From: a virus
Lineage: Duplodnaviria > Heunggongvirae > Uroviricota > Caudoviricetes
Length of the DNA stretch: 42,889 nt
Direction: 5' to 3' (one strand)
IMG/VR virus record: IMGVR_UViG_2703718853_000004
The notes below the pieces were generated by a model. That model saw nothing but the letters and a program-made list of their open reading frames with translations, was not told where the DNA came from and searched no databases. The position numbers were made by a program, and so were the translations under genes. Within the stretch, counting starts at the first letter, position 1. Each line of letters begins with the position of its first letter. This document shows, piece by piece, positions 1 through 42,889 of this stretch.

Positions 1-105
1 ATGATTTACATCGGTCTACCGCAATGGTCGCATCCTAAATGGGTGCGGTTGGGGATCACCAGCCTTGAAGAGTATGCCCGCCACTTTAACTGCGTGACGC
101 GGTAA
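1..105 (+). pseudogene. 5' fragment of a DUF72-family (YecE-like) host gene, truncated after 34 codons
   Basis: ATG at position 1; translation MIYIGLPQWSHPKWVRLGITSLEEYARHFNCVTR then stop. DUF72 proteins are normally ~270 aa, so this reads as a gene interrupted at the prophage boundary. Confidence 0.4.
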
Positions 106-192
106 ATTTAAAAATCGACAAATATCGTCCAGGAGCGCCATTTTTAATGGCTGGAGATAGCATCCAACATACGTTGTTTGCAATGTTTGGCG

Positions 193-228
193 AAATTCAC
201 TGATTTCTCATGCCCCACCCATGCCCCA
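193..228. repeat. Left copy of imperfect direct repeat containing tandem ATGCCCCA motifs (candidate integrase arm-type site)
   Basis: TGCCCCACCCATGCCCCA at 211..228 matches TGCCCCATCCATGCCCCA at 42852..42869 with one mismatch; weaker upstream similarity (GAAATT...TGCCCCA). Confidence 0.4.
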
Positions 229-268
229 AGACGCCTGCCACGCGAAATCTTCCATCAATTGACTGCAA

Positions 269-586
269 CTAAACAACCGCATTGTCCTGGCGCACATCGC
301 AGATAGTAAACGTCACTACACCGATGACAGTAACATCGTCCAGGGCCTCGCCCTCGATCGCTTCACCATCTTCGGTAATCAGCGACCTTCCTCTCAGCGT
401 GGCAAGCTCCGTCCCGCCGCCGTGCTGGATCAGAACCTGACTGGCCTGCTTTGGTTTCAGGGAGACATCCAGCACAACGTAACCGCCAGATTGCTCGAAG
501 AGGCGCGTATTTGGACCGACATTGCAGATCGAGTTAACCGTTAATCGCTGTTCCGTGTAATCCGTCGCGGGTGATGGAAAGCCCAT
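269..586 (-). CDS. Hypothetical cargo protein (105 aa) at the prophage left end
   Basis: ORF 269..619; ATG at 586 is preceded by GGGGAGGA at SD spacing, while the GTG at 619 has no SD. No recognisable motif. Confidence 0.4.
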   Translation of the reverse strand: MGFPSPATDYTEQRLTVNSICNVGPNTRLFEQSGGYVVLDVSLKPKQASQVLIQHGGGTELATLRGRSLITEDGEAIEGEALDDVTVIGVVTFTICDVRQDNAVV

Positions 587-699
587 TACAGAATCCTCCC
601 CATGTTGGCCATCATCCACAGGCGGTTTTCACTATGCTCTGCCGTTTTGTCGAAAATTATCAATACGTTACTCCCTGACATTTATTTTCGGTCGGTTAT

Positions 700-885
700 T
701 TAAAGAGCCATTCTTTTTATAAACGCATCTTCTGGTGTTAATCCTTCCGAAAAATAATCAACCCATTCCCCCTTATAGGCAACAATATCCATTGAATGTC
801 CGCCATTTTTAACCAGTTCAACCACGTCTCTGAACCAGGTTTCAAATGGCGGTTCGGTCAGTTCTGTTTCGTCTTCCATTTTCAC
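700..885 (-). CDS. Hypothetical small acidic protein (61 aa) downstream of tailspike
   Basis: ORF with AGGAG-type SD upstream; immediately follows the tailspike stop. Confidence 0.45.
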   Translation of the reverse strand: MKMEDETELTEPPFETWFRDVVELVKNGGHSMDIVAYKGEWVDYFSEGLTPEDAFIKRMAL

Positions 886-887
886 TC

Positions 888-2972
888 CTACATTGAGGGC
901 AACATTGATACATTAACGGTTCTTTCCAGACCATCAACATTTGTCAACTGAACAGTAACCAGACCGGTTGAGCTGTTAATGGACAATGATACCGTTACGC
1001 CAGTCCCTGAAAGCCCAATGCGTGCAGAGCTGGCAACAATTCCCGAGGTCAGGATATCCAGATAATAAAGATTCTCCCTTCTGAATCTGACGGGAATTTT
1101 AATATCGTCACCAAATGACTGGCTACCAATTCGACATTCAATTAGGATTGAACGGGTAATATATGTATCGAAAGAATTCTGGAATATGTTGGTCTTGGTC
1201 AGCGATAACGTTGCGCCCGCAGAGCCTGCTAACGTACCTGATGACTGTGAACCAATAATTCGCCTGCCTTTAACAACCTGGGTCATACCAATATTTACAT
1301 CGTCGTCCATACCAAGGTTGCCGGTTATCGACTTATTTAACGTGGTCGCCTTCTGGTTAATTGCTGAAGTAACAAAACCAGTCATGTCACTTCCGGAAAC
1401 CTGCAAGGTCCCCCCGCCAGAGCCAAGAGCCGATACGTTGTAGGATGGCGAGATTGTCCCTCCGTCACCGCTGTCATTCGCACCGACACCAGTTCTTACC
1501 CCTGAGAGTTCAATTTTACCGTCATCAATAATAATAAAGTTTGCGGAATAGTCATTACCCACGGGTTGATTAGCACCACTGCGCCGGACGTTAACGCCGT
1601 TTAAAATCCATGAGGATTTCGCCCCGGCGACCACACCTCCCCTTCCGGCCCTGTCGCACAGTTCGCCGAAAATCTGGTTCTCCACCGACTGGTACGCATA
1701 CCAGTTATCGCCGGTGTTCCATTCGTTCCGGCATCCTCCAAAAAAGTTATTGTTTGCCCCACCGGTAAGGGCCACTCCTCGATCATTAGCATTGATTGTG
1801 CAACCAAACATCATGGAGTCTATTAAATTCCTGACTCCATCCCCGTTTCCGGATATTGAGCAGAAATATGCTTTCATTGTTCCGATGTACCTGGCTGTTC
1901 CTCCTGAAGCCCAGCCAATCCCGATCGCAAACCGATAAAATCCGCACCCCTCAAGTCGGGTGCCGTTGAACTGGGTTGCAGTATTTGGCGAATAAAAAAG
2001 GTACGTTGTTTTATCTCGGCCATCAAAAACAATATCCCGGAATACATGCCTGCCTGTTGAATAAAATGGAAAACTTGCACCAGCTGCTACGCGGATGACG
2101 ACTCCGCAATTCAGAAAACTGTTATCGTCATCAATTGTATATGGGCGTCGGCAACCCCACCCTATAAATTGAAAACCTAATGGAAGCATTGCGGGGTCAA
2201 GCCCGAAATTTAACGCACCGACATTCCACGGAATATCCAGTACCATCACTCCATCAGCTATAGCTTTTTTTAACGCGTAGTCAGCGATAACATTAACGCC
2301 AGGAATTGTGAGCAACGCCTGCTGATCAGCTTCAGTAAGGTATTCAAAAATCGAGGAGCGAATGATTCTGGCCAGAGGTGAGGCGTTCCGGTAAACCTTC
2401 ATTGCTCCTTCGCCTGAACCCAGGTCTTGGCGAAGCGTATCACCATCCATCAGAACGAAGTGAGTAACGTCGTTCGCAAAGCTGGTCGCATCGGTTCCGG
2501 TGGTCGTAAAGCCGACGTCAGTAGCAGCATTCAGGCGGTAATACTCATTGTCGTAACGGATGTACTGGTTACGGGCACTAAACTGGAATGGGCCGTCCTG
2601 ATAATCGCCAAGGAACACGTATCCTGAAGTATTCAGGAACTGCTGAAAGCGGTTTTCTTTATCAGATTGAGATTCTGAAAATGTTGATTCCTGCGCCGAT
2701 AACTGAGAGGAGAAGCGCGATTCAAATTCATTTGATTTTTCTTCGAAAGAGGATTCCCTTTCGGATTGAGATAATTCAAAGGTATCTTGTTGTTCATTAA
2801 GTTGGTTATCAGACTTTACATTGATGCCATGCAGAGTGTCTAACTGCTTACCTGTACGCGTGGTAATAGTTTCATCACTACTATTAGCGAACCTGTCAAT
2901 AGACTGCATATTATCCCATGCATCAGGTATTGATGCAGACGGCACAGGATTGCCGGTATCGTATTCACTCAT
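888..2972 (-). CDS. Tailspike / tail fiber protein with putative beta-helix domain (possible polysaccharide depolymerase)
   Basis: 694 aa; conserved-looking N-terminal anchor region; Gly/Asn/Thr/Ser-rich repetitive central and C-terminal region typical of receptor-binding beta-helix proteins; last gene of the tail module. Confidence 0.7.
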   Translation of the reverse strand: MSEYDTGNPVPSASIPDAWDNMQSIDRFANSSDETITTRTGKQLDTLHGINVKSDNQLNEQQDTFELSQSERESSFEEKSNEFESRFSSQLSAQESTFSESQSDKENRFQQFLNTSGYVFLGDYQDGPFQFSARNQYIRYDNEYYRLNAATDVGFTTTGTDATSFANDVTHFVLMDGDTLRQDLGSGEGAMKVYRNASPLARIIRSSIFEYLTEADQQALLTIPGVNVIADYALKKAIADGVMVLDIPWNVGALNFGLDPAMLPLGFQFIGWGCRRPYTIDDDNSFLNCGVVIRVAAGASFPFYSTGRHVFRDIVFDGRDKTTYLFYSPNTATQFNGTRLEGCGFYRFAIGIGWASGGTARYIGTMKAYFCSISGNGDGVRNLIDSMMFGCTINANDRGVALTGGANNNFFGGCRNEWNTGDNWYAYQSVENQIFGELCDRAGRGGVVAGAKSSWILNGVNVRRSGANQPVGNDYSANFIIIDDGKIELSGVRTGVGANDSGDGGTISPSYNVSALGSGGGTLQVSGSDMTGFVTSAINQKATTLNKSITGNLGMDDDVNIGMTQVVKGRRIIGSQSSGTLAGSAGATLSLTKTNIFQNSFDTYITRSILIECRIGSQSFGDDIKIPVRFRRENLYYLDILTSGIVASSARIGLSGTGVTVSLSINSSTGLVTVQLTNVDGLERTVNVSMLPSM

Positions 2973-2980
2973 GGTCGCCC

Positions 2981-3005
2981 CAATAAAAAACCGGCATAAG
3001 CCGGT
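2981..3005 (-). terminator. Hairpin plus T-tract (terminator-like) upstream of the tailspike start
   Basis: Minus-strand AACCGGCttatGCCGGTT followed by TTTTTTATT. Confidence 0.4.
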
Positions 3006-3053
3006 TGATTGGTAATGTGTAGATATGTAGATAATGTTATTTATTCTTGATGA

Positions 3054-3224
3054 TTATTTATCATCATAAAATAAACCATCCTCTTTATTGTACAACATGC
3101 CTGGCTGGCAAAATGTTTCGTCGCTATATTTTACGACTTCGAAATCATCAGGAGAGTAATTATCATCAGCAACAATAATGTTTTCTACCACGCATTCTTT
3201 CAGGACTGCATACTTGCTTACCAT
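3054..3224 (-). CDS. Hypothetical small protein (56 aa), AT-rich
   Basis: ATG overlaps the stop of the upstream glycine-rich protein (TAATG); translation MVSKYAVLKECVVENIIVADDNYSPDDFEVVKYSDETFCQPGMLYNKEDGLFYDDK. Below the ORF-track size cutoff. Confidence 0.35.
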   Translation of the reverse strand: MVSKYAVLKECVVENIIVADDNYSPDDFEVVKYSDETFCQPGMLYNKEDGLFYDDK

Positions 3225-4105
3225 TAAGAATATTCCTCAATATATACAATCCCTGCTTTCCCCTGTCCGCCATTGTAGGAGTTGCCAGACATGGCAGCAT
3301 CATATGCGCCACCACCACCGGCACCATAACAATCCCCTGCCACGCCCCCGCGTGCGCCCCCACGACCACCGCCGCCCCAATATGACGAGCCGCCATTGCC
3401 GGGGATAATCAGGGAGCCATTTTGCCCATCAGTGCCGTAACCTCCGGGAAGGTTAACCGAGCCACCAATAGAAATACCGCCTTTCCCACCAGCCAGCGTA
3501 GTGATCCCTGATTTCTGACCACCATCTCCGCCCAATCCGCTAATGCCGTTAATGATTGAGGTTCCGCCTGTTCCACCCTGGACAGCACCAACGCCAGCAG
3601 AACCACCAGCACCTACAGTGACTGCATAGCTGGATTCAGTTACAGCAAAATAACCAATGGCCGTACCACCAGCACCGCCGCCGCCACCTGAAACTGATTC
3701 AGATCCTGAAGTTCCCTGACAACCACCACCACCGCCACCACCGCCAGTAACAATAACTTTTACATGTTTGGTTCCTGGCGATGGGGTGTAGGTCCCATTT
3801 GCGGTAAAGCTAACGATATTCTGTAACCGCCCAGGGGAGGACTTGAGGAGGGCGCTTTCGAGACTAGCCAGTAAGGTAGGTAAATTACCGTTATCAAGGG
3901 TGTCATCGCCGCTGTTATCAGAAATAAACTGCGCCACAACCGCCGCAATAGTTGATGCCTGCCTTAAAGCTTTGTTGACCTGGGCCGAAGACGCTTTGCC
4001 ACTTAAAAAGCCAGTTGTTCTGGCCGACAGTGCGTCATAATCAGCTTGTGATAATACGTTTGCCCCGCTACCAGTAGCGAAGGGTTTAAAATCGTTAGTC
4101 GCCAT
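3224..4105 (-). CDS. Glycine-rich tail fiber-like protein
   Basis: Start moved to the internal Met (MATNDFKPF) that overlaps the upstream stop by 1 nt; long Gly runs (GGGGGGGG, GGGGGAGG) encoded by GGN repeat DNA. Confidence 0.65.
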   Translation of the reverse strand: MATNDFKPFATGSGANVLSQADYDALSARTTGFLSGKASSAQVNKALRQASTIAAVVAQFISDNSGDDTLDNGNLPTLLASLESALLKSSPGRLQNIVSFTANGTYTPSPGTKHVKVIVTGGGGGGGGCQGTSGSESVSGGGGGAGGTAIGYFAVTESSYAVTVGAGGSAGVGAVQGGTGGTSIINGISGLGGDGGQKSGITTLAGGKGGISIGGSVNLPGGYGTDGQNGSLIIPGNGGSSYWGGGGRGGARGGVAGDCYGAGGGGAYDAAMSGNSYNGGQGKAGIVYIEEYS

Positions 4106-4878
4106 TAAAATCTCTCTCCCCATGACCCGCGGTCGAAGCCAGCGATATAGTCATTTTCGATATCGAAGCCAAAAAACTGATAACCATCACTGACGGTCTC
4201 TATTTCACGGACACGAACCCCTGCGGCTTTAACCGTCATATAACCGTTCTGAATCGCCCACCATAGCTCGCTGTTAACCTGGTCAATCGGGTTAATGTCA
4301 TAGCGCGATGGTACGTAACCTGCCGGTAATGCGATAAAGGGGCCTTTATTGACGGCGCTATCCAGAATTAACCGGTCTATTTCACTTAGAGCTACCGATG
4401 GGTCACCGAGTATCCAGATAGAAATCGACATATCCTGGTTGTCGACAATAGCCATGCGGATTCCAGACCCGGCAAGGGCGGCATCAAGAATTGAAGGCAG
4501 CGAATCGTTCTGACCATCCCAGTTGTTTATCGCCACTTTCACCTTCAGCATTAGCCGATATATTTCATCGCTTAGATCGATAAAACCGTCGTTTGGGTCA
4601 TATGGTCCCTGCCAAACCCCCTGATCCCAGCCAACCCGCTCGGTGTCCCACGAAAAATAAATCCCGGTTACCGGTGTAGCCACGCGACGGGAACGACCAA
4701 CCCATTCGCCCACAACGTCGAGTTGCACGCCTACGGCTGTATCAATATCAAAATCGGGTATTAGCCGTGACATTGCATCGGAAACATCACTCAGTGGCCT
4801 GGTGGACAGGTCAACGTGTGCAAAGAACTTTGGTTTACCGGCGTGGTAGTTTGTTATGCGGTCAGTGTATCTGCTCAT
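4105..4878 (-). CDS. Baseplate protein (DUF2612-like)
   Basis: 257 aa, ATGA-coupled to the upstream baseplate J-like gene; lies between baseplate J and the fiber. Confidence 0.6.
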   Translation of the reverse strand: MSRYTDRITNYHAGKPKFFAHVDLSTRPLSDVSDAMSRLIPDFDIDTAVGVQLDVVGEWVGRSRRVATPVTGIYFSWDTERVGWDQGVWQGPYDPNDGFIDLSDEIYRLMLKVKVAINNWDGQNDSLPSILDAALAGSGIRMAIVDNQDMSISIWILGDPSVALSEIDRLILDSAVNKGPFIALPAGYVPSRYDINPIDQVNSELWWAIQNGYMTVKAAGVRVREIETVSDGYQFFGFDIENDYIAGFDRGSWGERF

Positions 4879-6071
4879 GAGACCACCAGATTAATATTGC
4901 TGACGGCGCAGGATGCCGACTGGTCAAAGGCAATATCCACGTTTGCCGCGGCTACGCCACCGGCAGACGTCCCGATCAGCAACTCGGTAATGTCGTAATA
5001 CCTGGCATTACCTCCACTGACAACACCAAGGTTAGCCGGTGAGTAAACCCGACTGAGAAGAACGCTGGCGCCGATTGCCAGAGAGTTAATGTAGGCAGAT
5101 ACAGCCGCCTTTATCTCTTCGCCAACCTGGGATGTGTAGCCCGTAAGGGGTTCGATAGTGATTTTCACGTAAATGGGCACATCGACGGGCCTTGAAAAAC
5201 CTACCTGGTGAGGGTTTCCGTACTTATCAGGCACAACAATCACTGTACTACCGTAGGGTGTTACGCCCTGCCCTTTAACACCACGAATGCTGCTTGCAAT
5301 GACCGTCGCATCACCACCTTCGACAATGGCCGCGATTGAGTGCGGCGGCAGGCCATTTGCATCAGTGTTATCTGTATCGTTCTCATACAGCTTGTGTCGC
5401 GTTACGCCGCTGATATTTGCTACCGCGCCATCTACCGCCTCAAACGGCGTCAGAGACGGTAAAGCAACGCTCTGTGATTGCCGGACACGCAATTCAGCAT
5501 TTGTTTCGGCGGCAACGCCAACGGTAGCCGCTTGAGGGTTAGTTACTGATACCCAGCCACGTGTCGGGGTGTTTATCTTATTGACTGACCCGGCAGGGGC
5601 CGCCACAGCGCCAGCAACAGAACACGTCGCTGTAGCAATAACCTTCCCATCAATACCAATTGTCACCTGAGCAGGAAGATTCCAGATGATGCCGTTGGCA
5701 TCTTTCACAGAGCCGTTTGTGATTAACGTTCCGGCCTCACCTTCGATCAGCTCATCGACCGTAGAGTTTGTCGCAGCCCGGCGAGTGATGCCGTTAATTT
5801 TGACGTTACTGGTTAATGCATCGTCCAGCGCCGTCGACGGAGAAAATGACCGGTAAACAGAAATAGCCGTGTTGTTGGCATCGTGAATGGCCAGAGCCAC
5901 CAGAGCGACCATCTGGCCGTCTTTGCTGTCCGGGTCGAGATAGGCATCACTGCCATAAATCTGCTGAAAATAGCCGGTGATGGTGTCCAGAACGGTCTGA
6001 TAGTCGGGCGCACTTATCCCCTCAGCGGTTACCGTTGCCGATAAGCCGAGTGTGTCGAGGTCCAAAGACAT
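4875..6071 (-). CDS. Baseplate J-like protein
   Basis: 398 aa; size and position in the baseplate cluster; start overlaps the upstream gene. Confidence 0.7.
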   Translation of the reverse strand: MSLDLDTLGLSATVTAEGISAPDYQTVLDTITGYFQQIYGSDAYLDPDSKDGQMVALVALAIHDANNTAISVYRSFSPSTALDDALTSNVKINGITRRAATNSTVDELIEGEAGTLITNGSVKDANGIIWNLPAQVTIGIDGKVIATATCSVAGAVAAPAGSVNKINTPTRGWVSVTNPQAATVGVAAETNAELRVRQSQSVALPSLTPFEAVDGAVANISGVTRHKLYENDTDNTDANGLPPHSIAAIVEGGDATVIASSIRGVKGQGVTPYGSTVIVVPDKYGNPHQVGFSRPVDVPIYVKITIEPLTGYTSQVGEEIKAAVSAYINSLAIGASVLLSRVYSPANLGVVSGGNARYYDITELLIGTSAGGVAAANVDIAFDQSASCAVSNINLVVS

Positions 6072-6424
6072 TACGCCTCCGAAGTTACTGTTGTTGTCCC
6101 GTAGATGGTTTCCACCGTCGCTGTGAACGTTACACGGCGTGTGGTGCCGTCAACAGTGGTATTAAATGCAGTGATTGAGCTAACCCCTTGCGTTTCAAGG
6201 ATCCGCTTGCGGATAGCGAGGTTGTAGGTATCCGGCTTTTGCTTACCCAGAACGGACTGAATCCATGGAGTACCTTCTGTGGTGTCCAGAAACCACTGTC
6301 CGTACCAAAGCAGAAAGCGAGTTTTTATGGCCTGCGCGACAGCCTCGGGGGAGTTAACCAGCCAGGTATCATCACCCTGACCGAAGGTGTAATCCCCATC
6401 GTCATCTTCTCTACGGTATCGCAT
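6071..6424 (-). CDS. Baseplate protein (GP46-like)
   Basis: 117 aa ORF directly upstream of and overlapping the baseplate J-like gene. Confidence 0.6.
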   Translation of the reverse strand: MRYRREDDDGDYTFGQGDDTWLVNSPEAVAQAIKTRFLLWYGQWFLDTTEGTPWIQSVLGKQKPDTYNLAIRKRILETQGVSSITAFNTTVDGTTRRVTFTATVETIYGTTTVTSEA

Positions 6425-6427
6425 CCC

Positions 6428-6526
6428 TCACCACCAGCGCACTGCGCTAATTACGCTTGACAGGCCAAACAAGAAGAAAACAGCCCATATCAAAAGGAAT
6501 TTCCAGTTGGGTAATTTTTCGCCCAT
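6428..6526 (-). CDS. Possible small membrane peptide (32 aa)
   Basis: MGEKLPNWKFLLIWAVFFLFGLSSVISAVRWW; GGGAG about 11 nt upstream; stop 3 nt before the GP46-like start. Confidence 0.25.
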   Translation of the reverse strand: MGEKLPNWKFLLIWAVFFLFGLSSVISAVRWW

Positions 6527-6585
6527 GACTCGCAACTCCCGTATCAGTTTGCTAAAATCAATCACAGGTTCCTCGTTAGTAACGG

Positions 6586-6631
6586 TAACGTTGGACATAA
6601 AAAACCCCGCACTGCTTGCAACAGTCGGGGT
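6586..6631. terminator. Bidirectional intrinsic terminator-like hairpin inside the baseplate cluster
   Basis: A-run, CCCCG...CGGGG stem, then TTTTGTTTTTT. Confidence 0.5.
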
Positions 6632-6703
6632 TTTGTTTTTTCCCCCAGTGAAGGGAAATTATTTTGAATTGCCTTACTGGGCAAATTTACTTGTCAGCGG
6701 TAA

Positions 6704-7375
6704 CTACCCTCCAAGCGGTGCTGTGTTACTCCCGCCTGATTCAACGCCACCATGCGTATGCTTATCGACAATAGAGCCGTCCACCAGCTGCAGGCGTCCG
6801 TCAGGTAGAATTTGAAGGCCGTTCAGGTTAAAACCTCCCGGCGCCGTACCGTCGATAGCTCCGCTGGCAGGATTAAGGCTCAACTTTGTTTCCCCGTCAT
6901 CGCTGCGCAGCTCTACTGCGCTGGTGCTGATACCGCCGATTTTCTTGGCCTGAGACTGCGGGCCGACAATGCAGAAGGCATCGGATAAATCATGCATGCG
7001 CTCGTCTACCGGCTCCTGAATACCTCCGCTTTGCCACCAGAAATCAATACAGCGGTCTGCAAAGATAACAAGGCATTCATCACCATCCTTAACAGGAAAA
7101 GTCAGCGTGCAGCCTCCGCCGCGAGGGAATACAACAGGAACATCCACCAACAGTGGGAGGTTTACCGAGACCTCGGCGCCGGATTCGTCCTGCTCTGCGC
7201 CTTTAATGGCTGGCTGAACAACAGCGGTGACAGCATCCGGATCAAACGACTGAATGATGCCAGGCATGGAGACGCGCATTGCAGACATGATCGACTGCGC
7301 CAGCTGTGCGTCTGCCTGTTCTTTACTGCCGAGCTGGGAGTTTAGTGCTACGGGCATTTGGTTTACTCCGGGCAT
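6704..7375 (-). CDS. Baseplate assembly protein V / central spike-like protein
   Basis: 223 aa; position in baseplate cluster; Gly-rich C-terminus typical of spike proteins. Confidence 0.65.
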   Translation of the reverse strand: MPGVNQMPVALNSQLGSKEQADAQLAQSIMSAMRVSMPGIIQSFDPDAVTAVVQPAIKGAEQDESGAEVSVNLPLLVDVPVVFPRGGGCTLTFPVKDGDECLVIFADRCIDFWWQSGGIQEPVDERMHDLSDAFCIVGPQSQAKKIGGISTSAVELRSDDGETKLSLNPASGAIDGTAPGGFNLNGLQILPDGRLQLVDGSIVDKHTHGGVESGGSNTAPLGG

Positions 7376-7411
7376 TAAAAAACCCGCCGGAGCGGGCTTC
7401 TTAACTATAAG

Positions 7412-7978
7412 CTAATAAGAAGGGAGTCTTATCTTACTTTCTATGAACAAGGTTTTGAGAGTATCAGGAGTTATCTCTATAACATCACCGATGTTCAAAG
7501 CTTTATCTTTTGCATAATTTCCAACAGAATCAAGGAAGTCATGATGCATTCTGACTAACAATTTAACGTCGTTTACAATAGGATTAAATTCGTACTCCCA
7601 ATCACCTTTACTCTCAAGGCAATTATAATAAAAGAAATATATCTCTTCGGCTTTCCAGAAATCGGAATAAGCACCACCTGTGCGCCCCATCTCACGCCCT
7701 ATTCTTTCATAGTCAAAATTATTGCCATCATAACCATCAGCATATGCACCACAATAGAGCACCTTAACTCTGCCACGAGCGTAATCTCTGACATCACCTA
7801 TAGTCTCTAAATTTACTTTATAGGCGCATAACGCATAGCCATAATGACTATTTTCCGAGCTGGGAACTTTTAATTCAATTTTTTTTGGATCCCATCCCAA
7901 GATGTAGGCTGCAAGCCAATGACCAGCCTCATGCCTTGCTATCCGGTAAACTGCTTTCTTGTAGTCGTAAGCGTTCAT
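7412..7978 (-). CDS. HExxH zinc metallopeptidase-like protein (FtsH/M41-like signature HEAGH), AT-rich moron
   Basis: 188 aa; N-terminal RIARHEAGHWLAAY and downstream VLYCGAYADGY resemble the FtsH active-site region; strong SD (CAGGAGGGGAA) before the ATG; visibly AT-rich versus flanking tail genes. Confidence 0.6.
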   Translation of the reverse strand: MNAYDYKKAVYRIARHEAGHWLAAYILGWDPKKIELKVPSSENSHYGYALCAYKVNLETIGDVRDYARGRVKVLYCGAYADGYDGNNFDYERIGREMGRTGGAYSDFWKAEEIYFFYYNCLESKGDWEYEFNPIVNDVKLLVRMHHDFLDSVGNYAKDKALNIGDVIEITPDTLKTLFIESKIRLPSY

Positions 7979-8020
7979 TTCCCCTCCTGTTTTTGAAACA
8001 GATTAGGGGATTAAATGAGC

Positions 8021-8203
8021 TTAATCACTACCGCTTGGTGTTTTAACGTTAAATGCATTGTCGGCGGGATTTTCTGGGGAAAATCTTTCTCCATTAACGG
8101 GGTAATTAATAAAAATATCCCCCGTTCTCTCCTGTTCACATTTCAGGTCTTCGCAAGGGATAGGCGGATGATCAATTTTTACACCGGTGAGAAAATTTGA
8201 CAT
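8021..8203 (-). CDS. Hypothetical small acidic protein (60 aa), possible partner of the metallopeptidase
   Basis: Same strand, 42 nt upstream of the peptidase start; an alternative 61-aa ORF on the plus strand (8015..8200) cannot be excluded. Confidence 0.3.
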   Translation of the reverse strand: MSNFLTGVKIDHPPIPCEDLKCEQERTGDIFINYPVNGERFSPENPADNAFNVKTPSGSD

Positions 8204-8252
8204 AACGCTTACCTACCCTGCCTTTAAGCACATAAAATAGCGAGCAACCAGA

Positions 8253-8597
8253 TTACTTCACCTTCCGACAGTCGTACGTCCAGAACTCTCTGGGCTCGTC
8301 CATGTTCTTGCGGATCACTTCGACGTTGAGGATAGGCTTGCCGTTTCGGGCGACAAAATCCATTCCAAGCCAGCGTCCAGATCTGGCGTCAGGAAGCATC
8401 CACTGTATTTTCACATTGTTGTAATCATTTTTTACCTTTAGAAAGGTAATCTTCTGCGACTCTGGCTTAGCGCCGTTTATCCGCGCAAATCCATCCTGCG
8501 CCTTCCAGTTGATCCCAAACGGTCCGCAGGAAGTATCCGCAAAAGCAGGGGCAGAAAGGAAGAGGGAAAAAATACAAGCAGTAATGATTTTCTTCAT
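8253..8597 (-). CDS. Secreted/periplasmic protein with N-terminal signal peptide (114 aa)
   Basis: Start set at internal Met (MKKIITACIFSLFLSAPAFA, cleavage-like AFA-D), ATGA-coupled to the upstream hub-like gene. Confidence 0.5.
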   Translation of the reverse strand: MKKIITACIFSLFLSAPAFADTSCGPFGINWKAQDGFARINGAKPESQKITFLKVKNDYNNVKIQWMLPDARSGRWLGMDFVARNGKPILNVEVIRKNMDEPREFWTYDCRKVK

Positions 8598-9628
8598 GAG
8601 TATTGCGCCGCATCCAAACCTTTTGAGTTGAGCAAATCCCGAGCCCCTTTCGCCAGACACAGCAGGTCCATATACCACGCCTGCCCGCGAGTATCGCCAG
8701 TATAGTCAATGCTGCCGACAATGTAATCACCGTCGGTATTGATTGCCGCCAGCTGCGACCCGGGAAGCCCATCGACATAGATGTTACCGTCTGTGGTACT
8801 TTCGCCTAATAGACCTAGTGACTGACCAACCTGATCATTACCGAGAGCCTGACGATATACAGAGGCCTGATCCAGCCTGATAAGCCCCCCAAGCTTAATA
8901 TTCGGGTTTATCAGACAGCGTACATTCACCCCGGCGCCCATCGTCTGCTGAGGCATACCGATCAGGCCGGTATTGGCGTTCAGTACAATCGCTTCCTGTA
9001 TGTACTTATCATCAGGAACAATATGCACCTGGTTGTTTTCGTACCACCAGTTAGCCTTACATTGCCCTGCAAGGCTGTACATCAGGCGTCCAGTGTTCTG
9101 ATAAATAGTACGGCCGCGGGGGAATACAGTTGGACCAAAATCCGGCCTGCTTCCCTCTGTAATGCCATAAGGGCTAAGGGACTGCATACCCAAATCAAAC
9201 AGGTCAGCATGCTTCCAGCCTGCCGATACTGTCGTTTTCACGCTGGCGTTGAGATGCCCCTCCCAGCCATCAATACACTGGATGAGCACCCAACTATCGG
9301 TGACGTTATCTTTTCCGGTAACGGTAAAGCGAATATCACCGTTAAAGATGATCCCCACATTTTTATCAGGATAGTTGCCGCTGCTGTCTGCTGTGCCGTT
9401 ATACCCGGCAATAGCCCTTACACGAGTAAATTCTTTACCCATGATCCGGTTTTGAGTCTCCGGCGACAGATTGTAGATTTTGAAGTTACCCACGAATCCG
9501 TTAAAGATAGTCGCGGGCATCTTCTGGATATTAAACGTCACCTTAAAATCCGACAGCGAAATCCCATCACCCTTATCGTCAATAAGCTGCAGCTCAAAGT
9601 GCCGCATCCAGTTCTGAGACATAATCAC
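8594..9628 (-). CDS. Putative baseplate hub / tail protein
   Basis: 344 aa ORF between tape-measure-proximal tail genes and the baseplate cluster. Confidence 0.55.
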   Translation of the reverse strand: MIMSQNWMRHFELQLIDDKGDGISLSDFKVTFNIQKMPATIFNGFVGNFKIYNLSPETQNRIMGKEFTRVRAIAGYNGTADSSGNYPDKNVGIIFNGDIRFTVTGKDNVTDSWVLIQCIDGWEGHLNASVKTTVSAGWKHADLFDLGMQSLSPYGITEGSRPDFGPTVFPRGRTIYQNTGRLMYSLAGQCKANWWYENNQVHIVPDDKYIQEAIVLNANTGLIGMPQQTMGAGVNVRCLINPNIKLGGLIRLDQASVYRQALGNDQVGQSLGLLGESTTDGNIYVDGLPGSQLAAINTDGDYIVGSIDYTGDTRGQAWYMDLLCLAKGARDLLNSKGLDAAQYS

Positions 9629-9927
9629 TCCGTTACTGCGTAGAGATGGCTTTTAATGCCGAGGTCGGTTTGGGTTGGATTATCATTTGCCGGGTCGTCG
9701 CAATTGACATAGAGCGAAAAGCCAAGCCCGAGATAGCGATACTGCGCCAGCAGGTTGGCGCCGGTGATAAGCGGGATCCCCTTTATCAGGTCGGCCCCGG
9801 TACTGTCCATGATATCCAGACACCAGAAAGCACCACGCCAGGTAACAGCCATTTGCAGACTTTGACCTGCCACAGATATGGAGAATCGCTGGTTTTCTGG
9901 TGATAGAGGGATTTCTGAAACAGCCAT
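9625..9927 (-). CDS. Tail/baseplate-associated protein (100 aa)
   Basis: Overlaps neighbours by 4 nt on both sides; position in tail module. Confidence 0.5.
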   Translation of the reverse strand: MAVSEIPLSPENQRFSISVAGQSLQMAVTWRGAFWCLDIMDSTGADLIKGIPLITGANLLAQYRYLGLGFSLYVNCDDPANDNPTQTDLGIKSHLYAVTE

Positions 9928-10527
9928 TTAACCTCCCGAGATGAAACCGACAAACCGGCTTAGTAGCGACTCATCTTTCGGAGTCGGCGTCTTTACCCCT
10001 GAGTTTTGCACCGCTGACGTGTTCACCCCCTCTTTCATGTTTTCCTTCGCTGCCACGCTGACTGTCTGCGTCTGACTGGTGATTATTTCCCTGAGCGTAA
10101 CTGTCGCCATCAGTACGTTTTCGCTGGTACGTTCGGTCGTCACATCCAGAGAGCGGATCACCATATTGGTATAAAGACGTTTCCCGGTGGTCACATCAAG
10201 CAACTGCCTTTCCTGCTGCATTTTGAGCAGCTCAGCATAGACTTCCTTAGGCCCCATGTTGTTAAGGGGCGTAGACAGCCCGATGCCTGCTGTATCATAA
10301 AAATCCAGCAAGGAACCACCACCAGCAAAGCCTATCTCCATAACGACTTCTGACGGGCGCCGATATGCATGGTCTGCAATGAACCCTGTTCCTGCGCTTG
10401 TAGGCCTTTCAACTGGATGCTCTGTCACCTCCAGAGCATCGCTATGACGCTCTGAAACCACCACGTCGGGTATCATCAGACCAATACGGCGGCTCCGCTG
10501 CTGGAAAAGGGTTGAAAGAATATCCAT
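9928..10527 (-). CDS. Tail protein (199 aa)
   Basis: Immediately downstream of the tape measure gene. Confidence 0.5.
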   Translation of the reverse strand: MDILSTLFQQRSRRIGLMIPDVVVSERHSDALEVTEHPVERPTSAGTGFIADHAYRRPSEVVMEIGFAGGGSLLDFYDTAGIGLSTPLNNMGPKEVYAELLKMQQERQLLDVTTGKRLYTNMVIRSLDVTTERTSENVLMATVTLREIITSQTQTVSVAAKENMKEGVNTSAVQNSGVKTPTPKDESLLSRFVGFISGG

Positions 10528-12527
10528 CAGCTCGGCCCCCGGGTTAGTTGCTGGGTTGCGCGTGCATTAACGTTGCCCTGGCTTTCAGAGACGATTTTCC
10601 CCGCCTCTCTCGGATCGCTGATACCAGAAATGTTGATGACGGTATTCTGGTTCAATGTCGCGCCAGCCCCCGGCATATTGCTCAATACCTTGGGGATATA
10701 TTGCCTGGTTTCCTGCGGCATCAGCGCCATGCCGTACTTCTGCACGTTACCAATCCCCCAGTTATAGGAGGCCAGAGCTTTACCCAGATCGCCGCCGTTC
10801 TTCTGCAGGAGCATCGAAAGATATCGCGCCGCCGCTTCCGCTGACTTGATCGGGTCGAAGACATCATTCCCGTGTAGCCCCATATCCCGAGCGGTACCAG
10901 GCATAAACTGGAACATCCCTTGTGCGCCAGCACCGGATACAGCGAACTGATCCCCCCCTGATTCAGTGATAGCGACACTTCGCAGAAGACCAGAAGGCAG
11001 GTTATACATAGCCTCCAGTTTACCCATCATCGGAGCCATCCATCCAAGCAACTGAGCCCCTGCTTTTGAAGGTGACGGTCGTTTAACTGATTGCCCGTAC
11101 TGCGTGGCATCACCATTCCACCAGTCAACAGCCTTATCCCATAACCCCTGCCCGACAGAGGCGGCACCCTGAATAACTGGACTGTCACTCCACGCTGCGG
11201 CTGCGCCTTTAAGCGAATCCCATGCGCCGGAGAAATCACCACTAATAACCTTTCGCAGCGCATCCACCAGCGAACCAAGGATTTTGATTGAACTGCGGAC
11301 GCTTTCGATAATCTGGTCAAACAGCCATTTGCCATTAAATTTCGACGTGTCGATATTAATGAATTCAAGGAATCGCTTACCCAGATCGAGAATGGCAGAA
11401 CCTAGGTCTTTAACCTTCACATAGATGCCACCGAAGTCCTTACTCAGGCTGGCAAAAGCCTTTTGGGCATATTTGATACCCGGCTCCCATTTTCCCCAGT
11501 CTATAAGCGACTGGCCGCCTTCTTTCCATGTGCGGTAATCGTCGTAGAGACCTATCAGCGCAGCACCCAGCATAATGACGCGCCCAATAGGCGACATCGC
11601 AAAGGCACTATTCAGGAGACGCCAGGCAATCATTAGCGCCCCAAACACCTCGATAACCTGTCTGGTTTCGGTACCGAGTGATTTCCACCAGTTGATAATG
11701 TCCCCGGTGAGCTGTATCAACCGATAAACCACCCGGCCAATGATTTCACCAAACCACAGGACACCTTTGATACCAGCAGTGATAGCCCCTTCAATTTTCG
11801 GGAAATTCTCCATGATCTGACGGCGCAGCCTGTCGAGAGAGCCAGCAAGTCCATCAGCGAGACTGGAGCCGATTTTATCCCGTGCCATGCCTGCCATCAG
11901 CCCAAAGGAGCGCAGCGAGGTCATGAATTTATTGGAGCTGACGGCGGCCACATCGGCGTTATAGCCGATCGCCTTCGCCATCGCGGTGTATTCGCCACTA
12001 AACTGGCCGATACCGCGACGCATTGCCATCAGGGTGTTTTCATCCAGACCCAGCATCTGAGCGTACTGGTTCGCGCGGTAATACGGCATGCTGCTAAGAC
12101 GCTGGCCGACGCCGGTAAAGATCGTCGCCATATCCCGCATGTTGCCGCTGGCATCACGCGTTTGAACTCCCAGCCGGTTGAGGAAACCCTCAGCGCCGGG
12201 ATTGTTACGCATGAACCGGGCAAGATTTTCGAGAGAGCCGCGGGCCCCGTCGACACTGCCGCCAACCTGACTAACTGCATACCCTATCTGCTTAATACCC
12301 TCTACCGTCGCGCCTGTGCGCTGAGAGGCCCAGTACAGGTCGTCGAGACCGCTGGCAATTTTCGCGGTGAATGCAACGACGGAAAGCGCCGCCGCCTCAA
12401 CTTTGACGCCCAGCTCAATCGCTTTAAGCGTTGTCCCGGCAACGACGGCATCGAATTTTCTGGCGCCAGCCTCATCAACTTTGAACCCAAGCGAGATCAG
12501 AAAGTCCTTGAGCGTTTCAGCGTTCAT
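10527..12527 (-). CDS. Tail tape measure protein with C-terminal lytic transglycosylase (SLT) domain
   Basis: 666 aa; Ala/Gly-rich helical N-terminal part; C-terminal ITESGGDQFAVSGAGAQGMFQFMPGTARDMGL matches the SLT catalytic-region pattern; follows chaperone, tube and sheath genes. Confidence 0.75.
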   Translation of the reverse strand: MNAETLKDFLISLGFKVDEAGARKFDAVVAGTTLKAIELGVKVEAAALSVVAFTAKIASGLDDLYWASQRTGATVEGIKQIGYAVSQVGGSVDGARGSLENLARFMRNNPGAEGFLNRLGVQTRDASGNMRDMATIFTGVGQRLSSMPYYRANQYAQMLGLDENTLMAMRRGIGQFSGEYTAMAKAIGYNADVAAVSSNKFMTSLRSFGLMAGMARDKIGSSLADGLAGSLDRLRRQIMENFPKIEGAITAGIKGVLWFGEIIGRVVYRLIQLTGDIINWWKSLGTETRQVIEVFGALMIAWRLLNSAFAMSPIGRVIMLGAALIGLYDDYRTWKEGGQSLIDWGKWEPGIKYAQKAFASLSKDFGGIYVKVKDLGSAILDLGKRFLEFINIDTSKFNGKWLFDQIIESVRSSIKILGSLVDALRKVISGDFSGAWDSLKGAAAAWSDSPVIQGAASVGQGLWDKAVDWWNGDATQYGQSVKRPSPSKAGAQLLGWMAPMMGKLEAMYNLPSGLLRSVAITESGGDQFAVSGAGAQGMFQFMPGTARDMGLHGNDVFDPIKSAEAAARYLSMLLQKNGGDLGKALASYNWGIGNVQKYGMALMPQETRQYIPKVLSNMPGAGATLNQNTVINISGISDPREAGKIVSESQGNVNARATQQLTRGPS

Positions 12528-12762
12528 TAGCCTCTCTCCATTTCGCTATACGGTTTTCGTTATCGGCTTTCAGGTCCAGCCAGTCATTCATACGGGCAAT
12601 ATCAGCCAGGTCTACTGATCCATCTTTCAGGGCGGTGTAGGGGATGAGCCCGGCATCCACCGGGCGCATCAGGAAATCCTCGCCTTCTGGCATGGATTCC
12701 AGGGCTGGACCTATGGCTGGGTAGGCGTCTCGCTGGCGGGGAGTTCTTTCAAAAAATTTCCC
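12517..12762 (-). CDS. -1 frame extension ORF of the tail assembly chaperone (gpG/gpGT-like programmed frameshift product)
   Basis: Slippery heptamer G_GGA_AAT (forward 12756..12762) in the chaperone 0-frame; the -1 frame is open from there to a stop at 12517, overlapping the tape measure start. Confidence 0.4.
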   Translation of the reverse strand, partial: GKFFERTPRQRDAYPAIGPALESMPEGEDFLMRPVDAGLIPYTALKDGSVDLADIARMNDWLDLKADNENRIAKWREANER

Positions 12763-13130
12763 AGACTATCGGCGACCACCCGCGCCACCAGCTGCAGCAT
12801 AGTAAACAGGTCGATATCGTCGAACATAAGCACGCCCTGATCGAAGACTTTCGCCCAGCCCTTTTCGTGCTGGCGGGAAACGACACTCAGGCACGGATAA
12901 ATCACCGCGTTAACGTCGTCGTCCGGCAGCGCTGCCAGCGTATCGGCAATTTTCGGCAGTACGCTTTCCAGCACAGCGCCGGAGTTACCAGCGGCGACCT
13001 GAGCCTTCAGCGTAGAGAATTCACTGACCAGACCAGCCAGCACGGGCAGAAGCTTACGACTGACCTTCAGCTGCTGGAAAACGTCGAGTTTCGCTGTGCG
13101 GTAGTTAACGCCCTTAATTTCAAATTCCAT
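12711..13130 (-). CDS. Tail assembly chaperone
   Basis: 139 aa acidic protein between tail tube and tape measure genes, with a downstream -1 frame extension. Confidence 0.55.
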   Translation of the reverse strand: MEFEIKGVNYRTAKLDVFQQLKVSRKLLPVLAGLVSEFSTLKAQVAAGNSGAVLESVLPKIADTLAALPDDDVNAVIYPCLSVVSRQHEKGWAKVFDQGVLMFDDIDLFTMLQLVARVVADSLGNFLKELPASETPTQP

Positions 13131-13133
13131 CGA

Positions 13134-13577
13134 TTAAAACTCCCCCAGCAGTTGGTCAATCTTACCGGCGTCAAATACCCACGACACCGTATTGCCAACC
13201 TTGGCGTTAGCGTGATCCGGCTGCTTCTGGAATGCGCAGCTACGCGCGGTGGTGATATCGCCTGACACCTTGTTTCGGATGACAATCACGTTATTACCCC
13301 AGGTCGCCGAGGACTGGCTCTGCGCGTTATACATCAGGGACAGTTTTTTGTTCACCGGGGACGTTTTCAGCAGGGTAACTGTGATGGTGCCACTCTTACC
13401 GGCGTGCAGGCTGTGCATCACCTCACCATCGGCGCCGACGGTCATGGTGTTTTTTGCCTCGGTCATCGCAACCGTAATACCTTCTTCGGAGTTCGCCGAG
13501 CCGTAGCCCAGATCGATACTGCCGGTTGGGCCCGTCAGGGATGCCGAGACGTCAATAAAACTATAGGTTCCGCTCAT
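13134..13577 (-). CDS. Tail tube protein (DUF3277-like)
   Basis: 147 aa, directly downstream of the sheath-like gene. Confidence 0.6.
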   Translation of the reverse strand: MSGTYSFIDVSASLTGPTGSIDLGYGSANSEEGITVAMTEAKNTMTVGADGEVMHSLHAGKSGTITVTLLKTSPVNKKLSLMYNAQSQSSATWGNNVIVIRNKVSGDITTARSCAFQKQPDHANAKVGNTVSWVFDAGKIDQLLGEF

Positions 13578-13586
13578 GGTCGCTCC

Positions 13587-14732
13587 TTATCGCACCACAT
13601 TGATCTGCACGTCGGCATAGTGAATGGCACCCGCCAGTTTGATCGCCGCCTGAATCACCGGCGACTTACGCGCTTCCCTGTCGGACTGCGCCTGGTTATC
13701 TACTGAATCGGCGTAGACGTAGTAACCCTTGGTCAGTGTGTCACCTGATTCAATCTGGCCGATCGGGCCGCCATTCCATACACCCGGAGCAATAAGGCCG
13801 TTATTTACCGCCTGATCCAGTGAGGCTTCGACGTTGGTCATTAACCGGGTTACGCCCGCGTCGGTTTGCGGAATTTTGGTATTCGAGGTGTACAGCAGGT
13901 TGTAAAGGTTGGTCTGAACGTAGTTCTGCAGCCAGTCCAGCCCGTGGCGCTCATCAAAGAAATCACCGTTCGCCATGACACCCTGCTGGATAATCGCTGT
14001 ATCGTTGGCGTAGTAGACGTAGACGTTACCGTTAATGGCATCAATAGCGGACGCCTGCGCGGTCGTGAGCGTTTCGTACGTCACGCCAGGCTCGGTTTTG
14101 AATTTCAGGGTGATCGTGGTGTTGTTGCCGGTGAAATTCACCGTAAACGCACGGCCAAATGCCGAGATAGCGGCGTATTTGCTGCTGGAGCTGTACTGCC
14201 AGAACGTACGGCTGTAGCCGGCGGCTTTCAGCTTATAGCCGATGTTGTCGGTATTCCCCGAGACCAGCACATTCACATCATCAGTGGTAACGGCCAGAAT
14301 GCGACTCAGGCTGGATGCCTCGATCGCCGCAGCAACCGAAATCACGTCAGCCTCAACCAGATCGGCGCTATCGGCAATCGCCAGCCCGTACCAGTTGGTA
14401 TATTGCAGAGAGGCATTAACCGCCTGCAGCAGCGTTTCAACTGTGCCATCTTCACCTTCCGCCAGCGTCTTCGCCCAGCGGCCGATATAGACCAGCGTCG
14501 GTTTTGGTGATTGTGAAAAGAAGATGGTCGCTGCTTCGTATTCCGGGGAGTCAACGCCAAAATCATCGCCGATATCTTCAATGGCCGAATACTGGCGAAT
14601 GCGCTCGGTAACCGGAATAACGGTAGAGGTTCCCAGAATGAGGAGCGCACCGAAGTTTCGCCCCGTTGCCGCTACCGGTGACATGATGACGTCAACGTTA
14701 ACGACATTGGAAACAGGTAAGCCCTGTGCCAT
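13587..14732 (-). CDS. Tail sheath-like protein (DUF3383-like)
   Basis: 381 aa, upstream of tube and chaperone; implies a contractile tail. Confidence 0.6.
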
Positions 14733-14735
14733 GTT

Positions 14736-15276
14736 TTAATCTCCAAAAAATTGCACTGGCGCGTCGACCAGCGATTGAATGCCGTACTGGCGGATGATTT
14801 TGCGGCGCAGGTCAACGCTGATATCGTACCGGCGCACCCACTGGTTATTGATGAGTTCGGGCAGATTGAGGATCCGCCCATGCTGCAGAAATGTCAGGCC
14901 TGAGCGGTTGAGCTCGTCATTGTTCTGCGAGACCAGCAGACCGTCACGAAAGCGCGTGGCCATTGCCAGCCCCTGCGGGCCATAGAAGCACAAGATCAGG
15001 CTCACGGTCTCATGCGACCACTGTTCGGTGTTCTCTTCGCCCTGCACGTACGCCGGGTTGAAGTCCTCCTGAATGCCGGTGATACCGAACGCGCACCAGG
15101 TGGTGCCGTTTTTGGGTATCTGCTTTTGCGGGTCAGTCCAGCGTGGGTAAACCAGCGTGGCAGCCAGCCCTGTCACACCCCGTATCCAGCGGCTGATTAG
15201 CCGTTCCAGATCCTCATCGTAGGGCGGTGAATCACCGACGGGGGTCAGATATCCCGCCGTTGTGCTGTCGTTACTC
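14736..15276 (-). CDS. Structural protein (neck/tail completion candidate); start uncertain
   Basis: ORF 14736..15359 has no internal ATG near the upstream stop; a TTG at 15276 with GGGGGAA SD avoids an 89-nt overlap. Confidence 0.4.
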
Positions 15277-15656
15277 AATCGGCGTTCCCCCGTCAAATTC
15301 CAGCAGCTCGCAATGCGCCTGAACGAACCCGGCACCGTACGCTGTATACGGGTCGACAAACGTCACACGATAATCTCGCCCGCGGTAGGTTACGATATCG
15401 GCATCTAATCCGGGTTGCCCCTGAGTAAGCCTGAACTGCGTCACGATGAGAATGGCCCCGTTGATGTTCTGTCCGGCGGCCATACGCTTAGCCTCAAGCG
15501 AGCGATCGACGGTTACGACACCAGAGAACGGAATAGCCTGCGCGGTATTGGTCGGAAAATTATCTTCGTCCACCGTCTGCACCTGTCGATAACACACCAG
15601 GGACAGGTCGACAAAGTCCGGATCAAGCAGAACATCAGTCACATCGAGAAACGGCA

Positions 15657-15657
<1 letters not shown>
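15271..15657 (-). CDS. Head-tail joining protein candidate (128 aa)
   Basis: Tightly packed between adaptor-like genes. Confidence 0.45.
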
Positions 15658-16838
<1,181 letters not shown>

Positions 16839-16868
16839 TCATGAGCGGCCCTTTCGGGCCGCCGCAGG

Positions 16869-17810
16869 TTAGATGCCGTCGACGTAGGCCAGAGTTTCCG
16901 GATAAACCGGCTCTACTGCACCGAGCTTGCCGTAATAGGTTACGAGCTGATACAGGCCGCGATACTGGATCGGCACGCTCATCAGCGGAACCATCGGGAA
17001 GCGAACGTATTTCTTGTCGTTGGTGTAGAACATCATGCGATCAGAGTTCGACACGCCACGACCTTTCGCCCATTTCACCGGACGGATGTTCAGAGGACGC
17101 CCGTTCTGGTGGTATGCGATGGTGTTGGTTTCCAGATAGGTCAGCAGGGACTGGTTACCAGCGCTGGATACGATGGTGCTTGCCAGCAGAGAGAACTGCT
17201 CCGGCGGGATCAGCAGGTCCGTCGGTACCATGGAGTAAGCCGAGTTGGCCCACGCAGCACTCAACCCGGCATTAATGCTCGCCCGGATTTCGTCAGCGGT
17301 GGAGGTCGCCCAGGTCTTCGCGGCGTTGGTCGGCGTTACCTGCGTCAGGTTCAGCAGGCCTTTAACGTCCAGACCGGAATCGCCGATATAAACCTGCTCG
17401 TCTGTGTCCATGTTCCACTTCAGCTGCATGCCGTCGTACTTCTGTGTGTCGATCGGGCGACCAACCTGCGCAGCTGCCTGCAATTCGGGAACGGTCCATC
17501 CCAGCTCCATACCCCAAAGGGTAAGCGGGAAGCCAGTTTTTGCGATGTCGACGTTAACGCCAGCCAGCGCGGTAGGGATTTTGCTCAGCCAGTTTTTACC
17601 GTTGGCGTTCGGTGTACCGGCAGCGGCAAAGGTGGTGTTAGTGAAAGAGCTGATCTCGTCAGCAATAGACACGTCTTCACGCAACTGGATATCGCGCGAC
17701 CAGGTGAAATTCACCAGCGGCAGATTCAGTGTCTGATCGAGACGCTCCAGCTCATGGACAAGAAAGGCACCAGTGCCGTCGACTGTCGCCTGGTCAAATG
17801 TCATTGGCAT
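16869..17810 (-). CDS. Major capsid protein
   Basis: 313 aa, downstream of scaffold-like and decoration-like genes. Confidence 0.7.
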   Translation of the reverse strand: MPMTFDQATVDGTGAFLVHELERLDQTLNLPLVNFTWSRDIQLREDVSIADEISSFTNTTFAAAGTPNANGKNWLSKIPTALAGVNVDIAKTGFPLTLWGMELGWTVPELQAAAQVGRPIDTQKYDGMQLKWNMDTDEQVYIGDSGLDVKGLLNLTQVTPTNAAKTWATSTADEIRASINAGLSAAWANSAYSMVPTDLLIPPEQFSLLASTIVSSAGNQSLLTYLETNTIAYHQNGRPLNIRPVKWAKGRGVSNSDRMMFYTNDKKYVRFPMVPLMSVPIQYRGLYQLVTYYGKLGAVEPVYPETLAYVDGI

Positions 17811-17821
17811 TTGCGATTTCC

Positions 17822-18316
17822 TTAAATATTGAAGGCCAGCTCAATGTTGCCGCTGGTGTCGCCAGGGCCATTGAAGTAAGCGTTAGTGATCTGGACGGTA
17901 TTCGAGCCATCAGCGGCGGCAAGGAACGCGCCGAGAGGGCTTGAGGCGGATGGTGTGGCCACTCGCATGTAGACCGGGCCATGCAGCGCAACGCTGGATG
18001 CATCCGCGCCGATGTTTACCGTGACGTAACCACGGACCAGGCAATCGCCGGTGAAGTTTTTACCGCTGCCTACCTGCTGGACTTTATCCGGCTGGCTGGC
18101 GGTCGGATACGGACGAACGTAAATGCCCACCAGCACCGACGCTGTATCGCTCGCAGCGATTGGCACAAATTTCCCGGAGGAAATCTTGCCGCCAAGGCCG
18201 TAAGCGGGGAAAAGGTTGGAGGAGTCCAGCAGTTGAGGTTCAACCGTCAGATCCTGCGGACGAGAAATTGCCCCGGCGATGCCCGCTGGCATCCGGTAAA
18301 GAAATGTATTACCCAT
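17822..18316 (-). CDS. Capsid-associated structural protein (decoration/cement candidate)
   Basis: 164 aa between scaffold-like and major capsid genes. Confidence 0.5.
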   Translation of the reverse strand: MGNTFLYRMPAGIAGAISRPQDLTVEPQLLDSSNLFPAYGLGGKISSGKFVPIAASDTASVLVGIYVRPYPTASQPDKVQQVGSGKNFTGDCLVRGYVTVNIGADASSVALHGPVYMRVATPSASSPLGAFLAAADGSNTVQITNAYFNGPGDTSGNIELAFNI

Positions 18317-18319
18317 TGG

Positions 18320-19522
18320 TTAGCCTCGTTTAGACCAGAATTCCTGCGCGGCCTGATTCATACCGGCAATGGTTTTAACAGTGGTGGCAGTCTGCGTTTG
18401 CAGGCTGTCGACGGTTTTGGTATTGCGGTTTTTCGCCAGCTCAGAAACAGCCGTGAAAGCCATATCTACCGTGGCTTTTTTCAGCTTACTGATATCGGCA
18501 TCACCGACAATAGAGCGCACCAGAGATTGATCTGCAGAGGCGAGCACCTGACGCTTGAATGCTGTCGGCTTCGCCTTCTCTGGCAACTGGATGCCTGGCT
18601 GAATCAGATCGGCACGGTAAGCGGCGTCGCCGGTAACCTTACCCTCTTCTTCCTTTTTCTCCTCTTCATCCTCGGCATCGCCGGTACCAGGAGCAGTTGC
18701 CGCAGGCGTGAGTTTGGCAACCGCCTCAATCAGCGCCTTACCCCATGCAGGAATTTCTTCCTCACCATCGCCGGTACCAGGCAATGCCGGGCCGGGAAGC
18801 GGATTTTGCGGCGCAAGGTTAATGACTACGCCGCCGGGTGTCATAGAGGTCGATACATCGTTATCGCCCGTGACATCATCAGGCGGGTTATCAATGAGAC
18901 TTGCCATTTCGGCAGCGTCCCCGGTTTTACGGGCCTTCAGGAGCCGGGTAAACCAGTTTTTAGTAGTGCTTGGCATAGAATCCCCTATTGCACAACGGAA
19001 ACCGGCCCGCCCGTTAGGGACAAGGGCCAGATGGTTAGCGGTAATCGCAGATTGCTTTGCGAGACCAGGTGAAATCTGTTCGTAATCGGCGTCATATCCG
19101 CAGCTGACCTCATCATCACCATCATCAATGGCCTGCAGGGCTTCCGGGGTTTTGACGATGACATCAGCCAGCAGCAGATCGGTTTTATCATCTGTGCCGC
19201 GTCGTACGTTCTGGATGTGGCCGTGAGCCAGCTGGCGCCAGTTATCAGGGGTAACAAAGATGATCTGCCCGTCAAAATCTCGCGGATGTCCGATAGTGAC
19301 CGCCATTCCTTCGAATGACGCCATGGCTCGCTCGCTGAACACCTCTTCTGGCATCCGGCGTACGATGACCTTCCCTCTGTCGTTTGGGACAAGCTCAGGC
19401 CGCTCTGTGGCGTCGTACTCCTGCTCGCCAGTCCTTGCAATCGGGACGTCCTTAAACAGGACTGACCCATCAGCAAGTTGAAATCGAGTATTGCCCAGGC
19501 GGGTTTTAAAGAAATATTTCAT
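18320..19522 (-). CDS. Prohead scaffold / DUF2213-like protein
   Basis: 400 aa with acidic, Pro/Gly/Glu-rich C-terminal half typical of scaffolding proteins. Confidence 0.55.
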
Positions 19523-19544
19523 GGGTTACCTGCTGAATTGCGGG

Positions 19545-19580
19545 CATTGAAAAGGCCGCTCATTGGCGGCCTGTTATTTT
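19545..19580. terminator. Hairpin with flanking A/T runs (attenuator or terminator) after the head morphogenesis gene
   Basis: GGCCGC-tcattg-GCGGCC stem-loop flanked by AAAA and TGTTATTTT. Confidence 0.45.
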
Positions 19581-20356
19581 ACCTGGTCAGGTATTTGCAC
19601 TTCCGACCAACACTTGCAGTTAGGCAGGCACCCGGCGTGTCCGGTCATGCCATCGAGCGTTGGCGGGCTATCCCAGCGCACAAACTTATCTTTCATTTTT
19701 CGGTGTGATGGCCTGGTGCCTGCACCTTCAATGCGCCACCAGTACCCCTCAGAACCAACGGACAGCGCCCGAGCCTGAGTTAATGCTGTAGTGGCACGCC
19801 CTATCTCAGTGCGGGCTATCATCCGCGCCCTGCTGGCTGCCACGTCGCCGGACTGCATGATCATCTCGTAAAGCTGATCGGGGCGCTCACCATGAATGAC
19901 AGCCTGTATCGCACGCTCCTGAATTTCCCTGACTCGTCCGGCCGCCTCTAATGGCAGAGACTTCATGTAGCGAATCTGTCGGTAAACGATATCCTGCGCC
20001 ACCATGCCGACTGGTGTGTTACTAATCACGTCACGCAGACCAGCGGAAATTTCTTCCGAAACAGAGCGCCACTGATTCCACTCTTCACGCTCCACCTGGG
20101 CAAACATCTTTCGACCGACCATTTCGGCCCAGTCGTCGATCACCACGGAGTAGTCAACAAGCGATTTAGCAATGCTCTCAGCGCTTGCCTGTGAACCATC
20201 GTAGGAGCCCGTAACGATTTGGTTTATCTGGTCGACTATCGCCAGTAGGCTTTTCTGATACTGGACCTCCGATCGGCGGCGGAGGGCTGGTTTCAGATTC
20301 AGTCTCCTGCCACTGTTTCGCCGCATTCTGGATATCCTCATCGCTAATTGAAGCAC
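19574..20356 (-). CDS. Head morphogenesis protein (Mu gpF / SPP1 gp7-like minor capsid protein); start uncertain
   Basis: 260 aa ORF; its first Met overlaps the portal 3' end by 179 nt, so the true start may be downstream or non-ATG. Confidence 0.55.
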   Translation of the reverse strand: MLQLAMRISRMRRNSGRRLNLKPALRRRSEVQYQKSLLAIVDQINQIVTGSYDGSQASAESIAKSLVDYSVVIDDWAEMVGRKMFAQVEREEWNQWRSVSEEISAGLRDVISNTPVGMVAQDIVYRQIRYMKSLPLEAAGRVREIQERAIQAVIHGERPDQLYEMIMQSGDVAASRARMIARTEIGRATTALTQARALSVGSEGYWWRIEGAGTRPSHRKMKDKFVRWDSPPTLDGMTGHAGCLPNCKCWSEVQIPDQVK

Positions 20357-21629
20357 CGATGCCGGTAACGTCAGACAGCTCGCGCAAATCAGTCAGCGCA
20401 GCAGCCGGCGACATGCCCAAATCACGCACCGCGGTTGCAAGAGCGGTAGTTGTGTTGGTTGCCACCGTGGAGCGATCGGTGTCGCTCATCTGCCACAGGG
20501 GGTTAAACTCAAAGGTGAAATCTTGCGGCAACGGCTCGCCAAACTCTGAGCGATGCAGTACATCGAATAACAGGCGGATGTGAGGCCGTAAATCTCGCTC
20601 CTGAAGCGTTCCAACGTCGTCGTAGTAGTTCGCGAGGTCAGCGTCACCGGTTGAAAAACCCTTCGGTGACTGGCGGAACAGACGGACAAGAGGAATGCCA
20701 ACAGCACCCGCGATATCCTCTTTAAACTCGCTAAGCAGGTCAGACAGGCCCGCGAAAGAATAGGAATGTGTTTCAAATTCGTCCTCCGAATCAAACAGGG
20801 ACATACCCTCGTTCGTCTGGTACTGGCGGACCATTTCCATATTCTTGATAAGCGCTTCAAACGCCTTACCGCCGGTGGCGATAATTTCACGCAGCTTTTT
20901 AATCTTTGCCGTTCGCAGATGTGCCTTGTAGGCAAGCTGGGCGGCTCCGACGCTGGTGCTATCGTAGGAAGTCAGGCGATCGAAGATGCGCTCGACAATG
21001 GACATCCCCCATTCGTTTTCGGTGATTTTCTGCTGGTACGGCAGTTTCACACCATCCATGCGGATCAGGCGGCTGTGGTGAACAGTCCAAGGAGGAAGCC
21101 CCTGCGCCGTTGTCACGATTTCATAGAATTCAGGCTTGCCAAGGTTGGGGCCAAGCGCCTTAATGCGTCTGGTGAGCTGTGGGTTAATCATCCAGCGGTC
21201 AAGTACAGCCAGACCTTTAAAGCTGCCCTTACCAACCTTATCCAGCACCAGCGGCGTCAGCGGTGCCTGACCTTCAATCAGAATCAGCGCCACAGCCCCG
21301 CCATACAGCCGGGACCATTTCAGCGTCTCGTTGATGCAATCCCAAAGCTGAAGCTCATCGAACCGCGATTCAAGAATGCCACGGCGTTTCGGGTCTATCT
21401 CACTGGTGATCCGCACTCCTTTTTTGGTCATATCGTCCGCTTTCGAATCGACTGCGGCGCCAATAATCCAGGAGGAACGATAAGCCCACTCGATGAGCAG
21501 ACGGTTGCGGCTGGTATAGTTCGCCCTGTAGGTCGATGCGGCATGCTGGTTAGGCTGCTGCATACCGACACGGGCAACAAAGTTATCGTACGAATCCGCC
21601 GTGGCGACTCGTCCTGTTTTCTTCGCCAT
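20178..21629 (-). CDS. Portal protein
   Basis: 483 aa, next major gene after terminase large subunit; GGAGAA SD; acidic C-terminal tail. Confidence 0.7.
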   Translation of the reverse strand: MAKKTGRVATADSYDNFVARVGMQQPNQHAASTYRANYTSRNRLLIEWAYRSSWIIGAAVDSKADDMTKKGVRITSEIDPKRRGILESRFDELQLWDCINETLKWSRLYGGAVALILIEGQAPLTPLVLDKVGKGSFKGLAVLDRWMINPQLTRRIKALGPNLGKPEFYEIVTTAQGLPPWTVHHSRLIRMDGVKLPYQQKITENEWGMSIVERIFDRLTSYDSTSVGAAQLAYKAHLRTAKIKKLREIIATGGKAFEALIKNMEMVRQYQTNEGMSLFDSEDEFETHSYSFAGLSDLLSEFKEDIAGAVGIPLVRLFRQSPKGFSTGDADLANYYDDVGTLQERDLRPHIRLLFDVLHRSEFGEPLPQDFTFEFNPLWQMSDTDRSTVATNTTTALATAVRDLGMSPAAALTDLRELSDVTGIGASISDEDIQNAAKQWQETESETSPPPPIGGPVSEKPTGDSRPDKPNRYGLLRWFTGKR

Positions 21630-21851
21630 GGTGACTATTCTCCGGCTTTTTTGGTACTCGTGGCGGATAGGATAATTTGTTAAAAAATGACCCGATTTAA
21701 CTTATGTTGTGCGGAAATTCAGTTCATGAAATGTCCGCCAAAGGCTTATTTATCTGGGTTAAGTGGCTAAAAGCGCGTGAATAAAACATGCATAAACAGG
21801 GTCGAAAAATGAATAGCGTGAATTTTGCGTGAAACGGTTATTTCCAGGTAT

Positions 21852-23252
21852 TTAGCTGTTTCCCAGCGCTTCCCAGATATCCATTGCCGTATCGGTTGGA
21901 GCAAACGCCATGATGAACGCGTCGGCCACGTTCGGCGATGGTACGTCACGCTTGGCGAGGTCTTTCTTGCTTTCCACCATCACGCGACCGTTTTTGTCAA
22001 AATCACGGTGCGGGGTGGTAAGTTCCAGCTTGAGCTTTTCCAGCAGCGGACAAGATGAGTCGATGCTTATCAGCTCATCTACCGGGTACTGCTCGCCGTT
22101 CTTTACCGCGTTGAAGGTGTTACGGAAGCGATCCGCCACCAGCCACCAGGCTTGCGCTTTGAGGTTGGCGAAAAAATCCTTGTTCGGGATGCCAATATAT
22201 TCGTAGTCCGGCTCATTCACACCAGCGCCAGCATTGAATCGCTGATAATTGATGCGGGATGCATTCATGTTTTCGCGCTTACGATCCTCATTAATTTCTG
22301 AGAATTTCGCGCCAGCAGATGCCCCAACGCCGATTGAGTCGTAGACAATATCAGCATCACGCTCCAGTGCCGCCTGATACGTACGCTGGCAGCTCTTCAG
22401 CAATTCGTCTTCTTTCGCCTTCCACTCATCCGCCCAATACACGACGGAGCCGTGACGATAGACGTTAGCGCACTTATCGGCGCCGCTATCAGCAACGTCG
22501 AAGCCAATACGCTTGCGCCCGCTCGGCTCGAAATTAAGGACTTTATGGGCATCAACGGCCGCCTCAATCCATGACAGCTTGATAATGGCCGCATCATCAT
22601 CCGACTCTGGCACGCCTTCGTAGACATGCTTAAACCCATCCGGATCCCGGCGTTTAGCGGCGTCGATAACCTTCAGCATGGTGTCGGACAAAAAGGGGTT
22701 TTCATCGTAGTTGATTTTGCGTATCAGCGTATCTTCTGGCGGATCGACCACAAAGTTACGCCACACGAAATCAGTCACCAGCCCGGGGTTAAAGATAAAC
22801 CAGCACTCTGATCCCTCTTTACGGATGGTTGGCTCCAGTATCTTCCACTGGTATTCCGTCAGCGCGTGGGCCTCTTCAAGCCACAGAACGCTGATACCCT
22901 CCAGAGACTTAATCTCTTCAATGTTGCGCCAGAGCCCATAAAAGACGAATTCAGACCCGGTCACCCGGTTAATGATTTTGTTGTTCAGAATGCGGAAACG
23001 ATGCCGCAGGCCAAAGCGGTCAATCTGAATTTTGAGCAGGGTATATACCGACTCTTCAATTTTGTTCTGGATCTGACGTGCACAGCAAAAGCGCAGGCTG
23101 TATTTATTCGACAGAAATATGGCTATGCCAGCGGCATCCCACGATTTTGACGATGACCGGCCACCATAAAGCACTTTGTTACGCGCCTGCGTCGTCCAGA
23201 AGCTACGCAGGACCGGATTCAGCGTCGGTTTGGATGTCAGAGTAGAAGTCAT
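21852..23252 (-). CDS. Terminase large subunit
   Basis: Start set at MTSTLTSKP (GGAGAG SD upstream); ATPase-like N-terminal region (GGRSSSKSWD, WLEEAH) and acidic nuclease-like C-terminal region; follows terS. Confidence 0.8.
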   Translation of the reverse strand: MTSTLTSKPTLNPVLRSFWTTQARNKVLYGGRSSSKSWDAAGIAIFLSNKYSLRFCCARQIQNKIEESVYTLLKIQIDRFGLRHRFRILNNKIINRVTGSEFVFYGLWRNIEEIKSLEGISVLWLEEAHALTEYQWKILEPTIRKEGSECWFIFNPGLVTDFVWRNFVVDPPEDTLIRKINYDENPFLSDTMLKVIDAAKRRDPDGFKHVYEGVPESDDDAAIIKLSWIEAAVDAHKVLNFEPSGRKRIGFDVADSGADKCANVYRHGSVVYWADEWKAKEDELLKSCQRTYQAALERDADIVYDSIGVGASAGAKFSEINEDRKRENMNASRINYQRFNAGAGVNEPDYEYIGIPNKDFFANLKAQAWWLVADRFRNTFNAVKNGEQYPVDELISIDSSCPLLEKLKLELTTPHRDFDKNGRVMVESKKDLAKRDVPSPNVADAFIMAFAPTDTAMDIWEALGNS

Positions 23253-23979
23253 TGAGGTCACGCTCTCCGTTGCCATCATCAATACCTGCATCACGGCGAA
23301 GACGATCGGCCTCCAGCGACACCTTATCAGTAGCAGCCTTGCGATAGTCTGTATCAGCAAATATTTTGCCTACCGTCGCAAGCGTGCCGACGATAGACTC
23401 AATACGAACGGTATTGCGCATCATCGCCTTCTCGGCGGCGCTGATATTTTCCATCAACACCTTTCTTTCCTGGTCCCCTTCAGCATCATCCAGCTTGGTC
23501 AACCACCGGCCAATATTCTCTGCGGCGACAAGGTTGTTAGCCCGAAGGCGAAATAATTCGTCTTCGAGTGTCAACGCTTTCGCGTCTTCAATGACCTCAT
23601 CTTTAAGCAGAAGACGGCGGGCGTAACCACCATGCTTTAACGCCTGCTGGTTGCCGGGTTGGAATGGGTTGGTCGGCGGATCGGTACGCACCCCGCGTAT
23701 CGGTTTCGTATCTGGTGGAGGTTCGGCTTTTGCTTGCGTACTTTTTTGCGTACGGCCAGCGCTGGCAGGCTTTTCGCTGGTACGCACCTTGCTCTTTTGC
23801 GTACCACTTTGCGTACCATTTTTGCGTACCTGCGTACCGCTATTGCGTACCCAGTCAAATTTTTTAGCCCTCTTCCTGATAGCCCCTTCAGTAACGCCGT
23901 ATTTATCGCCTATATCACGGAGACTAAGGACTCCGGCCCGGTATGCCGATTCGATGGCCTCCCAGTCCGGTTTTGCCAT
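23203..23979 (-). CDS. Terminase small subunit
   Basis: 258 aa; N-terminal HTH-like LSLRDIGDKYGVTEGAIRKR; immediately upstream of terL. Confidence 0.65.
   Translation of the reverse strand: MAKPDWEAIESAYRAGVLSLRDIGDKYGVTEGAIRKRAKKFDWVRNSGTQVRKNGTQSGTQKSKVRTSEKPASAGRTQKSTQAKAEPPPDTKPIRGVRTDPPTNPFQPGNQQALKHGGYARRLLLKDEVIEDAKALTLEDELFRLRANNLVAAENIGRWLTKLDDAEGDQERKVLMENISAAEKAMMRNTVRIESIVGTLATVGKIFADTDYRKAATDKVSLEADRLRRDAGIDDGNGERDLNDFYSDIQTDAESGPA
23733..23850. repeat. Cluster of at least 7 TGCGTAC direct repeats inside terS (pac-site candidate)
   Basis: TTGCGTAC recurs at about 23733, 23746, 23797, 23808, 23821, 23831 and 23843, plus one inverted copy near 23780. Confidence 0.45.
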
Positions 23980-24037
23980 AATTTTGTCCTCGCCTTGACA
24001 TTATCGAGCCACCTCTTGAAGTGGCTCTGTAATGCCA

Positions 24038-24466
24038 TCAAGCTAAAACGCCGACCGTCTGTTTTTCTACTTTGTCTCTGGCCAGAGAAATGCAGAACCG
24101 CACAAACAGGGATGAAAGCGCATAACACACTGCGGTAAATACCCAGCCGCCGTAGGCAAGTAGAGCGATGGTCGCCATCATGCAGAACCAGCCCCACCAT
24201 CGAGCAATGACGTTCTTACGCCGGACAATCTTCCTCAGCGACTCCAGCACAGACTGACGTGATTTCTCATCAGTTATATGCTCTGCACCATGTGCGAGAA
24301 ATATTGTGATAATGCCAACCACCCCACCAAGAAATACCACCACCCAAAACGCAGCAGCAGCCACGTTAAGGACGTTGCTTTGCCCTGTGACCGACCCAAA
24401 AGCCAGCGCCGCAAGCAACGCGTAATAGAGGCCCTTATCAATCATGTCGATTAAAAACTTTTTCAT
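24038..24466 (-). CDS. Integral membrane protein (about 4 TM segments), function unknown
   Basis: 142 aa with four hydrophobic stretches; sits between the AT-rich cassette and terS. Confidence 0.45.
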   Translation of the reverse strand: MKKFLIDMIDKGLYYALLAALAFGSVTGQSNVLNVAAAAFWVVVFLGGVVGIITIFLAHGAEHITDEKSRQSVLESLRKIVRRKNVIARWWGWFCMMATIALLAYGGWVFTAVCYALSSLFVRFCISLARDKVEKQTVGVLA

Positions 24467-24575
24467 GCTGTTTTCCTTTTAGATGTGAGCCTGTCGCACG
24501 GCAGAGCCGCCGAAAGTTAACGGTTTGCCCAAGCTCACCGCTGAAATACTTTCTTTGATGTGCGCGAGCGATGCG

Positions 24576-24602
24576 CATAAAAAAGCCCCGCGATTGCAGG
24601 GC
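24576..24602 (-). terminator. Intrinsic terminator-like hairpin downstream of the AT-rich cassette
   Basis: Minus-strand GCCCTGC-aatc-GCGGGGC followed by TTTTTTA. Confidence 0.5.
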
Positions 24603-24635
24603 TGTATCTCATAAACTGAAAGTAAATGGATGAAA

Positions 24636-24902
24636 CTATTTTTTTATGTTTTCGAAAGTGGCTTCTACCATTTTCTTTCCAAACTCACCCATATCTTTAT
24701 ACATAACCTTTAAAAAGTTAATTGTGTTTGACGCTGCACCTTCCAATTTCCATTTACATGCAATAAAATTACAATTAATTAAATTAAAAGGCTGCAATCC
24801 TTTATATACAATTTCGCAATTTTCAAAAACGCACTTTTCGAAATGGTTGCCATCCAGTTCGACGACAGTATTATTAAAAGTGCTTGAAATAAATTTATTC
24901 AT
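24636..24902 (-). CDS. Small Cys-containing protein with period-5 (pentapeptide-repeat-like) hydrophobic pattern, AT-rich moron
   Basis: 88 aa; in VELDG/NHFEK/CVFEN/CEIVY/KGLQP/FNLIN/CNFIA/CKWKL every third pentad residue is hydrophobic; ATGA-coupled to the upstream membrane protein. Confidence 0.5.
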   Translation of the reverse strand: MNKFISSTFNNTVVELDGNHFEKCVFENCEIVYKGLQPFNLINCNFIACKWKLEGAASNTINFLKVMYKDMGEFGKKMVEATFENIKK

Positions 24903-25207
24903 ATTAATTCAAAGCCTTGCGTTGCATCAGTATCCTTGACATCATTACCGATCATTTTACCATTGGCCTGCATGAATCCTTTATCGTTGCTATAATCGCT
25001 TGGAGCATAAAGTGCAACATGATTAAAATTCAGCGTCAAAAAAAACACTATTACAAGCCCTGCCGGGAAAAACATTAAAAACCAAAGATATGTACTTTGT
25101 TGGGAATCATTAAGAAAAGGTAATACGAGGTTTGCAGAGACCTCTACTATCCCCGCAAAAATACCGATAATCGTTAACGGGTTTTTTATGTGGTTTATCG
25201 CGGACAA
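24899..25207 (-). CDS. Small 2-TM membrane protein, AT-rich moron
   Basis: 102 aa; hydrophobic segments about residues 10-32 and 38-60, then a polar C-terminal tail; very AT-rich codon usage. Confidence 0.5.
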   Translation of the reverse strand: MSAINHIKNPLTIIGIFAGIVEVSANLVLPFLNDSQQSTYLWFLMFFPAGLVIVFFLTLNFNHVALYAPSDYSNDKGFMQANGKMIGNDVKDTDATQGFELI

Positions 25208-25304
25208 CGCAGAACCCTCCTGAAATCATTTAGGGGGATTATATCAGCAACTAAATCAAAGAGCATCATCATAGGCAATAATTGAATGCCAGTTGTCATG
25301 CTTA

Positions 25305-25538
25305 TCATTTTGGAATGGTGACGGCTGTTGGTTTCTGGCAGTTCGCCTGCCAAGCTTTGTTATGCGCCAGGATGTCGCGCTTGGTCTGCTTATCCAGCAC
25401 GTCGATGTCGTGGTCGGTCAGGTAGATGATCCGCACCCAGCTGCAGGCCGTATCAACGACTACCGGGGCGGGTAAACTTTTCGCGCAGCTCCCGATCAAC
25501 ATCGTCATCAGGCATATGGCTAACGGTTTGCTGTACAT
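25305..25538 (-). CDS. Putative outer-membrane spanin lipoprotein (Rz1-like)
   Basis: Start at MYSKPLAICLMTMLIGSC (lipobox LIGSC) in an alternate frame overlapping the 3' end of the i-spanin-like gene. Confidence 0.4.
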   Translation of the reverse strand: MYSKPLAICLMTMLIGSCAKSLPAPVVVDTACSWVRIIYLTDHDIDVLDKQTKRDILAHNKAWQANCQKPTAVTIPK

Positions 25539-25728
25539 CGCTTGCCTCCTTCGTGACTTCTGCCTTACGTTCTGCTGCGGCGACGGTGGCGGCGGCATTC
25601 TCTTCGGTACGCTGCTGAACGGCTTTGGCTTGCGCCTTACTGGTCCCGCGAGCATGACCAATGCCGAACGCGCCAGCTATAGCGCCCAGGATGACGACCA
25701 CCAGACCAGAAATAATTTCGAAGCTCAC
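25453..25728 (-). CDS. Putative inner-membrane spanin (Rz-like)
   Basis: 91 aa; N-terminal TM segment then charged helical region; embedded lipoprotein ORF. Confidence 0.4.
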   Translation of the reverse strand: MSFEIISGLVVVILGAIAGAFGIGHARGTSKAQAKAVQQRTEENAAATVAAAERKAEVTKEASDVQQTVSHMPDDDVDRELREKFTRPGSR

Positions 25729-26072
25729 TGCTGCGGCTCCTTCAGTTCTTCGGCCTTAGCTTTCAATGCTGGCTGGCGTACGTATTGCGAAAGCACCGCC
25801 AGCACCACCAGCGCAGGGCTAATCAACGCAACAATGTTTGGAGGCAGAATGTTTTTGATATCCGGCGGCAGCATCGCCCAGGCGTGCAGCGCAGCATCCG
25901 GGAACGACTGCGCCCACATGCCAACCAGCGCACCGATAGCCCCCAGCTTTACAGACCACGTTTTCAGCAGCAGGCTGGCATGGGCAACGAACTCCAGCCG
26001 GGTATATTTGCGCAGCAGTAACAGAACGAGCACAGCCACCACCACGAGCAAAGCGAAGATGATCATCTTCAT
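25725..26072 (-). CDS. Lysis-associated membrane protein
   Basis: 115 aa hydrophobic protein ATGA-coupled to the endolysin gene. Confidence 0.4.
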   Translation of the reverse strand: MKMIIFALLVVVAVLVLLLLRKYTRLEFVAHASLLLKTWSVKLGAIGALVGMWAQSFPDAALHAWAMLPPDIKNILPPNIVALISPALVVLAVLSQYVRQPALKAKAEELKEPQQ

Positions 26073-26608
26073 AGCACGCGCTCCTTAACCCAGCCGTAGA
26101 GGAAATCCTCGTTGGCTTCGCGGCCCTCCGCCAGTTCGAGGTATCTGGCGCCCTGGCTGCAGTTCAGCGCACGTAACAGAACCTGTTCCCCCTCTTTCCC
26201 GCGGGCTGAAAGATATCCCTTAAGCGCAGTGATGGTTCGGGGGCCAATGGCGCCATCCGGGATCAGATCGGGATACAACTTCCCACGCATGTTAAGGGCA
26301 GTGAGCCAGCGCTGGAAAAACTTAATTGCAACCGATGGCCCCATGTTCACGCCAGTGTCGCAAAGCTCATCTGCCAGTAACGTAGATAAACTTGCCACCT
26401 GATCGAATCGGGGGCCGGTCCAGTAATCGCTGAGCAGAATTTGCTTTGCTGTTTCCCTGGGCAGGCTTCTCATATCACCGGTGTAACCATGTGCTCGAGC
26501 TGTGGTCTGCGTGATGCCCCAGCGGGTCGGCCCGCCTTTATCCGACGGATGATCGACATAACCGCCCTCTTTGCCGAGGATCCCCTCGATAGTCTGGTCT
26601 GCTTTCAT
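26069..26608 (-). CDS. Endolysin (GH108-type lysozyme with peptidoglycan-binding domain)
   Basis: EGGYVDHPSDKGGPTRWGIT matches the GH108 N-terminal signature; sits between holin and spanin genes. Confidence 0.75.
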   Translation of the reverse strand: MKADQTIEGILGKEGGYVDHPSDKGGPTRWGITQTTARAHGYTGDMRSLPRETAKQILLSDYWTGPRFDQVASLSTLLADELCDTGVNMGPSVAIKFFQRWLTALNMRGKLYPDLIPDGAIGPRTITALKGYLSARGKEGEQVLLRALNCSQGARYLELAEGREANEDFLYGWVKERVL

Positions 26609-26916
26609 TGTGCTTTCACTCCGGTGATTCGTTCCCAGAAATACGTGAGCGCTACGGAACCCATAGCACCACTGATACCGGCAGTGGCCAGTATCATGTA
26701 AATACTCAGGCCACCTTCAATGCTGATGAGCCCACCAATAACCCCGGTAAAAGCCGAAACCACAATCTGCGCAAAAGCATTTATCCAGCTCCATTTTGCT
26801 TTGCCCTGCTTTACATCCATCAGGAATCGGACAAGGCCGCCCCAACCAGCAATGATCAGCAGAACCAGCCAGGACATCCCGGCAATGCTCTCTTTGTCTT
26901 GCATACGCTTAGCCAT
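26605..26916 (-). CDS. Holin
   Basis: 103 aa with about three TM segments, GGAGG SD, first gene after the late terminators and overlapping the endolysin start. Confidence 0.6.
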   Translation of the reverse strand: MAKRMQDKESIAGMSWLVLLIIAGWGGLVRFLMDVKQGKAKWSWINAFAQIVVSAFTGVIGGLISIEGGLSIYMILATAGISGAMGSVALTYFWERITGVKAQ

Positions 26917-27020
26917 AGTTACCGCCTCCGATGAAAGATCGGGAAGCTGTGTGTGAGAAGGTCAGGGCCGTCGGGCTGATTTACCAACAAAGCGTCGAGG
27001 GTGATTCCCGCGACCCTGAA

Positions 27021-27047
27021 AATAAAAAAGCCTGCGGTTAGGCAGGC
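27021..27047 (-). terminator. Intrinsic terminator between the tRNA-like gene and holin
   Basis: Minus-strand GCCTGC-ctaacc-GCAGGC followed by TTTTTTATT. Confidence 0.55.
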
Positions 27048-27181
27048 AATAAGCATGAGGGTAATAGCAATGTCGGTGATGACCGAAAATACCCAGGCTT
27101 GGTCTGGCGGCCTGTGACGCTGTTGCAGCAGCGCCCCTGATGGATTGGATTATGAGCCCGTCATCAGGTCAGGCCATTATT

Positions 27182-27256
27182 TGGCGGGACAGGAAGGATT
27201 CGAACCTTCTACCATTCGGTTAACAGCCGAACGCACAACCGCTGTGCTTCTGACCC
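27182..27256 (-). tRNA. tRNA-like gene, anticodon GTT (Asn), atypical
   Basis: Hand-folded 75-nt cloverleaf: acceptor GGGTCAG/CTGTCCC (one T-T mismatch), anticodon arm TTCGG-CTGTTAA-CCGAA, T-arm GAAGG-TTCGAAT-CCTTC, 3' GCCA; position 8 is A rather than U. Confidence 0.5.
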
Positions 27257-27260
27257 TGAA

Positions 27261-27292
27261 ATGAAAAAGCCCAAGGCGTTAACCTCGGGCTT
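27261..27292 (-). terminator. Terminator-like hairpin just downstream of the Q gene (tR'-like)
   Basis: Minus-strand imperfect stem (GCCCGAGG/CCTTGGGC) followed by TTTTTCAT. Confidence 0.4.
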
Positions 27293-27359
27293 GAATTCTT
27301 TATGTGTCGACAATCGAAGCTATGGCGACGATATCAGATTTACATGAAATATATGCCTT

Positions 27360-28049
27360 TCAGTTCGGTTTTGCAAGACTTACATCTAAATTTGACGCCT
27401 TTTGTTGTGAACGTGATCGCGTTACCGCCATGAGAGCGTCGCTATCAAGCTTCACAAAACTGCTGCGCAGCGCCAGCCAATGAGGGAGGTAGGTTTCTGT
27501 CCATGTGGACTTTGCTACACCAACCAGCTCCGCCAGCGACTGGTATTCATACGTCTCCCGTCCTGCCAGCTCGGCTTTGACGTCCTGTGCGGCCAGCCAG
27601 ATAAGTTGACGGAGGCGATCGACTGTTTTCTTTGCAATGCGCACACCGGCCAGCTTGTCGCTGAATTGCTCCCATGCCCAGCGGGTTATCGTCTCCTGGT
27701 GCTCCCAGCGGATATTGTCGCTGTAGTTCCACAGCAACCAGGATTTCTGGTGGTCTTCCAGCGACAGGAGGGCGCGACGCCAGCTGGCTGTCGAGTATTC
27801 AACGGGCAGAACGAGAGCGATTGAGGAACCCTTAGCGCGGGACTGGCTGCCGCTCATCGGCGGTCCATCCGGGTTAACCATTTTTTGCTTCACCTCGCTA
27901 TATACCTTCTTCCGGCCACGGCTGCGCGCCGTAGCGGTAAATTGCGCGTTCTCTGCAAGAGCTACCAGTTGCCCTTTCGTCGCACCACTCAGATCGGCGG
28001 TGGCCACTATCAGCTGCTGGCGAACAAATTCCAAGTATTGAGCTGTCAT
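27360..28049 (-). CDS. Late-gene antitermination protein Q-like
   Basis: 229 aa; occupies the conserved position between the Nin region and the late terminator/tRNA/lysis region; family assignment is positional. Confidence 0.5.
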   Translation of the reverse strand: MTAQYLEFVRQQLIVATADLSGATKGQLVALAENAQFTATARSRGRKKVYSEVKQKMVNPDGPPMSGSQSRAKGSSIALVLPVEYSTASWRRALLSLEDHQKSWLLWNYSDNIRWEHQETITRWAWEQFSDKLAGVRIAKKTVDRLRQLIWLAAQDVKAELAGRETYEYQSLAELVGVAKSTWTETYLPHWLALRSSFVKLDSDALMAVTRSRSQQKASNLDVSLAKPN

Positions 28050-28186
28050 GCTGCTTCTCCCAGGCGCTTATAGATACGGACGAAATTGCGTAATATTTTG
28101 TAGTCGACCAGCACGGTGCCGCGGCTACGCAGGAGGCGAAGCTTTTGCCAGCGGTCGCGGATGCGTTCGATAACGTCACGGCTCAT
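28046..28186 (-). CDS. NinH-like small protein (46 aa)
   Basis: [46 protein letters not shown]; ATGA-coupled to both rusA stop and Q start; SRGTV resembles lambda NinH. Confidence 0.4.
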
Positions 28187-28545
28187 GCGGACTCCATTTC
28201 GGTAATGGTTAGCTCAAGCCGCCCACCTTTGACGACAGGCATTCTCTTTACGCTGTAGTAGTCAACCTGCTGGTCATCGAGCCAGAAACCCGATTTCGTC
28301 AGGGCGTCGAATGCTGCCTTTTGCAGATTGTCCAGGTCACGGCGCCGGCGATCCGGCATGTGACACTCAATACGGATTTTCAATGGCGTGGCCAGGCCGA
28401 TATCAAGCATCGAGTCTTTGATGATTCTGGCGACGCTGTCGCGGTATGCCTGCCCTTCCGCGCTGATGTGTGTGCGTCCCCGGTTGTGCCGGTAGTAGCG
28501 GTTGTTGCTTGGCGGCCAGGGTAATGAAATGCGATATTGGTTCAT
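28183..28545 (-). CDS. rusA: Holliday junction resolvase RusA
   Basis: Start at [18 protein letters not shown]; [16 protein letters not shown] motif typical of RusA; ATGA overlap with upstream gene. Confidence 0.75.
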
Positions 28546-28832
28546 GCTTTTATCAACCCCTCTTTCATCCAGATAACCTGCGTTCTGGCCATTCCCTCCA
28601 GCGCGCACTCCTTCGCATACTCCGCATCTACCAGGCGCGTGCGGCGGTCTATTTCATCGTGACAGGATGAACAGGCGATAGCGGCGAGCAGATCAGGCGG
28701 CTTAATCCCCGTCCCGCACAATCCAGCAATGCGGATATGGGCCAATACCGTGGTTTCAGGGTTGCCGTTGCAGACGCCCGGGATACGAACCTGGCATTCA
28801 CGACCGCGAGCTGCTTTACGAAGATTGGCCAT
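28542..28832 (-). CDS. Nin-region protein, Cys-rich (DUF1364-like)
   Basis: Start at [14 protein letters not shown]; ORF-track N-terminal extension discarded because the upstream gene ends at 28835. Confidence 0.45.
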
Positions 28833-28834
28833 GC

Positions 28835-29044
28835 TCACCCCCATATACGTTGACGAAGTGATCGCGGAGTATGCTCCGGGCGAACACAAACCGGCAGCCG
28901 GGCGCTGACCGTCCAACTCAGATAATCCGCGTTAAGGCTTTTCTCTGTGACAATGCCTCGCGCCTGATATCTGGACACTAACTGTTCGGCCTGCTCGGTT
29001 GTGCAGTCGGGATGCTGGAACCATGAGTATTTCATCGCCATCAC
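28835..29044 (-). CDS. Hypothetical Nin-region protein (69 aa)
   Basis: ATGA-coupled to the upstream gene. Confidence 0.4.
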   Translation of the reverse strand: MMAMKYSWFQHPDCTTEQAEQLVSRYQARGIVTEKSLNADYLSWTVSARLPVCVRPEHTPRSLRQRIWG

Positions 29045-29637
29045 CCCGCAAAGCTCAGCAGCTGACTGGCGGCGTTTTCAGCCTCAGACGGCGAGTGGAA
29101 CTTGCGACGCAGAATGTAGTTCCAAAGCACATTCAGCACTGATTTGTAGACGCCGTTAAACTGGCTGTCGTCCATGCTGGCGAAGGAGATCGACTTTGCG
29201 ACACGACGACGGCTGCCGTCAGGCATCTGGTATTCGTCATAAAAGCCAGCCTGAATGGTTGCCCACTCGCGGAAGGATTCGAAGTGTTTCAGCAGCGCCA
29301 TATCGCGGGAACGGGATATACCGACCGAGGAGAGATACATCTCCGCGGCGTTCTGGAGTGCAGCGCGCTGATCGAGGTCGGATGAGAGAAAGTCGATAAA
29401 ACCGGATATGAGGGTACGCTCCGCGGGCTCAATGAGACCACCGGAAGGCGTCCAGTAGTGATACCCGAGAGTCAGAAGTTTGAAGAACTTCTTGTGGAAT
29501 GCGTAATTCCTGGGCTTGCGGAACTCACCGCAAAGCAGTTGCCCTACGGGGATAAGTTGCAGGTATTCGCTGGTTCCCGGCTCTGCGGGAATCAGTACGT
29601 TTTGATAACTTTTCTCAAATTGCAGTGTTTGCGCCAT
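29041..29637 (-). CDS. Hypothetical Nin-region protein (DUF1367-like, 198 aa)
   Basis: Position in Nin region between replication genes and rusA. Confidence 0.45.
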   Translation of the reverse strand: MAQTLQFEKSYQNVLIPAEPGTSEYLQLIPVGQLLCGEFRKPRNYAFHKKFFKLLTLGYHYWTPSGGLIEPAERTLISGFIDFLSSDLDQRAALQNAAEMYLSSVGISRSRDMALLKHFESFREWATIQAGFYDEYQMPDGSRRRVAKSISFASMDDSQFNGVYKSVLNVLWNYILRRKFHSPSEAENAASQLLSFAG

Positions 29638-29743
29638 GTGTCCCCACTTGGCGCCGGGGTAAAGTTGTCAGTTGTCCAGACTGACTAAGTAATTATCGCC
29701 CCTCCCGGGGATAAAAGCAAAATGAGCATAGGCGAGGAAATCG

Positions 29744-30007
29744 CTATTTCTTGGCGTTCTGCTCAGCCATTTCCAGATAGCGCGGATCGGATGCGCGGGG
29801 AAGCTGGATGCTCTGCTCGCGGTAGTAGCGGACGCGCTCCATGAAGTAGTCCCGCAGGTGTTCAGGCTGTTGTCTGGCCACCACTTCGGCGACAACCGGC
29901 ATGTTCAGGCGTTCTTTGTAAGCGACGCCGGACGCGGCGAGGTCAACGTTGACTTTGTCCTGCTCGTCTTTCGATTTGGCTGCTATGTTCCAGGATGATG
30001 TTGTCAA
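29744..30007 (-). CDS. Hypothetical protein (87 aa)
   Basis: ORF coupled to the next gene. Confidence 0.4.
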
Positions 30008-30186
30008 TCTGCTGTCCTCCCTCTTTTCTTGCGCGTTTCATAGGGCGATCTGTAGGTGTCAACGGAAAGCACTTCTTTCTCGCCAAATCGCTTGGCGTTA
30101 GCGATATCCAGTTGAAGCCAGATTTTTTTATACCGCTTCCGCGAAGCTTTGAGCTTTTCGGCAGGTGTCATTTTTTTGTTTGTCAT
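30004..30186 (-). CDS. Hypothetical basic protein (60 aa)
   Basis: Lys/Arg-rich ORF overlapping the downstream gene by 4 nt. Confidence 0.35.
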
Positions 30187-30222
30187 AAAAATCCCCTCTG
30201 CTGTGGAGGGGATTATACATTA

Positions 30223-30426
30223 TTATTTCTGAGCTTTTTTTACCCGGATTATTGATGGGACACAGGTATTGCCAATGATAGGACCGCCTACTGTCATCAC
30301 CGTGTAGTCATCTTTCACGCCATCGAGCGTTAATGACAGCAAATCACCCGCCCTGACATCCGCGCTAAGTTCAATATCTTCCTTCCGCTCTGTCTCATTG
30401 AACGTCACTGTATACAGCATTTTCAC
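30223..30426 (-). CDS. Hypothetical protein (67 aa)
   Basis: ORF with AGGTGG SD upstream. Confidence 0.35.
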   Translation of the reverse strand: MKMLYTVTFNETERKEDIELSADVRAGDLLSLTLDGVKDDYTVMTVGGPIIGNTCVPSIIRVKKAQK

Positions 30427-30618
30427 GCCACCTAAGCAAATGAAGAATAGGTAAACACATTACCACGCCCTCACTTCCAGCCAAACAGATCTTTGCCTCC
30501 TGCGCGGCTTTGCGTTCGGCGGGGGATTTAGCCACGAATCGCACTCCACGCCAGATTGATTAATGACTCCCAGGCAATATAAACCCGGATATTCGCTCTC
30601 TGGTTATGGTTGATTTGG

Positions 30619-30816
30619 TCATTGGTTGGCTCCGTTCGCTCGCTTGGGGTCGAAAACTTTTGAGTACCCATAAGAGTGGGGTTCAATTTTGTAGCACTCA
30701 TCACCTTCTGGATGGCGCTCGCATTCACGCATGAACAGGAATACAGAATTTTCCGGCATAATCACTACCTCACCGGCACGCAGCTTTGCTCGAATTTCTG
30801 TTACGGTAGCCATCAC
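30619..30816 (-). CDS. Hypothetical protein (65 aa)
   Basis: ATGA-coupled to the upstream coiled-coil protein gene. Confidence 0.35.
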   Translation of the reverse strand: MMATVTEIRAKLRAGEVVIMPENSVFLFMRECERHPEGDECYKIEPHSYGYSKVFDPKRANGANQ

Positions 30817-31196
30817 TCATCCTCCACCTTGATGCCAGCGTCGGGGCTATAAGCGGCCATGCTCTGCTCATAACCTTTTTGGTCATCTGTCTGTCCGAGA
30901 CTAAACCCGTGTTGCAATCCGCTACGGAATGCACTGTCCTGCAGTTTGTCAGCAGACTCTAGGTGGGACTCCAGCTCGGCGATATGGTCTGCATTTTCAG
31001 CGCGCTCAACAGCCCATCGCTGAGTAAGCGAATCAAGCTCGCAGTTTTTTCTATCCAGTTCGGCGATGCGCTTCTGCGCCTTCTCCAGCGCCTCTACCAG
31101 CGCGAGGGCTTCCCACTCTTTCAGCACTACAGTGTCAAAGTTTTCGGTCTGTTTTTTGATTTTGGCAATCAGCGCCAGTTCGGTGATATCAGTCAT
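30813..31196 (-). CDS. Hypothetical coiled-coil protein (127 aa)
   Basis: Helical, Glu/Leu/Ala-rich sequence; coupled on both sides. Confidence 0.45.
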   Translation of the reverse strand: MTDITELALIAKIKKQTENFDTVVLKEWEALALVEALEKAQKRIAELDRKNCELDSLTQRWAVERAENADHIAELESHLESADKLQDSAFRSGLQHGFSLGQTDDQKGYEQSMAAYSPDAGIKVEDE

Positions 31197-31306
31197 GCTG
31201 CATCCTCACATTCGTGACTTTCCGGATCGTCGGCTTTGTAATAACCGCCGCACAAATTGCAGCGGACTTCTGCCACATCGTCATAGTTAGCAGTCCCGGT
31301 AATCAT
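31193..31306 (-). CDS. Small Cys-containing protein (37 aa), zinc-ribbon-like
   Basis: MITGTANYDDVAEVRCNLCGGYYKADDPESHECEDAA; ATGA overlaps with both neighbours; below ORF-track cutoff. Confidence 0.3.
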   Translation of the reverse strand: MITGTANYDDVAEVRCNLCGGYYKADDPESHECEDAA

Positions 31307-31563
31307 TTGTCGGCCTCCTCGCTGCGGAACATCATGATTGTCAGGTCGCCTTTAGTAGCCAGGCGAACGGTAGAGCCAGGTTCCAGGCTGTTAAGCTCAA
31401 AGGCGTCATAAAACTCATTCACAGCTTTCTGGCGGCGAGATTCCTTACGACGCTTGTCCCACTGCCTCAGAGCATTTTTGGTAATCCACTGGCCTGTTTT
31501 AACCATGATGTATGCCCATCCCAGAATGGCTAAACCGGTATTGAGATAAGTAGCGAGGCTCAT
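31303..31563 (-). CDS. Small membrane protein (86 aa)
   Basis: One N-terminal hydrophobic segment then a basic region; coupled to neighbours. Confidence 0.4.
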   Translation of the reverse strand: MSLATYLNTGLAILGWAYIMVKTGQWITKNALRQWDKRRKESRRQKAVNEFYDAFELNSLEPGSTVRLATKGDLTIMMFRSEEADK

Positions 31564-32129
31564 TTGTCTGCCCCCTCGCGCAGCTGCTTGGCGAAGTCGT
31601 CAGCAGCAAGTGCAACCCCTTTTGCTAAAGCGTCAAAAAAATGGTCATCACCAGGAATTCGAAGTTTTGCCGCGAACTCCTCCACCCCATCAGCCTTAAT
31701 CCCGGCCAGGTAGGCGTCGGTGACGGGGGTTTCTACCGAGTCAACCAACCGGTAATTGCATGTTTGATAGGTGTGCCGGCTATCGGAGGTATGCAGCCCT
31801 TGAGCATCGAAGCCTTGAGCCTGTTGAATCACGATACCCCATGACACGCGCTGAACATCTTCGCTCCAGCCGTCGTCTGCGTCCTCACGGTATGCGTCAA
31901 TCTCAGCCTGCGCTGTGTCGATAGCGCTCTGCTTGTCTTTGAAATAATCAAAACCGTATTCAGGCGAGTAAGCGAAGTAAGTTACGCCAGCCTTCAGCGC
32001 CACATTCTCCGCAGCCAGCTGCTGGTACGCTTTCGCCAGCTTCAGGAACTTCTGCTCTTTGATCGAAAGCTCGCCAGCGCTCTCCAGAGCGGCGATGAGC
32101 TCGTTTACTGCCTGTAATGTGATAGTCAT
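31560..32129 (-). CDS. Hypothetical protein (189 aa)
   Basis: Start at MTITLQAVNELIAALE, ATGA-coupled to the upstream gene. Confidence 0.45.
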   Translation of the reverse strand: MTITLQAVNELIAALESAGELSIKEQKFLKLAKAYQQLAAENVALKAGVTYFAYSPEYGFDYFKDKQSAIDTAQAEIDAYREDADDGWSEDVQRVSWGIVIQQAQGFDAQGLHTSDSRHTYQTCNYRLVDSVETPVTDAYLAGIKADGVEEFAAKLRIPGDDHFFDALAKGVALAADDFAKQLREGADK

Positions 32130-32419
32130 GCTGATGTTCTCCCGTAAACAGCCAGTACCCGCTTCATCGCCGGGCTTTGCCGACACTCGTTGAAAATCTG
32201 GTTAGTACTCTTTCTGCCTGCAATCTCTTCTTCGGTGGCCAACCGGTAGTAAACCGTCCGCCACACCCGAGCTTCAGCTACCAGCAACCCCTGCTTTGCC
32301 AGGATATTTGCAGCCTGGTTGATGCAGGTATGCGTCATCCCGGAAGCCGCAGCCACATCTGGAGAGCTGCAGGTTTTATGCGTTTTCAGGTAGTTCAGAA
32401 TTGCGTCTTTTCCTGTCAT
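32126..32419 (-). CDS. Putative DNA-binding protein (97 aa)
   Basis: Small ORF directly downstream of the DnaC-like gene; possible winged-helix-like region. Confidence 0.4.
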   Translation of the reverse strand: MTGKDAILNYLKTHKTCSSPDVAAASGMTHTCINQAANILAKQGLLVAEARVWRTVYYRLATEEEIAGRKSTNQIFNECRQSPAMKRVLAVYGRTSA

Positions 32420-33264
32420 GACCGGTTCTCCCGATAGCTGTCCCAGGTAAACGAAATCGTGCAGCCGCCGCCGTCGTTCATGCGGTCGATGACGCGCTCG
32501 CCGATAAACTGCGTCAGCTCATCCTTCGGCAGGTTGCTGATCAGGATCGTCGGCTTCAGGCGCTCGTAGCGGGTGTTGATGATTTCAAACATGATCATCT
32601 TCTCGGCTTCGCTACCAAACTGAATGCCTACCTCGTCGATAATCAGCAGGTCCGGCTTGGTGAAGAAGCGGATCACATCTTCCTCGGAGCGGGTCGCCGT
32701 CTTTGACCAGGTGGATTTAAACTCTCGGGCGATTTTCAGCGCAGTGGTGAACACGACCGGGCTCTGGTGCTCTGCGATAACGCTTTTCGCAATTGCATAG
32801 GCCAGGTGGTTTTTCCCCGTGCCGGGTTTTCCGCACATAACCAGGCCGCCACCGTTCTTCCGGCGATCTGGCCAGCGGCTGGCGTACGCTCGGCAGACTT
32901 TCAGCGCCCGCGCCGCTTCTTCGCTTACCGGATGGTAGTTATCCAGAGTGCAGGCTTCGAACCGGGCCGGGACCTTGAGCTCCAGCATCAGGCGCTCAAC
33001 ATTCGCAGTGCGATTTCTGTCATCCGATTTGGCCTTCTCGTTTCGCAGGAAAACGAGCTCATCTTTCAGGCATCCAGGGCAGCTTGTCGGCGCCCCTGGC
33101 AGACGGACAAGGCCAGTTGATACGCGCTGGCGTTGCTCATAGTCGCCGTGCTTTTCGCAGACCACTAACTGCTTAATGACTTCAGTGTTTGGGATGTCCA
33201 GTGCTGGCTGTGAAAGCTCCTGCAGCTGTTTTTCAACCAGGGTGATTCGTTCGTCCAGGTTCAT
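32416..33264 (-). CDS. DnaC-like replicative helicase loader (AAA+ ATPase)
   Basis: Walker A CGKPGTGKNHLAYAIA and Walker B LLIIDEVG; follows the O-like initiator gene. Confidence 0.75.
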   Translation of the reverse strand: MNLDERITLVEKQLQELSQPALDIPNTEVIKQLVVCEKHGDYEQRQRVSTGLVRLPGAPTSCPGCLKDELVFLRNEKAKSDDRNRTANVERLMLELKVPARFEACTLDNYHPVSEEAARALKVCRAYASRWPDRRKNGGGLVMCGKPGTGKNHLAYAIAKSVIAEHQSPVVFTTALKIAREFKSTWSKTATRSEEDVIRFFTKPDLLIIDEVGIQFGSEAEKMIMFEIINTRYERLKPTILISNLPKDELTQFIGERVIDRMNDGGGCTISFTWDSYRENRS

Positions 33265-34121
33265 TGTTGATCCCTCATCCAGTCCGGAAGTTCGGTTTTT
33301 CCGTAGTCTTTGTCAGCGAATCGCTCGGTGACACGTGACTCCTGTCGGCGTTGCGGTCTGGCGCCTTTTGGCTCAAATAGGCCCTGCCAGCCATTCGCGA
33401 TGCTCTGGTTAATAATTTCTTCAGGGGAGTAACCGTTCAGCCGGCAGCGGTCCAGCAGGTTGATAGCCTGGGTGACCGTCTGCTGAGACTTGATCGGCTT
33501 TTTCAGGTCGCGACGATATGCCACCCATGACGACCAGATTTCTGCAGAAAGCCAGTCAGGCAACTGAACAGCTAACGCATCGAACGAAACCGCCCGGGGG
33601 GATTTAGGGGGGTTATTAATATTGTCTTTATTGTCTTTTGTATGTTTGTCTTTTGTGTTTACCTGATTCGGGTAATAGGCGTTACCTGATTCGGGTAAAC
33701 TTTTCTTACCTGATTCGGGTAATGTTACCTTTTTCAGGTAAGGTCTCTTTTCTGTACCTTTTACGGGTAAAGATGACCATTCGCTGACCGTTTTATTAAT
33801 CCCGATAACACGACCGGTTTGAGTTAATATCCCCCGCTTAACCAGGACGCTTTTTGCAGCTGAGCACTTATGCGGGAGAATGCCGGTCAGCTCCGAAAGC
33901 TGCTCGTTACTGACCCAGTCAGATTTCTTGTTGAAGCCGTATGTTTTGCGCATGACAGCCATGAACACCAAAAGCTGATGCTGCGACAAACCCGCACGCA
34001 TGACAGCTTCAAGGAGCTCATTGGCGATGCGCGTAAACCCATCGTCGAGATCTGCCACGCGCAGCTCCTGTAGTGCCACGACAGGCACAGGGAAATTGAT
34101 TACCTCGGCAGTATTTGCCAT
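33261..34121 (-). CDS. Replication initiator (lambda O-like replisome organizer)
   Basis: 286 aa; contains the iteron array within its coding sequence; directly upstream of the helicase loader. Confidence 0.65.
   Translation of the reverse strand: MANTAEVINFPVPVVALQELRVADLDDGFTRIANELLEAVMRAGLSQHQLLVFMAVMRKTYGFNKKSDWVSNEQLSELTGILPHKCSAAKSVLVKRGILTQTGRVIGINKTVSEWSSLPVKGTEKRPYLKKVTLPESGKKSLPESGNAYYPNQVNTKDKHTKDNKDNINNPPKSPRAVSFDALAVQLPDWLSAEIWSSWVAYRRDLKKPIKSQQTVTQAINLLDRCRLNGYSPEEIINQSIANGWQGLFEPKGARPQRRQESRVTERFADKDYGKTELPDWMRDQQ
33659..33770. repeat. Iteron array (candidate replication origin) inside the O-like gene
   Basis: TTACCTGATTCGGGTAA at 33659, 33682 and 33706, degenerate copies at 33725 and 33755; AT-rich TTGTCTTTT repeats just before. 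Confidence 0.6.
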
Positions 34122-34206
34122 AATTACTCCTGTGAATTTGTTCAGTTAATTCGCTTAGAAAGCCGTTAGTGTTCCCGCACTGCGGCTTTCGCCCTTCTGT
34201 TTCCAC

Positions 34207-34428
34207 TCATGCTTCAAAGTCACCTTTCTCTCCCGGCCTGTTAGAAATCAGGATGGCCAGCAGTAGCGACATGTTCGGCAGCAGACTTTCCCGCCAGCGA
34301 CTCACCGTCGACTTATTCACTCCGGCCACTTTGGCGATATTCGTGGTTCCCAGTTCAGCTATCTGGCTGTGTAACCAGCTTTCTATCCTGCGAGCCTCCA
34401 CTTTGTTGCGTGTCGTTGAACTCTCCAT
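34207..34428 (-). CDS. cII: Transcriptional activator CII
   Basis: RRIESWLHSQIAELGTTNIAKVAGVNKSTVSRWRESLLPNMSLLLAIL parallels lambda CII; located between the cro-like and O-like genes. Confidence 0.7.
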   Translation of the reverse strand: MESSTTRNKVEARRIESWLHSQIAELGTTNIAKVAGVNKSTVSRWRESLLPNMSLLLAILISNRPGEKGDFEA

Positions 34429-34467
34429 CTGTGATACTTCCTCTGGTGTTGATTGAAAGGCCGCCGG

Positions 34468-34698
<231 letters not shown>

Positions 34699-34711
34699 CT
34701 AAACAGTTTTA

Positions 34712-34785
34712 ATATACATATTGTATTCTTTTCTTGCAAGGTAAATATACAAATTGTGACTCGAAGAAAGATATACAACTTGTAT
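34712..34785. promoter_or_regulatory. OR-like operator region with three TATACA-NN-TTGTAT palindromes between the cro-like gene and cI
   Basis: ATATACAtaTTGTAT (34712..34726), ATATACAaaTTGT (34745..34757), ATATACAacTTGTAT (34771..34785). Confidence 0.55.
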
Positions 34786-34794
34786 CATTTGGGT

Positions 34795-35454
34795 ATGAGC
34801 ATGAAATGGTATGACCTAGCAAAGTCCCTCATGAAAACGAAGGGCATAAACCAGGAAGAGCTGGCAGAGCATCTCGGGATCACCAAAGGTGCCGTTAGTC
34901 ATTGGCTAAACGCAAGGAGAGAGCCCAGCCTGGAGGACATAGCTAAAATTCTTCGCTTCCTCGGCAAGAATAATTTTTCTGTGGGTGCTGGCGGCATGAT
35001 AATTGATGAAAACATCAAGGGTGATGTTGAGTACGTTGGGCCCTATAAGCGCGGCAACGAATATCCAGTGCTTAGTAGTGTTCAGGCTGGATCGTGGCGA
35101 GAGGCTATAGAACCTTATTCCATCAAAGATGTTGATCTGTGGCTTGAGTCGAATGCACATATCCAAGGGGAAGCGTTCTGGCTGCTTGTTGAAGGCGATT
35201 CCATGACGTCACCAGTCGGGCTAAGCATTCCAGAGGGTACCTACGTTTTGTTTGATACCGGCCGAGAGCCAGTAAATGGCAGCCTTGTGATCGCAAAGCT
35301 ATCCGAATCAAACGAAGCGACATTCAAAAAGCTGATTATTGATGGGGGCCAAAAGTACCTGAAGGGCTTAAACCCTCAATGGCCATTGGTTCCCATCAAC
35401 GGAAACTGTCGAATCATTGGTGTGGCCGTAGAAACTAAGTTAAGGCTTGTGTGA
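34795..35454 (+). CDS. cI: CI-type prophage repressor (N-terminal HTH, C-terminal LexA-like S24 peptidase domain)
   Basis: HTH (EELAEHLGITKGAVSHWLN); C-terminal LVEGDSMTSP and a downstream Lys consistent with a Ser-Lys autocleavage dyad. Start at ATG 34795 (or 34801), not the ORF-track GTG that overlaps the third operator. Confidence 0.75.
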   Translation: MSMKWYDLAKSLMKTKGINQEELAEHLGITKGAVSHWLNARREPSLEDIAKILRFLGKNNFSVGAGGMIIDENIKGDVEYVGPYKRGNEYPVLSSVQAGSWREAIEPYSIKDVDLWLESNAHIQGEAFWLLVEGDSMTSPVGLSIPEGTYVLFDTGREPVNGSLVIAKLSESNEATFKKLIIDGGQKYLKGLNPQWPLVPINGNCRIIGVAVETKLRLV

Positions 35455-35462
35455 TCGGCAGC

Positions 35463-35491
35463 ATGCCGCAGACGTACAGGAAGCATGGGTA
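35463..35491. repeat. 29-bp direct repeat, left copy
   Basis: ATGCCGCAGACGTACAGGAAGCATGGGTA matches 35665..35693 with one mismatch. Confidence 0.5.
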
Positions 35492-35514
35492 AAGCTTTAG
35501 CACGCAGAGGAAGC

Positions 35515-35634
35515 ATGTCTGATCTGATTATCCCAATACTCATTACTTTACTGATTATCGGACTGGTTGGGATAGTGCTCAGGCTGGATAAGATTTTCTT
35601 CAAGCGAAGGGATGAGCGGGATGACTTTGAGTGA
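35515..35634 (+). CDS. Small hydrophobic peptide (39 aa; 49 aa if started at 35485)
   Basis: MSDLIIPILITLLIIGLVGIVLRLDKIFFKRRDERDDFE: one TM helix plus charged tail; AGGAAG SD before the ATG; flanked by the 29-bp direct repeats. Confidence 0.35.
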   Translation: MSDLIIPILITLLIIGLVGIVLRLDKIFFKRRDERDDFE

Positions 35635-35664
35635 GCCAGACCGGTAGTTCGATGTGTTTTTGGT

Positions 35665-35693
35665 AATGCCGAAGACGTACAGGAAGCATGGGT
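35665..35693. repeat. 29-bp direct repeat, right copy
   Basis: ATGCCGAAGACGTACAGGAAGCATGGGTA. Confidence 0.5.
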
Positions 35694-35853
35694 AGCCATC
35701 AGCCTATCGAAGCGATTAAGTAATTTTTATGACCACTATCTTTCAAAGGTTGATGCTTAGTGTATGATGAGTTTAAAGCCGTATATGCTTAATTACGTGT
35801 CAGCATATTTTTGTAAGATCCGGTCAGATTGTTCCTTTTTTGAGCAACTCTGG

Positions 35854-35882
35854 TTGAAAACCTCTTTGAGGGATCCTATATA
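35854..35882 (+). promoter_or_regulatory. Sigma70-like promoter for the immunity-region moron
   Basis: TTGAAA, 17-nt spacer, TATATA, followed by AAGGAG SD and a GTG start. Confidence 0.45.
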
Positions 35883-35895
35883 AGGAGTATAGTTA

Positions 35896-36261
35896 GTGAC
35901 CCGAAACCCTGGAGATGAATCCGTTGAAGTTTTGCATAAAAGAGCAGTAGCGCGGTTTAACTCTCTTACTTATGCAATCATCGGTGAAATCAGTTCTATG
36001 CTCAGCAAGGCCAAATTATTGCCAATTCCTGAGCTACAGTTGAACAACCCTACATTCGAAGAGGTTGTTTCACAGTTAAGACTTTATCGCGCCCTATCCG
36101 AAAAAGTCGCTGAGTTGTTAAAAATTGATAGGAAAGATGAACTAGCTGAGCTTGACGCGTACATCGAGCTCGCAGATGACTTGGCTCAAGCCATTGTAGC
36201 TGACAATCCTGAAGGGTTGTGCGCCGCCATAGCTGCTTTGGATGAGAAGCCATACGTATAA
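35896..36261 (+). CDS. Hypothetical helical protein (121 aa), moron gene 1
   Basis: GTG start 8 nt after AAGGAG; AT-rich; no recognisable motif. Confidence 0.45.
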   Translation: MTRNPGDESVEVLHKRAVARFNSLTYAIIGEISSMLSKAKLLPIPELQLNNPTFEEVVSQLRLYRALSEKVAELLKIDRKDELAELDAYIELADDLAQAIVADNPEGLCAAIAALDEKPYV

Positions 36262-36278
36262 CAAACGAGGAGCACACG

Positions 36279-36407
36279 ATGGAAAACCGTTACGACTTTG
36301 AGACCGTATTCGCACTGCTGAACGAAATGGAAGCATGCCTGAATAACGTTCGCCGACTGAATGCCCAGTTGGATGAAAGTCTGCGAGCTATTCCACTGGC
36401 AGCTTAA
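36279..36407 (+). CDS. Hypothetical small protein (42 aa), moron gene 2
   Basis: MENRYDFETVFALLNEMEACLNNVRRLNAQLDESLRAIPLAA; GAGGAG SD 6 nt upstream; followed by a terminator. Confidence 0.35.
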   Translation: MENRYDFETVFALLNEMEACLNNVRRLNAQLDESLRAIPLAA

Positions 36408-36438
36408 CATATCAGCAGCTATTAGAAATTCATCCAGA

Positions 36439-36467
36439 CCCGGCGCGGCCCCCGCGCCGGGTTTTTA
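36439..36467 (+). terminator. Rho-independent terminator ending the immunity-region moron
   Basis: CCCGGCGCGG-ccc-CCGCGCCGGG perfect GC stem followed by TTTTT. Confidence 0.7.
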
Positions 36468-36626
36468 CTGCCTTCCGATCCATATCGGACAGCACCCGAC
36501 CACCAACACAAGCAATTGATTATTTAGAAAATATCTACTTTTTATCTTCATTTGCCCACTATTTGAACATCGCCCCGATCCCCATGGTTAACGGCATCAC
36601 TGCTGGCTAGCTGTTGACTACCGGCC

Positions 36627-36830
36627 CTACTCTTCCCTCAGCATCAGCACGTCCAGTGCCAGCTCCACAGTCAGTTCTACCCTGTTTCCCTGCCACAGCA
36701 CCTGAATCATCTCTATCAGCGCCTCTCTTGATGGCTCGCGCTTCTCAACCAGCAGTTGCATAACCGCTATCCCGATAACCTGCGCTATCTGTGGGTGCAT
36801 CTCTGCGAAAAACTCATCCTCATTCGACAT
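36627..36830 (-). CDS. Hypothetical protein (67 aa) transcribed divergently from the OL-like region
   Basis: AGAGGG SD 9 nt upstream; plausible composition; convergent with the cI operon. Confidence 0.4.
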   Translation of the reverse strand: MSNEDEFFAEMHPQIAQVIGIAVMQLLVEKREPSREALIEMIQVLWQGNRVELTVELALDVLMLREE

Positions 36831-36928
36831 GGCGCTACCCTCTTTGGCGTTTTTTTGAGCTTACCAGCACGCTTTACAAAAATAAACCTCCATAAAATAC
36901 AAAATGTTATCTTGAGAAGCAAAAATAA

Positions 36929-36970
36929 GTATACGTATTGTATTGCAAGTAATGAATACGTTTTGTATAT
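36929..36970. promoter_or_regulatory. OL-like operator region
   Basis: GTATACGTATTGTAT and AATACGTTTTGTATAT resemble the OR half-site consensus; AT-rich intergenic region before the early-left operon. Confidence 0.45.
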
Positions 36971-37050
36971 TCACCTCATCCAAACAACACCGGCAACGCC
37001 GGGGTGAAGTCAAAACGTCCCGTTAGCCGCGATAAGGCAAAGGTGAAGAG

Positions 37051-37167
37051 ATGATCCGCGAAGAAGATAAAACTGAGTGGTTTAAGTTTCTGGCACACGC
37101 ATTCGCCATCGTCGTATGCGTACTGATAGCAAGCGCGTTCTGCCTGATGCCTGGTGGTTCAGCATGA
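37051..37167 (+). CDS. Small hydrophobic peptide (38 aa)
   Basis: MIREEDKTEWFKFLAHAFAIVVCVLIASAFCLMPGGSA; ATGA-coupled to the next peptide. Confidence 0.3.
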   Translation: MIREEDKTEWFKFLAHAFAIVVCVLIASAFCLMPGGSA

Positions 37168-37274
37168 GCAGAAATGGCATTCGTTCACTGATTTACTGCC
37201 TGCTGATCTGCGGCGTTATCTGGACAGCGTTGATTATCAAAATTCTGCACGTTACGGGGGTGTTCAATGGTTAG
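37164..37274 (+). CDS. Small hydrophobic peptide (36 aa)
   Basis: MSRNGIRSLIYCLLICGVIWTALIIKILHVTGVFNG; stop overlaps the next ATG. Confidence 0.3.
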   Translation: MSRNGIRSLIYCLLICGVIWTALIIKILHVTGVFNG

Positions 37275-37473
37275 TCATCATTACGGGACACAGACCGTTA
37301 ACCGCGGCGCCGTTCTCCCAGGGATGCTCGTTAAGCATCGGGAAAGCACCTGGACAGCATCAGCAAATAAACGCGGCCGCCTGTACCTGCATCGCGGGAT
37401 TGAGCGGACTTACACAACCGACTTGCTGGTTGAAGTTTATCTGAACGGGTTGGGACAAGGTCTCAGCCGGTAA
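37267..37473 (+). CDS. Hypothetical basic protein (68 aa)
   Basis: GGGGGTG SD upstream; coupled to the preceding peptide. Confidence 0.3.
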   Translation: MVSHHYGTQTVNRGAVLPGMLVKHRESTWTASANKRGRLYLHRGIERTYTTDLLVEVYLNGLGQGLSR

Positions 37474-37554
37474 TCGAAACGAAGAATTTAACTGAACTAT
37501 CAGGCGGCTTTCATCGCGCCGGGGATTCTTACAACCAAATTTCAGGAGCGAGAT

Positions 37555-37839
37555 ATGAACGCATACCGCGCATACGACGCTATCGAAGAACGGAAATGGG
37601 CTGAGCAGTCGCTCACCGAAGAGAAGCAAAAGTGGATTGACGATCGGGCGCAGGAAATTATCGACGCCCTGCCGAAAGAGCCGTCAGGCCTGTTCCGCTT
37701 CTCTGTGCCGATGGACAAAAGCCCATACGAAGGCCTCCGCAGCGATGCAGCTGGCGAGGCATATAACGATCTCATCTCGGCAGTAGCTTACGCCCAGGCG
37801 GAATACGACTGGGATCACCGCACCGGCTGCCCGTTTTAA
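37555..37839 (+). CDS. Hypothetical protein (94 aa)
   Basis: AGGAGCGAGAT then ATG; immediately upstream of recT. Confidence 0.45.
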   Translation: MNAYRAYDAIEERKWAEQSLTEEKQKWIDDRAQEIIDALPKEPSGLFRFSVPMDKSPYEGLRSDAAGEAYNDLISAVAYAQAEYDWDHRTGCPF

Positions 37840-37854
37840 CTTTGGGGAATAGCA

Positions 37855-38700
37855 ATGGCTAACGAACTTGTGATTACAGCCAGCTCTCTTTCTGAGCGAG
37901 GCATTGACGGCGCTACCTGGAGCGCCCTCAAGAACAGTATTTATCCTGGCGCCAAGGATGAGTCGGTGATGATGGCGCTGGACTACTGCCGGGCCAGAAA
38001 CCTTGATCCTCTTCTGAAGCCCGTTCATCTGGTGCCAATGAGCGTTAAGGACTCGAAGTCGGGTAAAAGCGAGTGGCGCGATGTGGTTATGCCGGGCATC
38101 GGGCTTTATCGGATTCAGGCCGATCGCTCCGGTTCTTACGCTGGCGCAAAAGAACCAGAGTTCGGCCCGGACGTCACTCTGACGCTTACCGGTATTGAGG
38201 TGACCGTACCTCAATGGTGCAAGTACACAGTCAGCAAGCGCATGCCGAGCGGGGAGATCGTCGAATTCAGCGCGAAAGAATACTGGGTTGAGAACTATGC
38301 CACCGCCGGCCGCGACACTACCGCGCCAAACGCAATGTGGAAAAAGCGCCCTTACGGCCAGCTGGCGAAGTGTGCCGAGGCTCAGGCTCTGCGTAAGGCG
38401 TGGCCTGAAATTGGCCAGCAGCCCACTGCCGAAGAGATGGAAGGTAAAACACTGGAAGTTGATGCGCGTGACGTAACGCCGCGCAGCACTACCGAGGCGC
38501 TCCCCCTGGTGGCCAGTGAGGAAACGTTGCAGGCAATTACCGACCTCCTGACGTCCCTGAATAAGGACTGGGAGCAGGACTTCCTGCCTCTGTGCAGCAA
38601 CATCTTCAAGCGTGACATTTTCCAGGCATCACAGCTCACCGAAGAAGAAGCGCAGAAAGGCTTTAGCTTCCTCCAGAAAAAAGCGCAGGTGGCAGCATGA
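37855..38700 (+). CDS. recT: RecT-family single-strand annealing recombinase
   Basis: 281 aa; overall sequence character and pairing with a downstream, overlapping exonuclease gene, as in lambdoid recombination modules. Confidence 0.75.
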
Positions 38701-39377
38701 CACCAGAAATTATCCTTGCACGCACTGGCATTGACGTTACCCGCATTGAACAGGGGGATGAATCCTGGCACCGCTTACGCCTCGGCGTGATCACTGCCTC
38801 GGAAGTTCACAACGTCATTTCTAAGCCCAAGTCAGGCAAGAAATGGACTGATATGAAGATGTCCTACTTCCTTACGCTCCTTGCCGAAGTGTGCACCGGC
38901 GTGGCGCCGGAAGTTAACGCCAAGGCGCTGGCCTGGGGGAAACAGTATGAGGCCGACGCTCGCACCCTGTTTGAGTTCACCACCGACGTGCAGGTAACCG
39001 AGTCGCCGATCCTTTTCCGTGACGAAGGTATGCGCACCGCCTGCTCACCAGACGGCCTGTGCAGTGATGGCCGAGGCCTTGAGCTGAAGTGCCCTTTCAC
39101 CTCTCGCGACTTCATGAAATTTCGGCTTGGCGGCTTCGAGGCTATCAAATCCGCCTACATGGCCCAGGTGCAATTCAGCATGTGGGTAACCGGTAAGGAT
39201 GCATGGTATTTCGCGAATTATGACCCTCGCATGAAGCGAGAAGGCATTCACCACGTGGTTGTTGAGCGCGACGACAAATACATGTCCGACTTCAACGAAA
39301 TGGTGCCGGAGTTCATCAGCAAGATGGATGAATCGCTGTCGGAGATCGGTTTCACCTTCGGGGAGCAGTGGAAATGA
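38697..39377 (+). CDS. Phage 5'-3' exonuclease (YqaJ / lambda Exo-like)
   Basis: 226 aa; ATGA-coupled downstream of recT; acidic residues and ELKCP region consistent with PD-(D/E)xK-type nuclease. Confidence 0.7.
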
Positions 39378-39532
39378 AACATTACCGCGACGCCATAACC
39401 GTAGGAAAAGTGAAGTGCATGTACTCCGTCCTTCATCGTGGCTGGCTAATGCCATCTGGTGAAGTGGTAAGAAACCCGTTAAAGGCTCAGCGGATGGCTG
39501 AAGAGCTGGCCACGAAAAGAGGTGCGCAATGA
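39374..39532 (+). CDS. Hypothetical small protein (52 aa)
   Basis: ATGA-coupled between exonuclease and methyltransferase genes. Confidence 0.35.
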
Positions 39533-40056
39533 CTGATTACGGCGGATCGAAAACTCCAAAAAATGAACGTGACTACTGGCAAACACCGATTGAAATTTTC
39601 AATGCGCTCGACCGCGAGTTTGGCTTCTGGCTGGATGCTGCAGCCTCTGAGAGTAATGCGCTATGTGCTCACTACCTCACTGAGCTGGATGACTCGCTGA
39701 ACAGTGAATGGACGTCATACGGGGCAATATGGTGTAACCCGCCCTATTCCGATATTGGGCCGTGGGTGGAAAAGGCAGCCGAGCAATCCCGGGCGCAGTC
39801 TCAGGCCGTCGTGATGTTGTTACCGGCTGACATTTCTACCGGCTGGTTTATTTCAGCCATGCAATCAGCTGATGAACTCAGACTCATAACCGGCGGCCGT
39901 GTTCAGTTTGTTCCGGCATCCGTTACAGGAAAGCGCCGGAGCAACCCCAAAGGCTCGCTTCTGTTTATCTGGCGTCCGTACATCACCCCGCGACACATCA
40001 TCACGACTGTATCGCTGGCTGAGTTAAAGCGGATCGGGAATCTGGAGGCTGCATGA
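39529..40056 (+). CDS. DNA N6-adenine methyltransferase (phage Dam-like, orphan)
   Basis: 175 aa; NPPY catalytic motif in IWCNPPYSD; no adjacent restriction endonuclease gene. Confidence 0.75.
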   Translation: MTDYGGSKTPKNERDYWQTPIEIFNALDREFGFWLDAAASESNALCAHYLTELDDSLNSEWTSYGAIWCNPPYSDIGPWVEKAAEQSRAQSQAVVMLLPADISTGWFISAMQSADELRLITGGRVQFVPASVTGKRRSNPKGSLLFIWRPYITPRHIITTVSLAELKRIGNLEAA

Positions 40057-40196
40057 CGCCAGAAGAAAAAGAAAACGCTCTCCGCGCCCAGGCTCGTCGC
40101 TGCGCAGAAGAGATAACCAAAGCGATGAGCGTAAAGCCTAAACCGAAGTGGAACGCTGTATGCCCCCCATCCTTCGCAAGCACTACGAGAAGGTAA
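40053..40196 (+). CDS. Hypothetical small protein (47 aa), possibly the 5' part of a frameshifted gene
   Basis: ATGA-coupled to the methyltransferase; overlaps the next ORF by 37 nt at a C6 homopolymer (40163..40168). Confidence 0.3.
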   Translation: MTPEEKENALRAQARRCAEEITKAMSVKPKPKWNAVCPPSFASTTRR

Positions 40197-40273
40197 AGCC
40201 GATGGGTGTCAGCCTGGTGAAATTTGTCAGTGTTATTGGCCGCATGAATGGGCGGTATGGAGTGGAATCATGA
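40160..40273 (+). CDS. Hypothetical small protein (37 aa), possibly the 3' part of a frameshifted gene
   Basis: Starts at the C6 tract; ATGA-coupled to the downstream gene. Confidence 0.25.
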   Translation: MPPILRKHYEKVKPMGVSLVKFVSVIGRMNGRYGVES

Positions 40274-40470
40274 GCAAGTATCCAAGAGTCGGCAGTGTTG
40301 CTGCCAAAAGCAAAAATACCTCTGCCAGATGCAAATGCGGTGCAGTTGCGAAGTTTAAAACCACGGTTGAAGTAAATGTTTTCCGTGGTGATGACGAAGT
40401 GGTCTGGACTTGTAACGAGCACAAAAAAGACTGCTCATTTTTAGTCGGCGGGCAAGGCGGTGCTGTATGA
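40270..40470 (+). CDS. Hypothetical Cys-containing small protein (66 aa)
   Basis: CKCG...CNEH pattern suggests a metal-binding ribbon; coupled to neighbours. Confidence 0.4.
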   Translation: MSKYPRVGSVAAKSKNTSARCKCGAVAKFKTTVEVNVFRGDDEVVWTCNEHKKDCSFLVGGQGGAV

Positions 40471-41123
40471 AAGAACGCGGAATGATTTTTAACGGGGAGA
40501 TGGTGCGGGCCATTCTCGACGGACGGAAGACGCAGACGCGGCGCCCGGTAAAGTTTCCGGTTTTAGATAAAAACCTTGGGTGCGAGCTGGCTGGCAATGA
40601 ACTGGCTGGGGAGCTGTCGGCAGGCAACTATCTGAACAGCGCATTTGGTAAACCAGGCGATCGAGTTTGGGTGCGCGAGACGTGGGGAGTCGTCAGTCAC
40701 GAACTTGATGAGTATGGTCGAATCCAACCATGGACGCCAAACCGACCTGCTACAGCCATTCACGAAATGCCGTTTGGCAATGGCTATTACTCTGGCCACG
40801 CCATTTATGCAGCTGATGGTGATTTTACCTGGGGTGATGACGATGGTTATGAAGATGGCCGTTCGTGCTGGAGGCCATCCATTCATATGCCGAAAGCAGC
40901 CAGCCGCATTCTGCTGGAAATCACCGACGTGCGCGTTGAGCGCCTACGCAGCATGAGCCAGGACGATGCACGCGCCGAGGGTGTTATTGCCGCATCTGGC
41001 CCTATGGAAGCCGGTTTAGCATTCCGCGAGCTGTGGGACTCAATCTACGGCGAGGAGAGCTGGAAAGCCAACCCCTGGGTTTGGGTTATCGAGTTCAAGC
41101 GAGTTGAAGGCGGTGCAGCATGA
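40467..41123 (+). CDS. ASCH/PUA-like domain phage protein (218 aa)
   Basis: N-terminal MIFNGEMVRAILDGRKTQTRRP resembles the conserved start of ASCH-domain prophage proteins (recalled, not searched). Confidence 0.45.
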   Translation: MKERGMIFNGEMVRAILDGRKTQTRRPVKFPVLDKNLGCELAGNELAGELSAGNYLNSAFGKPGDRVWVRETWGVVSHELDEYGRIQPWTPNRPATAIHEMPFGNGYYSGHAIYAADGDFTWGDDDGYEDGRSCWRPSIHMPKAASRILLEITDVRVERLRSMSQDDARAEGVIAASGPMEAGLAFRELWDSIYGEESWKANPWVWVIEFKRVEGGAA

Positions 41124-41338
41124 GCGCAAAACTCATCGATCAGGCTAACGAGCTGGCAGAGCGCCGGCTGGAAATGACCATCCATAACATGCGCATCAAC
41201 CATGCTGCAGTTTCAGCTACCCACTGCCGCGACTGCGGGGAAGAGATACCCGAGCGGCGCCGGGAACTGGTGGCGGGCTGCCAGCGCTGCGCTGACTGTC
41301 AGGAAGAGTTTGAAGAACGTGGCAAGCACCAGAGGTGA
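41120..41338 (+). CDS. TraR/DksA-family C4 zinc-finger protein
   Basis: 72 aa with CRDCGEEIP...CQRCADCQ four-Cys motif. Confidence 0.65.
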   Translation: MSAKLIDQANELAERRLEMTIHNMRINHAAVSATHCRDCGEEIPERRRELVAGCQRCADCQEEFEERGKHQR

Positions 41339-41341
41339 TGC

Positions 41342-41587
41342 ATGCAGACAATAATCCAGATCGAGCCAAACGAATGGGTTTCAGAGGACTTGCTGATGGC
41401 AGTCACAGGTATGAAGCGCGGTACCATTACACGGGCCCGCAAATCATCCTGGCTGCTTGGGCGTGAGTATAAGCACGTTTCCCCTGAAGGTGACCCAAAG
41501 CCAACCAGCGAATGCATGTACAACCGCAAAGCGGTAGACGCATGGATTCAGGCTCAAAAGCAACCATTGGGTGATCGGGCGGTATGA
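41342..41587 (+). CDS. Excisionase-like DNA-binding protein
   Basis: 81 aa ORF immediately upstream of the integrase gene. Confidence 0.5.
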   Translation: MQTIIQIEPNEWVSEDLLMAVTGMKRGTITRARKSSWLLGREYKHVSPEGDPKPTSECMYNRKAVDAWIQAQKQPLGDRAV

Positions 41588-41629
41588 AACAGGTAAGCTT
41601 ACACCGCTCCTGGACGTCGGGAGGGAACA

Positions 41630-42889
41630 ATGAGTAAAGAATCATACCCAACGGGCGTTGAGAACCACGGAAAATCACTCCGCATATGGTTCATTTTTAA
41701 AGGCAAGCGTGTCAGGGAAAATCTCGGTGTCCCTGACACCGCTAAAAACAGGAAGGTGGCCGGGGAACTGCGAACGTCAGTTTGTTTCGCTATCCGCATG
41801 GGGACCTTTGACTATGCTGCGCAATTCCCCAATTCGCCAAACCTGAAAACTTTCGGCATCTGCAAGAAAGAGATCACCGTGAAATTTCTGTCTGAAAAAT
41901 GGCTGGAGCTGAAACGGATGGAGATCTGCGCTAATGCCATAAACCGGTATGAATCGGTTGTCAGAAGCATGCTGCCGAGGATCGGCGCGAAAAAGCTGGT
42001 TTCGTGTGTGACAAGGGAAGAACTGCTGTATATCAGGAAGGATATGCTGTCGGGGGAGAAAGGGTTGAGCGTGGTAACGGTAAACTACTACATGTCCACG
42101 ATAGCGGGGATGTTTCAGTTTGCTGTTGATAATGGCTATGTGAGTGAAAACCCGTTTAACGGCATCAAGCCGCTAAAGAGGGCCAGGATAGAACCAGATC
42201 CGCTCACACGTGATGAATTCGTTCGCTTCATTGATGCCTGCAAGCATCAGCAAACGAAAAACCTGTGGTCAATTGCGGTATACACAGGATTACGTCACGG
42301 TGAGCTGGTCTCCCTCGCATGGGAAGATATAGATCTGAAAGCTGGAACGATGACCATACGCCGGAATTATACGAAACTCGGTGATTTCACTCTACCAAAA
42401 ACCGAAGCTGGTACCGACAGGGTCGTGCACCTGATCAAGCCTGCCATCGACGCTTTGAGGAACCAGGCAGAAATGACCAGGCTGGGAAGGCAGTATCAGA
42501 TTGAGGTGGCATTGCGGGAGTATGGCCGAACGGTTATTCACGACTGTACATTTGTGTTCAATCCTCAGTTGGTTAAAAAAAGTGGCAGCGTGGGTTACCT
42601 GTACAAAGCCGATTCAGTGGGTGACTCATGGGATGCGGCGCTTAAACGGTCAGGTTTAAGGCACCGGAAGGCGTATCAGTCGAGACACACTTACGCCTGC
42701 TGGTCGCTGTCTGCCGGGGCCAATCCGAGTTTCATTGCCAGCCAGATGGGACACGCCAGCGCCCAGATGGTTTTCAATGTTTACGGCGCCTGGATGGCCG
42801 ACAGCAGCAGCGATCAGATTGCCATGTTGAACCAGAAATTATCGGACTTTGCCCCATCCATGCCCCATGGCATGGTGATAGGAATATGA
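41630..42889 (+). CDS. int: Tyrosine integrase (phage integrase family)
   Basis: 419 aa; C-terminal catalytic-domain features (TGLRHGEL, HxxR-like SRHTYAC, terminal Tyr region); last gene at the prophage end, downstream of the excisionase-like gene. Confidence 0.85.
   Translation: MSKESYPTGVENHGKSLRIWFIFKGKRVRENLGVPDTAKNRKVAGELRTSVCFAIRMGTFDYAAQFPNSPNLKTFGICKKEITVKFLSEKWLELKRMEICANAINRYESVVRSMLPRIGAKKLVSCVTREELLYIRKDMLSGEKGLSVVTVNYYMSTIAGMFQFAVDNGYVSENPFNGIKPLKRARIEPDPLTRDEFVRFIDACKHQQTKNLWSIAVYTGLRHGELVSLAWEDIDLKAGTMTIRRNYTKLGDFTLPKTEAGTDRVVHLIKPAIDALRNQAEMTRLGRQYQIEVALREYGRTVIHDCTFVFNPQLVKKSGSVGYLYKADSVGDSWDAALKRSGLRHRKAYQSRHTYACWSLSAGANPSFIASQMGHASAQMVFNVYGAWMADSSSDQIAMLNQKLSDFAPSMPHGMVIGI
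42836..42869. repeat. Right copy of imperfect direct repeat with tandem ATGCCCCA motifs, inside the int 3' end
   Basis: TGCCCCATCCATGCCCCA at 42852..42869 versus 211..228. Confidence 0.4.

Follow-up and report, generated by a model that had tools for sequence, protein, structure and literature searches.

The prophage considered here carries an 18-bp tandem repeat near both of its ends, one copy lying in non-coding DNA and the other within the 3' end of the integrase gene (int). This raises the question of whether the repeats are arm-type binding sites of the integrase, placed on either side of the attachment site, or part of the att core that is duplicated upon integration; the original prediction had left room for both. 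They were analysed in the window, i.e., the whole stretch of viral DNA under study (IMG/VR record IMGVR_UViG_2703718853_000004, 42,889 nucleotides), and the DNA beyond its right end was taken from the same prophage in E. coli ST361 (NZ_CP103704.1). The features on which the argument draws are the following.

1..96, plus strand: 5' fragment of the host gene yecE (DUF72), interrupted by the prophage; its translation reads MIYIGLPQWSHPKWVRLGITSLEEYARHFNCV and then diverges
74..96, plus strand: attL copy of the 23-bp att core ATGCCCGCCACTTTAACTGCGTG; the same 23 bp recur at positions 2121-2143 of locus L001, 31 bp past the window end (attR)
110..139, plus strand: conserved block aaaaATCGACaaatATCGTCcaggagcgcc of the distal arm, adjoining the core; possible excisionase or bending-protein site
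211..217 and 222..228, plus strand: two TGCCCCA units, candidate distal-arm pair of arm-type units; non-coding, starting 114 bp past the core
41342..41587, plus strand: excisionase gene (DUF1233; Pfam PF06806, E 2.8e-34), called excisionase in RefSeq and in phage records
41630..42889, plus strand: tyrosine integrase gene int (Pfam Arm-DNA-bind_2 PF12167 and Phage_integrase PF00589)
42850..42856 and 42861..42867, plus strand: two TGCCCCA units, candidate int-proximal pair of arm-type units; in the 3' coding end of int (F-A-P-S-M-P-H), ending 53 bp before the core

Make-up and position of the repeats

The left repeat, TGCCCCACCCATGCCCCA, occupies 211..228 and the right repeat, TGCCCCATCCATGCCCCA, occupies 42850..42867, with one base different between the two copies. 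The left place and the single mismatch were as originally predicted, whereas the right copy had been put 2 bp off, at 42852..42869; it does lie inside the 3' end of the int coding sequence, as had been claimed, 22 bp ahead of the stop codon. Each copy is composed of two 7-bp units TGCCCCA, 11 bp apart from start to start. Single TG(C/T)CCCA heptamers are found in the window at chance frequency (14 observed vs. 11.9 expected). The tandem pattern TGYCCCA-N4-TGYCCCA, allowing up to one mismatch, occurs twice, as the two repeats only, vs. 0.07 expected, a count that none of 100 shuffles reached. A search for more copies of the unit, which had been proposed, indeed returned ATGCCCCA at 22319 and 26514; both were rejected as further sites, being single units at chance frequency with no tandem partner, and the window holds no further tandem pair. 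Another candidate, a third and inverted arm site at 42747..42753 (TGTCCCA, minus strand, within int and 103 bp upstream of the proximal pair), was rejected as well. This inverted heptamer is present in 9 of the 14 phages compared below, and it is probably a coding by-product, because it coincides with the M-G-H codons of a conserved recombinase box and because the Gly codon within it is free to vary (GGC in five, GGA in three, and GGG in three).

Weaker similarity extending upstream of the repeats had also been proposed, which held only in part. Over the 40 bp upstream of the two copies in the window, it was marginal (local alignment, p about 0.03), and it fell below p = 0.05 in just one of 13 related phages (IdasGreatGrand, p = 0.046). 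When 40 bp on the upstream side of the pairs and 25 bp on the downstream side were aligned locally, most of the alignments did not surpass those of shuffled sequence. What the copies share is therefore essentially limited to the 18 bp of the pair.

The att core was located by means of the host gene. The yecE fragment is annotated in RefSeq as a partial CDS adjoining yecD, and the right junction reads, in order, the int stop, a 31-bp phage spacer, the core ATGCCCGCCACTTTAACTGCGTG, and the remainder of yecE. When positions 1..96 of the window were joined to the flank that follows this second core copy, an uninterrupted yecE was restored in one piece with 100% identity, among the E. coli matches listed, and at least 80% of the rejoined empty site was covered in one place in 4903 genomes. 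Since the rejoined flanks restore an uninterrupted yecE, the att core is the 23-bp yecE segment, and the repeats lie outside it. Comparison with the empty yecE locus and with the sequence past 42889, both put forward in the original prediction, thus defined the core and dismissed the alternative whereby the repeats are part of the duplication made by integration. Their location near both prophage ends was in line with that alternative. However, it is the yecE sequence that is found twice, first at 74..96 and then 31 bp past the end of the window, while the empty site, contiguous over the junction in the matches listed, holds the core only, without any TGCCCCA pair. The pairs belong to the phage DNA, inward of each junction, and the right one is part of int and thus on the phage side of attR; they are not, as an att core is, common to attB and both junctions. 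We consequently discard this explanation altogether.

Read around the phage circle, the int-end pair is followed after 53 bp by the core and, 114 bp further on, by the distal pair; both pairs have the same orientation, and their starts are 207 bp apart. This agrees with the expectation that the repeats would be a few hundred bp apart in the circle and flank attP, with one pair in each arm.

Two observations were made in passing on the DNA around the junctions. In the lysogen, a new yecE frame begins at an ATG that overlaps the int stop (ATGA), from 42886..42889 of the window onward (L001 2087..2866), and continues in frame across the 31 bp of phage spacer, then the core, and on to the remaining part of yecE (MRMIKISKLARH-ARHFNCVEGN...). 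RefSeq annotates this frame as a 259-aa yecE, and in its predicted product the first 27 YecE residues are exchanged for 14 phage-encoded residues. Beside the distal arm lies an open reading frame on the minus strand (269..619, 116 aa) that RefSeq labels an S24/S26 family peptidase and that has no Pfam match; it resembles a truncated UmuD/LexA-like gene, and a UmuD gene lies nearby in Klebsiella phage RothC.

Conservation among related phages and within int

Attachment sites were compared in a set of 14 phages whose Int proteins are 52-97% identical to that of the window. For ten of them, the attP was intact in the phage genome record; the other four attPs (this window, Stx1_14040, P27, and a Yersinia phage) were joined from the two ends of a prophage or record. 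At least six unrelated cores are represented, i.e., yecE, a second site (KPP5665-2 and RCIP0034), and the cores of phi330, of phi315, of IdasGreatGrand together with CobraSix, and of SaltyDalty. The tandem TG(C/T)CCCA-N4-TG(C/T)CCCA was found both in the int 3' end and in the distal arm, in the same orientation, in all 14 phages, with extra distal units in some of them (two distal pairs in CharmingMan, P27, and phi315, and three units in phi330). TG(C/T)CCCA was moreover the sole 7-mer common to both arms throughout the set, and in the multiple alignment the distal pair formed invariant columns amid about 60 bp of poorly conserved sequence. The motif is thus conserved across integrases with different cores, and more so than the arm DNA that surrounds it.

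Spacing was conserved as well. The distance from pair to pair was 203-211 bp in 13 of the 14 phages, while the int stop was located anywhere between 22 and 63 bp from the pair. The outlier was phi330, with 226 bp between the pairs, which corresponds to 207 bp plus a 19-bp tandem duplication of the core; in its attP (L010, about 2135..2175), the 19-bp core cctgtcacgttacgcgcgtg is indeed present twice in tandem. The TGTCCCA variant was observed in both arms of Stx1_14040, phi330, and P27 and in a single arm of CharmingMan and the Yersinia phage. Strict covariation of the C/T variant from arm to arm was accordingly rejected; it is partial only and is not the main evidence.

The same layout was found in uncut molecules. 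Klebsiella phage RothC, whose Int is 96.9% identical, has int in the middle of its record and an intact attP in one molecule, with the int stop, 31 bp, the core (one mismatch), about 114 bp, and then aATGCCCCATCCATGCCCCAtc; its similarity to the window stops directly after the distal pair. Among related integrase loci of IMG/VR, the int 3' pair was present in 80 out of 80. Downstream sequence was obtained from nine of these 80, most contigs ending at the int stop, and comprised two intact attPs (contigs L025 and L053, both with the 207-bp spacing), six attR junctions (five in yecE and one in another gene), and one deletion. In the latter contig (L039, IMGVR_UViG_3300045988_080850, 1921..1972), the int 3' end is fused via the 18-bp repeat to the flank of the distal arm, so that Int ends in ...DFAPPMPQDACHAKSSIN and 207 bp are removed, including the IHF-like site, the core, and the conserved block. 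The contig may show a true deletion mediated by the repeat, which would leave the phage devoid of attP, or else an artefact of assembly. A side possibility is that the 18-bp direct repeats occasionally recombine, delete the core, and yield non-integrating phages.

Within int, the constraint was visible at the level of codons. The two units are read in different frames, as xxT-G(C/T)C-CCA and then nTG-(C/T)CC-CAn, and the same heptamer codes for (x)-A/V-P in unit 1 and for M/L/V-P/S-H/Q in unit 2. The residue before unit 1 (codon 407) varies between F, S, R, Y, and N with a third base that is always T, and the spacer codon between the units is freely variable (S, Q, C, D, Y, M, and P). In 11 non-redundant integrases, the columns with an invariant amino acid having at least four synonymous codons (n = 91) were examined: 90 of them use two to six codons, and the single frozen one is the CCA of Pro409, in unit 1. 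The proline codon of unit 2 was CCC in 10 out of 10, P27 having instead Ser TCC, which yields TGTCCCA. As the units are frame-shifted, as neighboring residues vary with bases fixed, and as the sole frozen codon is that of Pro409, selection on the int 3' end acts on DNA and not on the peptide alone. Some of the conservation inside int could nevertheless reflect a protein role of the Int C-terminal tail.

Candidate arm-type sites and the proteins that may bind them

Int has the domains that such sites would call for. Its N-terminal arm DNA-binding domain (residues 7-70, nucleotides 41648..41839) matches PF12167, formerly DUF3596, over the full profile (1-65 of 65, 84.4 bits vs. a cut-off of 22, E 5e-24). 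Pfam also recognises the catalytic domain, as in a heterobivalent integrase, and the PF12167 match is the one expected of the IntBPP-1 subgroup (Smyshlyaev et al., 2021). DUF3596 integrases constitute this subgroup of arm-binding-domain recombinases, of which the Stx2a phage integrases are named members (PMC8138268). The closest solved structures by sequence are the core-binding and catalytic regions of Tn1549 Int and lambda Int, and none of them spans the present arm-binding domain. The best match is Tn1549 Int (6en0, E 7e-9), which belongs to the neighboring subgroup and has the beta-stranded insertion between catalytic strands 2 and 3 by which IntBPP-1 integrases are also characterised (PMC8138268). 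The excisionase gene accompanies int in every phage examined.

The 18-bp elements are thus very probably arm-type binding sites of this heterobivalent tyrosine integrase, as the original prediction had proposed. In favor of this reading, a repeated motif unlike the core and absent from the empty yecE site is found outside the core in both arms, ordered as in RothC; it is maintained next to different cores, its codons are frozen within int, and Int possesses an arm-binding domain. The position, conservation, spacing, and codon constraint of the units and the presence of this domain are established. No published description of arm sites was found for this family; that Int is the protein bound is accordingly inferred, as are the roles of IHF and Xis and the stoichiometry.

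From a mechanistic point of view, pair 1 in the int 3' end would be followed in the circle by an IHF-like site, then by the 23-bp core and the conserved block, and lastly by pair 2. The 11-bp phasing is close to one helical turn, so that two Int N-terminal domains could be neighbors on the same face of the helix. The C-terminal domains of Int would bind and cut at the yecE-matching core, while the N-terminal domains would hold the arm pairs, and, as in lambda, bending proteins would fold back the arms. With two units on each side, every protomer of an Int tetramer could be engaged. Integration would leave pair 2 in attL, at the left of the window, and pair 1 in attR, at its right, and excision would need both pairs again plus the DUF1233 excisionase.

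Elements that may serve accessory proteins were found between the pairs. The stretch that separates pair 1 from the core includes AATCAGCAAGTTA, an exact match to the IHF consensus situated 11 bp past the int stop. The strict consensus (WATCARNNNNTTR) is present in five of the 14 phages, including this one, and a looser [AGT]TCA-N4-5-(G/T)TTA-like element in most of the others. On the other side of the core, nine of the 14 attPs have the block at 110..139 in near-identical form, and four more have it with several substitutions but still recognisable, whatever the core; in the alignment of 14, it is absent from the reconstructed attP of the Yersinia phage. It may be a site for the DUF1233 excisionase or for a DNA-bending protein. 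The block also contains a 10-bp-phased direct repeat, ATCGAC/ATCGTC.

Could the repeats bind another component of recombination, i.e., the DUF1233 excisionase or a host nucleoid protein, and not Int? Their position in the att arms and their family-wide conservation would fit equally well, and an excisionase gene is found along with int in every phage examined. It is characteristic of excisionases, however, that they act close to the core and on a single arm, whereas the motif is the same in both arms, and the core-proximal place is already taken by the conserved block at 110..139. The dedicated arm-binding domain of Int would, in addition, be left without a target. Moreover, phiCTX keeps the same two-arm layout with a related Int and no identified Cox/Apl-type excisionase (PMC3448106). 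Binding of the repeats by such a protein, in place of Int, consequently appears unlikely.

The left copy could also be a functionless relic, in the process of decay, of a duplicated or foreign int 3' end, left by an earlier tandem prophage or by module exchange. Read in the int frame, this copy and its right flank indeed give ...APPMPQDACHAKSSIN*, which resembles an integrase tail, contig L039 displays exactly such a fusion, and the marginal upstream similarity in the window points the same way. A relic would be expected to decay, yet 18 bp are kept in 14 phages at about 207 bp from the proximal pair while the flanks in the distal arm have diverged; flank similarity is generally absent, and no second core copy follows the left element. 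A relic is thus very unlikely. Slightly less credible still is the explanation that conservation results from protein-level selection on the Int tail (A-P-x-M-P-H) only, the left copy being a chance match. The peptide F/x-A/V-P-x-M/L/V-P-H/Q is indeed conserved in the family. This explanation is nonetheless strongly disfavored by identical DNA units coding for different peptides in different frames, by the constant third base of codon 407 under a variable amino acid, by Pro409 as the sole frozen codon among the invariant columns, and by a tandem pattern which, expected at 0.07 per window, stands at the matching non-coding place of the arm in every phage of the set.

Arm-type sites such as those proposed here are commonplace in lambda-like integration, though they seem not to have been described for this integrase family, to which several Shiga-toxin phages belong. 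The feature belongs in textbooks and brings nothing conceptually new; only att cores are reported for the family in the searchable literature, in which we found no published account of arm sites (yecE, Stx, 933W, P27, DUF3596, phiCTX), although an older mention (phiCTX, phi297, or the original P27 paper) may exist. This family mobilises phiP27 and many Stx1 and Stx2 prophages at yecE, and close relatives appear to serve prophages of the yehV/mlrA and wrbA types. The repeats offer a sequence rule to delimit functional attP, attL, and attR in such prophages, to spot prophages locked in by the loss of an arm, and to design minimal att substrates for these integrases. They also provide a clean example of a predicted protein-binding site that constrains both the synonymous sites and the C-terminal peptide of its binder's own gene.

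Comparison with known attachment systems

In lambda, the arm-type sites P1, P2, and P'1-P'3 of attP are bound by the N-terminal domain of Int. This arm-site architecture served as the model for the mechanism outlined above (PMC4880445). The present prophage resembles lambda in several respects: its integrase is heterobivalent, with an arm-binding domain at the N terminus; both arms contain short repeated sites unlike the core; the units in the int-proximal arm are in tandem, with a periodicity of about 10-11 bp; a candidate IHF site lies between the arm sites and the core; and int adjoins attP, with xis upstream. The prophage differs by its motif, TG(C/T)CCCA instead of C/AAGTCACTAT, by an arm domain of the Pfam family Arm-DNA-bind_2 (PF12167), that of lambda belonging to another family, by two plus two units in one orientation where lambda has five with one inverted, and by a proximal pair located inside the int coding sequence.

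P2 and 186 have the same architecture and likewise served as a model for the mechanism: their attP bears a pair of direct repeats in either arm, and these are binding sites for the N-terminal domain of Int (PMC3448106). The match in layout with lambda, P2, and 186 speaks in favor of arm-type sites. The present attP likewise has at least two tandem direct repeats per arm, flanking a core identical to attB. By contrast, the consensus is tgTGGaCa in P2 and tgccGCCActt in 186, and the Int studied here, of about 420 aa, has a DUF3596-type arm domain and is accompanied by a separate DUF1233 excisionase rather than by Cox or Apl.

The yecE-integrating Stx phages and phiP27, for which an att core of 21 bp or 11 bp is reported, have integrases of the family found in this prophage (Int 76-78% identical), insert into yecE as it does, and differ little from it in the core; unlike the window, they carry TGTCCCA as the first unit. 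The paper on yecE Stx phages defines the att core only (PMC8112680), and the GenBank records of the Stx phages and of P27 are likewise limited to the core in their att annotations, with no mention of arm repeats.

A more distant counterpart is the Pseudomonas phage phiCTX, whose Int is 31% identical. In an unbiased repeat search, the top family of direct repeats was GTTCCCAGTTTGTTCCCA on the int-proximal side of its annotated attP core and GTTCCCAGAGTGTTCCCA on the distal side. These contain a tandem pair GTTCCCA-N4-GTTCCCA in each arm, phased by 11 bp and in the same orientation, flanking the annotated 30-bp core, and the units share the YCCCA end with those described here. In record D13409.1 (L099 1664..1692 and 1837..1854), the GTTCCCA pairs on both sides of the core are arm-type-like and are joined by a weak third unit on the int side. 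The differences concern the distance between pairs (173 bp vs. 207 bp here), the proximal pair, which follows the int stop and a terminator and is not in the open reading frame, and the target, a tRNA gene and not yecE. Because phiCTX, with so distant an Int, has the same phasing and orientation, the architecture and the YCCCA end reach well beyond the close family.

We lean slightly toward a broader proposal, in which TG(C/T)CCCA (GTTCCCA in phiCTX) would be the general arm-site code of the whole DUF3596/IntBPP-1 subgroup (phiP27, the yecE-, yehV-, and wrbA-type Stx integrases, and phiCTX). In its minimal form, this code would consist of two plus two units at a fixed distance of about 207 bp, tethering four protomers, with the proximal pair in the Int C-terminal tail, read in two frames. 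Were this so, the attP boundaries of Stx and related prophages would be predictable from sequence alone, and the family would offer structural work a simpler intasome than that of lambda.

Follow-up and report, generated by a model that had tools for sequence, protein, structure and literature searches.

A likely programmed −1 frameshift at three overlapping slippery heptamers in the gene for the tail assembly chaperone of a contractile-tailed phage

The tail gene cluster on the minus strand of the window, which is the whole stretch of 42,889 nucleotides of viral DNA analysed here, raises the question of how the 183 nt lying between the stop codon of the gene for the tail assembly chaperone and the start codon of the tape measure gene are used. 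A preliminary description, made from the letters of the DNA, proposed an arrangement of the lambda gpG/gpGT type, in which the heptamer G_GGA_AAT close to the chaperone gene's 3' end would let ribosomes enter a −1 frame that stays open for about 80 codons and ends just inside the tape measure gene. The features needed to judge this proposal are listed below.

13587..14732, minus strand: tail sheath protein (Pfam PF11863, DUF3383 / E217_gp31_N; E 2e-103)
13134..13577, minus strand: tail tube protein, directly upstream of the chaperone (Pfam PF11681; E 7e-62)
12711..13130, minus strand: short form ("G") of the tail assembly chaperone, 139 aa in the zero frame, stop TAG at 12713-12711 (PF21822, Phage_TAC_15; PHROG 1688)
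12750..12762, minus strand: slippery run GGGAAATTTTTTG, three overlapping in-phase heptamers (from the sequence)
12756..12762, minus strand: G_GGA_AAT, first heptamer of the run, in X_XXY_YYZ phase
12753..12759, minus strand: A_AAT_TTT, second heptamer, likeliest to be operative judging from conservation and the E. coli motif rules
12750..12756, minus strand: T_TTT_TTG, third heptamer (from the sequence)
12517..12765, minus strand: −1 ORF, 82 sense codons and a TGA stop, from 12753 onward the putative "T" extension (translation; PHROG 4364)
12691..12693, minus strand: ATG within the −1 ORF, start of a 58-aa ORF, probably non-functional (confined to the close clade)
12526..12642, minus strand: Pfam DUF6889, the conserved domain at the C-terminus of the extension (PF21829; E 3.2e-20)
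10527..12527, minus strand: tape measure protein, 666 aa, ATG at 12527, with a C-terminal SLT lytic transglycosylase domain

The order of genes on the minus strand, sheath, tube, chaperone and tape measure, is the one that places a chaperone of the G/GT class. The 139-aa protein matches Phage_TAC_15 with an E value of 1.3e-34 (119.9 bits against a cut-off of 22), its residues 6-129 being aligned with profile positions 1-122 of 127, and it falls into PHROG 1688, "tail assembly chaperone", with an E value of 5e-56. The tape measure protein is recognized by its SLT domain (E 3e-24), together with a weak match to PhageMin_Tail. The −1 frame is closed by TAG at 12768-12766, open from 12765 to 12520 and closed again by TGA at 12519-12517, a stop located 8 nt into the tape measure ORF. 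The −1 ORF thus overlaps the chaperone gene by 52 nt and the tape measure ORF by 11 nt, and the 183 nt between these two genes are filled exactly by it. Its 82 sense codons agree with the length and the end point given in the preliminary description, whose coordinates, 12517-12762, run precisely from the start of the heptamer to the −1 stop. Residues 42-80 of the −1 ORF cover positions 2-40 of the 40 in the DUF6889 profile (72 bits, cut-off 23.9), and the ORF also matches PHROG 4364 (E 2e-27). Searches of the PDB with the chaperone and extension sequences gave no sequence relative, and NCBIfam holds no model for either of them.

The geometry of the two frames confines a slip to the interval from 12765 to the zero-frame stop at 12713-12711, in which the zero frame of the minus strand reads, around the site, GAT AGT CTG GGA AAT TTT TTG AAA GAA. 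Because the 139-aa ORF (13130..12711) sets the zero frame, G(12762)_GGA(12761-12759)_AAT(12758-12756) is in X_XXY_YYZ phase, as had been claimed for it. Two further in-phase heptamers that overlap it, A_AAT_TTT and T_TTT_TTG, had been overlooked. The overlap of the two frames therefore carries, as in the G/GT class, an in-phase slippery sequence, represented by three heptamers between 12762 and 12750. To what extent such a coincidence is expected by chance can be seen from all ORFs of at least 120 codons on both strands of the window, which amount to 15,536 codons and contain 62 in-phase XXXYYYZ heptamers. The −1 frame stays open for at least 80 codons at only 2.6% of the codon positions in these ORFs, and among the 62 heptamers only the three of GGGAAATTTTTTG are followed by a −1 ORF that continues for at least 40 codons beyond the zero-frame stop. 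An upstream stimulator resembling a Shine-Dalgarno sequence was considered and rejected, since the sole G-rich stretch, GGGTGG about 21 nt upstream, is a poor match to the anti-Shine-Dalgarno sequence.

From these features and from the conservation described below, we infer that a programmed −1 frameshift very likely occurs within GGGAAATTTTTTG, and probably mainly on A_AAT_TTT. A small fraction of the ribosomes translating the chaperone gene would slip one base back between 12762 and 12750 and continue in the −1 frame as far as the TGA at 12519-12517, which would yield two proteins with a common N-terminus, the abundant 139-aa chaperone and a rarer 204-aa fusion composed of residues 1-126 and 78 additional residues with the DUF6889 domain. 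In the likeliest slip, the P-site tRNA-Asn would re-pair from AAT to AAA and the A-site tRNA-Phe from TTT to TTT, giving the junction SLGNF-FERTPR, and the flanking G_GGA_AAT and T_TTT_TTG may add slip events of their own. The predicted junction peptide would be VVADSLGNFFER after a slip on G_GGA_AAT or A_AAT_TTT, and VVADSLGNFLER after a slip on T_TTT_TTG. By analogy with gpG and gpGT of lambda, the shared N-terminal part might form a coat around the tape measure protein, with recruitment of the tail tube subunit left to the extension.

Conservation was assessed in 155 distinct loci, 69 from close and 86 from distant relatives, which come from Klebsiella, Escherichia, Salmonella, Yersinia, Photorhabdus, Acinetobacter, Burkholderia, Achromobacter, Cupriavidus and Pseudomonas. 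A motif regular expression for the extension was dropped because it missed most loci and gave wrong sites in Photorhabdus, and was replaced by frame geometry and then by protein alignment; the slip-site columns were taken from a protein alignment that is blind to the nucleotides (n = 155). The two-frame arrangement exists in all 155 loci, with the site always located within the open −1 window, and tblastn with the fusion protein gave two-frame matches in 40 of the 40 phage records found. This geometry, along with the domains and the gene order, supports the earlier reading of the locus as a gpG/gpGT-type −1 frameshift. In the column of F126, phenylalanine is encoded by TTT in 153 of 155 loci and the preceding base is T in every one, so that T_TTT and the arrangement around it are kept in divergent homologs, as in the G/GT class. 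The TTT of the slip site runs against codon bias, given that TTC accounts for 81% of the phenylalanine codons elsewhere in the GC-rich relatives. A canonical X_XXT_TTT is found in all 69 close and in 52 of the 86 distant relatives; in most distant relatives the T run is just four long (CCT TTT ATY), and the arrangement is nonetheless kept. Within the enteric clade, the codons GGA AAT TTT TTG are invariant in 72 distinct sequences despite being non-preferred there. Five GC-rich loci were at first candidates for in-frame fusions of the two parts. Four of them proved to have a −1 frame that is open over a long distance by accident and a normal chaperone ORF upstream, and the fifth, where the domain stands in an unrelated context, was left out.

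Which of the three heptamers is used can be judged from their conservation and from the rules established for E. coli, where H_HH.U_UU.Y constitutes a high-efficiency class with A_AAU_UUU-type sites favoured, AAU and UUG are poor A-site codons, and re-pairing of AAU/AAC onto AAA is badly tolerated (PMC4066793). The last of these rules speaks against G_GGA_AAT as the main site, where tRNA-Gly would exchange GGA for GGG and, in the A site, tRNA-Asn would exchange AAT for AAA. This heptamer is in phase and is kept by 67 of the 69 close relatives and by 27 of the 86 distant ones. In a Bordetella/Achromobacter subclade no other canonical heptamer exists; this holds for Bordetella phage IFTN9 and for an Achromobacter prophage, where a hairpin of −27 to −31 kcal/mol follows it after 5-7 nt. 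However, it is absent from 59 of the 86 distant relatives, as against the near-universal T_TTT, and in two close relatives synonymous codons (CTT and CTA) destroy it with the other two heptamers kept. We therefore regard G_GGA_AAT as unlikely to be the main slip site, even though its phase was correctly described, and as a possible contributor to slipping. Slips on G_GGA_AAT and on A_AAT_TTT would give the same product (LGNFFER). A main slip on T_TTT_TTG (12756-12750), with LGNFLER at the junction, seems improbable to a similar degree. It would have a precedent in the E/E+E' pair of phage P2, whose E+E' is described in PMC3091744, citing Christie 2002, as arising by a −1 shift at TTTTTTG without downstream structure, and neither the 69 close relatives nor the enteric clade show any variation in the heptamer. 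TTTTTTG is, however, found in only 8 of the 86 distant relatives, and any T_TTT_TTN in 37 of them, and in E. coli the tetramer U_UUG is weak in the A site. The −1 codons TTT-GAA also demand an unchanged TTG, and owing to this dual coding its invariance cannot discriminate between the slip sites. The operative slip point thus probably lies on A_AAT_TTT, 3 bases downstream of the heptamer originally proposed.

The two-frame arrangement might also be explained without any slip of the ribosome. DUF6889 could be produced as a separate 58-aa protein by re-initiation at the ATG at 12693, 18 nt past the chaperone stop, and small ORFs of this kind have indeed been annotated separately, as the 50-aa CDS of MK448230, in Hafnia phage yong1 and as a Burkholderia "DUF6889 family protein". 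This ATG is, however, present in only 40 of 137 relatives, all of the close clade, the homologous codon elsewhere being one for leucine, mostly CTG or CTT and otherwise TTA and similar, and no ATG, GTG or TTG exists between the slip site and the domain in 76 of the 137. The −1 ORF is therefore, as in the G/GT class, an overlapping ORF without a conserved start of its own. No clear Shine-Dalgarno sequence precedes the ATG, conservation in the −1 frame reaches back as far as the slip site (FFxRTPYQRD), and the T domain of lambda functions only when fused to G (PMC5009743), all of which makes re-initiation very improbable. Even less credible is slippage of RNA polymerase on the run of six T, by which a base would be added or removed and the fusion would arise at the transcript level. 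The run itself is present, and in one public assembly the corresponding run counts seven T, with the result that the two frames become one. The same arrangement is kept, however, where only four T exist, and a conserved hairpin spaced by 6 nt, as the relatives have it, is characteristic of ribosomal frameshifting. In addition, the runs known to support efficient transcriptional slippage in bacteria are longer than six residues.

That hairpin, which has 8 bp, begins in the distant relatives exactly 6 nt after the slip-site TTT and covaries, as judged by the covariation count and by offset controls; its position fits A_AAT_TTT as the operative heptamer. In the window, the search for a downstream stimulatory structure that the preliminary description had suggested detected none beyond the slip site (fold z-score −1.5), and the same holds for the clade of this phage: the enteric-clade consensus fold reaches −7.6 kcal/mol with no covariation or compensatory pairs, and at the homologous hairpin offset the best helix typically has 5 of the 8 pairs. 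A stable conserved structure 5-9 nt past the heptamer is thus a property of the distant relatives only, and because the clade of this phage lacks a stimulatory structure, the efficiency of its frameshift could be low. The number of heptamers correlates with hairpin stability (Spearman 0.59), a value for which GC content and common ancestry act as confounders and which is not relied on here. One tentative reading, plausible though short of probable, is that the signal of this family has two interchangeable designs. Non-enteric lineages may combine a minimal site, often only T_TTT with an imperfect P-site match, with the covarying hairpin 6 nt downstream, whereas the enteric and Photorhabdus lineages, including this phage, may have lost the hairpin and use three overlapping heptamers instead. 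If this were true, DUF6889 / PHROG 4364 would gain a function as a frameshift-encoded "T" domain, and if the G:GT ratio were also constant in both designs, the family would provide a natural series for the trade-off between slip-site redundancy and RNA stimulator.

The event is nothing new in kind, since G/GT-type chaperone frameshifts, the class of Xu, Hendrix & Duda (2004), are among the best-known recoding events of tailed phages. As in lambda, the gene is located between the major tail (tube) and tape measure genes, the two products would share their N-terminus, the −1 shift would take place on a GGGAAA-type run (G_GGA_AAG in lambda) close to the 3' end, the extension stops at the tape measure gene, and neither product is expected in virions (PMC5009743). 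The window phage is, however, contractile-tailed unlike lambda, and its proteins belong to a different sequence family, namely Phage_TAC_15 and DUF6889. Its first heptamer ends in T and not in the G of lambda, so the efficient slip of tRNA-Lys from AAG to AAA is unavailable, and the A-site tRNA is likely to be tRNA-Phe instead. The E/E+E' system of P2, as described in PMC3091744, resembles the present one: P2 is a myophage whose tail genes follow the order sheath, tube, chaperone and tape measure, has TTTTTTG in phase and shows no downstream structure. No sequence relationship to P2 exists, however, and TTTTTTG in the window is one of three overlapping heptamers and is not conserved beyond the enteric clade. 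Direct homologs are found in Klebsiella phage Mulock (MN098327), with 87% DNA identity and an identical GGGAAATTTTTTG run, and in Burkholderia phage Magia (gp15/gp16), which has the single heptamer C_CCT_TTT and a downstream hairpin that the window lacks.

The practical value of the present analysis lies in annotation. The joined product would give the correct gene model, a join of 13130..12753 and 12753..12517 on the minus strand encoding 204 aa, and would explain the orphan families DUF6889 and PHROG 4364. In the nearest public genome, which is 99.8% identical, the label "hypothetical protein" is given to the chaperone and "NTP pyrophosphohydrolase" to a piece of the −1 ORF, and most records of related phages and prophages either lack the extension or show it as an orphan small ORF (DUF6889; PHROG 4364, "unknown function"). 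The statement in the preliminary description that no database annotation would capture the arrangement is therefore mostly true, but Mulock, with its "tape measure chaperone frameshift product", and Magia, with gp15/gp16, carry a two-piece joined CDS in GenBank, in both cases as annotation only. We found no publication on this chaperone family, and the announcement of the Mulock genome is silent on the frameshift. For the Mulock join, none of four candidate fusion sequences was found in the protein collection, whereas the deposited fusion protein of Magia is joined within the homologous GGC CCT TTT.

The ORF list and Pfam matches place four tail genes in order on the minus strand of the window:

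14732..13587, minus strand, tail sheath (Pfam DUF3383)
13577..13134, minus strand, tail tube (PF11681)
13130..12711, minus strand, 139-aa ORF, tail assembly chaperone (Pfam Phage_TAC_15, PHROG 1688)
12527..10527, minus strand, tape measure, 666 aa (C-terminal SLT transglycosylase domain)

Homology identifies the 139-aa ORF as the tail assembly chaperone (Phage_TAC_15, E 1.3e-34; PHROG 1688 "tail assembly chaperone", E 5e-56). An SLT lytic transglycosylase domain was found at residues 502-600 of the tape measure protein (window 10527-12527, minus; E 3e-24), which therefore probably has an additional predicted role as a cell-wall-digesting tail enzyme.

Near the chaperone 3' end the zero frame reads GAT AGT CTG GGA AAT TTT TTG AAA GAA, which puts G_GGA_AAT in X_XXY_YYZ phase, as the preliminary description had claimed. 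In the −1 frame a TAG at 12768-12766 is followed by 82 open sense codons and a TGA at 12519-12517, 8 nt within the tape measure gene; the coordinates proposed for the feature (12517-12762) were thus exact, and the extent of about 80 codons ending just inside that gene held. The run GGGAAATTTTTTG comprises three overlapping in-phase heptamers, the latter two of which had not been described:

12762-12756, minus strand, G_GGA_AAT
12759-12753, minus strand, A_AAT_TTT
12756-12750, minus strand, T_TTT_TTG

When every ORF of at least 120 codons on both strands of the window was searched, 62 in-phase heptamers were counted in 15,536 codons, and the −1 frame stayed open for at least 80 codons after just 2.6% of codon positions. 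Among the 62, only these three lead into a −1 ORF running at least 40 codons past the zero-frame stop. The 183 nt that separate the chaperone stop from the start of the tape measure, otherwise non-coding, are exactly filled by this ORF.

Database matches indicate that the −1 ORF is genuinely coding: Pfam DUF6889 covers its C-terminal 39 residues (E 3.2e-20) and PHROG 4364 its residues 29-82 (E 2e-27), both families being listed as of unknown function. With the predicted fusion as query, tblastn returned 40 phage records with identities from 98% down to 32%, all 40 matching in two pieces in two frames. Relatives were then collected as 80 close loci from IMG/VR, 16 distant phages, and 74 prophages found by the extension domain in one-genome-per-species contigs, and removal of duplicates left 155 distinct chaperone-plus-extension sequences (from Klebsiella, Escherichia, Salmonella, Yersinia, Hafnia, Citrobacter, Photorhabdus, Providencia, Edwardsiella, Acinetobacter, Bordetella, Achromobacter, Burkholderia, Cupriavidus, Ralstonia, Pseudomonas and others). 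All 155 place the extension in the −1 frame with respect to the chaperone, and each, close homologs included, has the homologous slip site within the stretch where that frame is open. Because of this conservation, the predicted gpG/gpGT-type programmed −1 frameshift originally suggested is well supported, and we propose join(13130..12753, 12753..12517), minus strand, 204 aa, as the long-form gene model. The lambda gpG/gpGT model is textbook knowledge, as is its conservation in phages with long tails (PMC5009743); the window chaperone would use the same type of frameshift.

Other routes to the extension appear unlikely. Independent initiation could use the ATG at 12693 (minus), but this codon is Leu in every other clade, and 76 of 137 relatives lack any ATG, GTG or TTG between slip site and domain. 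Transcriptional slippage is improbable as the mechanism of the family because the T run is just four long in most relatives.

The position of the slip was examined by aligning the chaperone proteins blind to the DNA. The column of Phe126 (TTT, 12755-12753) holds Phe in 153 of the 155 sequences, every one spelled TTT, and the preceding base is T in all 155. This runs counter to codon bias, because 81% of the Phe codons elsewhere in the GC-rich loci (n = 51) are TTC, and T stands there at only 12% of third positions. Likewise, the codons GGA AAT TTT TTG are invariant in 72 distinct enteric-clade sequences, while adjoining Gly, Phe and Leu columns are chiefly GGC, TTC and CTG.

Slip-site motifs at the homologous place in close and distant relatives
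GGGAAAT: close 67/69; distant 27/86
Canonical X_XXT_TTT (AAATTTT, CCCTTTT, GGGTTTT): close 69/69; distant 52/86
TTTTTTG: close 69/69; distant 8/86
T_TTT tetramer only, without canonical heptamer: close 0/69; distant 21/86

In two close relatives synonymous Leu changes (CTT in L008, CTA in L061) destroy G_GGA_AAT and leave the rest intact. In systematic E. coli measurements (Sharma et al. 2014, PMC4066793), the high-efficiency class is H_HH.U_UU.Y, including A_AAU_UUU, C_CCU_UUU and U_UUU_UUY; re-pairing of AAU/AAC to AAA is poorly tolerated; and, of the tetramers, U_UUC and U_UUU come directly behind A_AAG, with U_UUG near background. Taken together, the T_TTT conservation, the motif counts and these measurements suggest that the operative event is most likely slippage of tRNA-Phe on T_TTT, in the window within the middle heptamer A_AAT_TTT, so that the G_GGA_AAT first put forward, though in phase, is the less likely site. 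That heptamer nevertheless keeps some probability, since a Bordetella/Achromobacter subclade (Bordetella phage vB_BaM-IFTN9, L088:948-1060; Achromobacter sp. HZ34 prophage, L104) reads GGA AAT ACT/ATT TTC, having lost the conserved TTT and kept only G_GGA_AAT; its slip site seems to have shifted one codon upstream. T_TTT_TTG is likewise a less probable but credible site, as phage P2 is described as making E+E' by a −1 shift at TTTTTTG without a structure (PMC3091744); in the window TTTTTTG is one of three heptamers. Slippage on G_GGA_AAT or A_AAT_TTT would give the identical protein, ...LGNFFERTPR..., and slippage on T_TTT_TTG would give ...LGNFLERTPR....

A downstream stimulatory RNA structure, for which the preliminary description had proposed a search, was not found to any notable degree in the window: folding of 131 nt surrounding and following the site gives z = −1.5, the enteric-clade consensus structure reaches −7.6 kcal/mol with zero compensatory pairs, and at the helix offset of the relatives the enteric/Photorhabdus type typically forms 5/8 pairs, below control offsets. 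That helix, absent from the window's clade, belongs to a "TTT ATN" type of 41 distinct sequences (among them prophages of Acinetobacter, Burkholderia, Achromobacter, Cupriavidus and Pseudomonas, and the phages Magia, AbTJ, BgManors32 and ZHS), in which 8 bp (consensus GGGCUGCU...AGCAGCCC, loops 8-30 nt) begin exactly 6 nt past the slip-site TTT; the hairpins lie among loci L091-L168, for example L094:1023-1051 (Burkholderia phage Magia) and L092:1021-1056 (Acinetobacter phage AbTJ). All 8 pairs form in 30 of the 41 and 7 in nine, the percentage paired being inflated because the 3' arm was picked by best pairing; 8/8 pairing occurred in 18 of 410 cases at control offsets. Pairing-preserving changes on both sides affect 7 of the 8 pairs, and the observed covariation score was reached by 0 of 500 shuffles, with slid controls far lower. 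The 6-nt spacing independently points to TTT as the codon in the A site. The two Bordetella/Achromobacter loci instead have a very stable hairpin (−27 to −31 kcal/mol) that begins 5-7 nt past GGGAAAT. The hairpin lineages carry a minimal slip site and the window's hairpin-less lineage carries the triple run; a trade-off between slip-site redundancy and hairpin is put forward as a hypothesis, since GC content and ancestry confound the raw correlation.

The frameshift is a known kind of feature, annotated before in relatives. GenBank has a CDS in two joined parts, named "tape measure chaperone frameshift product", for Klebsiella phage Mulock, with 87% DNA identity and an identical GGGAAATTTTTTG run, and for Burkholderia phage Magia, whose fusion (YP_010668111.1) equals our reconstruction, with the junction ...ANLGPF-YQRAAY within GGC CCT TTT. 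The Mulock announcement does not discuss the frameshift, and our literature search found no experiment on this chaperone family. Most other records miss it, all but three among the 120 homologues listed having only the short form. In the closest relative, Klebsiella phage ST16-OXA48phi5.2 (MK448230, 99.8% identity), the chaperone is labelled "hypothetical protein" and a 50-aa piece of the −1 ORF (L172:1332-1484, window 12669-12517 minus) "NTP pyrophosphohydrolase", very likely a mis-annotation; similar fragments are called "DUF6889 family protein" by NCBI's pipeline.

Single-ORF forms were also seen in public contigs. L173 (Logan assembly SRR23924998_45326), which is related to the type of E. 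coli phage vB_EcoM-606R2, reads GGGAAATTTTTTTG at 1895-1910, with seven T versus six, so that chaperone and extension form a single 213-aa ORF, a type with 16 member sequences (P0002); a sequencing error in the homopolymer or a naturally occurring GT-only form could explain it. In P0001, a single ORF of 193 aa on an ENA contig (…IYPCLDEGVRSGR…GKFFERTPRQ…), the chaperone N-terminus passes into the −1 frame about 45 codons ahead of the usual site, probably because the sequence of this close relative contains an indel or was misassembled.

Follow-up and report, generated by a model that had tools for sequence, protein, structure and literature searches.

A repeat array inside the small terminase gene of an Escherichia coli prophage: a probable pac recognition site whose motif follows the recognition helix of TerS

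The seven direct and two inverted copies of a short motif that lie within the small terminase gene (terS) of the Escherichia coli prophage studied here are probably binding sites for the HTH of the encoded protein, TerS, and as such make up the portion of a headful pac site that TerS recognizes, a reading for which neither binding nor end-mapping data are available. The motif changes in step with the DNA-reading helix of TerS among approximately 230 related genes, and it is on this account that the array is most likely to be a site which marks DNA for packaging. That TerS recognizes the array seems to us highly likely in spite of the absence of physical binding data, and a role for the array as pac is likely in turn. 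An earlier note on this DNA had proposed that TerS binding sites form pac within terS, and that proposal now has the support of computation, and of computation only: constraint at the DNA level, co-variation with the helix, a Sf6-type large terminase (TerL), relatives that are reported to package by headful, and arrays carried by satellites, without data on binding, on the position of cleavage or on a requirement in cis. How small terminases pick viral DNA is unsettled; pac sites have been defined for a handful of phages (that of ES18 is unknown), and the binding of TerS to pac in vitro has mostly looked non-specific. The TerS family of the window, by which we mean the whole 42,889-bp stretch of DNA under analysis, makes TerS-pac recognition directly testable. 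Both the site, an array of 8-mers, and the residues that read it, at helix positions 1, 2, and 5, can be predicted from sequence alone in hundreds of phages, whose hosts include Escherichia, Klebsiella, Salmonella, Erwinia, and Pseudomonas, among others.

Within the window TGCGTAC (GTACGCA when read on the opposite strand) occurs 11 times, against 3.9 expected from dinucleotide shuffles, none of 100 of which reached 11, and nine of these copies cluster in 167 bp inside terS (23684-23850; Table 1). At least seven TGCGTAC repeats had been claimed for this gene in the earlier note, and seven are indeed found on the + strand, exactly over the span that it gave; its account of the extent of the repeats stands for these direct copies, but two inverted copies were overlooked, as a result of which the array reaches approximately 50 bp past the start given there. 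A T precedes six of the seven + strand copies (TTGCGTAC), and the repeat unit read on the gene strand is GGTACGCA, of 8 bp. Direct copies begin at nucleotides 130, 143, 151, 164, 176, 227, and 239 of terS and are grouped in clusters of five and two, inverted copies begin at nucleotides 194 and 290, and the array spans codons 44-99.

Table 1. Terminase genes of the window and the elements of the repeat array (positions in the window)
Feature	Position	Strand	Description
terL (large terminase)	21852..23252	-	Sf6 gp2-like; Pfam Terminase_3, E 7e-40
terS (small terminase)	23203..23979	-	258 aa; PHROG 370, E 3.3e-100, residues 1-257
Predicted HTH recognition helix	23860..23889	-	codons 31-40, EGAIRKRAKK; helix 3 in AlphaFold model
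TGCGTAC copies (n = 7)	23735, 23747, 23798, 23810, 23823, 23831, 23844	+	first positions
TGCGTAC copies in opposite orientation (n = 2)	23684-23690, 23780-23786		
Conserved core of array	23779..23851	-	five direct GGTACGCA and one inverted copy
Core direct copies	23844-23851, 23831-23838, 23823-23830, 23810-23817, 23798-23805		GGTACGCA on gene strand; spacings 13, 8, 13, 12 bp
Core inverted copy	23779-23786		
Distal direct 7-mer pair	23735..23753	-	cGTACGCA 23747-23753, aGTACGCA 23735-23741; 12 bp apart
Second inverted copy	23683..23690	-	GTGCGTACC on gene strand

The window is an E. coli prophage, and its terS matches that of strain KFu024 throughout (100% identity) and those of the Klebsiella Wanchaivirus phages GZ7, ST405-OXA48phi1.2, and Mulock at 97-99% identity. 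The identification of the repeat-bearing gene as terS, which the earlier note had made, is borne out by its PHROG match (Table 1). No Pfam family covers the product, and PDB sequence searches with the window TerS retrieved no solved TerS relative. An AlphaFold model, built from a shallow alignment, divides the protein into an N-terminal three-helix HTH (residues 1-45, pLDDT 81-90), a disordered linker (approximately residues 48-106, pLDDT approximately 30) and a helical hairpin core (approximately residues 134-205; pLDDT 83-92 over residues 140-190), and by this model the array-coding segment corresponds to the predicted disordered linker directly after the HTH. Residues 18-40 align, below threshold in profile matches, with the HTHs of LrpA, TyrR, Sigma70_r4, and AsnC-type domains, which supports helix 3 as the recognition helix. 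A Foldseek search of the model against the PDB returned generic helical hairpins only (E>0.2), because more than half of the model is of low confidence. In the RefSeq/PGAP version the gene is shortened to its last 163 codons; the GTG within the second inverted copy is the start codon mistakenly picked by PGAP in RefSeq E. coli genomes. Downstream lies terL, the first 50 nt of which coincide with the end of terS; its mechanical open reading frame reaches 23360, but in relatives the annotated start is the ATG that corresponds to 23252. TerL matches Sf6 gp2 (PDB 4idh) nearly over its full length (residues 45-486, E 1.9e-79), a sequence likeness which points to, without demonstrating, headful packaging.

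The repeats had also been said to encode a VRK/GTQ-rich linker, and the peptide is found as described. Such a repetitive peptide, in combination with codon bias, might leave a DNA repeat as its by-product, and the region does encode a linker that is repetitive, basic and disordered; in HK639/8P-type genes, moreover, all three direct copies lie in one frame and read V-x-K/T. This explanation is already contradicted, and we accord it next to no credence. Direct copies in the window gene are read in two frames, as GTA-CGC (V-R, within VRK) and as GGT-ACG-CAA (G-T-Q), and inverted copies are read as GTG-CGT-ACC (V-R-T), such that one DNA word encodes three different peptides within a single gene. 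Shuffles that preserve the peptide give 0.8-1.5 copies where nine are observed: permutation of synonymous codons within the gene, with the protein fixed, produced 1.46 +/- 1.08 copies and a maximum of 8 in 20,000 permutations (P<5e-5), and synonymous sampling from the codon usage of the window a mean of 0.77. The motif forces the use of minor codons, such as GTA and CAA. Further, the third copy is always in a different frame in PS-1-type genes; the encoded residue (R, S, A, T, or N) shifts in step with the distant HTH helix; and arrays occur in non-coding DNA too. The constraint on the array motif acts on the DNA itself and does not derive from the protein.

In a comparison of terS repeats among relatives, which the earlier note had recommended, a repeated GGTNNNCA motif is present at the same place in homologues and changes with the recognition helix. 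Of roughly 2,000 or more homologues, the comparison took in terS genes with a shared N-terminal domain that were drawn from 21 cultured phages and 240 contigs of IMG/VR, amounting to 229 non-redundant genes; F116 was rejected as a relative, being outside this TerS family. Over the 240 nt that follow the helix, 96.6% of genes have a 7-mer present at least three times and 60.5% have one present at least four times, against 29.9% and 0.7%, respectively, over the subsequent 240 nt of the same genes. Approximately 25 recognition-helix classes are distinguishable, each with its own GGTNNNCA-type motif, and a clear array was not seen in five singleton helix classes of the 229-gene survey. Helices of the type E/D-G-A-I/V-R-K-R/K accompany GGTACGC(A), with E-G-A-I-R paired to GGTACGCA; D-T-A-I-R accompanies GGTTCGC (GGTTCGCA); H-G-A-I/V-N-K-R accompanies GGTATCC(A), with H-G-A-I-N paired to GGTATCCA; and H-T-A-I-N accompanies GGTTTCC. 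Among other helices that begin with H, H-A-T-I-L-K-R is found with GGTAACCA (GGTAACC), H-N-T-I-L/M with GGTGACCA (GGTGACC), H-V-A/G-I-A/G/N/T (also given as H-V-A/G-I-x) with GGTTACC(A), H-V-T-I-S with GGTTAAC(A), and H-Q-A-I-S with GGTTGCC; E-G-T-I/V-R-S-R is found with TCACGCA and E-S-T-I-R-S-R with TCGCGCA. It is helix positions 1, 2, and 5 (E31, G32, and R35 in the window TerS) that co-vary with the repeat sequence. Base 4 of the motif is predicted by helix residue 2, and alike in E/D and H backgrounds: G or A at this residue goes with A, T, V, or Q with T, and N with G.

The common layout comprises three direct copies and one inverted copy downstream, with the direct copies spaced by 15 and 12 bp (all in frame) or by 12 and 13 bp (the third out of frame). 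The window type is an expanded form, with four to seven direct and one or two inverted copies. All 41 genes of this type, that of an Aeromonas phage among them, retain a core of four to five direct copies together with the first inverted copy, and spacers, third codon positions and the distal pair are variable; copy number varies in steps of 12 bp (four codons), and the distal pair is lost or degenerate in the more distant genes. In PSTCR7lys the inverted copy has also shifted with the class (GCGTAC to GGCAAC, hence ERVL to ERQL), at the cost of an amino-acid change. By a conservative within-gene shuffle, p<=0.05 was reached in 138 of 227 genes, and three-copy genes are individually weak; it is position, class specificity and comparison with the control region, and not per-gene significance, that carry the case for the arrays.

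The pairing of E-G-A-I-R with GGTACGC is found with three C-terminal architectures of TerS and with TerL of the Sf6, 933W, and 8P types, hence at least three TerL types; it also occurs in many HK639-type genes, whose TerL fragment is short or matches no reference. Conversely, the 933W/PS-1-type TerL accompanies at least seven helix-motif pairs. On these sequence comparisons the motif tracks the helix, and neither the C-terminal type of TerS nor the type of TerL. As helix-motif pairs cross both TerS architectures and TerL types, the HTH segment and the array behave as one exchangeable module of specificity.

We propose that TerS would form a ring through its helical core, from which the HTH domains would dangle on disordered linkers, and that one HTH may read one 8-bp GGTACGCA site through E31, G32, and R35. 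Four to seven direct sites approximately 12-13 bp apart could then engage several HTHs of one oligomer on one stretch of concatemer, with the inverted copies perhaps serving to delimit the complex or to give it an orientation. The TerS-DNA complex would recruit the Sf6-type TerL, and a cut nearby would start a unidirectional headful series. The linker-coding segment presumably tolerates the residues that the motif dictates (VRK, GTQ, and VRT), leaving the site linked to the domain that reads it; this tolerance, and the persistence of the link when terminase modules are exchanged, may be why pac lies inside terS. Binding, the geometry of wrapping, and the position and direction of the cut are all inferred. 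By analogy with TerS rings in which HTHs are separated by approximately one helical turn, the 12-13 bp spacing of sites would fit the separation of HTHs (PMC4737164). Against the proposal, two neighboring copies that are 8 bp apart cannot be occupied on one face of the DNA by a regularly spaced ring.

Experimental footing for this proposal is slender. In the literature searched we found no footprint, mapped series-initiation cut, cis-requirement or other experimental data for any member of the TerS family of the window, no mapped pac site for any member, no packaging data for Mulock, PseuP_222, USP_18, or HK639, and no paper on the motifs in the context of terminases. In SPP1/SF6 and Sf6, the best-studied pac systems with an N-terminal HTH in TerS, purified TerS shows weak binding to pac DNA, with no clear specificity, and a simple code of one HTH to one site would therefore be unusual. 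Record termini were discarded as clues to a cut site: the break at terS nucleotide 689 that RCIP0034 and RCIP0098 have in common is found in metaviralSPAdes assemblies without terminus analysis, and the start of the HK639, SEN34, GF-2, and EhrS_59 records at terS is mere convention. The relatives vB_EhrS_49/59, which carry the same helix type as the window TerS and four copies of GTACGCA, are reported as headful packagers.

Measured against what a headful pac system should present, namely a large terminase of a headful-type clade, a cis site in or beside terS, and specific recognition by TerS, the window phage satisfies the first through its TerL (Terminase_3, Sf6 gp2), the array satisfies the second by its place in codons 44-99, and the third is satisfied by computational proxy, in that the site co-varies with DNA-binding residues, without physical binding data. 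The array might instead be the TerS region of a cos phage with cohesive ends, comparable to cosB of lambda, in which gpNu1 reads R1-R3. As in lambda cosB, there are several repeated sites (at least three) in or near terS which, by inference for the window, are read by an N-terminal HTH, a winged HTH in gpNu1, and the records of several relatives begin at or near terS. We regard this as very unlikely, given that such a start is conventional, that circular permutation or headful packaging has been reported for vB_EhrS_49/59 and phiAH14b, and that PCR across the ends of the Mulock contig served to close it. Lambda, in contrast, is of the cos type, with a site for IHF and a nick site, cosN, its R sites lie upstream of Nu1, and its TerL belongs to another family; the window TerL is of the Sf6 headful type, and so the GpA-type large terminase that would mark a lambda-like system is lacking.

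Among headful packagers, the reading of the array as pac finds partial precedents. The earlier note had appealed to P22 and SPP1 as phages with pac inside terS, which is true of P22, whose pac is a 22-bp asymmetric sequence inside gene 3 (terS), but not of SPP1, whose pac takes in the promoter together with the 5' end of terS. Like the window array, P22 pac is embedded in the coding sequence of terS in a phage that packages by headful, and changes made to it at wobble positions can leave TerS unaltered; it is a single 22-bp site, whereas the array comprises nine 7-8-mers over 167 bp, and in P22 TerS the HTH-like motif is occluded and it is the C-terminus that has been implicated in binding DNA. 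The window TerS has no sequence relation to P22 gp3, neither PDB nor Pfam having given a match. P1 pac, which consists of seven hexanucleotide repeats, lies within pacA and is under Dam control. It resembles the array in that some seven short repeats, grouped into two clusters, are found in the gene for the DNA-recognition subunit of a headful terminase, yet the P1 hexamers contain GATC and are Dam-regulated, whereas GATC is absent from GGTACGCA and from every repeat copy, and PacA and PacB are unrelated to the window TerS and TerL.

In SPP1/SF6, pac consists of pacL and pacR with the boxA, boxB, and boxC direct repeats, G1P is the TerS ring, and neighboring HTHs lie approximately one DNA turn apart, in keeping with a wrapping model. 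There too TerS combines an N-terminal HTH with a helical oligomerization core, and direct repeats are candidate HTH sites. SPP1 pac, however, covers promoters and the start of terS, whereas the window array lies downstream of the segment that encodes the HTH; in SF6 the DNA-binding domain bound every pac segment non-specifically, and the repeats there are poorly conserved, whereas the window repeats are exact copies that co-vary with the helix. Neither PDB nor Pfam matches connect the window TerS with G1P/Terminase_2, and only the general architecture of HTH and helical core is common to the two. The array would work like known TerS recognition sites, yet belongs to none of the P22, P1, SPP1, or lambda types. 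Its value lies in the correspondence of helix to site, which can be read from sequence, and in the link to satellite cassettes. Such a correspondence could be used to predict pac sites and the start points of lateral transduction for prophages of clinical E. coli and Klebsiella, to predict which helpers a satellite can use, and to design packageable cargo for phage-based delivery.

A scan of one genome per species for three spaced copies of GGTACGCA recovered approximately 22 terS genes with the expected helix, and approximately 25 non-coding hits in Pseudomonadales, Burkholderiales, and others. A further 57 triplet hits, in Streptomyces and others, were dismissed as unrelated, microsatellite-like tandem repeats. 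Most of the non-coding hits lie in cassettes of two to eight adjacent triplet arrays, each with a different GGTNNNCA-type motif and with the 15/12 or 12/13 spacing seen in terS, and a trailing ACGGAA is often present, as it is inside terS genes. A Zoogloea locus, for example, holds eight arrays: GGTACGCA, GGTTACCA, GGTTCGCA, GGTATCCA, GGTTTCCA, GGTTGCCA, TGTAACAG, and again GGTATCCA. At none of 18 loci was a terS or terL of the family of the window found near the cassette, within the 3-8 kb of sequence examined. The surrounding genes, which include those for a DUF927 primase/helicase and an excisionase, umuDC, and type ISP restriction and Abi genes, are what one would expect of small mobile elements that have integrated. 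A search for array-only copies in E. coli with a 91-nt core returned terS genes only.

The satellite phiAH14b, which has been shown experimentally to be packaged by headful into phiAH14a capsids and lacks terminase genes, has a non-coding cassette at 14188-14770, with arrays of GGTATCCA; a TCGCGCA-like motif; TTTCACGCA in three copies; TGTAACAG; TGCGCA in three copies; GGTTCGCAC in three copies with inverted copies; and GGTTTCCA in three copies. The putative TerS of the helper phiAH14a (p60) is of another family and contains no arrays, and the cassette is consequently unexplained by the sole known helper; the pair was thus set aside as a direct test of helper and satellite, as it does not link the cassette to the helper. 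Mimicry of the packaging signal of a single helper is known from P4, SaPIbov5, EfCIV583, and PLE, the last with a 14-bp match to ICP1 pac. The arrays of phiAH14b and of the genomic cassettes are comparable, in that they are identical in motif and spacing to arrays within terS. Known cases copy one helper signal, whereas cassettes hold two to eight predicted TerS specificities, and no description of such multi-specificity batteries of packaging signals was found in the literature searched.

These non-coding arrays also bear on the possibility that the TerS sites serve autoregulation of terS and terL, by roadblock or translational coupling, and that the true determinant of pac and cleavage is elsewhere. 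Co-variation shows that TerS recognizes the array and not what the recognition is for, the sites are inside the transcribed terS-terL unit, and TerS binding could serve autoregulation alongside packaging or in its place. We nonetheless consider it unlikely that autoregulation is the explanation: packaging recognition is the known role of DNA binding by TerS, and satellites that lack terminase genes and need to be packaged carry non-coding arrays with no terS nearby, so placed that autoregulation would have no target.

If the array is instead read as part of pac, a broader scheme can be put forward, albeit tentatively, as we are slightly less than evenly persuaded of it. Three helix residues would determine the central part of an 8-bp GGTNNNCA site, of which three to seven iterations lie beside the HTH-coding segment, and satellites and terminase-less islands would exploit this code through non-coding cassettes of up to eight arrays, whether as a master-key set of pac sites for many unrelated helpers or as a terminase decoy. 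The window array would then be one lock in a lock-and-key system that is widespread in Pseudomonadota, and which, if real, governs which DNA is packaged and transduced there.

The cassettes might alternatively be taken to indicate that the repeats are iterons, or sites for some protein other than TerS, such as a replication initiator, a recombinase or a regulator. Short iterated 7-8-mers are typical of origins, and a DUF927 primase/helicase gene lies upstream in two cassette loci. This is highly improbable, as the motif follows the TerS recognition helix across approximately 25 helix classes, and up to eight types of iteron would be needless for a single origin. Moreover, phiAH14b has origin-like iterons of its own, separate from the cassette and 5 kb from it: these consist of GGGGAACAG in direct and inverted copies around an AT-rich center, right after the helicase gene.

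A scan for three spaced motif copies, run on one genome per species, revealed non-coding cassettes in which two to eight triplet arrays, each of three direct copies, lie side by side. The motif differs from array to array within a cassette, all versions being of the GGTNNNCA type, and the spacing is that of the arrays in terS genes (15/12 or 12/13 bp). The elements carrying these cassettes lack terS and terL of the window family, and the adjoining genes encode primase/helicase, excisionase and defence-type cargo. The cassettes may constitute batteries of pac signals, by which satellites could be packaged by multiple helpers; alternatively, they may act as terminase decoys. One such cassette lies in phiAH14b (KU708005), an experimentally characterised, headful-packaged satellite that has no terminase, where it is physically distinct from an origin-like region of GGGGAACAG iterons. 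The putative TerS of the helper phage phiAH14a (AH14a_p60) belongs to a different family from the window TerS, and no arrays were found there. Simple pattern scans for the motif also return false positives, as GGTACGCA occurs in perfect, microsatellite-like tandem repeats of high-GC genomes, among them those of Streptomyces and Myxococcota; these loci, which bear no relation to terS, were rejected as terS-type arrays.

Within terS itself, close relatives are polymorphic in repeat copy number (3-9 copies), with a TerS length of 246-267 aa. Copies are gained or lost in frame, in 12-bp units comprising one repeat and its spacer, and this pattern among close relatives suggests that the array undergoes slippage. 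For E. coli genomes, RefSeq/PGAP reports this terS as a hypothetical protein of 163 aa starting at the GTG within the second inverted repeat, which leaves the HTH domain and the entire array unannotated. Consistent with this, most E. coli genomes matched by the 91-nt array core carry the annotation 'none' beneath the match.

Coordinates of arrays, cassettes and other features (L-numbers, loci from other genomes or phages)
Feature	Locus	Position	Details
Compared repeat regions	window	23735-23851	versus L001, L029, L035, L037, L040 and others
Unannotated part of terS	window	23692-23979	
Unannotated part of terS	L263	20490-20777	
Cassette	L272	1155-1680 (reverse strand)	
Cassettes	L381, L308, L302, L305, L340, L318, L319; at least 10 further scan loci		
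Cassette motif types			GGTACGCA, GGTTACCA, GGTTCGCA, GGTATCCA, GGTTTCCA, GGTTGCCA, GGTTAACA, TTCACGCA
Further cassette motifs, unassigned			TGTAACAG, GTTGCGCA, GGTGAACA, GGTAAACA
phiAH14b cassette	L384 (KU708005)	14188-14770	at least 5 motif types
phiAH14b origin-like region	L384	9290-9530	GGGGAACAG iterons, AT-rich
Microsatellite-like loci	L264, L268, L275, L285, L315; about 50 others		
Three small ORFs	window	24038-25207 (-)	142 aa (hydrophobic by eye), 88 aa, 102 aa
Tandem repeat	window	33659-33723	TTACCTGATTCGGGTAATAGGC, period 23-24, 2.7-2.8 copies

Two further features of the window were observed. Three small ORFs separate the lysis genes from terS; in the otherwise matching prophage of strain KFu024, an Rz1-like lysC is followed directly by terS, and the three-ORF segment may, judging from this sequence context, be an inserted moron. 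Elsewhere, TRF gives its top score for the window to a tandem repeat of TTACCTGATTCGGGTAATAGGC, every unit of which contains an inverted repeat.

Follow-up and report, generated by a model that had tools for sequence, protein, structure and literature searches.

The window, by which we mean the whole stretch of 42,889 nucleotides that was analysed, is a near-complete lambdoid prophage of E. coli. On its minus strand the Q antiterminator gene is followed by a tRNA-Asn (GTT, 27182-27256), a position at which this tRNA is also seen in related Klebsiella phages, and then by the genes for a holin (26605-26916), a GH108 endolysin (26069-26608), a DUF7940 protein (25725-26072), the i-spanin (25453-25728), and the lipoprotein o-spanin (25305-25502). 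Behind the spanin genes lie two small genes on the same strand, here called A (24899-25207, 102 aa, with a TTG start that agrees with the RefSeq CDS start) and B (24636-24902, 88 aa), which overlap in an ATGA at 24899-24902. The original prediction had described two ATGA-coupled ORFs, and this is borne out by RefSeq, where the identical prophage of E. coli strain ST361 (100% identity across the 701 bp of the cassette) carries the same two CDSs, each labelled 'hypothetical protein'. Of 5426 complete E. coli genomes, 35 carry this exact allele, at 99.9% identity or more; a megablast search of complete E. coli genomes with a divergent E. coli allele (L007) returned no match.

The pair had also been placed between the spanin genes and terS. 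It does follow the spanin genes, but terS, and terL after it, are reached only past another minus-strand gene (24038-24466) that encodes a 142-aa protein with four TM segments. This protein matches phrog_162 (E 3e-13), which belongs to the lysis category; the homologue from E. coli bears the Pfam label PF28015 LysA, and the protein itself scores 36.3 bits against NCBIfam NF038378, for which the cutoff is 40. Its probable role is to time lysis in the manner of P2 LysA, in which case the lysis module reaches beyond the cassette.

An AT-rich insert ahead of a backbone terminator

The cassette, comprising genes A and B and a candidate promoter on the minus strand, was delimited at 24605-25290 from the GC profile and the break in homology with Klebsiella phage GZ7, giving an inserted unit of ~690 bp. 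The AT-rich composition that had been noted for the pair was confirmed when overall and third-position GC content were computed. The cassette has a GC content of 34% compared with 52% for the window, and the GC profile falls to 0.29-0.39 over 24600-25300 between flanks at 0.50-0.60. The neighbouring genes have 0.53-0.74 GC at third codon positions, where A has 0.37 and B 0.31. Every copy of the cassette that we examined is AT-rich relative to its own flanks.

Phage GZ7 is homologous to the window on the packaging side, sharing the 142-aa gene, terS, and terL, and it lacks the cassette. Its spanin gene is followed directly by a GC-rich hairpin with a T-run, a leader of ~110-130 nt, and the 142-aa gene, and homology to the window restarts at the terminator. 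This empty site implies that the cassette went in after the spanin stop codon, in front of a terminator that was already there. In Citrobacter and in the 'EKP1' locus, where other genes lie upstream, homology begins ~95 nt before gene A, and the comparison of such copies with different upstream genes places the 5' edge of the insert near 25290. The intrinsic terminator itself (24577-24603, minus strand) has its hairpin at 24584-24603, with an 8-bp stem that includes 6 GC pairs, followed by a T-run. The pair had been credited with a terminator of its own; the same hairpin stands at the empty GZ7 site and in other prophages, which makes it a backbone element, although it is predicted to stop transcripts from the cassette promoter.

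At the upstream end of the insert lies a conserved block (25261-25290, minus strand) consisting of an inverted repeat, GGCA...TGCC, followed by TGATGATGC. The block is conserved in the window, in loci L001, L004, and L005, and in most IMG/VR copies, with the consensus TGAT(G/A)ATGC after the repeat, and it may act as an operator or insulator. A perfect extended -10 element, TGATATAAT, was read from the sequence at 25238-25246 on the minus strand, 39 nt before the start codon of gene A. Of 22 IMG/VR copies, 17 have the motif TGnTAnnnT 30-40 nt upstream of the start codon, and among them are some in which B is only 28-38% identical. A consensus promoter scan reported no minus-strand promoter at the cassette because the scan demands a -35 hexamer. 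The conserved motif makes an extended -10 promoter of the sigma-70 type, belonging to the cassette, a good candidate. A Shine-Dalgarno sequence for gene A, AGGAGG (25216-25221, minus strand), lies 8 nt before the TTG at 25207.

The foreign composition, the empty site, and the extended -10 element together qualify the cassette as a moron in the sense of Hendrix, with the promoter assigned by motif. Like other morons of this type, such as lambda bor after Rz, it is an extra AT-rich, self-promoted unit in a post-lysis slot that is missing from a related phage at the same site. It differs from them in borrowing its terminator from the backbone, and lambda Bor is unrelated to the cassette products, as neither A nor B has a lipoprotein signal.

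A natural disruption of the cassette was seen in E. coli EC5 (NZ_CP060969, positions 961-1658 of the locus). Here an IS1A element at the 5' end of gene A cuts A from its promoter and shortens it to 92 codons, while B is retained. This knock-out, in one of the 35 E. coli carriers, has no obvious consequence.

Proteins A and B

Protein A has hydrophobic segments at residues 11-29 and 41-59, in agreement with its original description as a 2-TM membrane protein. The N-terminus is slightly basic, the loop is acidic, and the acidic tail, which ends in QGFELI, with QGF-x-L conserved, has a net charge of -3; this charge pattern suggests that both termini are cytoplasmic. A is thus probably an inner-membrane hairpin of two TM helices with cytoplasmic N and C termini. 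It matches phrog_26238 (positions 6-85 of 303), and its homologues form at least 100 clusters from Enterobacterales, Vibrio, Aeromonas, Pseudomonas, Marinobacter, Paracoccus, and phages. Invariant residues are N-P-L before TM1, a Glu within TM1, F-P in TM2, L-N-x-N at the end of TM2, and L-Y-A-P-S-D directly after it, and the TM core stays unchanged all the way from Rhizobium phages to enterobacteria. Such conservation appears to exceed what a simple anchor needs and would be unusual for a mere anchor.

The A-type hairpin is also found joined to other domains. In P0055 it is fused to a winged-helix-like domain with the order helix-strand-helix-helix-strand-strand (pLDDT ~80-88). In Rhizobium phage RHEph21 the C-terminal domain carries a PD-(D/E)xK-like FDG...EVK motif, which at the level of this motif could make it a nuclease, and Pseudomonas phages F116 (gp41) and H66 encode A-type fusions whose C-terminal region is homologous to that of RHEph21. 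Other A-type proteins bear unrelated tails (150-160 aa), and A-type fusions occur in T7-like lytic phage as well. This pattern points to A as a reusable membrane module whose cytoplasmic domains can be swapped. In a Pseudomonas chlororaphis prophage (L015, 3319-4471) an A-type gene lies 34 nt downstream of the gene for an S24 CI-like repressor on the same strand, and its 156-aa product has a different tail and no B partner. Another A-type gene adjoins AbiJ_NTD4 and DUF2513 genes, and further ones occupy moron slots after lysis genes or past tail-spike genes at the prophage end.

Protein B contains eight consecutive pentads, VELDG, NHFEK, CVFEN, CEIVY, KGLQP, FNLIN, CNFIA, and CKWKL, with the centre residues L, F, F, I, L, L, F, and W and the i-2 residues V, N, C, C, K, F, C, and C. 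The eight pentads with hydrophobic centres and the recurrence of Cys and Asn had been remarked on before; we find such a run in only 82 of 20000 shuffles of B, which makes it uncommon by chance, and the protein has 4 Cys, 11 Asn, and a net charge of +1. AlphaFold2, run with 34 homologues, gave a model with pLDDT 96.2 and pTM 0.77, in which strands start at residues 2, 8, 13, 19, 25, 30, 40, 45, and 50 and helices span residues 55-70 and 72-87. The pentapeptide-like beta-helix that had been proposed is therefore also what structure prediction returns, in a minimal version. B is predicted with high confidence to be a pentapeptide-type beta-helix of ~2.5 coils (residues 2-53) followed by a helical hairpin (55-87), and would be cytoplasmic. 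The near-invariant residues of the family fall on core positions, with centres L16, F26, F46, and W51 and i-2 residues C29, C44, and C49.

Comparisons with known pentapeptide proteins gave distant matches. Foldseek returned nothing under E 1e-3, and almost all of its top matches were pentapeptide-repeat folds; BFVD contributed no more than giant-virus pentapeptide proteins and a pair of small viral relatives without a name. Among PDB sequences, a profile search matched AlbG (E 2e-4). Against Pfam PF13599 (Pentapeptide_4) B scores 18.8 bits (E 0.0017), below the cutoff of 38, and this model is matched at E ≤ 0.01 by only 8 of the 34 B-family members. B corresponds to phrog_26297, whose function is not annotated. 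B differs from the Rfr-fold proteins (Rfr32, AlbG, MfpA, and Qnr) in having a predicted ~2.5 coils only and a helical hairpin, in scoring under every family cutoff, in not being acidic, and in its obligate pairing with a membrane protein. Qnr and MfpA form dimeric rods from chains of 180-220 aa; B has 88 aa, with ~50 residues of predicted beta-helix.

In an exhaustive profile search the B family comprised 4009 representatives of clusters defined at 50% identity at E ≤ 1e-3; with the limit at E ≤ 1e-10 the number was 1799. Stand-alone proteins of 86-115 aa, with a median charge of -2, make up most of the family, and some members have an insertion that interrupts the pentad periodicity. No Pfam family covers the B family, and a Pfam search of ten fusion partners and relatives found nothing. 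B domains in other architectures, likewise with no Pfam match, were seen in P0138, P0256, and P0144 and in P0153, P0278, and P0218. These architectures include B placed after an unannotated N-terminal domain of ~220 aa that begins 'LYKY...GTLSD(F/Y)', and pairs of B in tandem, of which one continues into a C-terminal extension of 300 aa.

Pairing, distribution, and resemblance to known systems

An A-type gene lies immediately upstream of B in all 22 testable IMG/VR loci, which were found with a B pattern and in which B is 28-100% identical. The two genes overlap by 1, 4, or 10 nt or abut. Where dS could be measured, dN/dS for A and B is 0.04-0.26; elsewhere synonymous sites are saturated while protein identity is still 60-80%. 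These values show that A and B are real genes under purifying selection. In P0195 the two are fused, with an A part of 40% identity (E 8e-21) and a B part of 42% (E 4e-23) joined by a 9-residue link, in a metagenome sequence for which a frameshift artefact is possible. Matches of P0195 to prion proteins (E ~0.1) were set aside as noise. Three further TM arrangements occur in independent fusions with B domains, in P0174, P0212, and P0239, in P0145, and in P0277, which suggests that B acts at membranes. Strict synteny and the fusions argue that A and B form one functional unit. Distant B-family members without a recognisable TM partner do exist.

The distribution of the pair among related prophages was surveyed, as had been proposed. 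Prophages of Citrobacter, E. coli, and Salmonella all carry the pair in one and the same slot, behind the lysis genes. A Klebsiella pneumoniae prophage that was seen integrated at two different sites in the chromosome has it at one end, past the tail-spike gene, and a Vibrio chromosome has it with no phage genes in the vicinity. In L017 (1-8306) and L018 (3440-4300) the pair is part of a one-directional array of small ORFs with repeated attC-like elements, which suggests that it can travel as an integron-type gene cassette. The repeats have the form TTTTAAGTTGC...GCAACTTAAAA...CGGCGTTAGGTT, and in this stretch no IntI gene was seen, only an rve transposase. The 'EKP1' copy (L001, OM284015, 'Elizabethkingia phage EKP1', 3998-4575) is the same cassette at 70-76% amino acid identity, and this phage has the same backbone terminator and leader as the window. 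Its recorded host belongs to the Bacteroidota. EKP1, whose lambdoid genes (Q-type antiterminator, class II holin, lysozyme, and Rz) are at 47-53% GC, looks enterobacterial, and its recorded host may be an error.

Among NCBIfam models, the one that B matches best is HalA (NF051894), the Hailong effector, at E 1.1e-4, with residues 6-79 of B aligned to profile positions 81-147 of 338 at 21.5 bits against a cutoff of 250; P0139 matches the same model at E 5.8e-7. HalA is matched at E ≤ 0.01 by 26 of the 34 B-family members, and each Qnr-family model by two to three. Scores of the family against HalA are 21-29 bits, well under the equivalog cutoff of 250, and the match may reflect only a shared pentapeptide-like segment. 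Single-sequence searches of the PDB gave no readable HalA alignment. Tan et al. reportedly found in 2025 that a DNA-binding 'crown' of HalA gates its channel. HalA is a membrane ion-channel effector (PMC13276650). Protein A is not similar to HalA (PDB 9nyi), and the HalA model is 338 positions long, whereas our module divides over two proteins, of 102 and 88 aa. No HalB nucleotidyltransferase gene was found beside the cassette in the window or in the loci examined; the neighbours in the window are the spanin and LysA-like genes.

In lambda RexA/RexB and mycobacteriophage Sbash gp30/gp31 a prophage two-gene exclusion module combines a cytoplasmic sensor with a small membrane effector, as we propose for A and B, and lambda rexAB follows cI just as the L015 A-type gene directly follows a CI-like repressor gene. 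DUF4747 is found in Sbash gp30 and in RexA, whose membrane partners gp31 and RexB are four-TM proteins (PMC6426596). We had considered gp30 as a pentapeptide-repeat protein and dropped this on finding it to be DUF4747/RexA-like (PMC6426596); RexAB and Sbash are thus functional analogies only. They have no sequence or domain relationship to A and B, and in our cassette the membrane gene comes first and encodes two TM helices. Pfam and TM prediction identified neither a RexA-like DUF4747 nor a four-TM RexB-like feature in A or B. In PADLOC-DB v2 neither protein matches any defence model at E ≤ 1, no Pfam or NCBIfam family claims either of them, and literature searches with protein accessions and PHROG ids found no mention. 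The Gifsy defence protein GiPD474 is an unrelated ATPase. Judged by these searches, neither A nor B belongs to a described family and both the components and their pairing appear new, while prophage morons that have a membrane component and probably serve exclusion are a familiar kind of element.

Possible functions of the cassette

We favour the explanation that the cassette is a prophage moron encoding an exclusion module made of a sensor and a membrane effector, and put its probability at roughly 45%. Phage exclusion or lysogenic conversion had been suggested for the pair from the outset; it appears to be the best reading, and the context evidence strengthens it. A horizontally mobile moron of ~24605-25290 would have inserted between the spanin genes and the backbone terminator. 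With its own extended -10 promoter, recognised by motif, the cassette could be expressed in the lysogen, and its place within the minus-strand gene run downstream of Q means that it is probably transcribed late too. The translationally coupled A and B would bind each other and work as a unit on the cytoplasmic side of the inner membrane, with A as a membrane-perturbing effector (an ion leak or pore) and B as its cytoplasmic sensor or gate. When another phage infects the cell, A would be released or activated by B and would then depolarise the membrane and abort the infection, a logic like that of lambda RexA/RexB and the Hailong effector HalA.

A sensor or gate joined to a membrane-perturbing effector is favoured by the conserved A hairpin with its swappable domains and by a B that is related to a segment of HalA. 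An exclusion module is likewise favoured by the cassette's own putative promoter, the moron slots, and the A-type genes beside a CI-like repressor or AbiJ_NTD4/DUF2513. Several observations count against it. A-type fusions in T7-like lytic phage are odd for a protein that protects lysogens, PADLOC gave no match, the HalA scores are weak, and distant B proteins lack a TM partner. The IS1 insertion in one of 35 E. coli carriers is without obvious consequence, and a place inside the lysis cassette also fits a role in lysis.

An improbable alternative, though one of the two that survive best, is superinfection exclusion by a block to injection, in which A and B at the inner membrane would stop incoming phage DNA and the cell would not be killed, as modelled on P22 SieA, T4 Imm, and HK97 gp15. 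A is indeed a small inner-membrane protein from a prophage moron, its cytoplasmic partner domains have a sequence or topology that ties them to nucleic acids (the winged helix of P0055 and the PD-(D/E)xK-like domain of RHEph21), and one A-type gene adjoins a repressor. However, known injection blockers rely on phage- or host-specific contacts, whereas the TM core of A is invariant over Rhizobium, Paracoccus, Vibrio, and E. coli hosts, and the swapped sensor-like domains are closer to effector-sensor proteins.

An accessory role in lysis timing is about equally improbable. Here A would be holin- or antiholin-like and B its regulator, together tuning lysis with the LysA-like gene. This would suit the location of the cassette inside the lysis region of E. 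coli, Citrobacter, and Salmonella prophages and next to the P2 LysA-like gene, and the two TM helices of A, probably N-in/C-in, as in class II holins. Against this, GZ7 retains the holin, endolysin, spanin, and LysA-like set without the cassette, which has its own putative promoter and foreign composition, and the pair is also found at the Klebsiella prophage end past the tail-spike gene, in the Vibrio chromosome, and in the integron-like array. Holin C-terminal tails are basic, and the tail of A is acidic (net -3). A is not the constant part of the lysis cassette, with a basic C-terminus, that a class II holin would be, and no holin match was found in Pfam or PHROG.

Somewhat less likely still is a toxin-antitoxin or addiction pair, with A as a membrane toxin and B as its neutraliser, stabilising a mobile element. 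Two small, overlapping, mobile genes would fit, as would their presence in an attC-like cassette array, where toxin-antitoxin pairs are common; a natural A-B fusion and the fusions of A to other domains do not suit a separable toxin and antitoxin. The EC5 insertion, which removed the promoter and the 5' end of A, kept B, and was tolerated, is uninformative either way. This explanation overlaps with the exclusion module, as many abortive systems are toxin-antitoxin-like.

That B is a DNA mimic or anti-defence protein like Qnr and MfpA, inhibiting a DNA-binding enzyme or a defence system with A as its anchor, is very improbable even with its predicted pentapeptide-type fold, the B-family genes that lie close to a DNA polymerase gene in one phage region, and the precedent of a phage pentapeptide-repeat protein reported to counter the RexAB-like Sucellos system (bioRxiv 10.1101/2024.07.02.601686), since B has ~2.5 coils and a charge of +1, stand-alone members have a median of -2, its scores lie far below the Qnr (17 bits against 240) and Pfam cutoffs, and strict coupling to a conserved membrane protein is unexpected for a soluble mimic. 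The comparison with such mimics made in the original prediction is not upheld, and an anti-phage module is most likely in its place.

For the exclusion module we also put forward, tentatively and with some doubt, a more specific proposal. A and B may be a minimal, self-contained, two-subunit gated membrane effector and a new anti-phage system without a signal-synthesising enzyme, with B as the founding member of a miniature pentapeptide-type family of gates or sensors (at least 4000 clusters) that is related to a HalA segment and has repeatedly been wired to membrane modules in phages, prophages, and integron cassettes. If the cassette is a defence system, it would be among the smallest known, at ~690 bp and with proteins of 102 and 88 aa. 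Its carriers are prophages of clinical E. coli and of Salmonella, Klebsiella, and Citrobacter, which would make it relevant to host range in phage therapy. The proposal would also give a role to phrog_26297, phrog_26238, and thousands of 'hypothetical' 90-aa proteins, and would add the control of a membrane protein to the roles of the pentapeptide beta-helix, of which gyrase protection has so far been the main one known; a possible relationship with HalA provides a concrete structural hypothesis. Even if the function is not defence, the cassette would stand as a new two-component membrane module, given how strictly its halves pair and how both are reused in modular fashion.

A conserved non-coding leader (24467-24576, minus strand) lies between the backbone terminator and the 142-aa gene. 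Rfam gave only sub-threshold matches over 24300-25500, none of them covering the leader hairpin itself, and a GcvB match (31 bits against 42) over the terminator and AT-rich coding sequence was taken as chance. The leader is common to the E. coli, Klebsiella, Citrobacter, Salmonella, and 'EKP1' phages, and the genes downstream of it differ. RNAalifold folds it into a long hairpin (GTGAGCYTG...CAGGCTCAC) in which 6 pairs are kept through two-sided changes and whose 3' arm extends into the Shine-Dalgarno region.

What the first reader, a model, noticed from the sequence alone, without database searches (positions are those of the whole stretch)
27021..27292. tRNA-Asn-like gene embedded between two terminators in the Q-to-lysis region
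A 75-nt sequence folds by hand into a cloverleaf with anticodon GTT but has A8 and a T-T acceptor mismatch, so it may be a functional phage tRNA or a decayed one. It is bracketed by two hairpin/T-tract terminators that share the downstream motif ATTTCAGGGTC, suggesting duplication of the late terminator region around the tRNA.
Basis: seen in the sequence. Interest (0 to 1): 0.45.

Follow-up and report, generated by a model that had tools for sequence, protein, structure and literature searches.

The report
Phage tRNA-Asn in late-operon leader
This is an intact, already-annotated phage tRNA-Asn gene in the leader of a lambdoid prophage's late operon, between the terminator of a short Q-controlled leader RNA and a second terminator ahead of the lysis genes; the layout is well known, and the only unannotated item is a tRNA-like RNA just downstream.

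Summary
ARAGORN and Rfam both call a 75-nt tRNA-Asn(GUU) at 27256..27182, with A8, a U4.U69 mismatch, G73 and an encoded CCA. Two intrinsic terminators flank it. The shared tail is TTTCAGGGTC (10 nt exact; 17 of 19 ungapped).

The tRNA is not decayed. It is nearly invariant in about 40 temperate Klebsiella, Enterobacter and E. coli phage loci. RefSeq annotates it as tRNA-Asn in 79 of 5426 E. coli genomes. A second allele keeps U4.U69 while changing 8 stem pairs compensatorily. A8 is shared with tRNA-Asn genes of unrelated lytic phages.

The upstream terminator ends an IsrJ-family RNA (Rfam RF01393) that starts just after a Q82-family antiterminator gene, in the position of lambda 6S RNA and tR'. 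The slot between Q and the holin leader is an exchangeable cassette: none, Asn, Asn-Arg, Met-Arg, Thr, Asn-Phe-Thr-Arg, Gly, or the sRNA STnc100.

Only the terminator tails are repeated; the hairpins are unrelated. Related phages have single-tail alleles without the cassette.

The "spacer" after the tRNA holds a conserved, unannotated, D-arm-less tRNA-like RNA (27175..27105). The finding is ordinary and already known. A possible role against tRNA-cleaving defence nucleases is inference only.

The parts
27360..28049 (-). Q antiterminator gene (229 aa, Q82 / Gifsy-1 AntQ family)
   Evidence: Pfam PF06323, E=1e-82. 57% identical to Gifsy-1 AntQ. Annotated as antitermination protein Q in RefSeq.
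27348..27376 (-). Sigma-70 promoter-like site (TTGCAA-17-TATATT) overlapping the 3' end of Q; candidate late promoter, analogous to pR'
   Evidence: It is the only promoter-like site found in 26850-27500. The same hexamers stand in front of Gifsy-1 isrJ. The region 27381-27331 is conserved next to Q genes of other phages.
27266..27344 (-). IsrJ-family short RNA; I read it as the terminated leader of the late operon (inference)
   Evidence: Rfam RF01393, 57.1 bits against a gathering score of 37, full length. The fold has z=-3.9. In Salmonella, IsrJ is a 74-nt RNA with its own promoter and a rho-independent terminator (PMC2330248, PMC4825925).
27257..27292 (-). Terminator 1 (hairpin 27292..27267 plus U tract), the 3' end of the IsrJ-like RNA; analogous to tR'
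   Evidence: Terminator scan. -18.2 kcal/mol, z=-5.9. The same hairpin is annotated 'terminator' in phage phi80 and Klebsiella phage Mulock.
27252..27268 (-). Repeated tail, copy 1 (TTTTTCATTTCAGGGTC); the last 5 nt are tRNA positions 1-5
27182..27256 (-). tRNA-Asn (anticodon GUU), phage 'type A' allele: A8, U4.U69, G73, encoded CCA
27105..27175 (-). Unannotated 71-nt tRNA-like element. It has a 6-bp acceptor-like stem followed by GCCA. A long arm is tipped by the 7-nt loop CUCAUAA. A third arm has a 7-bp stem and a 6-nt loop. There is no D arm.
   Evidence: Fold z=-3.5. 97.1% of cells are paired across 27 distinct sequences, three pairs show compensatory change, and slid controls pair at 30-52%. 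Mosaic breakpoints fall right after CCA. Rfam and ARAGORN do not call it.
27048..27104 (-). Conserved trailer segment with a small hairpin (27086..27073) and an A/U-rich stretch before terminator 2
   Evidence: The only Rfam matches are chance-level similarities to sRNA 3' ends.
27020..27047 (-). Terminator 2 (hairpin 27047..27030 plus U6AUUUU), closing the tRNA cassette ahead of the lysis genes
   Evidence: The hairpin is replaced by at least five unrelated G+C-rich hairpins in related loci while the tail stays constant.
27012..27029 (-). Repeated tail, copy 2 (TTTTTTATTTTCAGGGTC)
26917..27011 (-). Conserved untranslated leader of the lysis cassette (GCGGGAATCACCCTCGACGC...)
   Evidence: It lies upstream of different holin types in about 100 IMG/VR loci. 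A 1-nt deletion in L010 argues against coding.
26605..26916 (-). Holin (LydA type), first late gene
   Evidence: Pfam PF16083.
26069..26608 (-). Endolysin (GH108 plus peptidoglycan-binding domain)
   Evidence: Pfam PF05838 and PF09374.

Best explanation
The region is the leader of the late operon of a lambdoid (Q82-family) prophage of E. coli, read on the minus strand.

A promoter overlapping the end of gene Q starts a short RNA of the IsrJ family. Without Q, that RNA ends at terminator 1, much as lambda 6S RNA ends at tR'. Ten nucleotides further on lies an intact phage-lineage tRNA-Asn(GUU) gene. Next comes a 71-nt tRNA-like RNA, then terminator 2, then the conserved leader and the holin and endolysin genes.

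There is no room for a separate promoter in front of the tRNA. It must therefore be transcribed by polymerases that pass terminator 1. That means heavily when Q makes RNA polymerase terminator-resistant during lytic growth, and weakly by leakage in the lysogen. In the lysogen, terminator 2 would stop the leaked transcripts before the lysis genes.

The tRNA would be cut out of this transcript by the host's tRNA-processing enzymes and charged by AsnRS. Its anticodon loop, G73 and CCA match the host tRNA-Asn.

Shown: the gene calls, the anatomy, the conservation and the cassette variability. Inferred: Q-dependence, processing, charging and the benefit to the phage. That benefit could be extra Asn decoding for Asn-rich late proteins, replacement of host tRNA-Asn destroyed by anticodon nucleases, or both.
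For: tRNA calls: ARAGORN, and Rfam at 61.4 bits, within the 53.7-66.2 range of sibling phage tRNAs.

Conservation: the same sequence, give or take one variable-loop base, occurs in 36 of 44 tRNA-Asn genes found in related loci. It is also in GenBank phages at 96-99% identity. It occurs in 79 of 5426 E. coli genomes, and all 12 listed rows are annotated tRNA-Asn.

Covariation: the type B allele keeps G1-G3, U4.U69, G73 and the loop CUGUUAA. It changes pairs 6:67, 7:66, three anticodon-stem pairs and three T-stem pairs compensatorily. A8-A9 with the D stem GCAC/GUGC recurs in tRNA-Asn genes of lytic Aeromonas, Erwinia and Shigella phages.

Context: Q is PF06323, followed by holin and endolysin. 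The isrJ match covers promoter-proximal RNA plus terminator 1. The same promoter hexamers and 5' RNA occur at Gifsy-1 isrJ, which is followed by tRNA-Arg. IsrJ is highly transcribed in lysogens under all conditions tested (PMC7067206).

Cassette: the same slot holds alternative tRNA sets in 103 loci.

Demand: late ORFs use 47.3 Asn codons per 1000, against 35.4 in a host sample and 36.5 in early ORFs.
Against: There are no expression, processing or aminoacylation data for this tRNA. A8 replaces the nearly universal U8, and the acceptor stem carries a U.U mismatch; either could reduce function.

E. coli already has four tRNA-Asn genes, and one tRNA reads both Asn codons. Codon supply is therefore a weak rationale, and the Asn excess is only 1.3-fold.

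The near-identity of type A copies could reflect recent spread rather than purifying selection.

Q-dependence of terminator 1 and the sigma-dependent pause or Q-binding site were not tested. The distance from the -10 hexamer to the Rfam 5' end is only 3 nt, so the promoter register is uncertain.
Confidence: 0.78

Rival explanations
1. Anti-defence tRNA. The main reason the phage keeps tRNA-Asn is to replace host tRNAs destroyed by tRNA-cleaving defence nucleases. In sibling cassettes the same would apply to tRNA-Thr(UGU). Candidate nucleases are PARIS AriB and P2 Old, which are carried by P4 satellites and P2 prophages. The phage copy would escape because it lacks the recognition sequence. This concerns the purpose of the tRNA and is compatible with the anatomy described above.
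For: [quoted passage not shown] U39->A abolishes cleavage of tRNA-Lys. T5 tRNA-Lys, -Thr and -Asn together neutralise PARIS (PMC12409363). P2 Old cleaves tRNA-Thr(UGU) fastest and also tRNA-Asn(GUU) (PMC12445682).

The window tRNA reads U36AAC39C40G41. All eight phage tRNA-Asn compared have C or G at position 39, while the host has U39. The cassette tRNA-Thr(UGU) alleles have G39 (read by eye). Asn is not a rare-codon tRNA, unlike the Arg(UCU), CAU and Gly(UCC) cassette members.
Against: This rests entirely on analogy; no cleavage assay exists for this tRNA. A non-U at position 39 is common among tRNAs in general. The main AriB target, tRNA-Lys(UUU), is never present in these cassettes. AriB also needs contacts outside the anticodon arm. 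tRNA-Asn is only a minor target.
Confidence: 0.22
2. Decaying pseudogene. The tRNA is a non-functional remnant of a larger tRNA array (Asn-Arg or Asn-Phe-Thr-Arg), and A8 and U4.U69 are accumulated damage.
For: A8 and an acceptor mismatch are unusual. The window cassette is a reduced form of the arrays seen in relatives. Decayed members do exist nearby: a broken tRNA-Gly in HK639 and a tRNA-Thr 3' stub in L077. Its Rfam score is 11 bits below that of the host tRNA-Asn.
Against: Both 'defects' are fixed features. U4.U69 is kept in type B despite 8 compensatory pair changes. A8 is shared with tRNA-Asn genes of lytic phages. The sequence is identical where the full arrays are intact. Singleton variants that add further mismatches are rare, at 3 of 44. 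RefSeq does not flag it as a pseudogene.
Confidence: 0.06
3. Insertion with target duplication. The tRNA cassette (tRNA, tRNA-like element and terminator 2) entered a single ancestral terminator by an event that duplicated its about 18-nt tail. On this view the two tails are a footprint of mobility, not a reused recombination linker.
For: The tails are direct repeats that exactly bracket the cassette. In IMG/VR loci L048, L053, L055, L061 and L067 the L007-type terminator hairpin plus one tail is joined directly to the holin leader. In L007 the same hairpin plus tail is followed by tRNA-Asn, terminator 2, a second tail and the leader.
Against: The same pattern arises from deletion by recombination between pre-existing repeats, so the direction cannot be told. 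No mobility gene is associated. The left repeat includes the functional 5' end of the tRNA. The same tail follows many unrelated hairpins, which looks like a shared linker. No empty site was found for this Q/IsrJ lineage in 5426 E. coli genomes.
Confidence: 0.25
4. Integration-site remnant. The tRNA-Asn is an attachment-site copy left by a tRNA-targeting integrase.
For: From general knowledge, tRNA-Asn genes are common integration targets in Enterobacteria.
Against: The gene lies mid-prophage between Q and the holin, not at a prophage end. It is full length and differs greatly from the host tRNA-Asn. It sits at the same place in genomes of isolated phages such as Mulock, HK639 and Chronis.
Confidence: 0.01

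Closest known systems
tRNA genes between Q/pR'-tR' and the late genes of lambdoid phages (Stx phage 933W ileZ-argN-argO, from established knowledge; Gifsy-1 tRNA-Arg; Salmonella BTP1 'two central tRNA genes' just before the lytic operon, PMC7067206)
   Same: The position is the same: after the Q gene and its terminated leader, and before the lysis and late genes. So is the cassette-like gain and loss of tRNAs, and the expected dependence on late transcription.
   Different: The tRNA here is Asn(GUU), not a rare-codon tRNA. It abuts the leader terminator with only a 10-nt gap. It is followed by a tRNA-like element and a second terminator.
Lambda pR' - 6S RNA - tR' late control unit (established knowledge)
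   Same: A constitutive promoter sits just after Q, a short terminated leader RNA follows, and the lysis genes lie downstream. Q reads through the terminators.
   Different: Q belongs to a different family (PF06323, Q82/AntQ type). The leader is about 80 nt rather than 194 nt. The Q-binding and pause elements were not identified here. A second terminator and RNA genes are interposed.
IsrJ sRNA of Salmonella Gifsy-1 (Rfam RF01393; PMC2330248, PMC4825925)
   Same: The Rfam match is full length and above the gathering score. The promoter hexamers and the first about 40 nt are the same. The RNA ends in an intrinsic terminator, and a tRNA lies downstream.
   Different: In Gifsy-1 a c4/IsrK-orf45-anrP module separates antQ from isrJ; here isrJ directly follows Q. 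IsrJ has been described as a HilA-dependent invasion-related sRNA. The papers read here (PMC2330248, PMC4825925, PMC7067206) describe it as an sRNA and do not discuss a late-operon leader role.
Phage T5 tRNA-Asn followed by rna3, a 'putative tRNA-like RNA'; stable tRNA-like RNAs in the T4 and T5 tRNA clusters (established knowledge)
   Same: A phage tRNA-Asn is followed within a few nucleotides by a tRNA-sized RNA with an acceptor-like stem and a CCA end, of unknown function. T5 tRNA-Asn also lacks U39.
   Different: There is no sequence similarity to the T5 RNAs (T5 is absent from the hits). T5 tRNA-Asn has U8 and a perfect acceptor stem. T5 is a lytic phage with 24 tRNAs and its own promoters.

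Membership tests
Bacterial-type elongator tRNA (Rfam RF00005) | Covariance-model score above the gathering threshold, and a call by an independent tRNA finder | tested here: met
   61.4 bits against a gathering score of 29. ARAGORN calls tRNA-Asn GTT.
Bacterial-type elongator tRNA (Rfam RF00005) | Cloverleaf with a 7-bp acceptor stem, 4-bp D stem, 5-bp anticodon stem, 5-bp T stem, 7-nt anticodon loop with U33, G18G19, and a T loop UUCGAAU | tested here: met
   All stems are fully paired except 4:69 (U.U). The minimum-free-energy fold is the cloverleaf.
Bacterial-type elongator tRNA (Rfam RF00005) | U8 (partner of A14 in the tertiary fold) | tested here: not met
   Position 8 is A. The same A8-A9 occurs in tRNA-Asn genes of Aeromonas, Erwinia and Shigella lytic phages, so it is a lineage trait.
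tRNA-Asn identity (E. coli AsnRS; identity elements from established knowledge: G34, U35, U36, G73) | Anticodon GUU and discriminator G73 | tested here: met
   The loop CUGUUAA is identical to that of the host tRNA-Asn, and G73 and CCA are present.
tRNA-Asn identity (E. coli AsnRS) | Actual aminoacylation with asparagine | not testable with these tools
   This needs a charging assay or acid-gel northern.
IsrJ RNA family (Rfam RF01393) | Full-length covariance-model match above the gathering score, including the terminator hairpin | tested here: met
   57.1 bits against a gathering score of 37, model positions 1-75 of 75. The relatives L011 and L007 score 63.1 and 57.2 bits, and Gifsy-1 scores 100.3.
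Lambdoid late-operon control unit (Q, pR', qut, tR') | Q antiterminator gene immediately upstream, with lysis genes downstream | tested here: met
   PF06323 at E=1e-82; holin PF16083; endolysin PF05838.
Lambdoid late-operon control unit (Q, pR', qut, tR') | Promoter followed by an intrinsic terminator giving a short leader RNA | tested here: met
   A promoter-like site lies at 27376..27348 and a terminator at 27292..27267. These are sequence evidence only.
Lambdoid late-operon control unit (Q, pR', qut, tR') | Q-binding element and sigma70-dependent promoter-proximal pause; Q-dependent read-through | not tested
   No model of the Q82-type qut site was available. Only conservation of 27381-27331 next to related Q genes was seen.
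Intrinsic (rho-independent) terminators | G+C-rich hairpin directly followed by a U tract | tested here: met
   Both sites pass the scan. Energies are -18.2 and -11.2 kcal/mol, with z of -5.9 and -5.5. Termination efficiency is not testable here.
Phage tRNA-like stable RNAs (T5 rna1/2/3, T4 species 1/2), for the element at 27175..27105 | Encoded inside a tRNA cluster, with an acceptor-like stem ending in NCCA and a conserved fold, but not a canonical tRNA | tested here: met
   It starts 6 nt after the tRNA and has a 6-bp stem followed by GCCA. Covariation supports the fold. Rfam and ARAGORN do not call it a tRNA.
Phage tRNA-like stable RNAs (T5 rna1/2/3, T4 species 1/2) | Sequence homology to a described member, and existence as a stable RNA | tested here: not met
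   blastn finds it only in Klebsiella-type temperate phages and one Pantoea phage, not in T5. RNA stability is not testable here.

The most novel reading that the evidence does not exclude
The cassette could be an anti-defence module of temperate lambdoid phages. The divergent tRNA-Asn would be a nuclease-resistant replacement for host tRNAs cut by PARIS AriB or P2 Old. So would the tRNA-Thr(UGU) of sibling cassettes. Leakage through terminator 1 might express them even in the lysogen. The adjacent D-arm-less tRNA-like RNA, with its invariant U-CAU loop, would then be a previously undescribed phage tRNA mimic, acting as a decoy, an inhibitor or a processing signal.
Probability: 0.15. Interest if true: 0.6.

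Novelty: already known. Interest (0 to 1): 0.25.

Why it matters
The reported feature is a routine phage tRNA gene that public annotation already carries, in a position where lambdoid phages are known to keep tRNAs. Confirming that closes the finding.

Three by-products may be useful:
- The Rfam IsrJ family looks like the terminated leader of a Q82-type late operon. That could reframe how the Salmonella 'sRNA' IsrJ is interpreted.
- The space between Q and the holin is a modular slot of tRNA and sRNA cassettes joined at a conserved terminator tail. This is a tidy example of mosaic exchange.
- The cassette ends in a conserved, unannotated tRNA-like RNA.

If the tRNA-Asn proved resistant to AriB or Old, it would extend the 'viral tRNAs neutralise tRNA-cleaving immunity' idea from large lytic phages to temperate lambdoid phages.

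Tried and rejected
1. Chimera idea. I asked whether the tRNA fuses a tRNA-Asn 5' part to a tRNA-Arg 3' part after an array deletion, which would explain U4.U69. BLAST had aligned the tRNA's last 26 nt to the 3' end of tRNA-Arg. Rejected: the identical tRNA-Asn sequence occurs where tRNA-Arg still follows it.

2. Terminator-2 tail as a remnant. I asked whether the GGGTCG after terminator 2 is the stub of a type B tRNA-Asn 5' end. Only 6 nt are shared, and type B is not preceded by TTTCA. Not supported.

3. Genome scan. An exact scan of genome contigs for the central 33 nt of the tRNA found nothing. The viral-contig scan gave only 3 loci. The useful set came from scanning for the terminator-2 tail.

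4. Empty-site test. A synthetic junction (IsrJ, terminator 1 and tail joined directly to the holin leader) was searched against 5426 E. coli genomes. All 25 listed full-coverage matches were in two pieces with tRNA-Asn between them, and the count of full-coverage matches (41) equals that of the occupied-site query. No precise empty site was found for this lineage.

5. Is the tRNA-like element a true tRNA? No tRNA hit appeared in Rfam even at E<=10. ARAGORN found nothing in standard or mitochondrial modes.

6. The 45-aa ORF at 27056..26919, which spans terminator 2 and the leader. It is judged spurious. Its start and N-terminus lie in the hairpin and trailer, which are replaced by unrelated sequence in relatives, and L010 has a 1-nt deletion in the leader.

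7. Literature. A search for the Stx-phage tRNA names found no paper in the held library. A 2025 review of phage sRNAs does not mention IsrJ.
Full report
**1. What is in the sequence**

All features lie on the minus strand.
- ARAGORN finds exactly one tRNA in the 42.9-kb window: tRNA-Asn (GTT) at 27182..27256(-).
- Rfam's tRNA model scores it 61.4 bits against a gathering score of 29, and flags one non-standard acceptor pair.
- The minimum-free-energy fold of the 75 nt is the cloverleaf.
- Parsed by arm, the acceptor is GGGUCAG/CUGUCCC with U4.U69, positions 8-9 are A-A, and the D stem is GCAC/GUGC. The anticodon loop is CUGUUAA, the T loop is UUCGAAU, the discriminator is G73 and CCA is encoded.
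- The terminator scan finds a strong hairpin plus T tract at 27292..27267 and another at 27047..27030. Their energies are -18.2 and -11.2 kcal/mol, and no shuffle folds as well.
- The exact shared string after both T tracts is TTTCAGGGTC: 2 matches against 0.19 expected. Right-aligned, the tails agree at 17 of 19 positions.

**2. Context**

- The ORF at 28049..27360(-) is a Q antiterminator (PF06323, E=1e-82).
- The ORF at 26916..26605(-) is a LydA-type holin, and the next ORF is a GH108 endolysin.
- The window is an E. coli prophage. The 551-nt region is 100% identical in ST540, ST361 and other chromosomes. RefSeq annotates 'antitermination protein Q | tRNA-Asn | holin' there, and the tRNA carries no pseudogene flag.
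- The tRNA sequence occurs in 79 of 5426 complete E. coli genomes, once per genome. All 12 listed rows are annotated tRNA-Asn.

**3. The upstream terminator belongs to an IsrJ-family RNA**

Rfam places a full-length isrJ match (RF01393, 57.1 bits against a gathering score of 37) at 27344..27266(-). Its 3' hairpin is terminator 1. The only sigma-70-like promoter match in the region (TTGCAA-17-TATATT, 27376..27348) sits just upstream and overlaps the stop codon of Q.

In Salmonella Gifsy-1 the same hexamers and the same first about 40 nt precede isrJ, and a tRNA-Arg follows it. There, a c4/IsrK-orf45-anrP module separates antQ from isrJ (PMC4825925). The window's Q is 57% identical to Gifsy-1 AntQ.

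IsrJ is a 74-nt RNA with its own promoter and a rho-independent terminator (PMC2330248, PMC4825925). It is highly transcribed in lysogens under all conditions examined (PMC7067206).

I therefore read the IsrJ-like RNA as the terminated leader of the late operon, and terminator 1 as its terminator. These are the functional counterparts of lambda 6S RNA and tR' (established knowledge). This reading is an inference from synteny. The Q-binding and pause elements were not tested.

**4. Is the tRNA functional or decayed?**

Scanning IMG/VR for the terminator-2 tail gave about 100 loci.
- Among 44 tRNA-Asn genes found there, 29 are the common 'type A' allele. Four are the window's variant, which differs by one variable-loop base. 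Seven are a divergent 'type B'. Only 3 singletons carry an extra acceptor-stem change.
- Type B (for example Klebsiella phage Mulock) keeps G1-G3, U4.U69, G73 and the anticodon loop. It changes pairs 6:67 and 7:66, three anticodon-stem pairs and three T-stem pairs compensatorily. The U.U mismatch is therefore a maintained feature.
- A8-A9 with the D stem GCAC/GUGC recurs in tRNA-Asn genes of lytic Aeromonas (Demerecviridae), Erwinia and Shigella (Ounavirinae) phages. A8 is thus a trait of a phage tRNA-Asn lineage.
- The Rfam score lies within the range of the sibling phage tRNAs (53.7-66.2 bits). The host tRNA-Asn scores 72.6 bits.
- The elements known to specify asparagine identity (GUU and G73; established knowledge) are present.

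I conclude the gene is intact. Expression and charging remain untested.

**5. The slot is an exchangeable cassette**

In 103 oriented loci, the space upstream of the conserved tail and holin leader holds one of these:
- no tRNA (23 with full upstream sequence);
- Asn-Arg(UCU) (21);
- Asn alone (11);
- Met-type CAU with Arg (9);
- Thr(UGU) (8);
- Asn-Phe-Thr-Arg (4);
- Gly(UCC) (4);
- Thr-Arg (3), and other combinations.

Module mapping shows the order: Q 3' end with promoter and IsrJ 5' part, then the terminator-1 hairpin. After that come, optionally, a 90-nt spacer element, STnc100 sRNA (RF02076), the tRNAs and the trailer. Terminator 2, the tail and the leader close the unit.

The last tRNA, whatever its identity, usually starts about 236 nt before the tail. 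The trailer and terminator 2 therefore close the cassette.

**6. The repeated tail**

The two hairpins are unrelated in sequence. Across loci, each position is occupied by several unrelated G+C-rich hairpins, while the tail stays constant (T tract, then ATTT(T)CAGGGTC).
- In the upstream copy, GGGTC is the 5' end of the tRNA.
- In IMG/VR loci L048, L053, L055, L061 and L067, one terminator hairpin (GGGCTGCGC...GCGTGGCC) plus a single tail is joined directly to the holin leader.
- In L007 the homologous hairpin plus tail is followed by tRNA-Asn, the trailer, terminator 2, a second tail and the leader.

The tails are thus direct repeats bracketing the cassette, and single-tail 'empty' alleles exist. 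It does not tell insertion apart from deletion by recombination between the repeats. A synthetic empty-site query found no such allele for this exact lineage in E. coli genomes.

**7. The 'spacer' is structured**

Six nucleotides after the CCA of the tRNA, positions 27175..27105(-) fold into a three-way junction (z about -3.4).
- A 6-bp stem, GGCCUG/CAGGCC, is followed by GCCA.
- A long arm is tipped by the 7-nt loop CUCAUAA.
- A third arm has a 7-bp stem and a 6-nt loop.

Across 27 distinct sequences, 97.1% of cells are paired, three pairs show compensatory change, and slid controls give 30-52%. UCAU in the loop is invariant. Mosaic breakpoints fall exactly after CCA.

Rfam and ARAGORN do not recognise the element, and no phage record annotates it. 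Phage T5 likewise has a 'putative tRNA-like RNA' (rna3) right after its tRNA-Asn, but without sequence similarity. I file this as a side observation: a new member of the poorly understood phage tRNA-like stable RNAs.

**8. How it most likely works**

Only 10 nt separate terminator 1 from the tRNA, so there is no space for a promoter. The tRNA must be made by read-through of terminator 1.
- During lytic growth, Q-modified polymerase would read through strongly.
- In the lysogen, leakage would give weak expression, and terminator 2 would then shield the lysis genes.
- The tRNA and the tRNA-like element would be excised by host processing enzymes.

All of this is inferred.

**9. Why asparagine?**

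Late ORFs use 47.3 Asn codons per 1000, against 35.4 in a 50-kb host sample and 36.5 in early ORFs. That is a modest excess, and the host already has four tRNA-Asn genes.

An alternative rests on published work. [quoted passage not shown] U39->A abolishes cleavage, and T5's Lys, Thr and Asn tRNAs together neutralise PARIS (PMC12409363). [quoted passage not shown]

The window tRNA has C39 (UAACCG). Every phage tRNA-Asn compared has a non-U at position 39, while the host has U39. This is suggestive only. A non-U at 39 is common among tRNAs, tRNA-Lys never occurs in the cassettes, and nothing was assayed.

**10. Verdict**

The finding is real but ordinary. It is an intact tRNA-Asn, already annotated, in the known tRNA slot of a lambdoid late-operon leader. 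The interest lies in three side products: IsrJ read as a late leader, the modular cassette with its repeated junction, and the unannotated tRNA-like RNA. A possible anti-nuclease role remains untested.

Noticed in passing
window 27105-27175 (-): There is an unannotated 71-nt D-arm-less tRNA-like element 6 nt after tRNA-Asn. It has an acceptor-like stem followed by GCCA, an invariant U-CAU in a 7-nt loop, and covariation support. It follows the last tRNA of the cassette in about 50 related loci, and mosaic breakpoints fall exactly after its CCA.
   Followed up: partly
window 27266-27344 (-): An Rfam isrJ (RF01393) match lies directly after the Q gene. This suggests the IsrJ 'sRNA' family is the terminated leader of a Q82-type late operon. 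In Gifsy-1 it is displaced from antQ by a c4/IsrK-orf45-anrP insertion.
   Followed up: partly
L011 1465-1660, L007 1467-1659, L003 1934-2139: In related phages the same Q-to-holin slot carries the sRNA STnc100 (RF02076), with its own terminators, instead of or alongside tRNAs. A hypothetical CDS annotated on the opposite strand in MK448233 overlaps it and is probably spurious.
   Followed up: no
L002 1537-1626 and about 40 other loci: A conserved element of about 90 nt (TGCCTGCGATCCGGTCAGGGCTCTTGGG...CCAGATTGA) directly precedes the first tRNA (Met-type, Thr, Gly or type B Asn) in many cassettes. It is absent from the window. It has no Rfam match and its role is unknown.
   Followed up: no
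L003 (phage HK639) 1517-1591 and about 1597-1670: The HK639 GenBank record does not annotate its tRNA-Asn, which differs from the window's by one base. Right after it lies a tRNA-Gly(UCC)-like sequence whose 3' acceptor strand no longer pairs, so it looks like a decayed tRNA.
   Followed up: partly
L113 151-226 (Erwinia phage Hena2 and relatives): The tRNA-Asn of these Ounavirinae phages appears to have three consecutive U.U mismatches in the acceptor stem (4:69, 5:68, 6:67), yet it is conserved across many phages.
   Followed up: no
window, all ORFs (late genes below 26916): The prophage uses AGA, AGG and AUA four to five times more often than a host sample, and ACA and GGA about 1.6 times more often. 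Yet this cassette lacks the tRNA-Arg(UCU), CAU-anticodon, Thr(UGU) and Gly(UCC) genes that sibling cassettes carry.
   Followed up: partly
L001 3547-3954 (E. coli ST540 chromosome): In the ST540 RefSeq copy the holin is annotated as truncated and joined to a fragment of a DUF2612 gene. That prophage copy therefore has an internal deletion after the holin start, whereas the window has an intact lysis cassette.
   Followed up: no
window 26919-27056 (-): A 45-aa ATG ORF spans terminator 2 and the holin leader, and a similar ORF is annotated as a hypothetical protein in MK448230. It is probably not coding: the start region is not conserved, and one relative has a 1-nt deletion.
   Followed up: yes

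What the first reader, a model, noticed from the sequence alone, without database searches (positions are those of the whole stretch)
35455..35700. Hydrophobic 39-aa peptide gene bracketed by 29-bp direct repeats immediately downstream of cI
Two near-identical 29-bp repeats (one mismatch), 202 bp apart, flank a small ORF encoding one TM helix plus a charged tail, resembling type I toxins (Hok/Ldr-like) or small exclusion proteins. Each repeat itself carries an AGGAAG-CATG (SD plus ATG) unit, so the arrangement looks like a duplicated translation-initiation region or the footprint of a cassette insertion. In lambda the equivalent position holds rexAB.
Basis: partly seen in the sequence, partly recalled or inferred. 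Interest (0 to 1): 0.6.

Follow-up and report, generated by a model that had tools for sequence, protein, structure and literature searches.

The report
Small membrane-protein gene beside phage repressor
A real, conserved 39-residue membrane-protein gene sits just after the repressor gene of a lambda-like prophage, and the two repeats around it are leftover copies of another repressor gene's last codons, marking where phages have swapped this small gene in and out.

Summary
R1 (35463-35491) and R2 (35666-35694) match at 28 of 29 bases, 203 bp start to start, and bracket a 39-codon ORF (35515-35634).

**The ORF is a real gene.** It is intact in 122 of 122 related phage loci. pN/pS is 0.13, and the transmembrane half is almost invariant. 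It lies inside the immunity region, between OR and OL, on the cI strand. No terminator is predicted before it, so it is probably expressed with cI in lysogens.

**The repeats are not a cassette footprint in the transposon sense.** In 100 of 137 related loci the same sequence is the coding 3' end of another repressor allele (...GSMPQTYRKHG*). In the window both copies are non-coding fossils of that tail, and mosaic joints fall on them.
- One relative (L140) lacks exactly one repeat plus the ORF (203 bp).
- Another (L090) is 99-100% identical to the window from R2 onward but has a different repressor.

**The gene does not need the repeats.** 64 of 122 loci lack one or both.

**The slot is shared.** It also holds YoaK-family and at least five other tiny transmembrane ORFs, often between the same kind of fossil tails.

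**The type I toxin reading finds no support.** There is no family hit, antisense promoter, structured RNA or own promoter.

The gene is a new member of a known kind (an immunity-region moron). Its function is unknown.

The parts
34712..34787 (.). OR: three operators of the type ATATACAnnTTGTAT between the divergent cro-like gene (34468-34686, minus strand) and cI. A PR-like promoter lies on the minus strand.
   Evidence: 13 motif matches against 4.0 expected. Exact copies at 34712 and 34771. Promoter TTGCAA-17-TATATT at 34739-34711 (minus).
34795..35454 (+). cI-type repressor (HTH plus S24 peptidase), the allele ending ...ETKLRLV*. The mechanical ORF starts at GTG 34756. RefSeq homologues start at the ATG equivalent to 34795.
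   Evidence: Peptidase_S24 1.3e-22, HTH_3 1.4e-12; phrog_4, transcriptional repressor.
35451..35492 (+). Fossil of the 3' end of another repressor allele (GTGATCGGCAGC ATGCCGCAGACGTACAGGAAGCATGGGTAA = VIGSMPQTYRKHG*). Here it is out of frame and non-coding. It contains repeat R1 (35463-35491).
   Evidence: the same sequence closes 224-250-codon repressor ORFs in 100 of 137 related loci.
35503..35517 (+). R1b: a degenerate third copy of the repeat (CGCAGA, a 6-nt deletion, GGAAGCATG) that provides the SD (GAGGAAG) and ATG of the 39-aa ORF.
   Evidence: family D1. It is retained in loci that lack R1, where homology starts at TGCAGAGGAAGCATG.
35515..35634 (+). p39: a 39-codon gene for a single-pass small membrane protein. 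Predicted transmembrane segment is residues 4-22, with a basic-then-acidic tail predicted to be cytoplasmic.
   Evidence: intact in 122 of 122 loci, 42 nucleotide alleles, pN/pS 0.127, variable sites 24/12/5 at codon positions 3/1/2.
35635..35665 (+). T': a spacer (GCCAGACCGGTAGTTCGATGTGTTTTTGGTA) that resembles the lambda-type repressor-tail fossil T (GCCAGTGGCCTGATGAGGTGTTTGGGTGA = ASQWPDEVFG*).
   Evidence: by eye. In three loci (L055, L092, L102) a clearer T follows the ORF directly. The homology of T' itself was not tested statistically.
35666..35695 (+). R2: a second fossil of the repressor tail (MPKTYRKHG*, stop TAG). It is the mosaic joint to the downstream module.
   Evidence: L090 has a different repressor and is 99-100% identical to the window from about 35790 to 36540 and 89-90% in the blocks on either side (35642 and 36542). 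L140 lacks exactly 35470-35672.
35896..36407 (+). Two further immunity-region ORFs on the cI strand: 121 aa (35896-36261) and 42 aa (36279-36407). Function unknown.
   Evidence: phrog_13858 at 1.2e-38; phrog_12503 at 2.5e-5. No PADLOC, NCBIfam or Pfam family.
36439..36466 (+). Strong intrinsic terminator (CCCGGCGCGG-CCC-CCGCGCCGGG followed by UUUUU). It is the likely end of the cI operon.
   Evidence: -26 kcal/mol, z = -5.1, 0 of 200 shuffles fold as well.
36929..36971 (+). OL operators and a PL-like promoter (TTGCAA-17-TATATT) reading rightwards towards the kil, gam and recT genes.
   Evidence: Homologous loci annotate KilR, GamL and RecT downstream.

Best explanation
The window is a lambda-like prophage of Klebsiella or E. 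coli. The 39-codon ORF (p39) is a genuine accessory gene (a moron) in the immunity region. It encodes a single-pass inner-membrane protein, predicted N-terminus out, with a 17-residue charged tail in the cytoplasm. It is most likely transcribed with cI from PRM, so it would be made in lysogens.

The two 29-bp repeats are not signals made for this gene. They are copies of the last codons of a different, widespread repressor allele (...GKVIGSMPQTYRKHG*). R1 was left behind when the present repressor allele (...ETKLRLV*) was joined to that tail at the shared GTG/TGATCGG. R2 is the tail that once closed the repressor upstream of the present downstream module (orf121, orf42, terminator).

Because these roughly 30-40 bp tails are shared by many phages, they act as short homology patches. 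Recombination at these patches re-assorts repressor, micro-gene and downstream module, probably helped by the phages' own RecT/Erf enzymes. Recombination between R1 and R2 deletes the micro-gene and leaves a solo tail.

The tails also carry an SD plus ATG. The p39 start is built from a degenerate third copy of the tail, which suggests the gene began as a translationally coupled reading frame overlapping a repressor stop codon.

What p39 does is inferred only. My working guess is a lysogen-expressed membrane modulator or superinfection-exclusion factor. It is probably not a lethal toxin.

Shown: the anatomy, purifying selection, the indel, the mosaic joints and the coding origin of the repeats. 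Inferred: PRM co-transcription, membrane topology, the recombination mechanism and the function.
For: - **Repeats and ORF:**
- **Immunity-region position:** operators at OR and OL bracket the gene. No terminator-like or promoter-like site lies between the cI stop and the ORF. The first strong terminator is at 36439-36466.
- **Real gene:** about 49 protein clusters in Klebsiella pneumoniae, K. aerogenes, K. variicola and E. coli, with conservative substitutions. The ORF is intact in 122 of 122 ORF-anchored phage loci. pN/pS is 0.127 over 42 alleles, and variable sites number 24/12/5 at codon positions 3/1/2. Residues 1-24 are invariant except positions 5 and 21.
- **The repeat is a repressor tail:** in 100 of 137 loci it closes a 224-250-codon repressor ORF. 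In 19 loci it follows the LRLV allele as a non-coding relic.
- **Clean indel:** L140 has the same repressor type and, for about 200 bp, the same downstream sequence as the window. It carries a solo hybrid repeat and lacks exactly 35470-35672. L002 versus L007 shows the same kind of indel in another context.
- **Mosaic joint at R2:** L090 has a different repressor, a coding solo R, and 99-100% identity to the window from about 35790 to 36540 (89-90% in the blocks either side).
- **Re-assortment:** p39 lies downstream of at least 4 repressor types and upstream of about 31 different sequences.
- **Independence from the repeats:** 58 loci have R1 and R2, 37 have R1 only, 22 have R2 only, and 5 have neither.
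- **Same slot, other micro-genes:** YoaK-family p32 (NF033821, 63.8 bits) and five more transmembrane ORF families occur there. They are often arranged as R-x-R or T-x-T.
- **Precedent:** a gene on the PRM mRNA that overlaps the repressor end is known as 434 hex (PMC3564112).
Against: - No expression data exist. PRM co-transcription rests only on the absence of consensus signals in a simple scan.
- The SD-to-ATG spacing of p39 is short: GAGGAAGC then ATG, 3-4 nt.
- Loci were recruited by exact DNA words, so the proportions are not population frequencies.
- How the second tail copy first arose is not explained by simple homologous exchange. The same 'tail, micro-gene, tail' pattern recurs for at least four unrelated micro-genes and two tail types. 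This hints at something more systematic than chance illegitimate joins.
- Non-coding R2 and T' are not clearly more diverged than fourfold-degenerate sites (pi 0.043 and 0.035 against 0.056). A function for these sequences cannot be excluded.
- The function of p39 is a guess.
Confidence: 0.72

Rival explanations
1. Type I toxin-antitoxin module (Hok/Ldr/Fst-like). p39 would be a membrane-damaging toxin held in check by an antisense RNA. The repeats would be the RNA-RNA interaction sites, as the direct repeats are in the par locus of pAD1.
For: Size and shape fit: an N-terminal hydrophobic helix with a proline, and a charged C-terminal tail. It sits in a prophage, and type I systems are known in prophages (review PMC12648545). 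An antisense transcript across R2 would also be complementary to R1 and to the p39 ribosome-binding site (sequence logic only).
Against: - No hit to Hok, Ldr, Fst or any other toxin family at E <= 1.
- No Rfam family on either strand.
- No promoter-like site on either strand within 35455-35700.
- Neither strand folds better than shuffled sequence (z = 0.67 and 0.20).
- The conserved unit is only about 200 bp and ends at R2, and the flanks beyond R2 differ among loci. An antisense promoter reading into R2 therefore cannot be part of the unit.
- 64 of 122 loci lack one or both repeats, yet the ORF is intact in all of them.
- The gene lies 22-60 nt behind the repressor gene with no terminator, which suggests steady expression in lysogens.
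Confidence: 0.08
2. The repeats are functional signals rather than passive fossils. They would be portable 'stop, SD, start' junctions that couple translation of each micro-gene to the upstream reading frame, or sites for RNA processing or a DNA-binding factor. On this view they are kept by selection wherever a micro-gene is inserted.
For: - Each tail carries an SD plus ATG (R: AGGAAGCATGGGTAA; T: GAGGTGTTTGGGTGATG).
- The p39 start is a tail copy.
- p23 starts at the TGATG of a T copy. p23 and p27 stop inside the next T copy.
- The tail, micro-gene, tail pattern recurs for p39, p32, p30+p32, p23 and p27.
- R2 and T' are no more diverged than fourfold-degenerate sites.
Against: - The ATG in R2 opens only short, non-conserved frames of 3-21 codons.
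- The left edge of R2 differs between cassettes, at roughly 23, 29 and 45 nt.
- Many p39 loci lack R2 or R1.
- The low divergence of R is inflated because loci were chosen by an exact 17-mer inside R.
Confidence: 0.15
3. The segment is a mobile cassette inserted by a dedicated mechanism, either transposition with a target-site duplication or site-specific recombination at an att-like site equal to the repeat.
For: A precise 203-bp presence/absence polymorphism flanked by direct repeats, with a solo hybrid repeat in the empty site. The cassette occurs in many different contexts.
Against: - No recombinase or transposase lies in or next to the unit, and it has no terminal inverted repeats (0 inverted pairs).
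- 29 bp is far longer than usual target-site duplications.
- The 'site' is simply the end of a gene.
- A second, unrelated tail sequence (T) plays the same role for other micro-genes.
- Junction positions within the tail vary between cassettes.
Confidence: 0.04
4. The ORF is a chance open frame in junk left by recombination and has no protein product.
For: It is unannotated in most RefSeq records. It matches no protein family. The SD spacing is short.
Against: Intact in 122 of 122 loci across 42 alleles. pN/pS is 0.127 and variation is concentrated at third codon positions. The sense frame has the lowest pN/pS of the frames tested. Substitutions are conservative: I/V, D/E, R/K.
Confidence: 0.02

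Closest known systems
Lambda rexA-rexB, and lysogen-expressed immunity-region genes in general
   Same: Located between cI and OL on the cI strand, inside the immunity region. Accessory, and variably present among related phages.
   Different: No sequence relationship. p39 is a single 39-residue peptide, not a two-protein sensor plus channel. No exclusion phenotype has been tested, and there is no PADLOC hit.
Phage 434 hex (PMC3564112)
   Same: A second reading frame on the PRM transcript that begins at or overlaps the 3' end of the repressor gene. The p39 start looks like a former repressor tail, and in C2-tail loci p39 starts 22 nt after the repressor stop codon.
   Different: Hex is predicted at 158 aa and is soluble. 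It acts on RecA-mediated repressor cleavage. p39 is a membrane peptide with no similarity to it.
YoaK family small membrane proteins (NCBIfam NF033821), and E. coli small membrane proteins generally
   Same: Same size class and single transmembrane helix. Prophage YoaK homologues (p32) occupy the same slot, bracketed by the same repeats, and occur next to p39 in L094.
   Different: p39 itself does not match the YoaK model or any other curated family. Its family is tiny: 9 representatives among 1.84 billion proteins.
Type I toxins (Hok, Ldr, Fst, BsrG)
   Same: A short hydrophobic helix followed by a charged tail. Association with prophages.
   Different: No family hit, no antisense RNA signal, no structured mRNA, no own promoter, and an operon position behind the repressor.
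Mosaic joints or 'linker' homologies of lambdoid phages, and solo-LTR-like deletion between direct repeats
   Same: Short sequences shared by otherwise unrelated modules lie exactly at the exchange points. A solo hybrid repeat marks the empty site. The role of Rad52-like phage recombinases in such exchanges is recalled from general knowledge (Martinsohn 2008; De Paepe 2014). I did not check those papers here.
   Different: Here the linker is a recognisable gene fragment, the repressor's last codons, and it is reiterated to punctuate arrays of micro-genes.

Membership tests
Type I toxin-antitoxin (Hok/Ldr/Fst type) | The toxin belongs to a known toxin family by sequence | tested here: not met
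   The Pfam scan at E <= 1 gives only three chance-level hydrophobic matches (DUF3377, DUF808, Endomucin), with no Hok, Ldr or Fst. NCBIfam gives none.
Type I toxin-antitoxin (Hok/Ldr/Fst type) | An antisense or divergent small RNA with its own promoter, complementary to the toxin mRNA | tested here: inconclusive
   No promoter-like site on the minus strand in 35455-35700. No Rfam family. The minus-strand fold is unremarkable (z = 0.20). The flanks beyond R2 are not conserved. A consensus scan cannot prove that such an RNA is absent.
Type I toxin-antitoxin (Hok/Ldr/Fst type) | The toxin mRNA has its own promoter and a strongly structured, translation-blocking fold | tested here: not met
   No plus-strand promoter between cI and the ORF. 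The 281-nt fold has z = +0.67, and 155 of 200 shuffles fold at least as well.
Type I toxin-antitoxin (Hok/Ldr/Fst type) | Toxic when over-expressed | not testable with these tools
   Needs an induction experiment.
Immunity-region accessory gene (lambda rex / 434 hex type slot) | Lies between OR and OL on the repressor strand | tested here: met
   Operators at 34712-34787 and 36929-36970. The ORF is at 35515-35634 on the plus strand.
Immunity-region accessory gene (lambda rex / 434 hex type slot) | Co-transcribed with the repressor in lysogens | tested here: inconclusive
   No terminator-like site between 35454 and 35515. The first strong terminator is at 36439-36466. Transcripts were not observed.
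Immunity-region accessory gene (lambda rex / 434 hex type slot) | Dispensable: present or absent among otherwise similar phages | tested here: met
   L140, L090 and L058 lack it in the same context. 81 of 137 repeat-bearing loci lack it.
YoaK family small membrane protein | Scores above the NF033821 cut-off | tested here: not met
   p39 has no hit. The neighbouring-slot peptide p32 scores 63.8 bits against a cut-off of 32.
Transposon or site-specific cassette | Terminal inverted repeats, an att-type structure, or an associated recombinase | tested here: not met
   0 inverted repeats in 34800-36400. The unit contains only the 39-codon ORF. The repeat is a gene end.
Known anti-phage defence proteins | Matches a PADLOC model | tested here: not met
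   No PADLOC hit for p39, p32, orf121, orf42 or orf67.

The most novel reading that the evidence does not exclude
In these Enterobacteriaceae prophages the last codons of repressor genes (the R and T tails) may act as portable junction modules. Each is a stop, SD, start unit that also provides 30-40 bp of shared homology. The phages would use these modules to capture, stack, exchange and drop very small membrane-protein genes in the repressor operon. That would amount to a cassette array built from gene-end fossils (for example R-p39-R-T-p23-T and R-T-p23-T-p27-T). p39 would be its commonest cargo, and it would have been born from a reading frame overlapping a repressor stop codon.
Probability: 0.25. 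Interest if true: 0.6.

Novelty: new member of a known kind. Interest (0 to 1): 0.42.

Why it matters
p39 is an unannotated, strongly conserved small membrane protein carried by hundreds of Klebsiella and E. coli prophages, at the one place in a prophage that is expressed in every lysogen. One protein variant alone is indexed in 498 blocks of the contig collection. Genes in that slot (rex, hex, bstA) have repeatedly turned out to affect phage exclusion or lysogen stability, so p39 is a cheap and well-defined candidate for a knockout or expression test.

The wider pattern gives a concrete, testable example of how short shared sequences drive phage mosaicism. At least seven families of 23-39-residue transmembrane ORFs, including YoaK homologues, sit behind the repressor and are separated by fossil repressor tails. 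It also shows how micro-genes may arise from overlapping gene ends.

The finding also corrects a tempting mis-annotation of p39 as a type I toxin.

Tried and rejected
- **Homologue search with the 39-aa sequence:** I used the 49-aa in-frame extension instead.
- **tblastn of p39 against GenBank phages:** no match, although the DNA is there. The low-complexity filter probably removed it, so this is not informative.
- **Genome-contig scan with the 17-mer:** 22 hits, but only five in Enterobacteriaceae (Kluyvera twice, Yokenella, Raoultella, one MAG). The other 17 are in unrelated phyla, as expected by chance for a 17-mer in 596 Gb. I excluded them.
- **Family and RNA searches:** Pfam, PHROGs, NCBIfam and PADLOC gave nothing for p39. 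Rfam gave nothing relevant.
- **RNA folding:** the cassette on both strands, and the R1 and R2 neighbourhoods, show no structure beyond shuffled controls. A weak hairpin spans T' and R2 (z = -1.9) with no U-tract, so it is not a terminator.
- **Profile search of 1.84 billion representatives:** found no distant relatives.
- **Minus-strand 107-aa ORF (35376-35699):** its frame stays open in 41 of 42 alleles, but pN/pS is 0.27 against 0.13 for the sense frame, and its ends lie in variable flanks. I rejected it as a by-product.
- **Selection on R2 and T':** nucleotide diversity is not clearly below that of fourfold-degenerate sites, and the sample is biased by how loci were recruited. Inconclusive.
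- **49-aa isoform starting in R1:** loci without R1 have an in-frame stop upstream, so the 39-aa form is the conserved product.
- **Structure prediction:** not run, because a single helix would add nothing.
Full report
**1. The observation**

The repeat finder on 34800-36400 returns a two-copy family:
- R1 at 35463-35491, ATGCCGCAGACGTACAGGAAGCATGGGTA
- R2 at 35666-35694, ATGCCGAAGACGTACAGGAAGCATGGGTA

They match at 28 of 29 positions and are 203 bp apart start to start. Under a uniform base model about 3e-7 such pairs are expected in a 42.9-kb window.

Between them lies a 39-codon ORF, 35515-35634: MSDLIIPILITLLIIGLVGIVLRLDKIFFKRRDERDDFE. It has one strongly hydrophobic stretch (residues 4-22, mean hydropathy 3.1). 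The tail is basic near the membrane (RLDKIFFKRR, net +4) and acidic at its end. That pattern predicts an N-out, C-in single-pass membrane peptide.

The same repeat family has a third, degenerate member at about 35503-35517. It reads CGCAGA-GGAAGCATG, which is the repeat with six bases missing. This copy supplies the ORF's SD (GAGGAAG) and ATG. The only correction is the spacing, which is 203 rather than 202.

**2. Where it sits**

The upstream gene (34795-35454; mechanical ORF from 34756) is an HTH plus S24-peptidase repressor (Peptidase_S24 1.3e-22; phrog_4). It is divergent from a Cro-like gene.

The operator motif ATATACAnnTTGTAT occurs three times between the two genes (34712-34787). It occurs again at 36929-36970 next to a PL-like promoter, TTGCAA-17-TATATT. 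That is 13 matches against 4.0 expected, a count reached by 0 of 100 shuffles.

The interval from OR to OL is therefore the immunity region. On the cI strand it contains cI, the 39-codon ORF, a 121-codon ORF and a 42-codon ORF. A very strong intrinsic terminator follows at 36439-36466 (-26 kcal/mol, z = -5.1).

The simple scan finds no terminator-like or promoter-like site between the cI stop and the small ORF. Co-transcription from PRM is the natural inference but was not observed.

**3. The ORF is a real gene**

A protein search with the in-frame 49-residue version finds about 49 clusters, mostly called as 39 aa. They come from Klebsiella pneumoniae, K. aerogenes, K. variicola and E. coli. 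Substitutions are conservative: I/V, D/E, R/K.

I then recruited phage contigs with a word internal to the ORF, which is neutral with respect to the repeats. This gave 122 evaluable loci. All 122 carry an intact 39-codon frame.

Over 42 distinct nucleotide alleles:
- pS is 0.244 and pN is 0.031, giving a ratio of 0.127.
- Variable sites number 24, 12 and 5 at codon positions 3, 1 and 2.
- Residues 1-24 are invariant except positions 5 and 21.

The fully antisense frame also stays open. Its ratio is higher (0.27) and its ends lie in variable flanks, so I treat the 107-codon minus-strand ORF (35376-35699) as a by-product.

The family is narrow. A profile search of 1.84 billion cluster representatives finds nine proteins, all obvious members. 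Pfam, PHROGs, NCBIfam and PADLOC have no model for it.

**4. What the repeats are**

Aligning the region with relatives shows that R1 is normally coding sequence. In 100 of the 137 related loci recruited through a 17-mer of the repeat, GTGATCGGCAGCATGCCGCAGACGTACAGGAAGCATGGGTAA is the end of a 224-250-codon repressor ORF (...GKVIGSMPQTYRKHG*). In 19 loci, the window among them, a different repressor allele (...ETKLRLV*) stops at a TGA created at GTG|TGATCGG. There the tail follows out of frame as a fossil.

R2 reads MPKTYRKHG* and is the same tail again.

The spacer between the ORF's stop codon and R2 resembles, by eye, a second kind of fossil, which I call T. T reads GCCAGTGGCCTGATGAGGTGTTTGGGTGA (ASQWPDEVFG*), which I recognise from memory as close to the C-terminus of lambda cI. 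T follows R2 or the ORF in many loci.

The repeats are therefore relics of repressor gene ends. They are not target duplications, and they are not signals made for this gene.

**5. The segment is a clean indel, and the repeats are mosaic joints**

- **L140** has the same repressor type and, for about 200 bp, the same downstream sequence as the window. It has a single repeat whose left part is R1-like (CCGCAG) and whose right part is R2-like (TAG-CCATCAGCC). It lacks exactly 35470-35672, which is 203 bp.
- **L090** has a different repressor that ends in a coding R. It is 99-100% identical to the window from about 35790 to 36540 and 89-90% in the adjoining blocks. The window is thus a join, at R2, of a repressor-R1-ORF segment to an R-orf121-orf42-terminator segment.
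- **L002 versus L007** shows the same indel in another downstream context.

The ORF occurs behind at least four repressor types and in front of about 31 different downstream sequences.

It does not depend on the repeats. Of the 122 ORF-anchored loci, 58 have both, 37 have only R1, 22 have only R2 and 5 have neither. The data show the opposite.

**6. The slot is a nursery for micro membrane proteins**

Among the 137 repeat-bearing loci, the first kilobase after the repressor contains at least seven families of 23-39-residue ORFs with one transmembrane helix:

| Family | Length (aa) | Loci | Sequence |
|---|---|---|---|
| p39 | 39 | 54 | MSDLIIPILITLLIIGLVGIVLRLDKIFFKRRDERDDFE (window allele) |
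| p32 | 32 | 12 | MRIGIAFPVIVFIVAVVFLTWFIVGGYVTPGA |
| p25 | 25 | 5 | MKEHFFNGLVALISVMAISLLIFHW |
| p27 | about 27 | 6 | M(V)RKYLVVIIAAILVALIVWQWVLDLG |
| p23 | 23 | 4 | MREYLIVGVVTLLSVVAIVLMVA |
| p33 | 33 | 4 | MRSLIFVLALIVIVAGICVFMLQDNALKGFSAW |
| p30 | 30 | 2 | MKESSRFALIVIALLLCVLFVVQAIVLLVK |

p32 is a YoaK-family small membrane protein (NF033821, 63.8 bits against a cut-off of 32). YoaK is treated as a small membrane protein of E. coli in PMC10470546.

These ORFs are frequently bracketed by the same fossils. Observed arrangements include R-p32-R, R-p30-p32-R, R-p39-R-p32, R-p39-R-T-p23-T, R-T-p23-T-p27-T and R-p39-R-T-p25-p33-p27.

In L052 and L123, p23 begins at the TGATG that ends one T copy. 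In L052, p27 begins a few bases after the next T copy. Both stop at the TGA inside the following T copy. There, T works as a stop, SD, start junction.

The p39 start is likewise a degenerate R copy. Read in the repressor frame it gives ...QRKHV* with the ATG overlapping the stop (sequence). This suggests the gene originated as a frame overlapping a repressor stop codon, as 434 hex overlaps its repressor (PMC3564112).

**7. Mechanism proposed**

Shown:
- the anatomy and position in the immunity region
- purifying selection on the ORF
- the coding origin of the repeats
- the precise indel and the mosaic joints at R
- the independence of the gene from the repeats

Inferred:
- p39 is transcribed with cI and translated in lysogens.
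- It inserts in the inner membrane N-out, C-in.
- The shared 30-40-bp tails are the homology at which phage genomes exchange arms. These phages encode RecT or Erf just beyond PL. The capacity of such enzymes to use short, imperfect homology is general knowledge and was not tested here. Recombination between R1 and R2 would delete the gene.
- The physiological role of p39 is unknown. I favour a lysogen-benefit function at the membrane, either exclusion of incoming phage DNA or modulation of a host membrane protein. The reasons are the slot it occupies and the nature of its neighbours.

**8. Rivals**

*Type I toxin.* Only the general shape supports it. Against it:
- no family hit and no Rfam hit
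- no promoter-like site on either strand within the unit
- no excess RNA structure
- no room for a conserved antisense promoter, because conservation ends at R2
- an operon position behind the repressor

*Functional junction or regulatory site.* This remains open at modest probability. The recurrent tail, micro-gene, tail pattern and the SD plus ATG content of both tail types speak for it. R2 and T' are no more diverged than fourfold-degenerate sites (pi 0.043 and 0.035 against 0.056). However, that sample was chosen by an exact match inside R.

*Dedicated mobile cassette.* Unlikely. There are no inverted repeats and no recombinase, the junction edges vary, and two unrelated tail sequences do the same job.

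*Chance ORF.* Excluded by the selection data.

**9. Comparison and novelty**

In position, this is like lambda rexAB, 434 hex and other repressor-linked accessory genes. In product, it is like YoaK-type small membrane proteins. It belongs to none of these families by sequence.

The repeats are an instance of the short shared sequences known to mark lambdoid mosaic joints. Here they can be recognised as gene-end fossils.

I rate it a new member of a known kind. p39 is an undescribed but common small membrane-protein family in Klebsiella and E. coli prophages. The array-like organisation of micro-genes between repressor-tail fossils is the part that may be new. It deserves an unbiased survey.

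**10. Caveats**

- Promoter and terminator calls are consensus scans.
- The homology of T' to T was judged by eye.
- No expression or phenotype data exist.

Noticed in passing
L033/L096 (154-bp spacing), L037/L045 (166 bp), L072/L143 (270 bp): The same repressor-tail repeats bracket other tiny transmembrane ORFs. One is a 32-aa YoaK-family protein (NF033821, 63.8 bits). In L072 and L143 there is an additional 30-aa ORF (MKESSRFALIVIALLLCVLFVVQAIVLLVK). The R2 copies here extend into a diverged ...LLIVGVLQTYRKHG* relic.
   Followed up: partly
L052 and L123 (first 300 nt after the repressor stop); also L048, L062: Arrays such as R-T-p23-T-p27-T. p23 starts at the TGATG of one lambda-type tail fossil, and p27 starts a few bases after the next one. 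Both ORFs stop at a TGA inside the following fossil. The fossil therefore acts as a reiterated stop, SD, start junction.
   Followed up: partly
window 36929-36971: A second operator cluster (GTATACGTATTGTAT, ATATACAAAACGTAT) with a PL-like promoter, TTGCAA-17-TATATT, identical in its hexamers to the PR-like promoter at 34739-34711. This defines the immunity region as about 34.7-37.0 kb.
   Followed up: partly
window 36627-36830 (minus strand): A 67-aa ORF (phrog_3946, 9e-38, unknown function) lies convergent to the cI operon, between the terminator and OL. The same ORF is conserved at this position in every related locus inspected (204-nt minus-strand CDS).
   Followed up: no
window 35896-36407: orf121 (phrog_13858) and orf42 (phrog_12503) form a separate module preceded by a promoter-like site (TTGAGG-16-TATAGT, 35866-35893). 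The whole block from R2 to about 36690 is 99-100% identical (89-90% at its edges) in L090, behind a different repressor.
   Followed up: partly
window 35688-35723: The ATG inside R2 opens an 11-codon frame (MGSHQPIEAIK*). In loci where R is coding it would overlap the repressor stop codon (ATGGGTAG). L005 has MGSDLPIEAIK*. It is probably not a gene, but this was not tested.
   Followed up: no
window 36322-36342: A fourth weak match to the repeat core (ACGAAATGGAAGCATGCCTGA, 81% to the R1b copy) lies inside orf42. It is most likely chance.
   Followed up: no
window 27182-27256 (minus strand): A tRNA-Asn (GTT) gene lies inside the prophage, among the late or lysis-proximal genes.
   Followed up: no
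L035, L082, L135 and similar loci: p39 also occurs about 220 nt downstream of a short (131-aa) HTH-only repressor that lacks an S24 domain. There is no R1 there, and homology to the window starts only at TGCAGAGGAAGCATG.
   Followed up: partly
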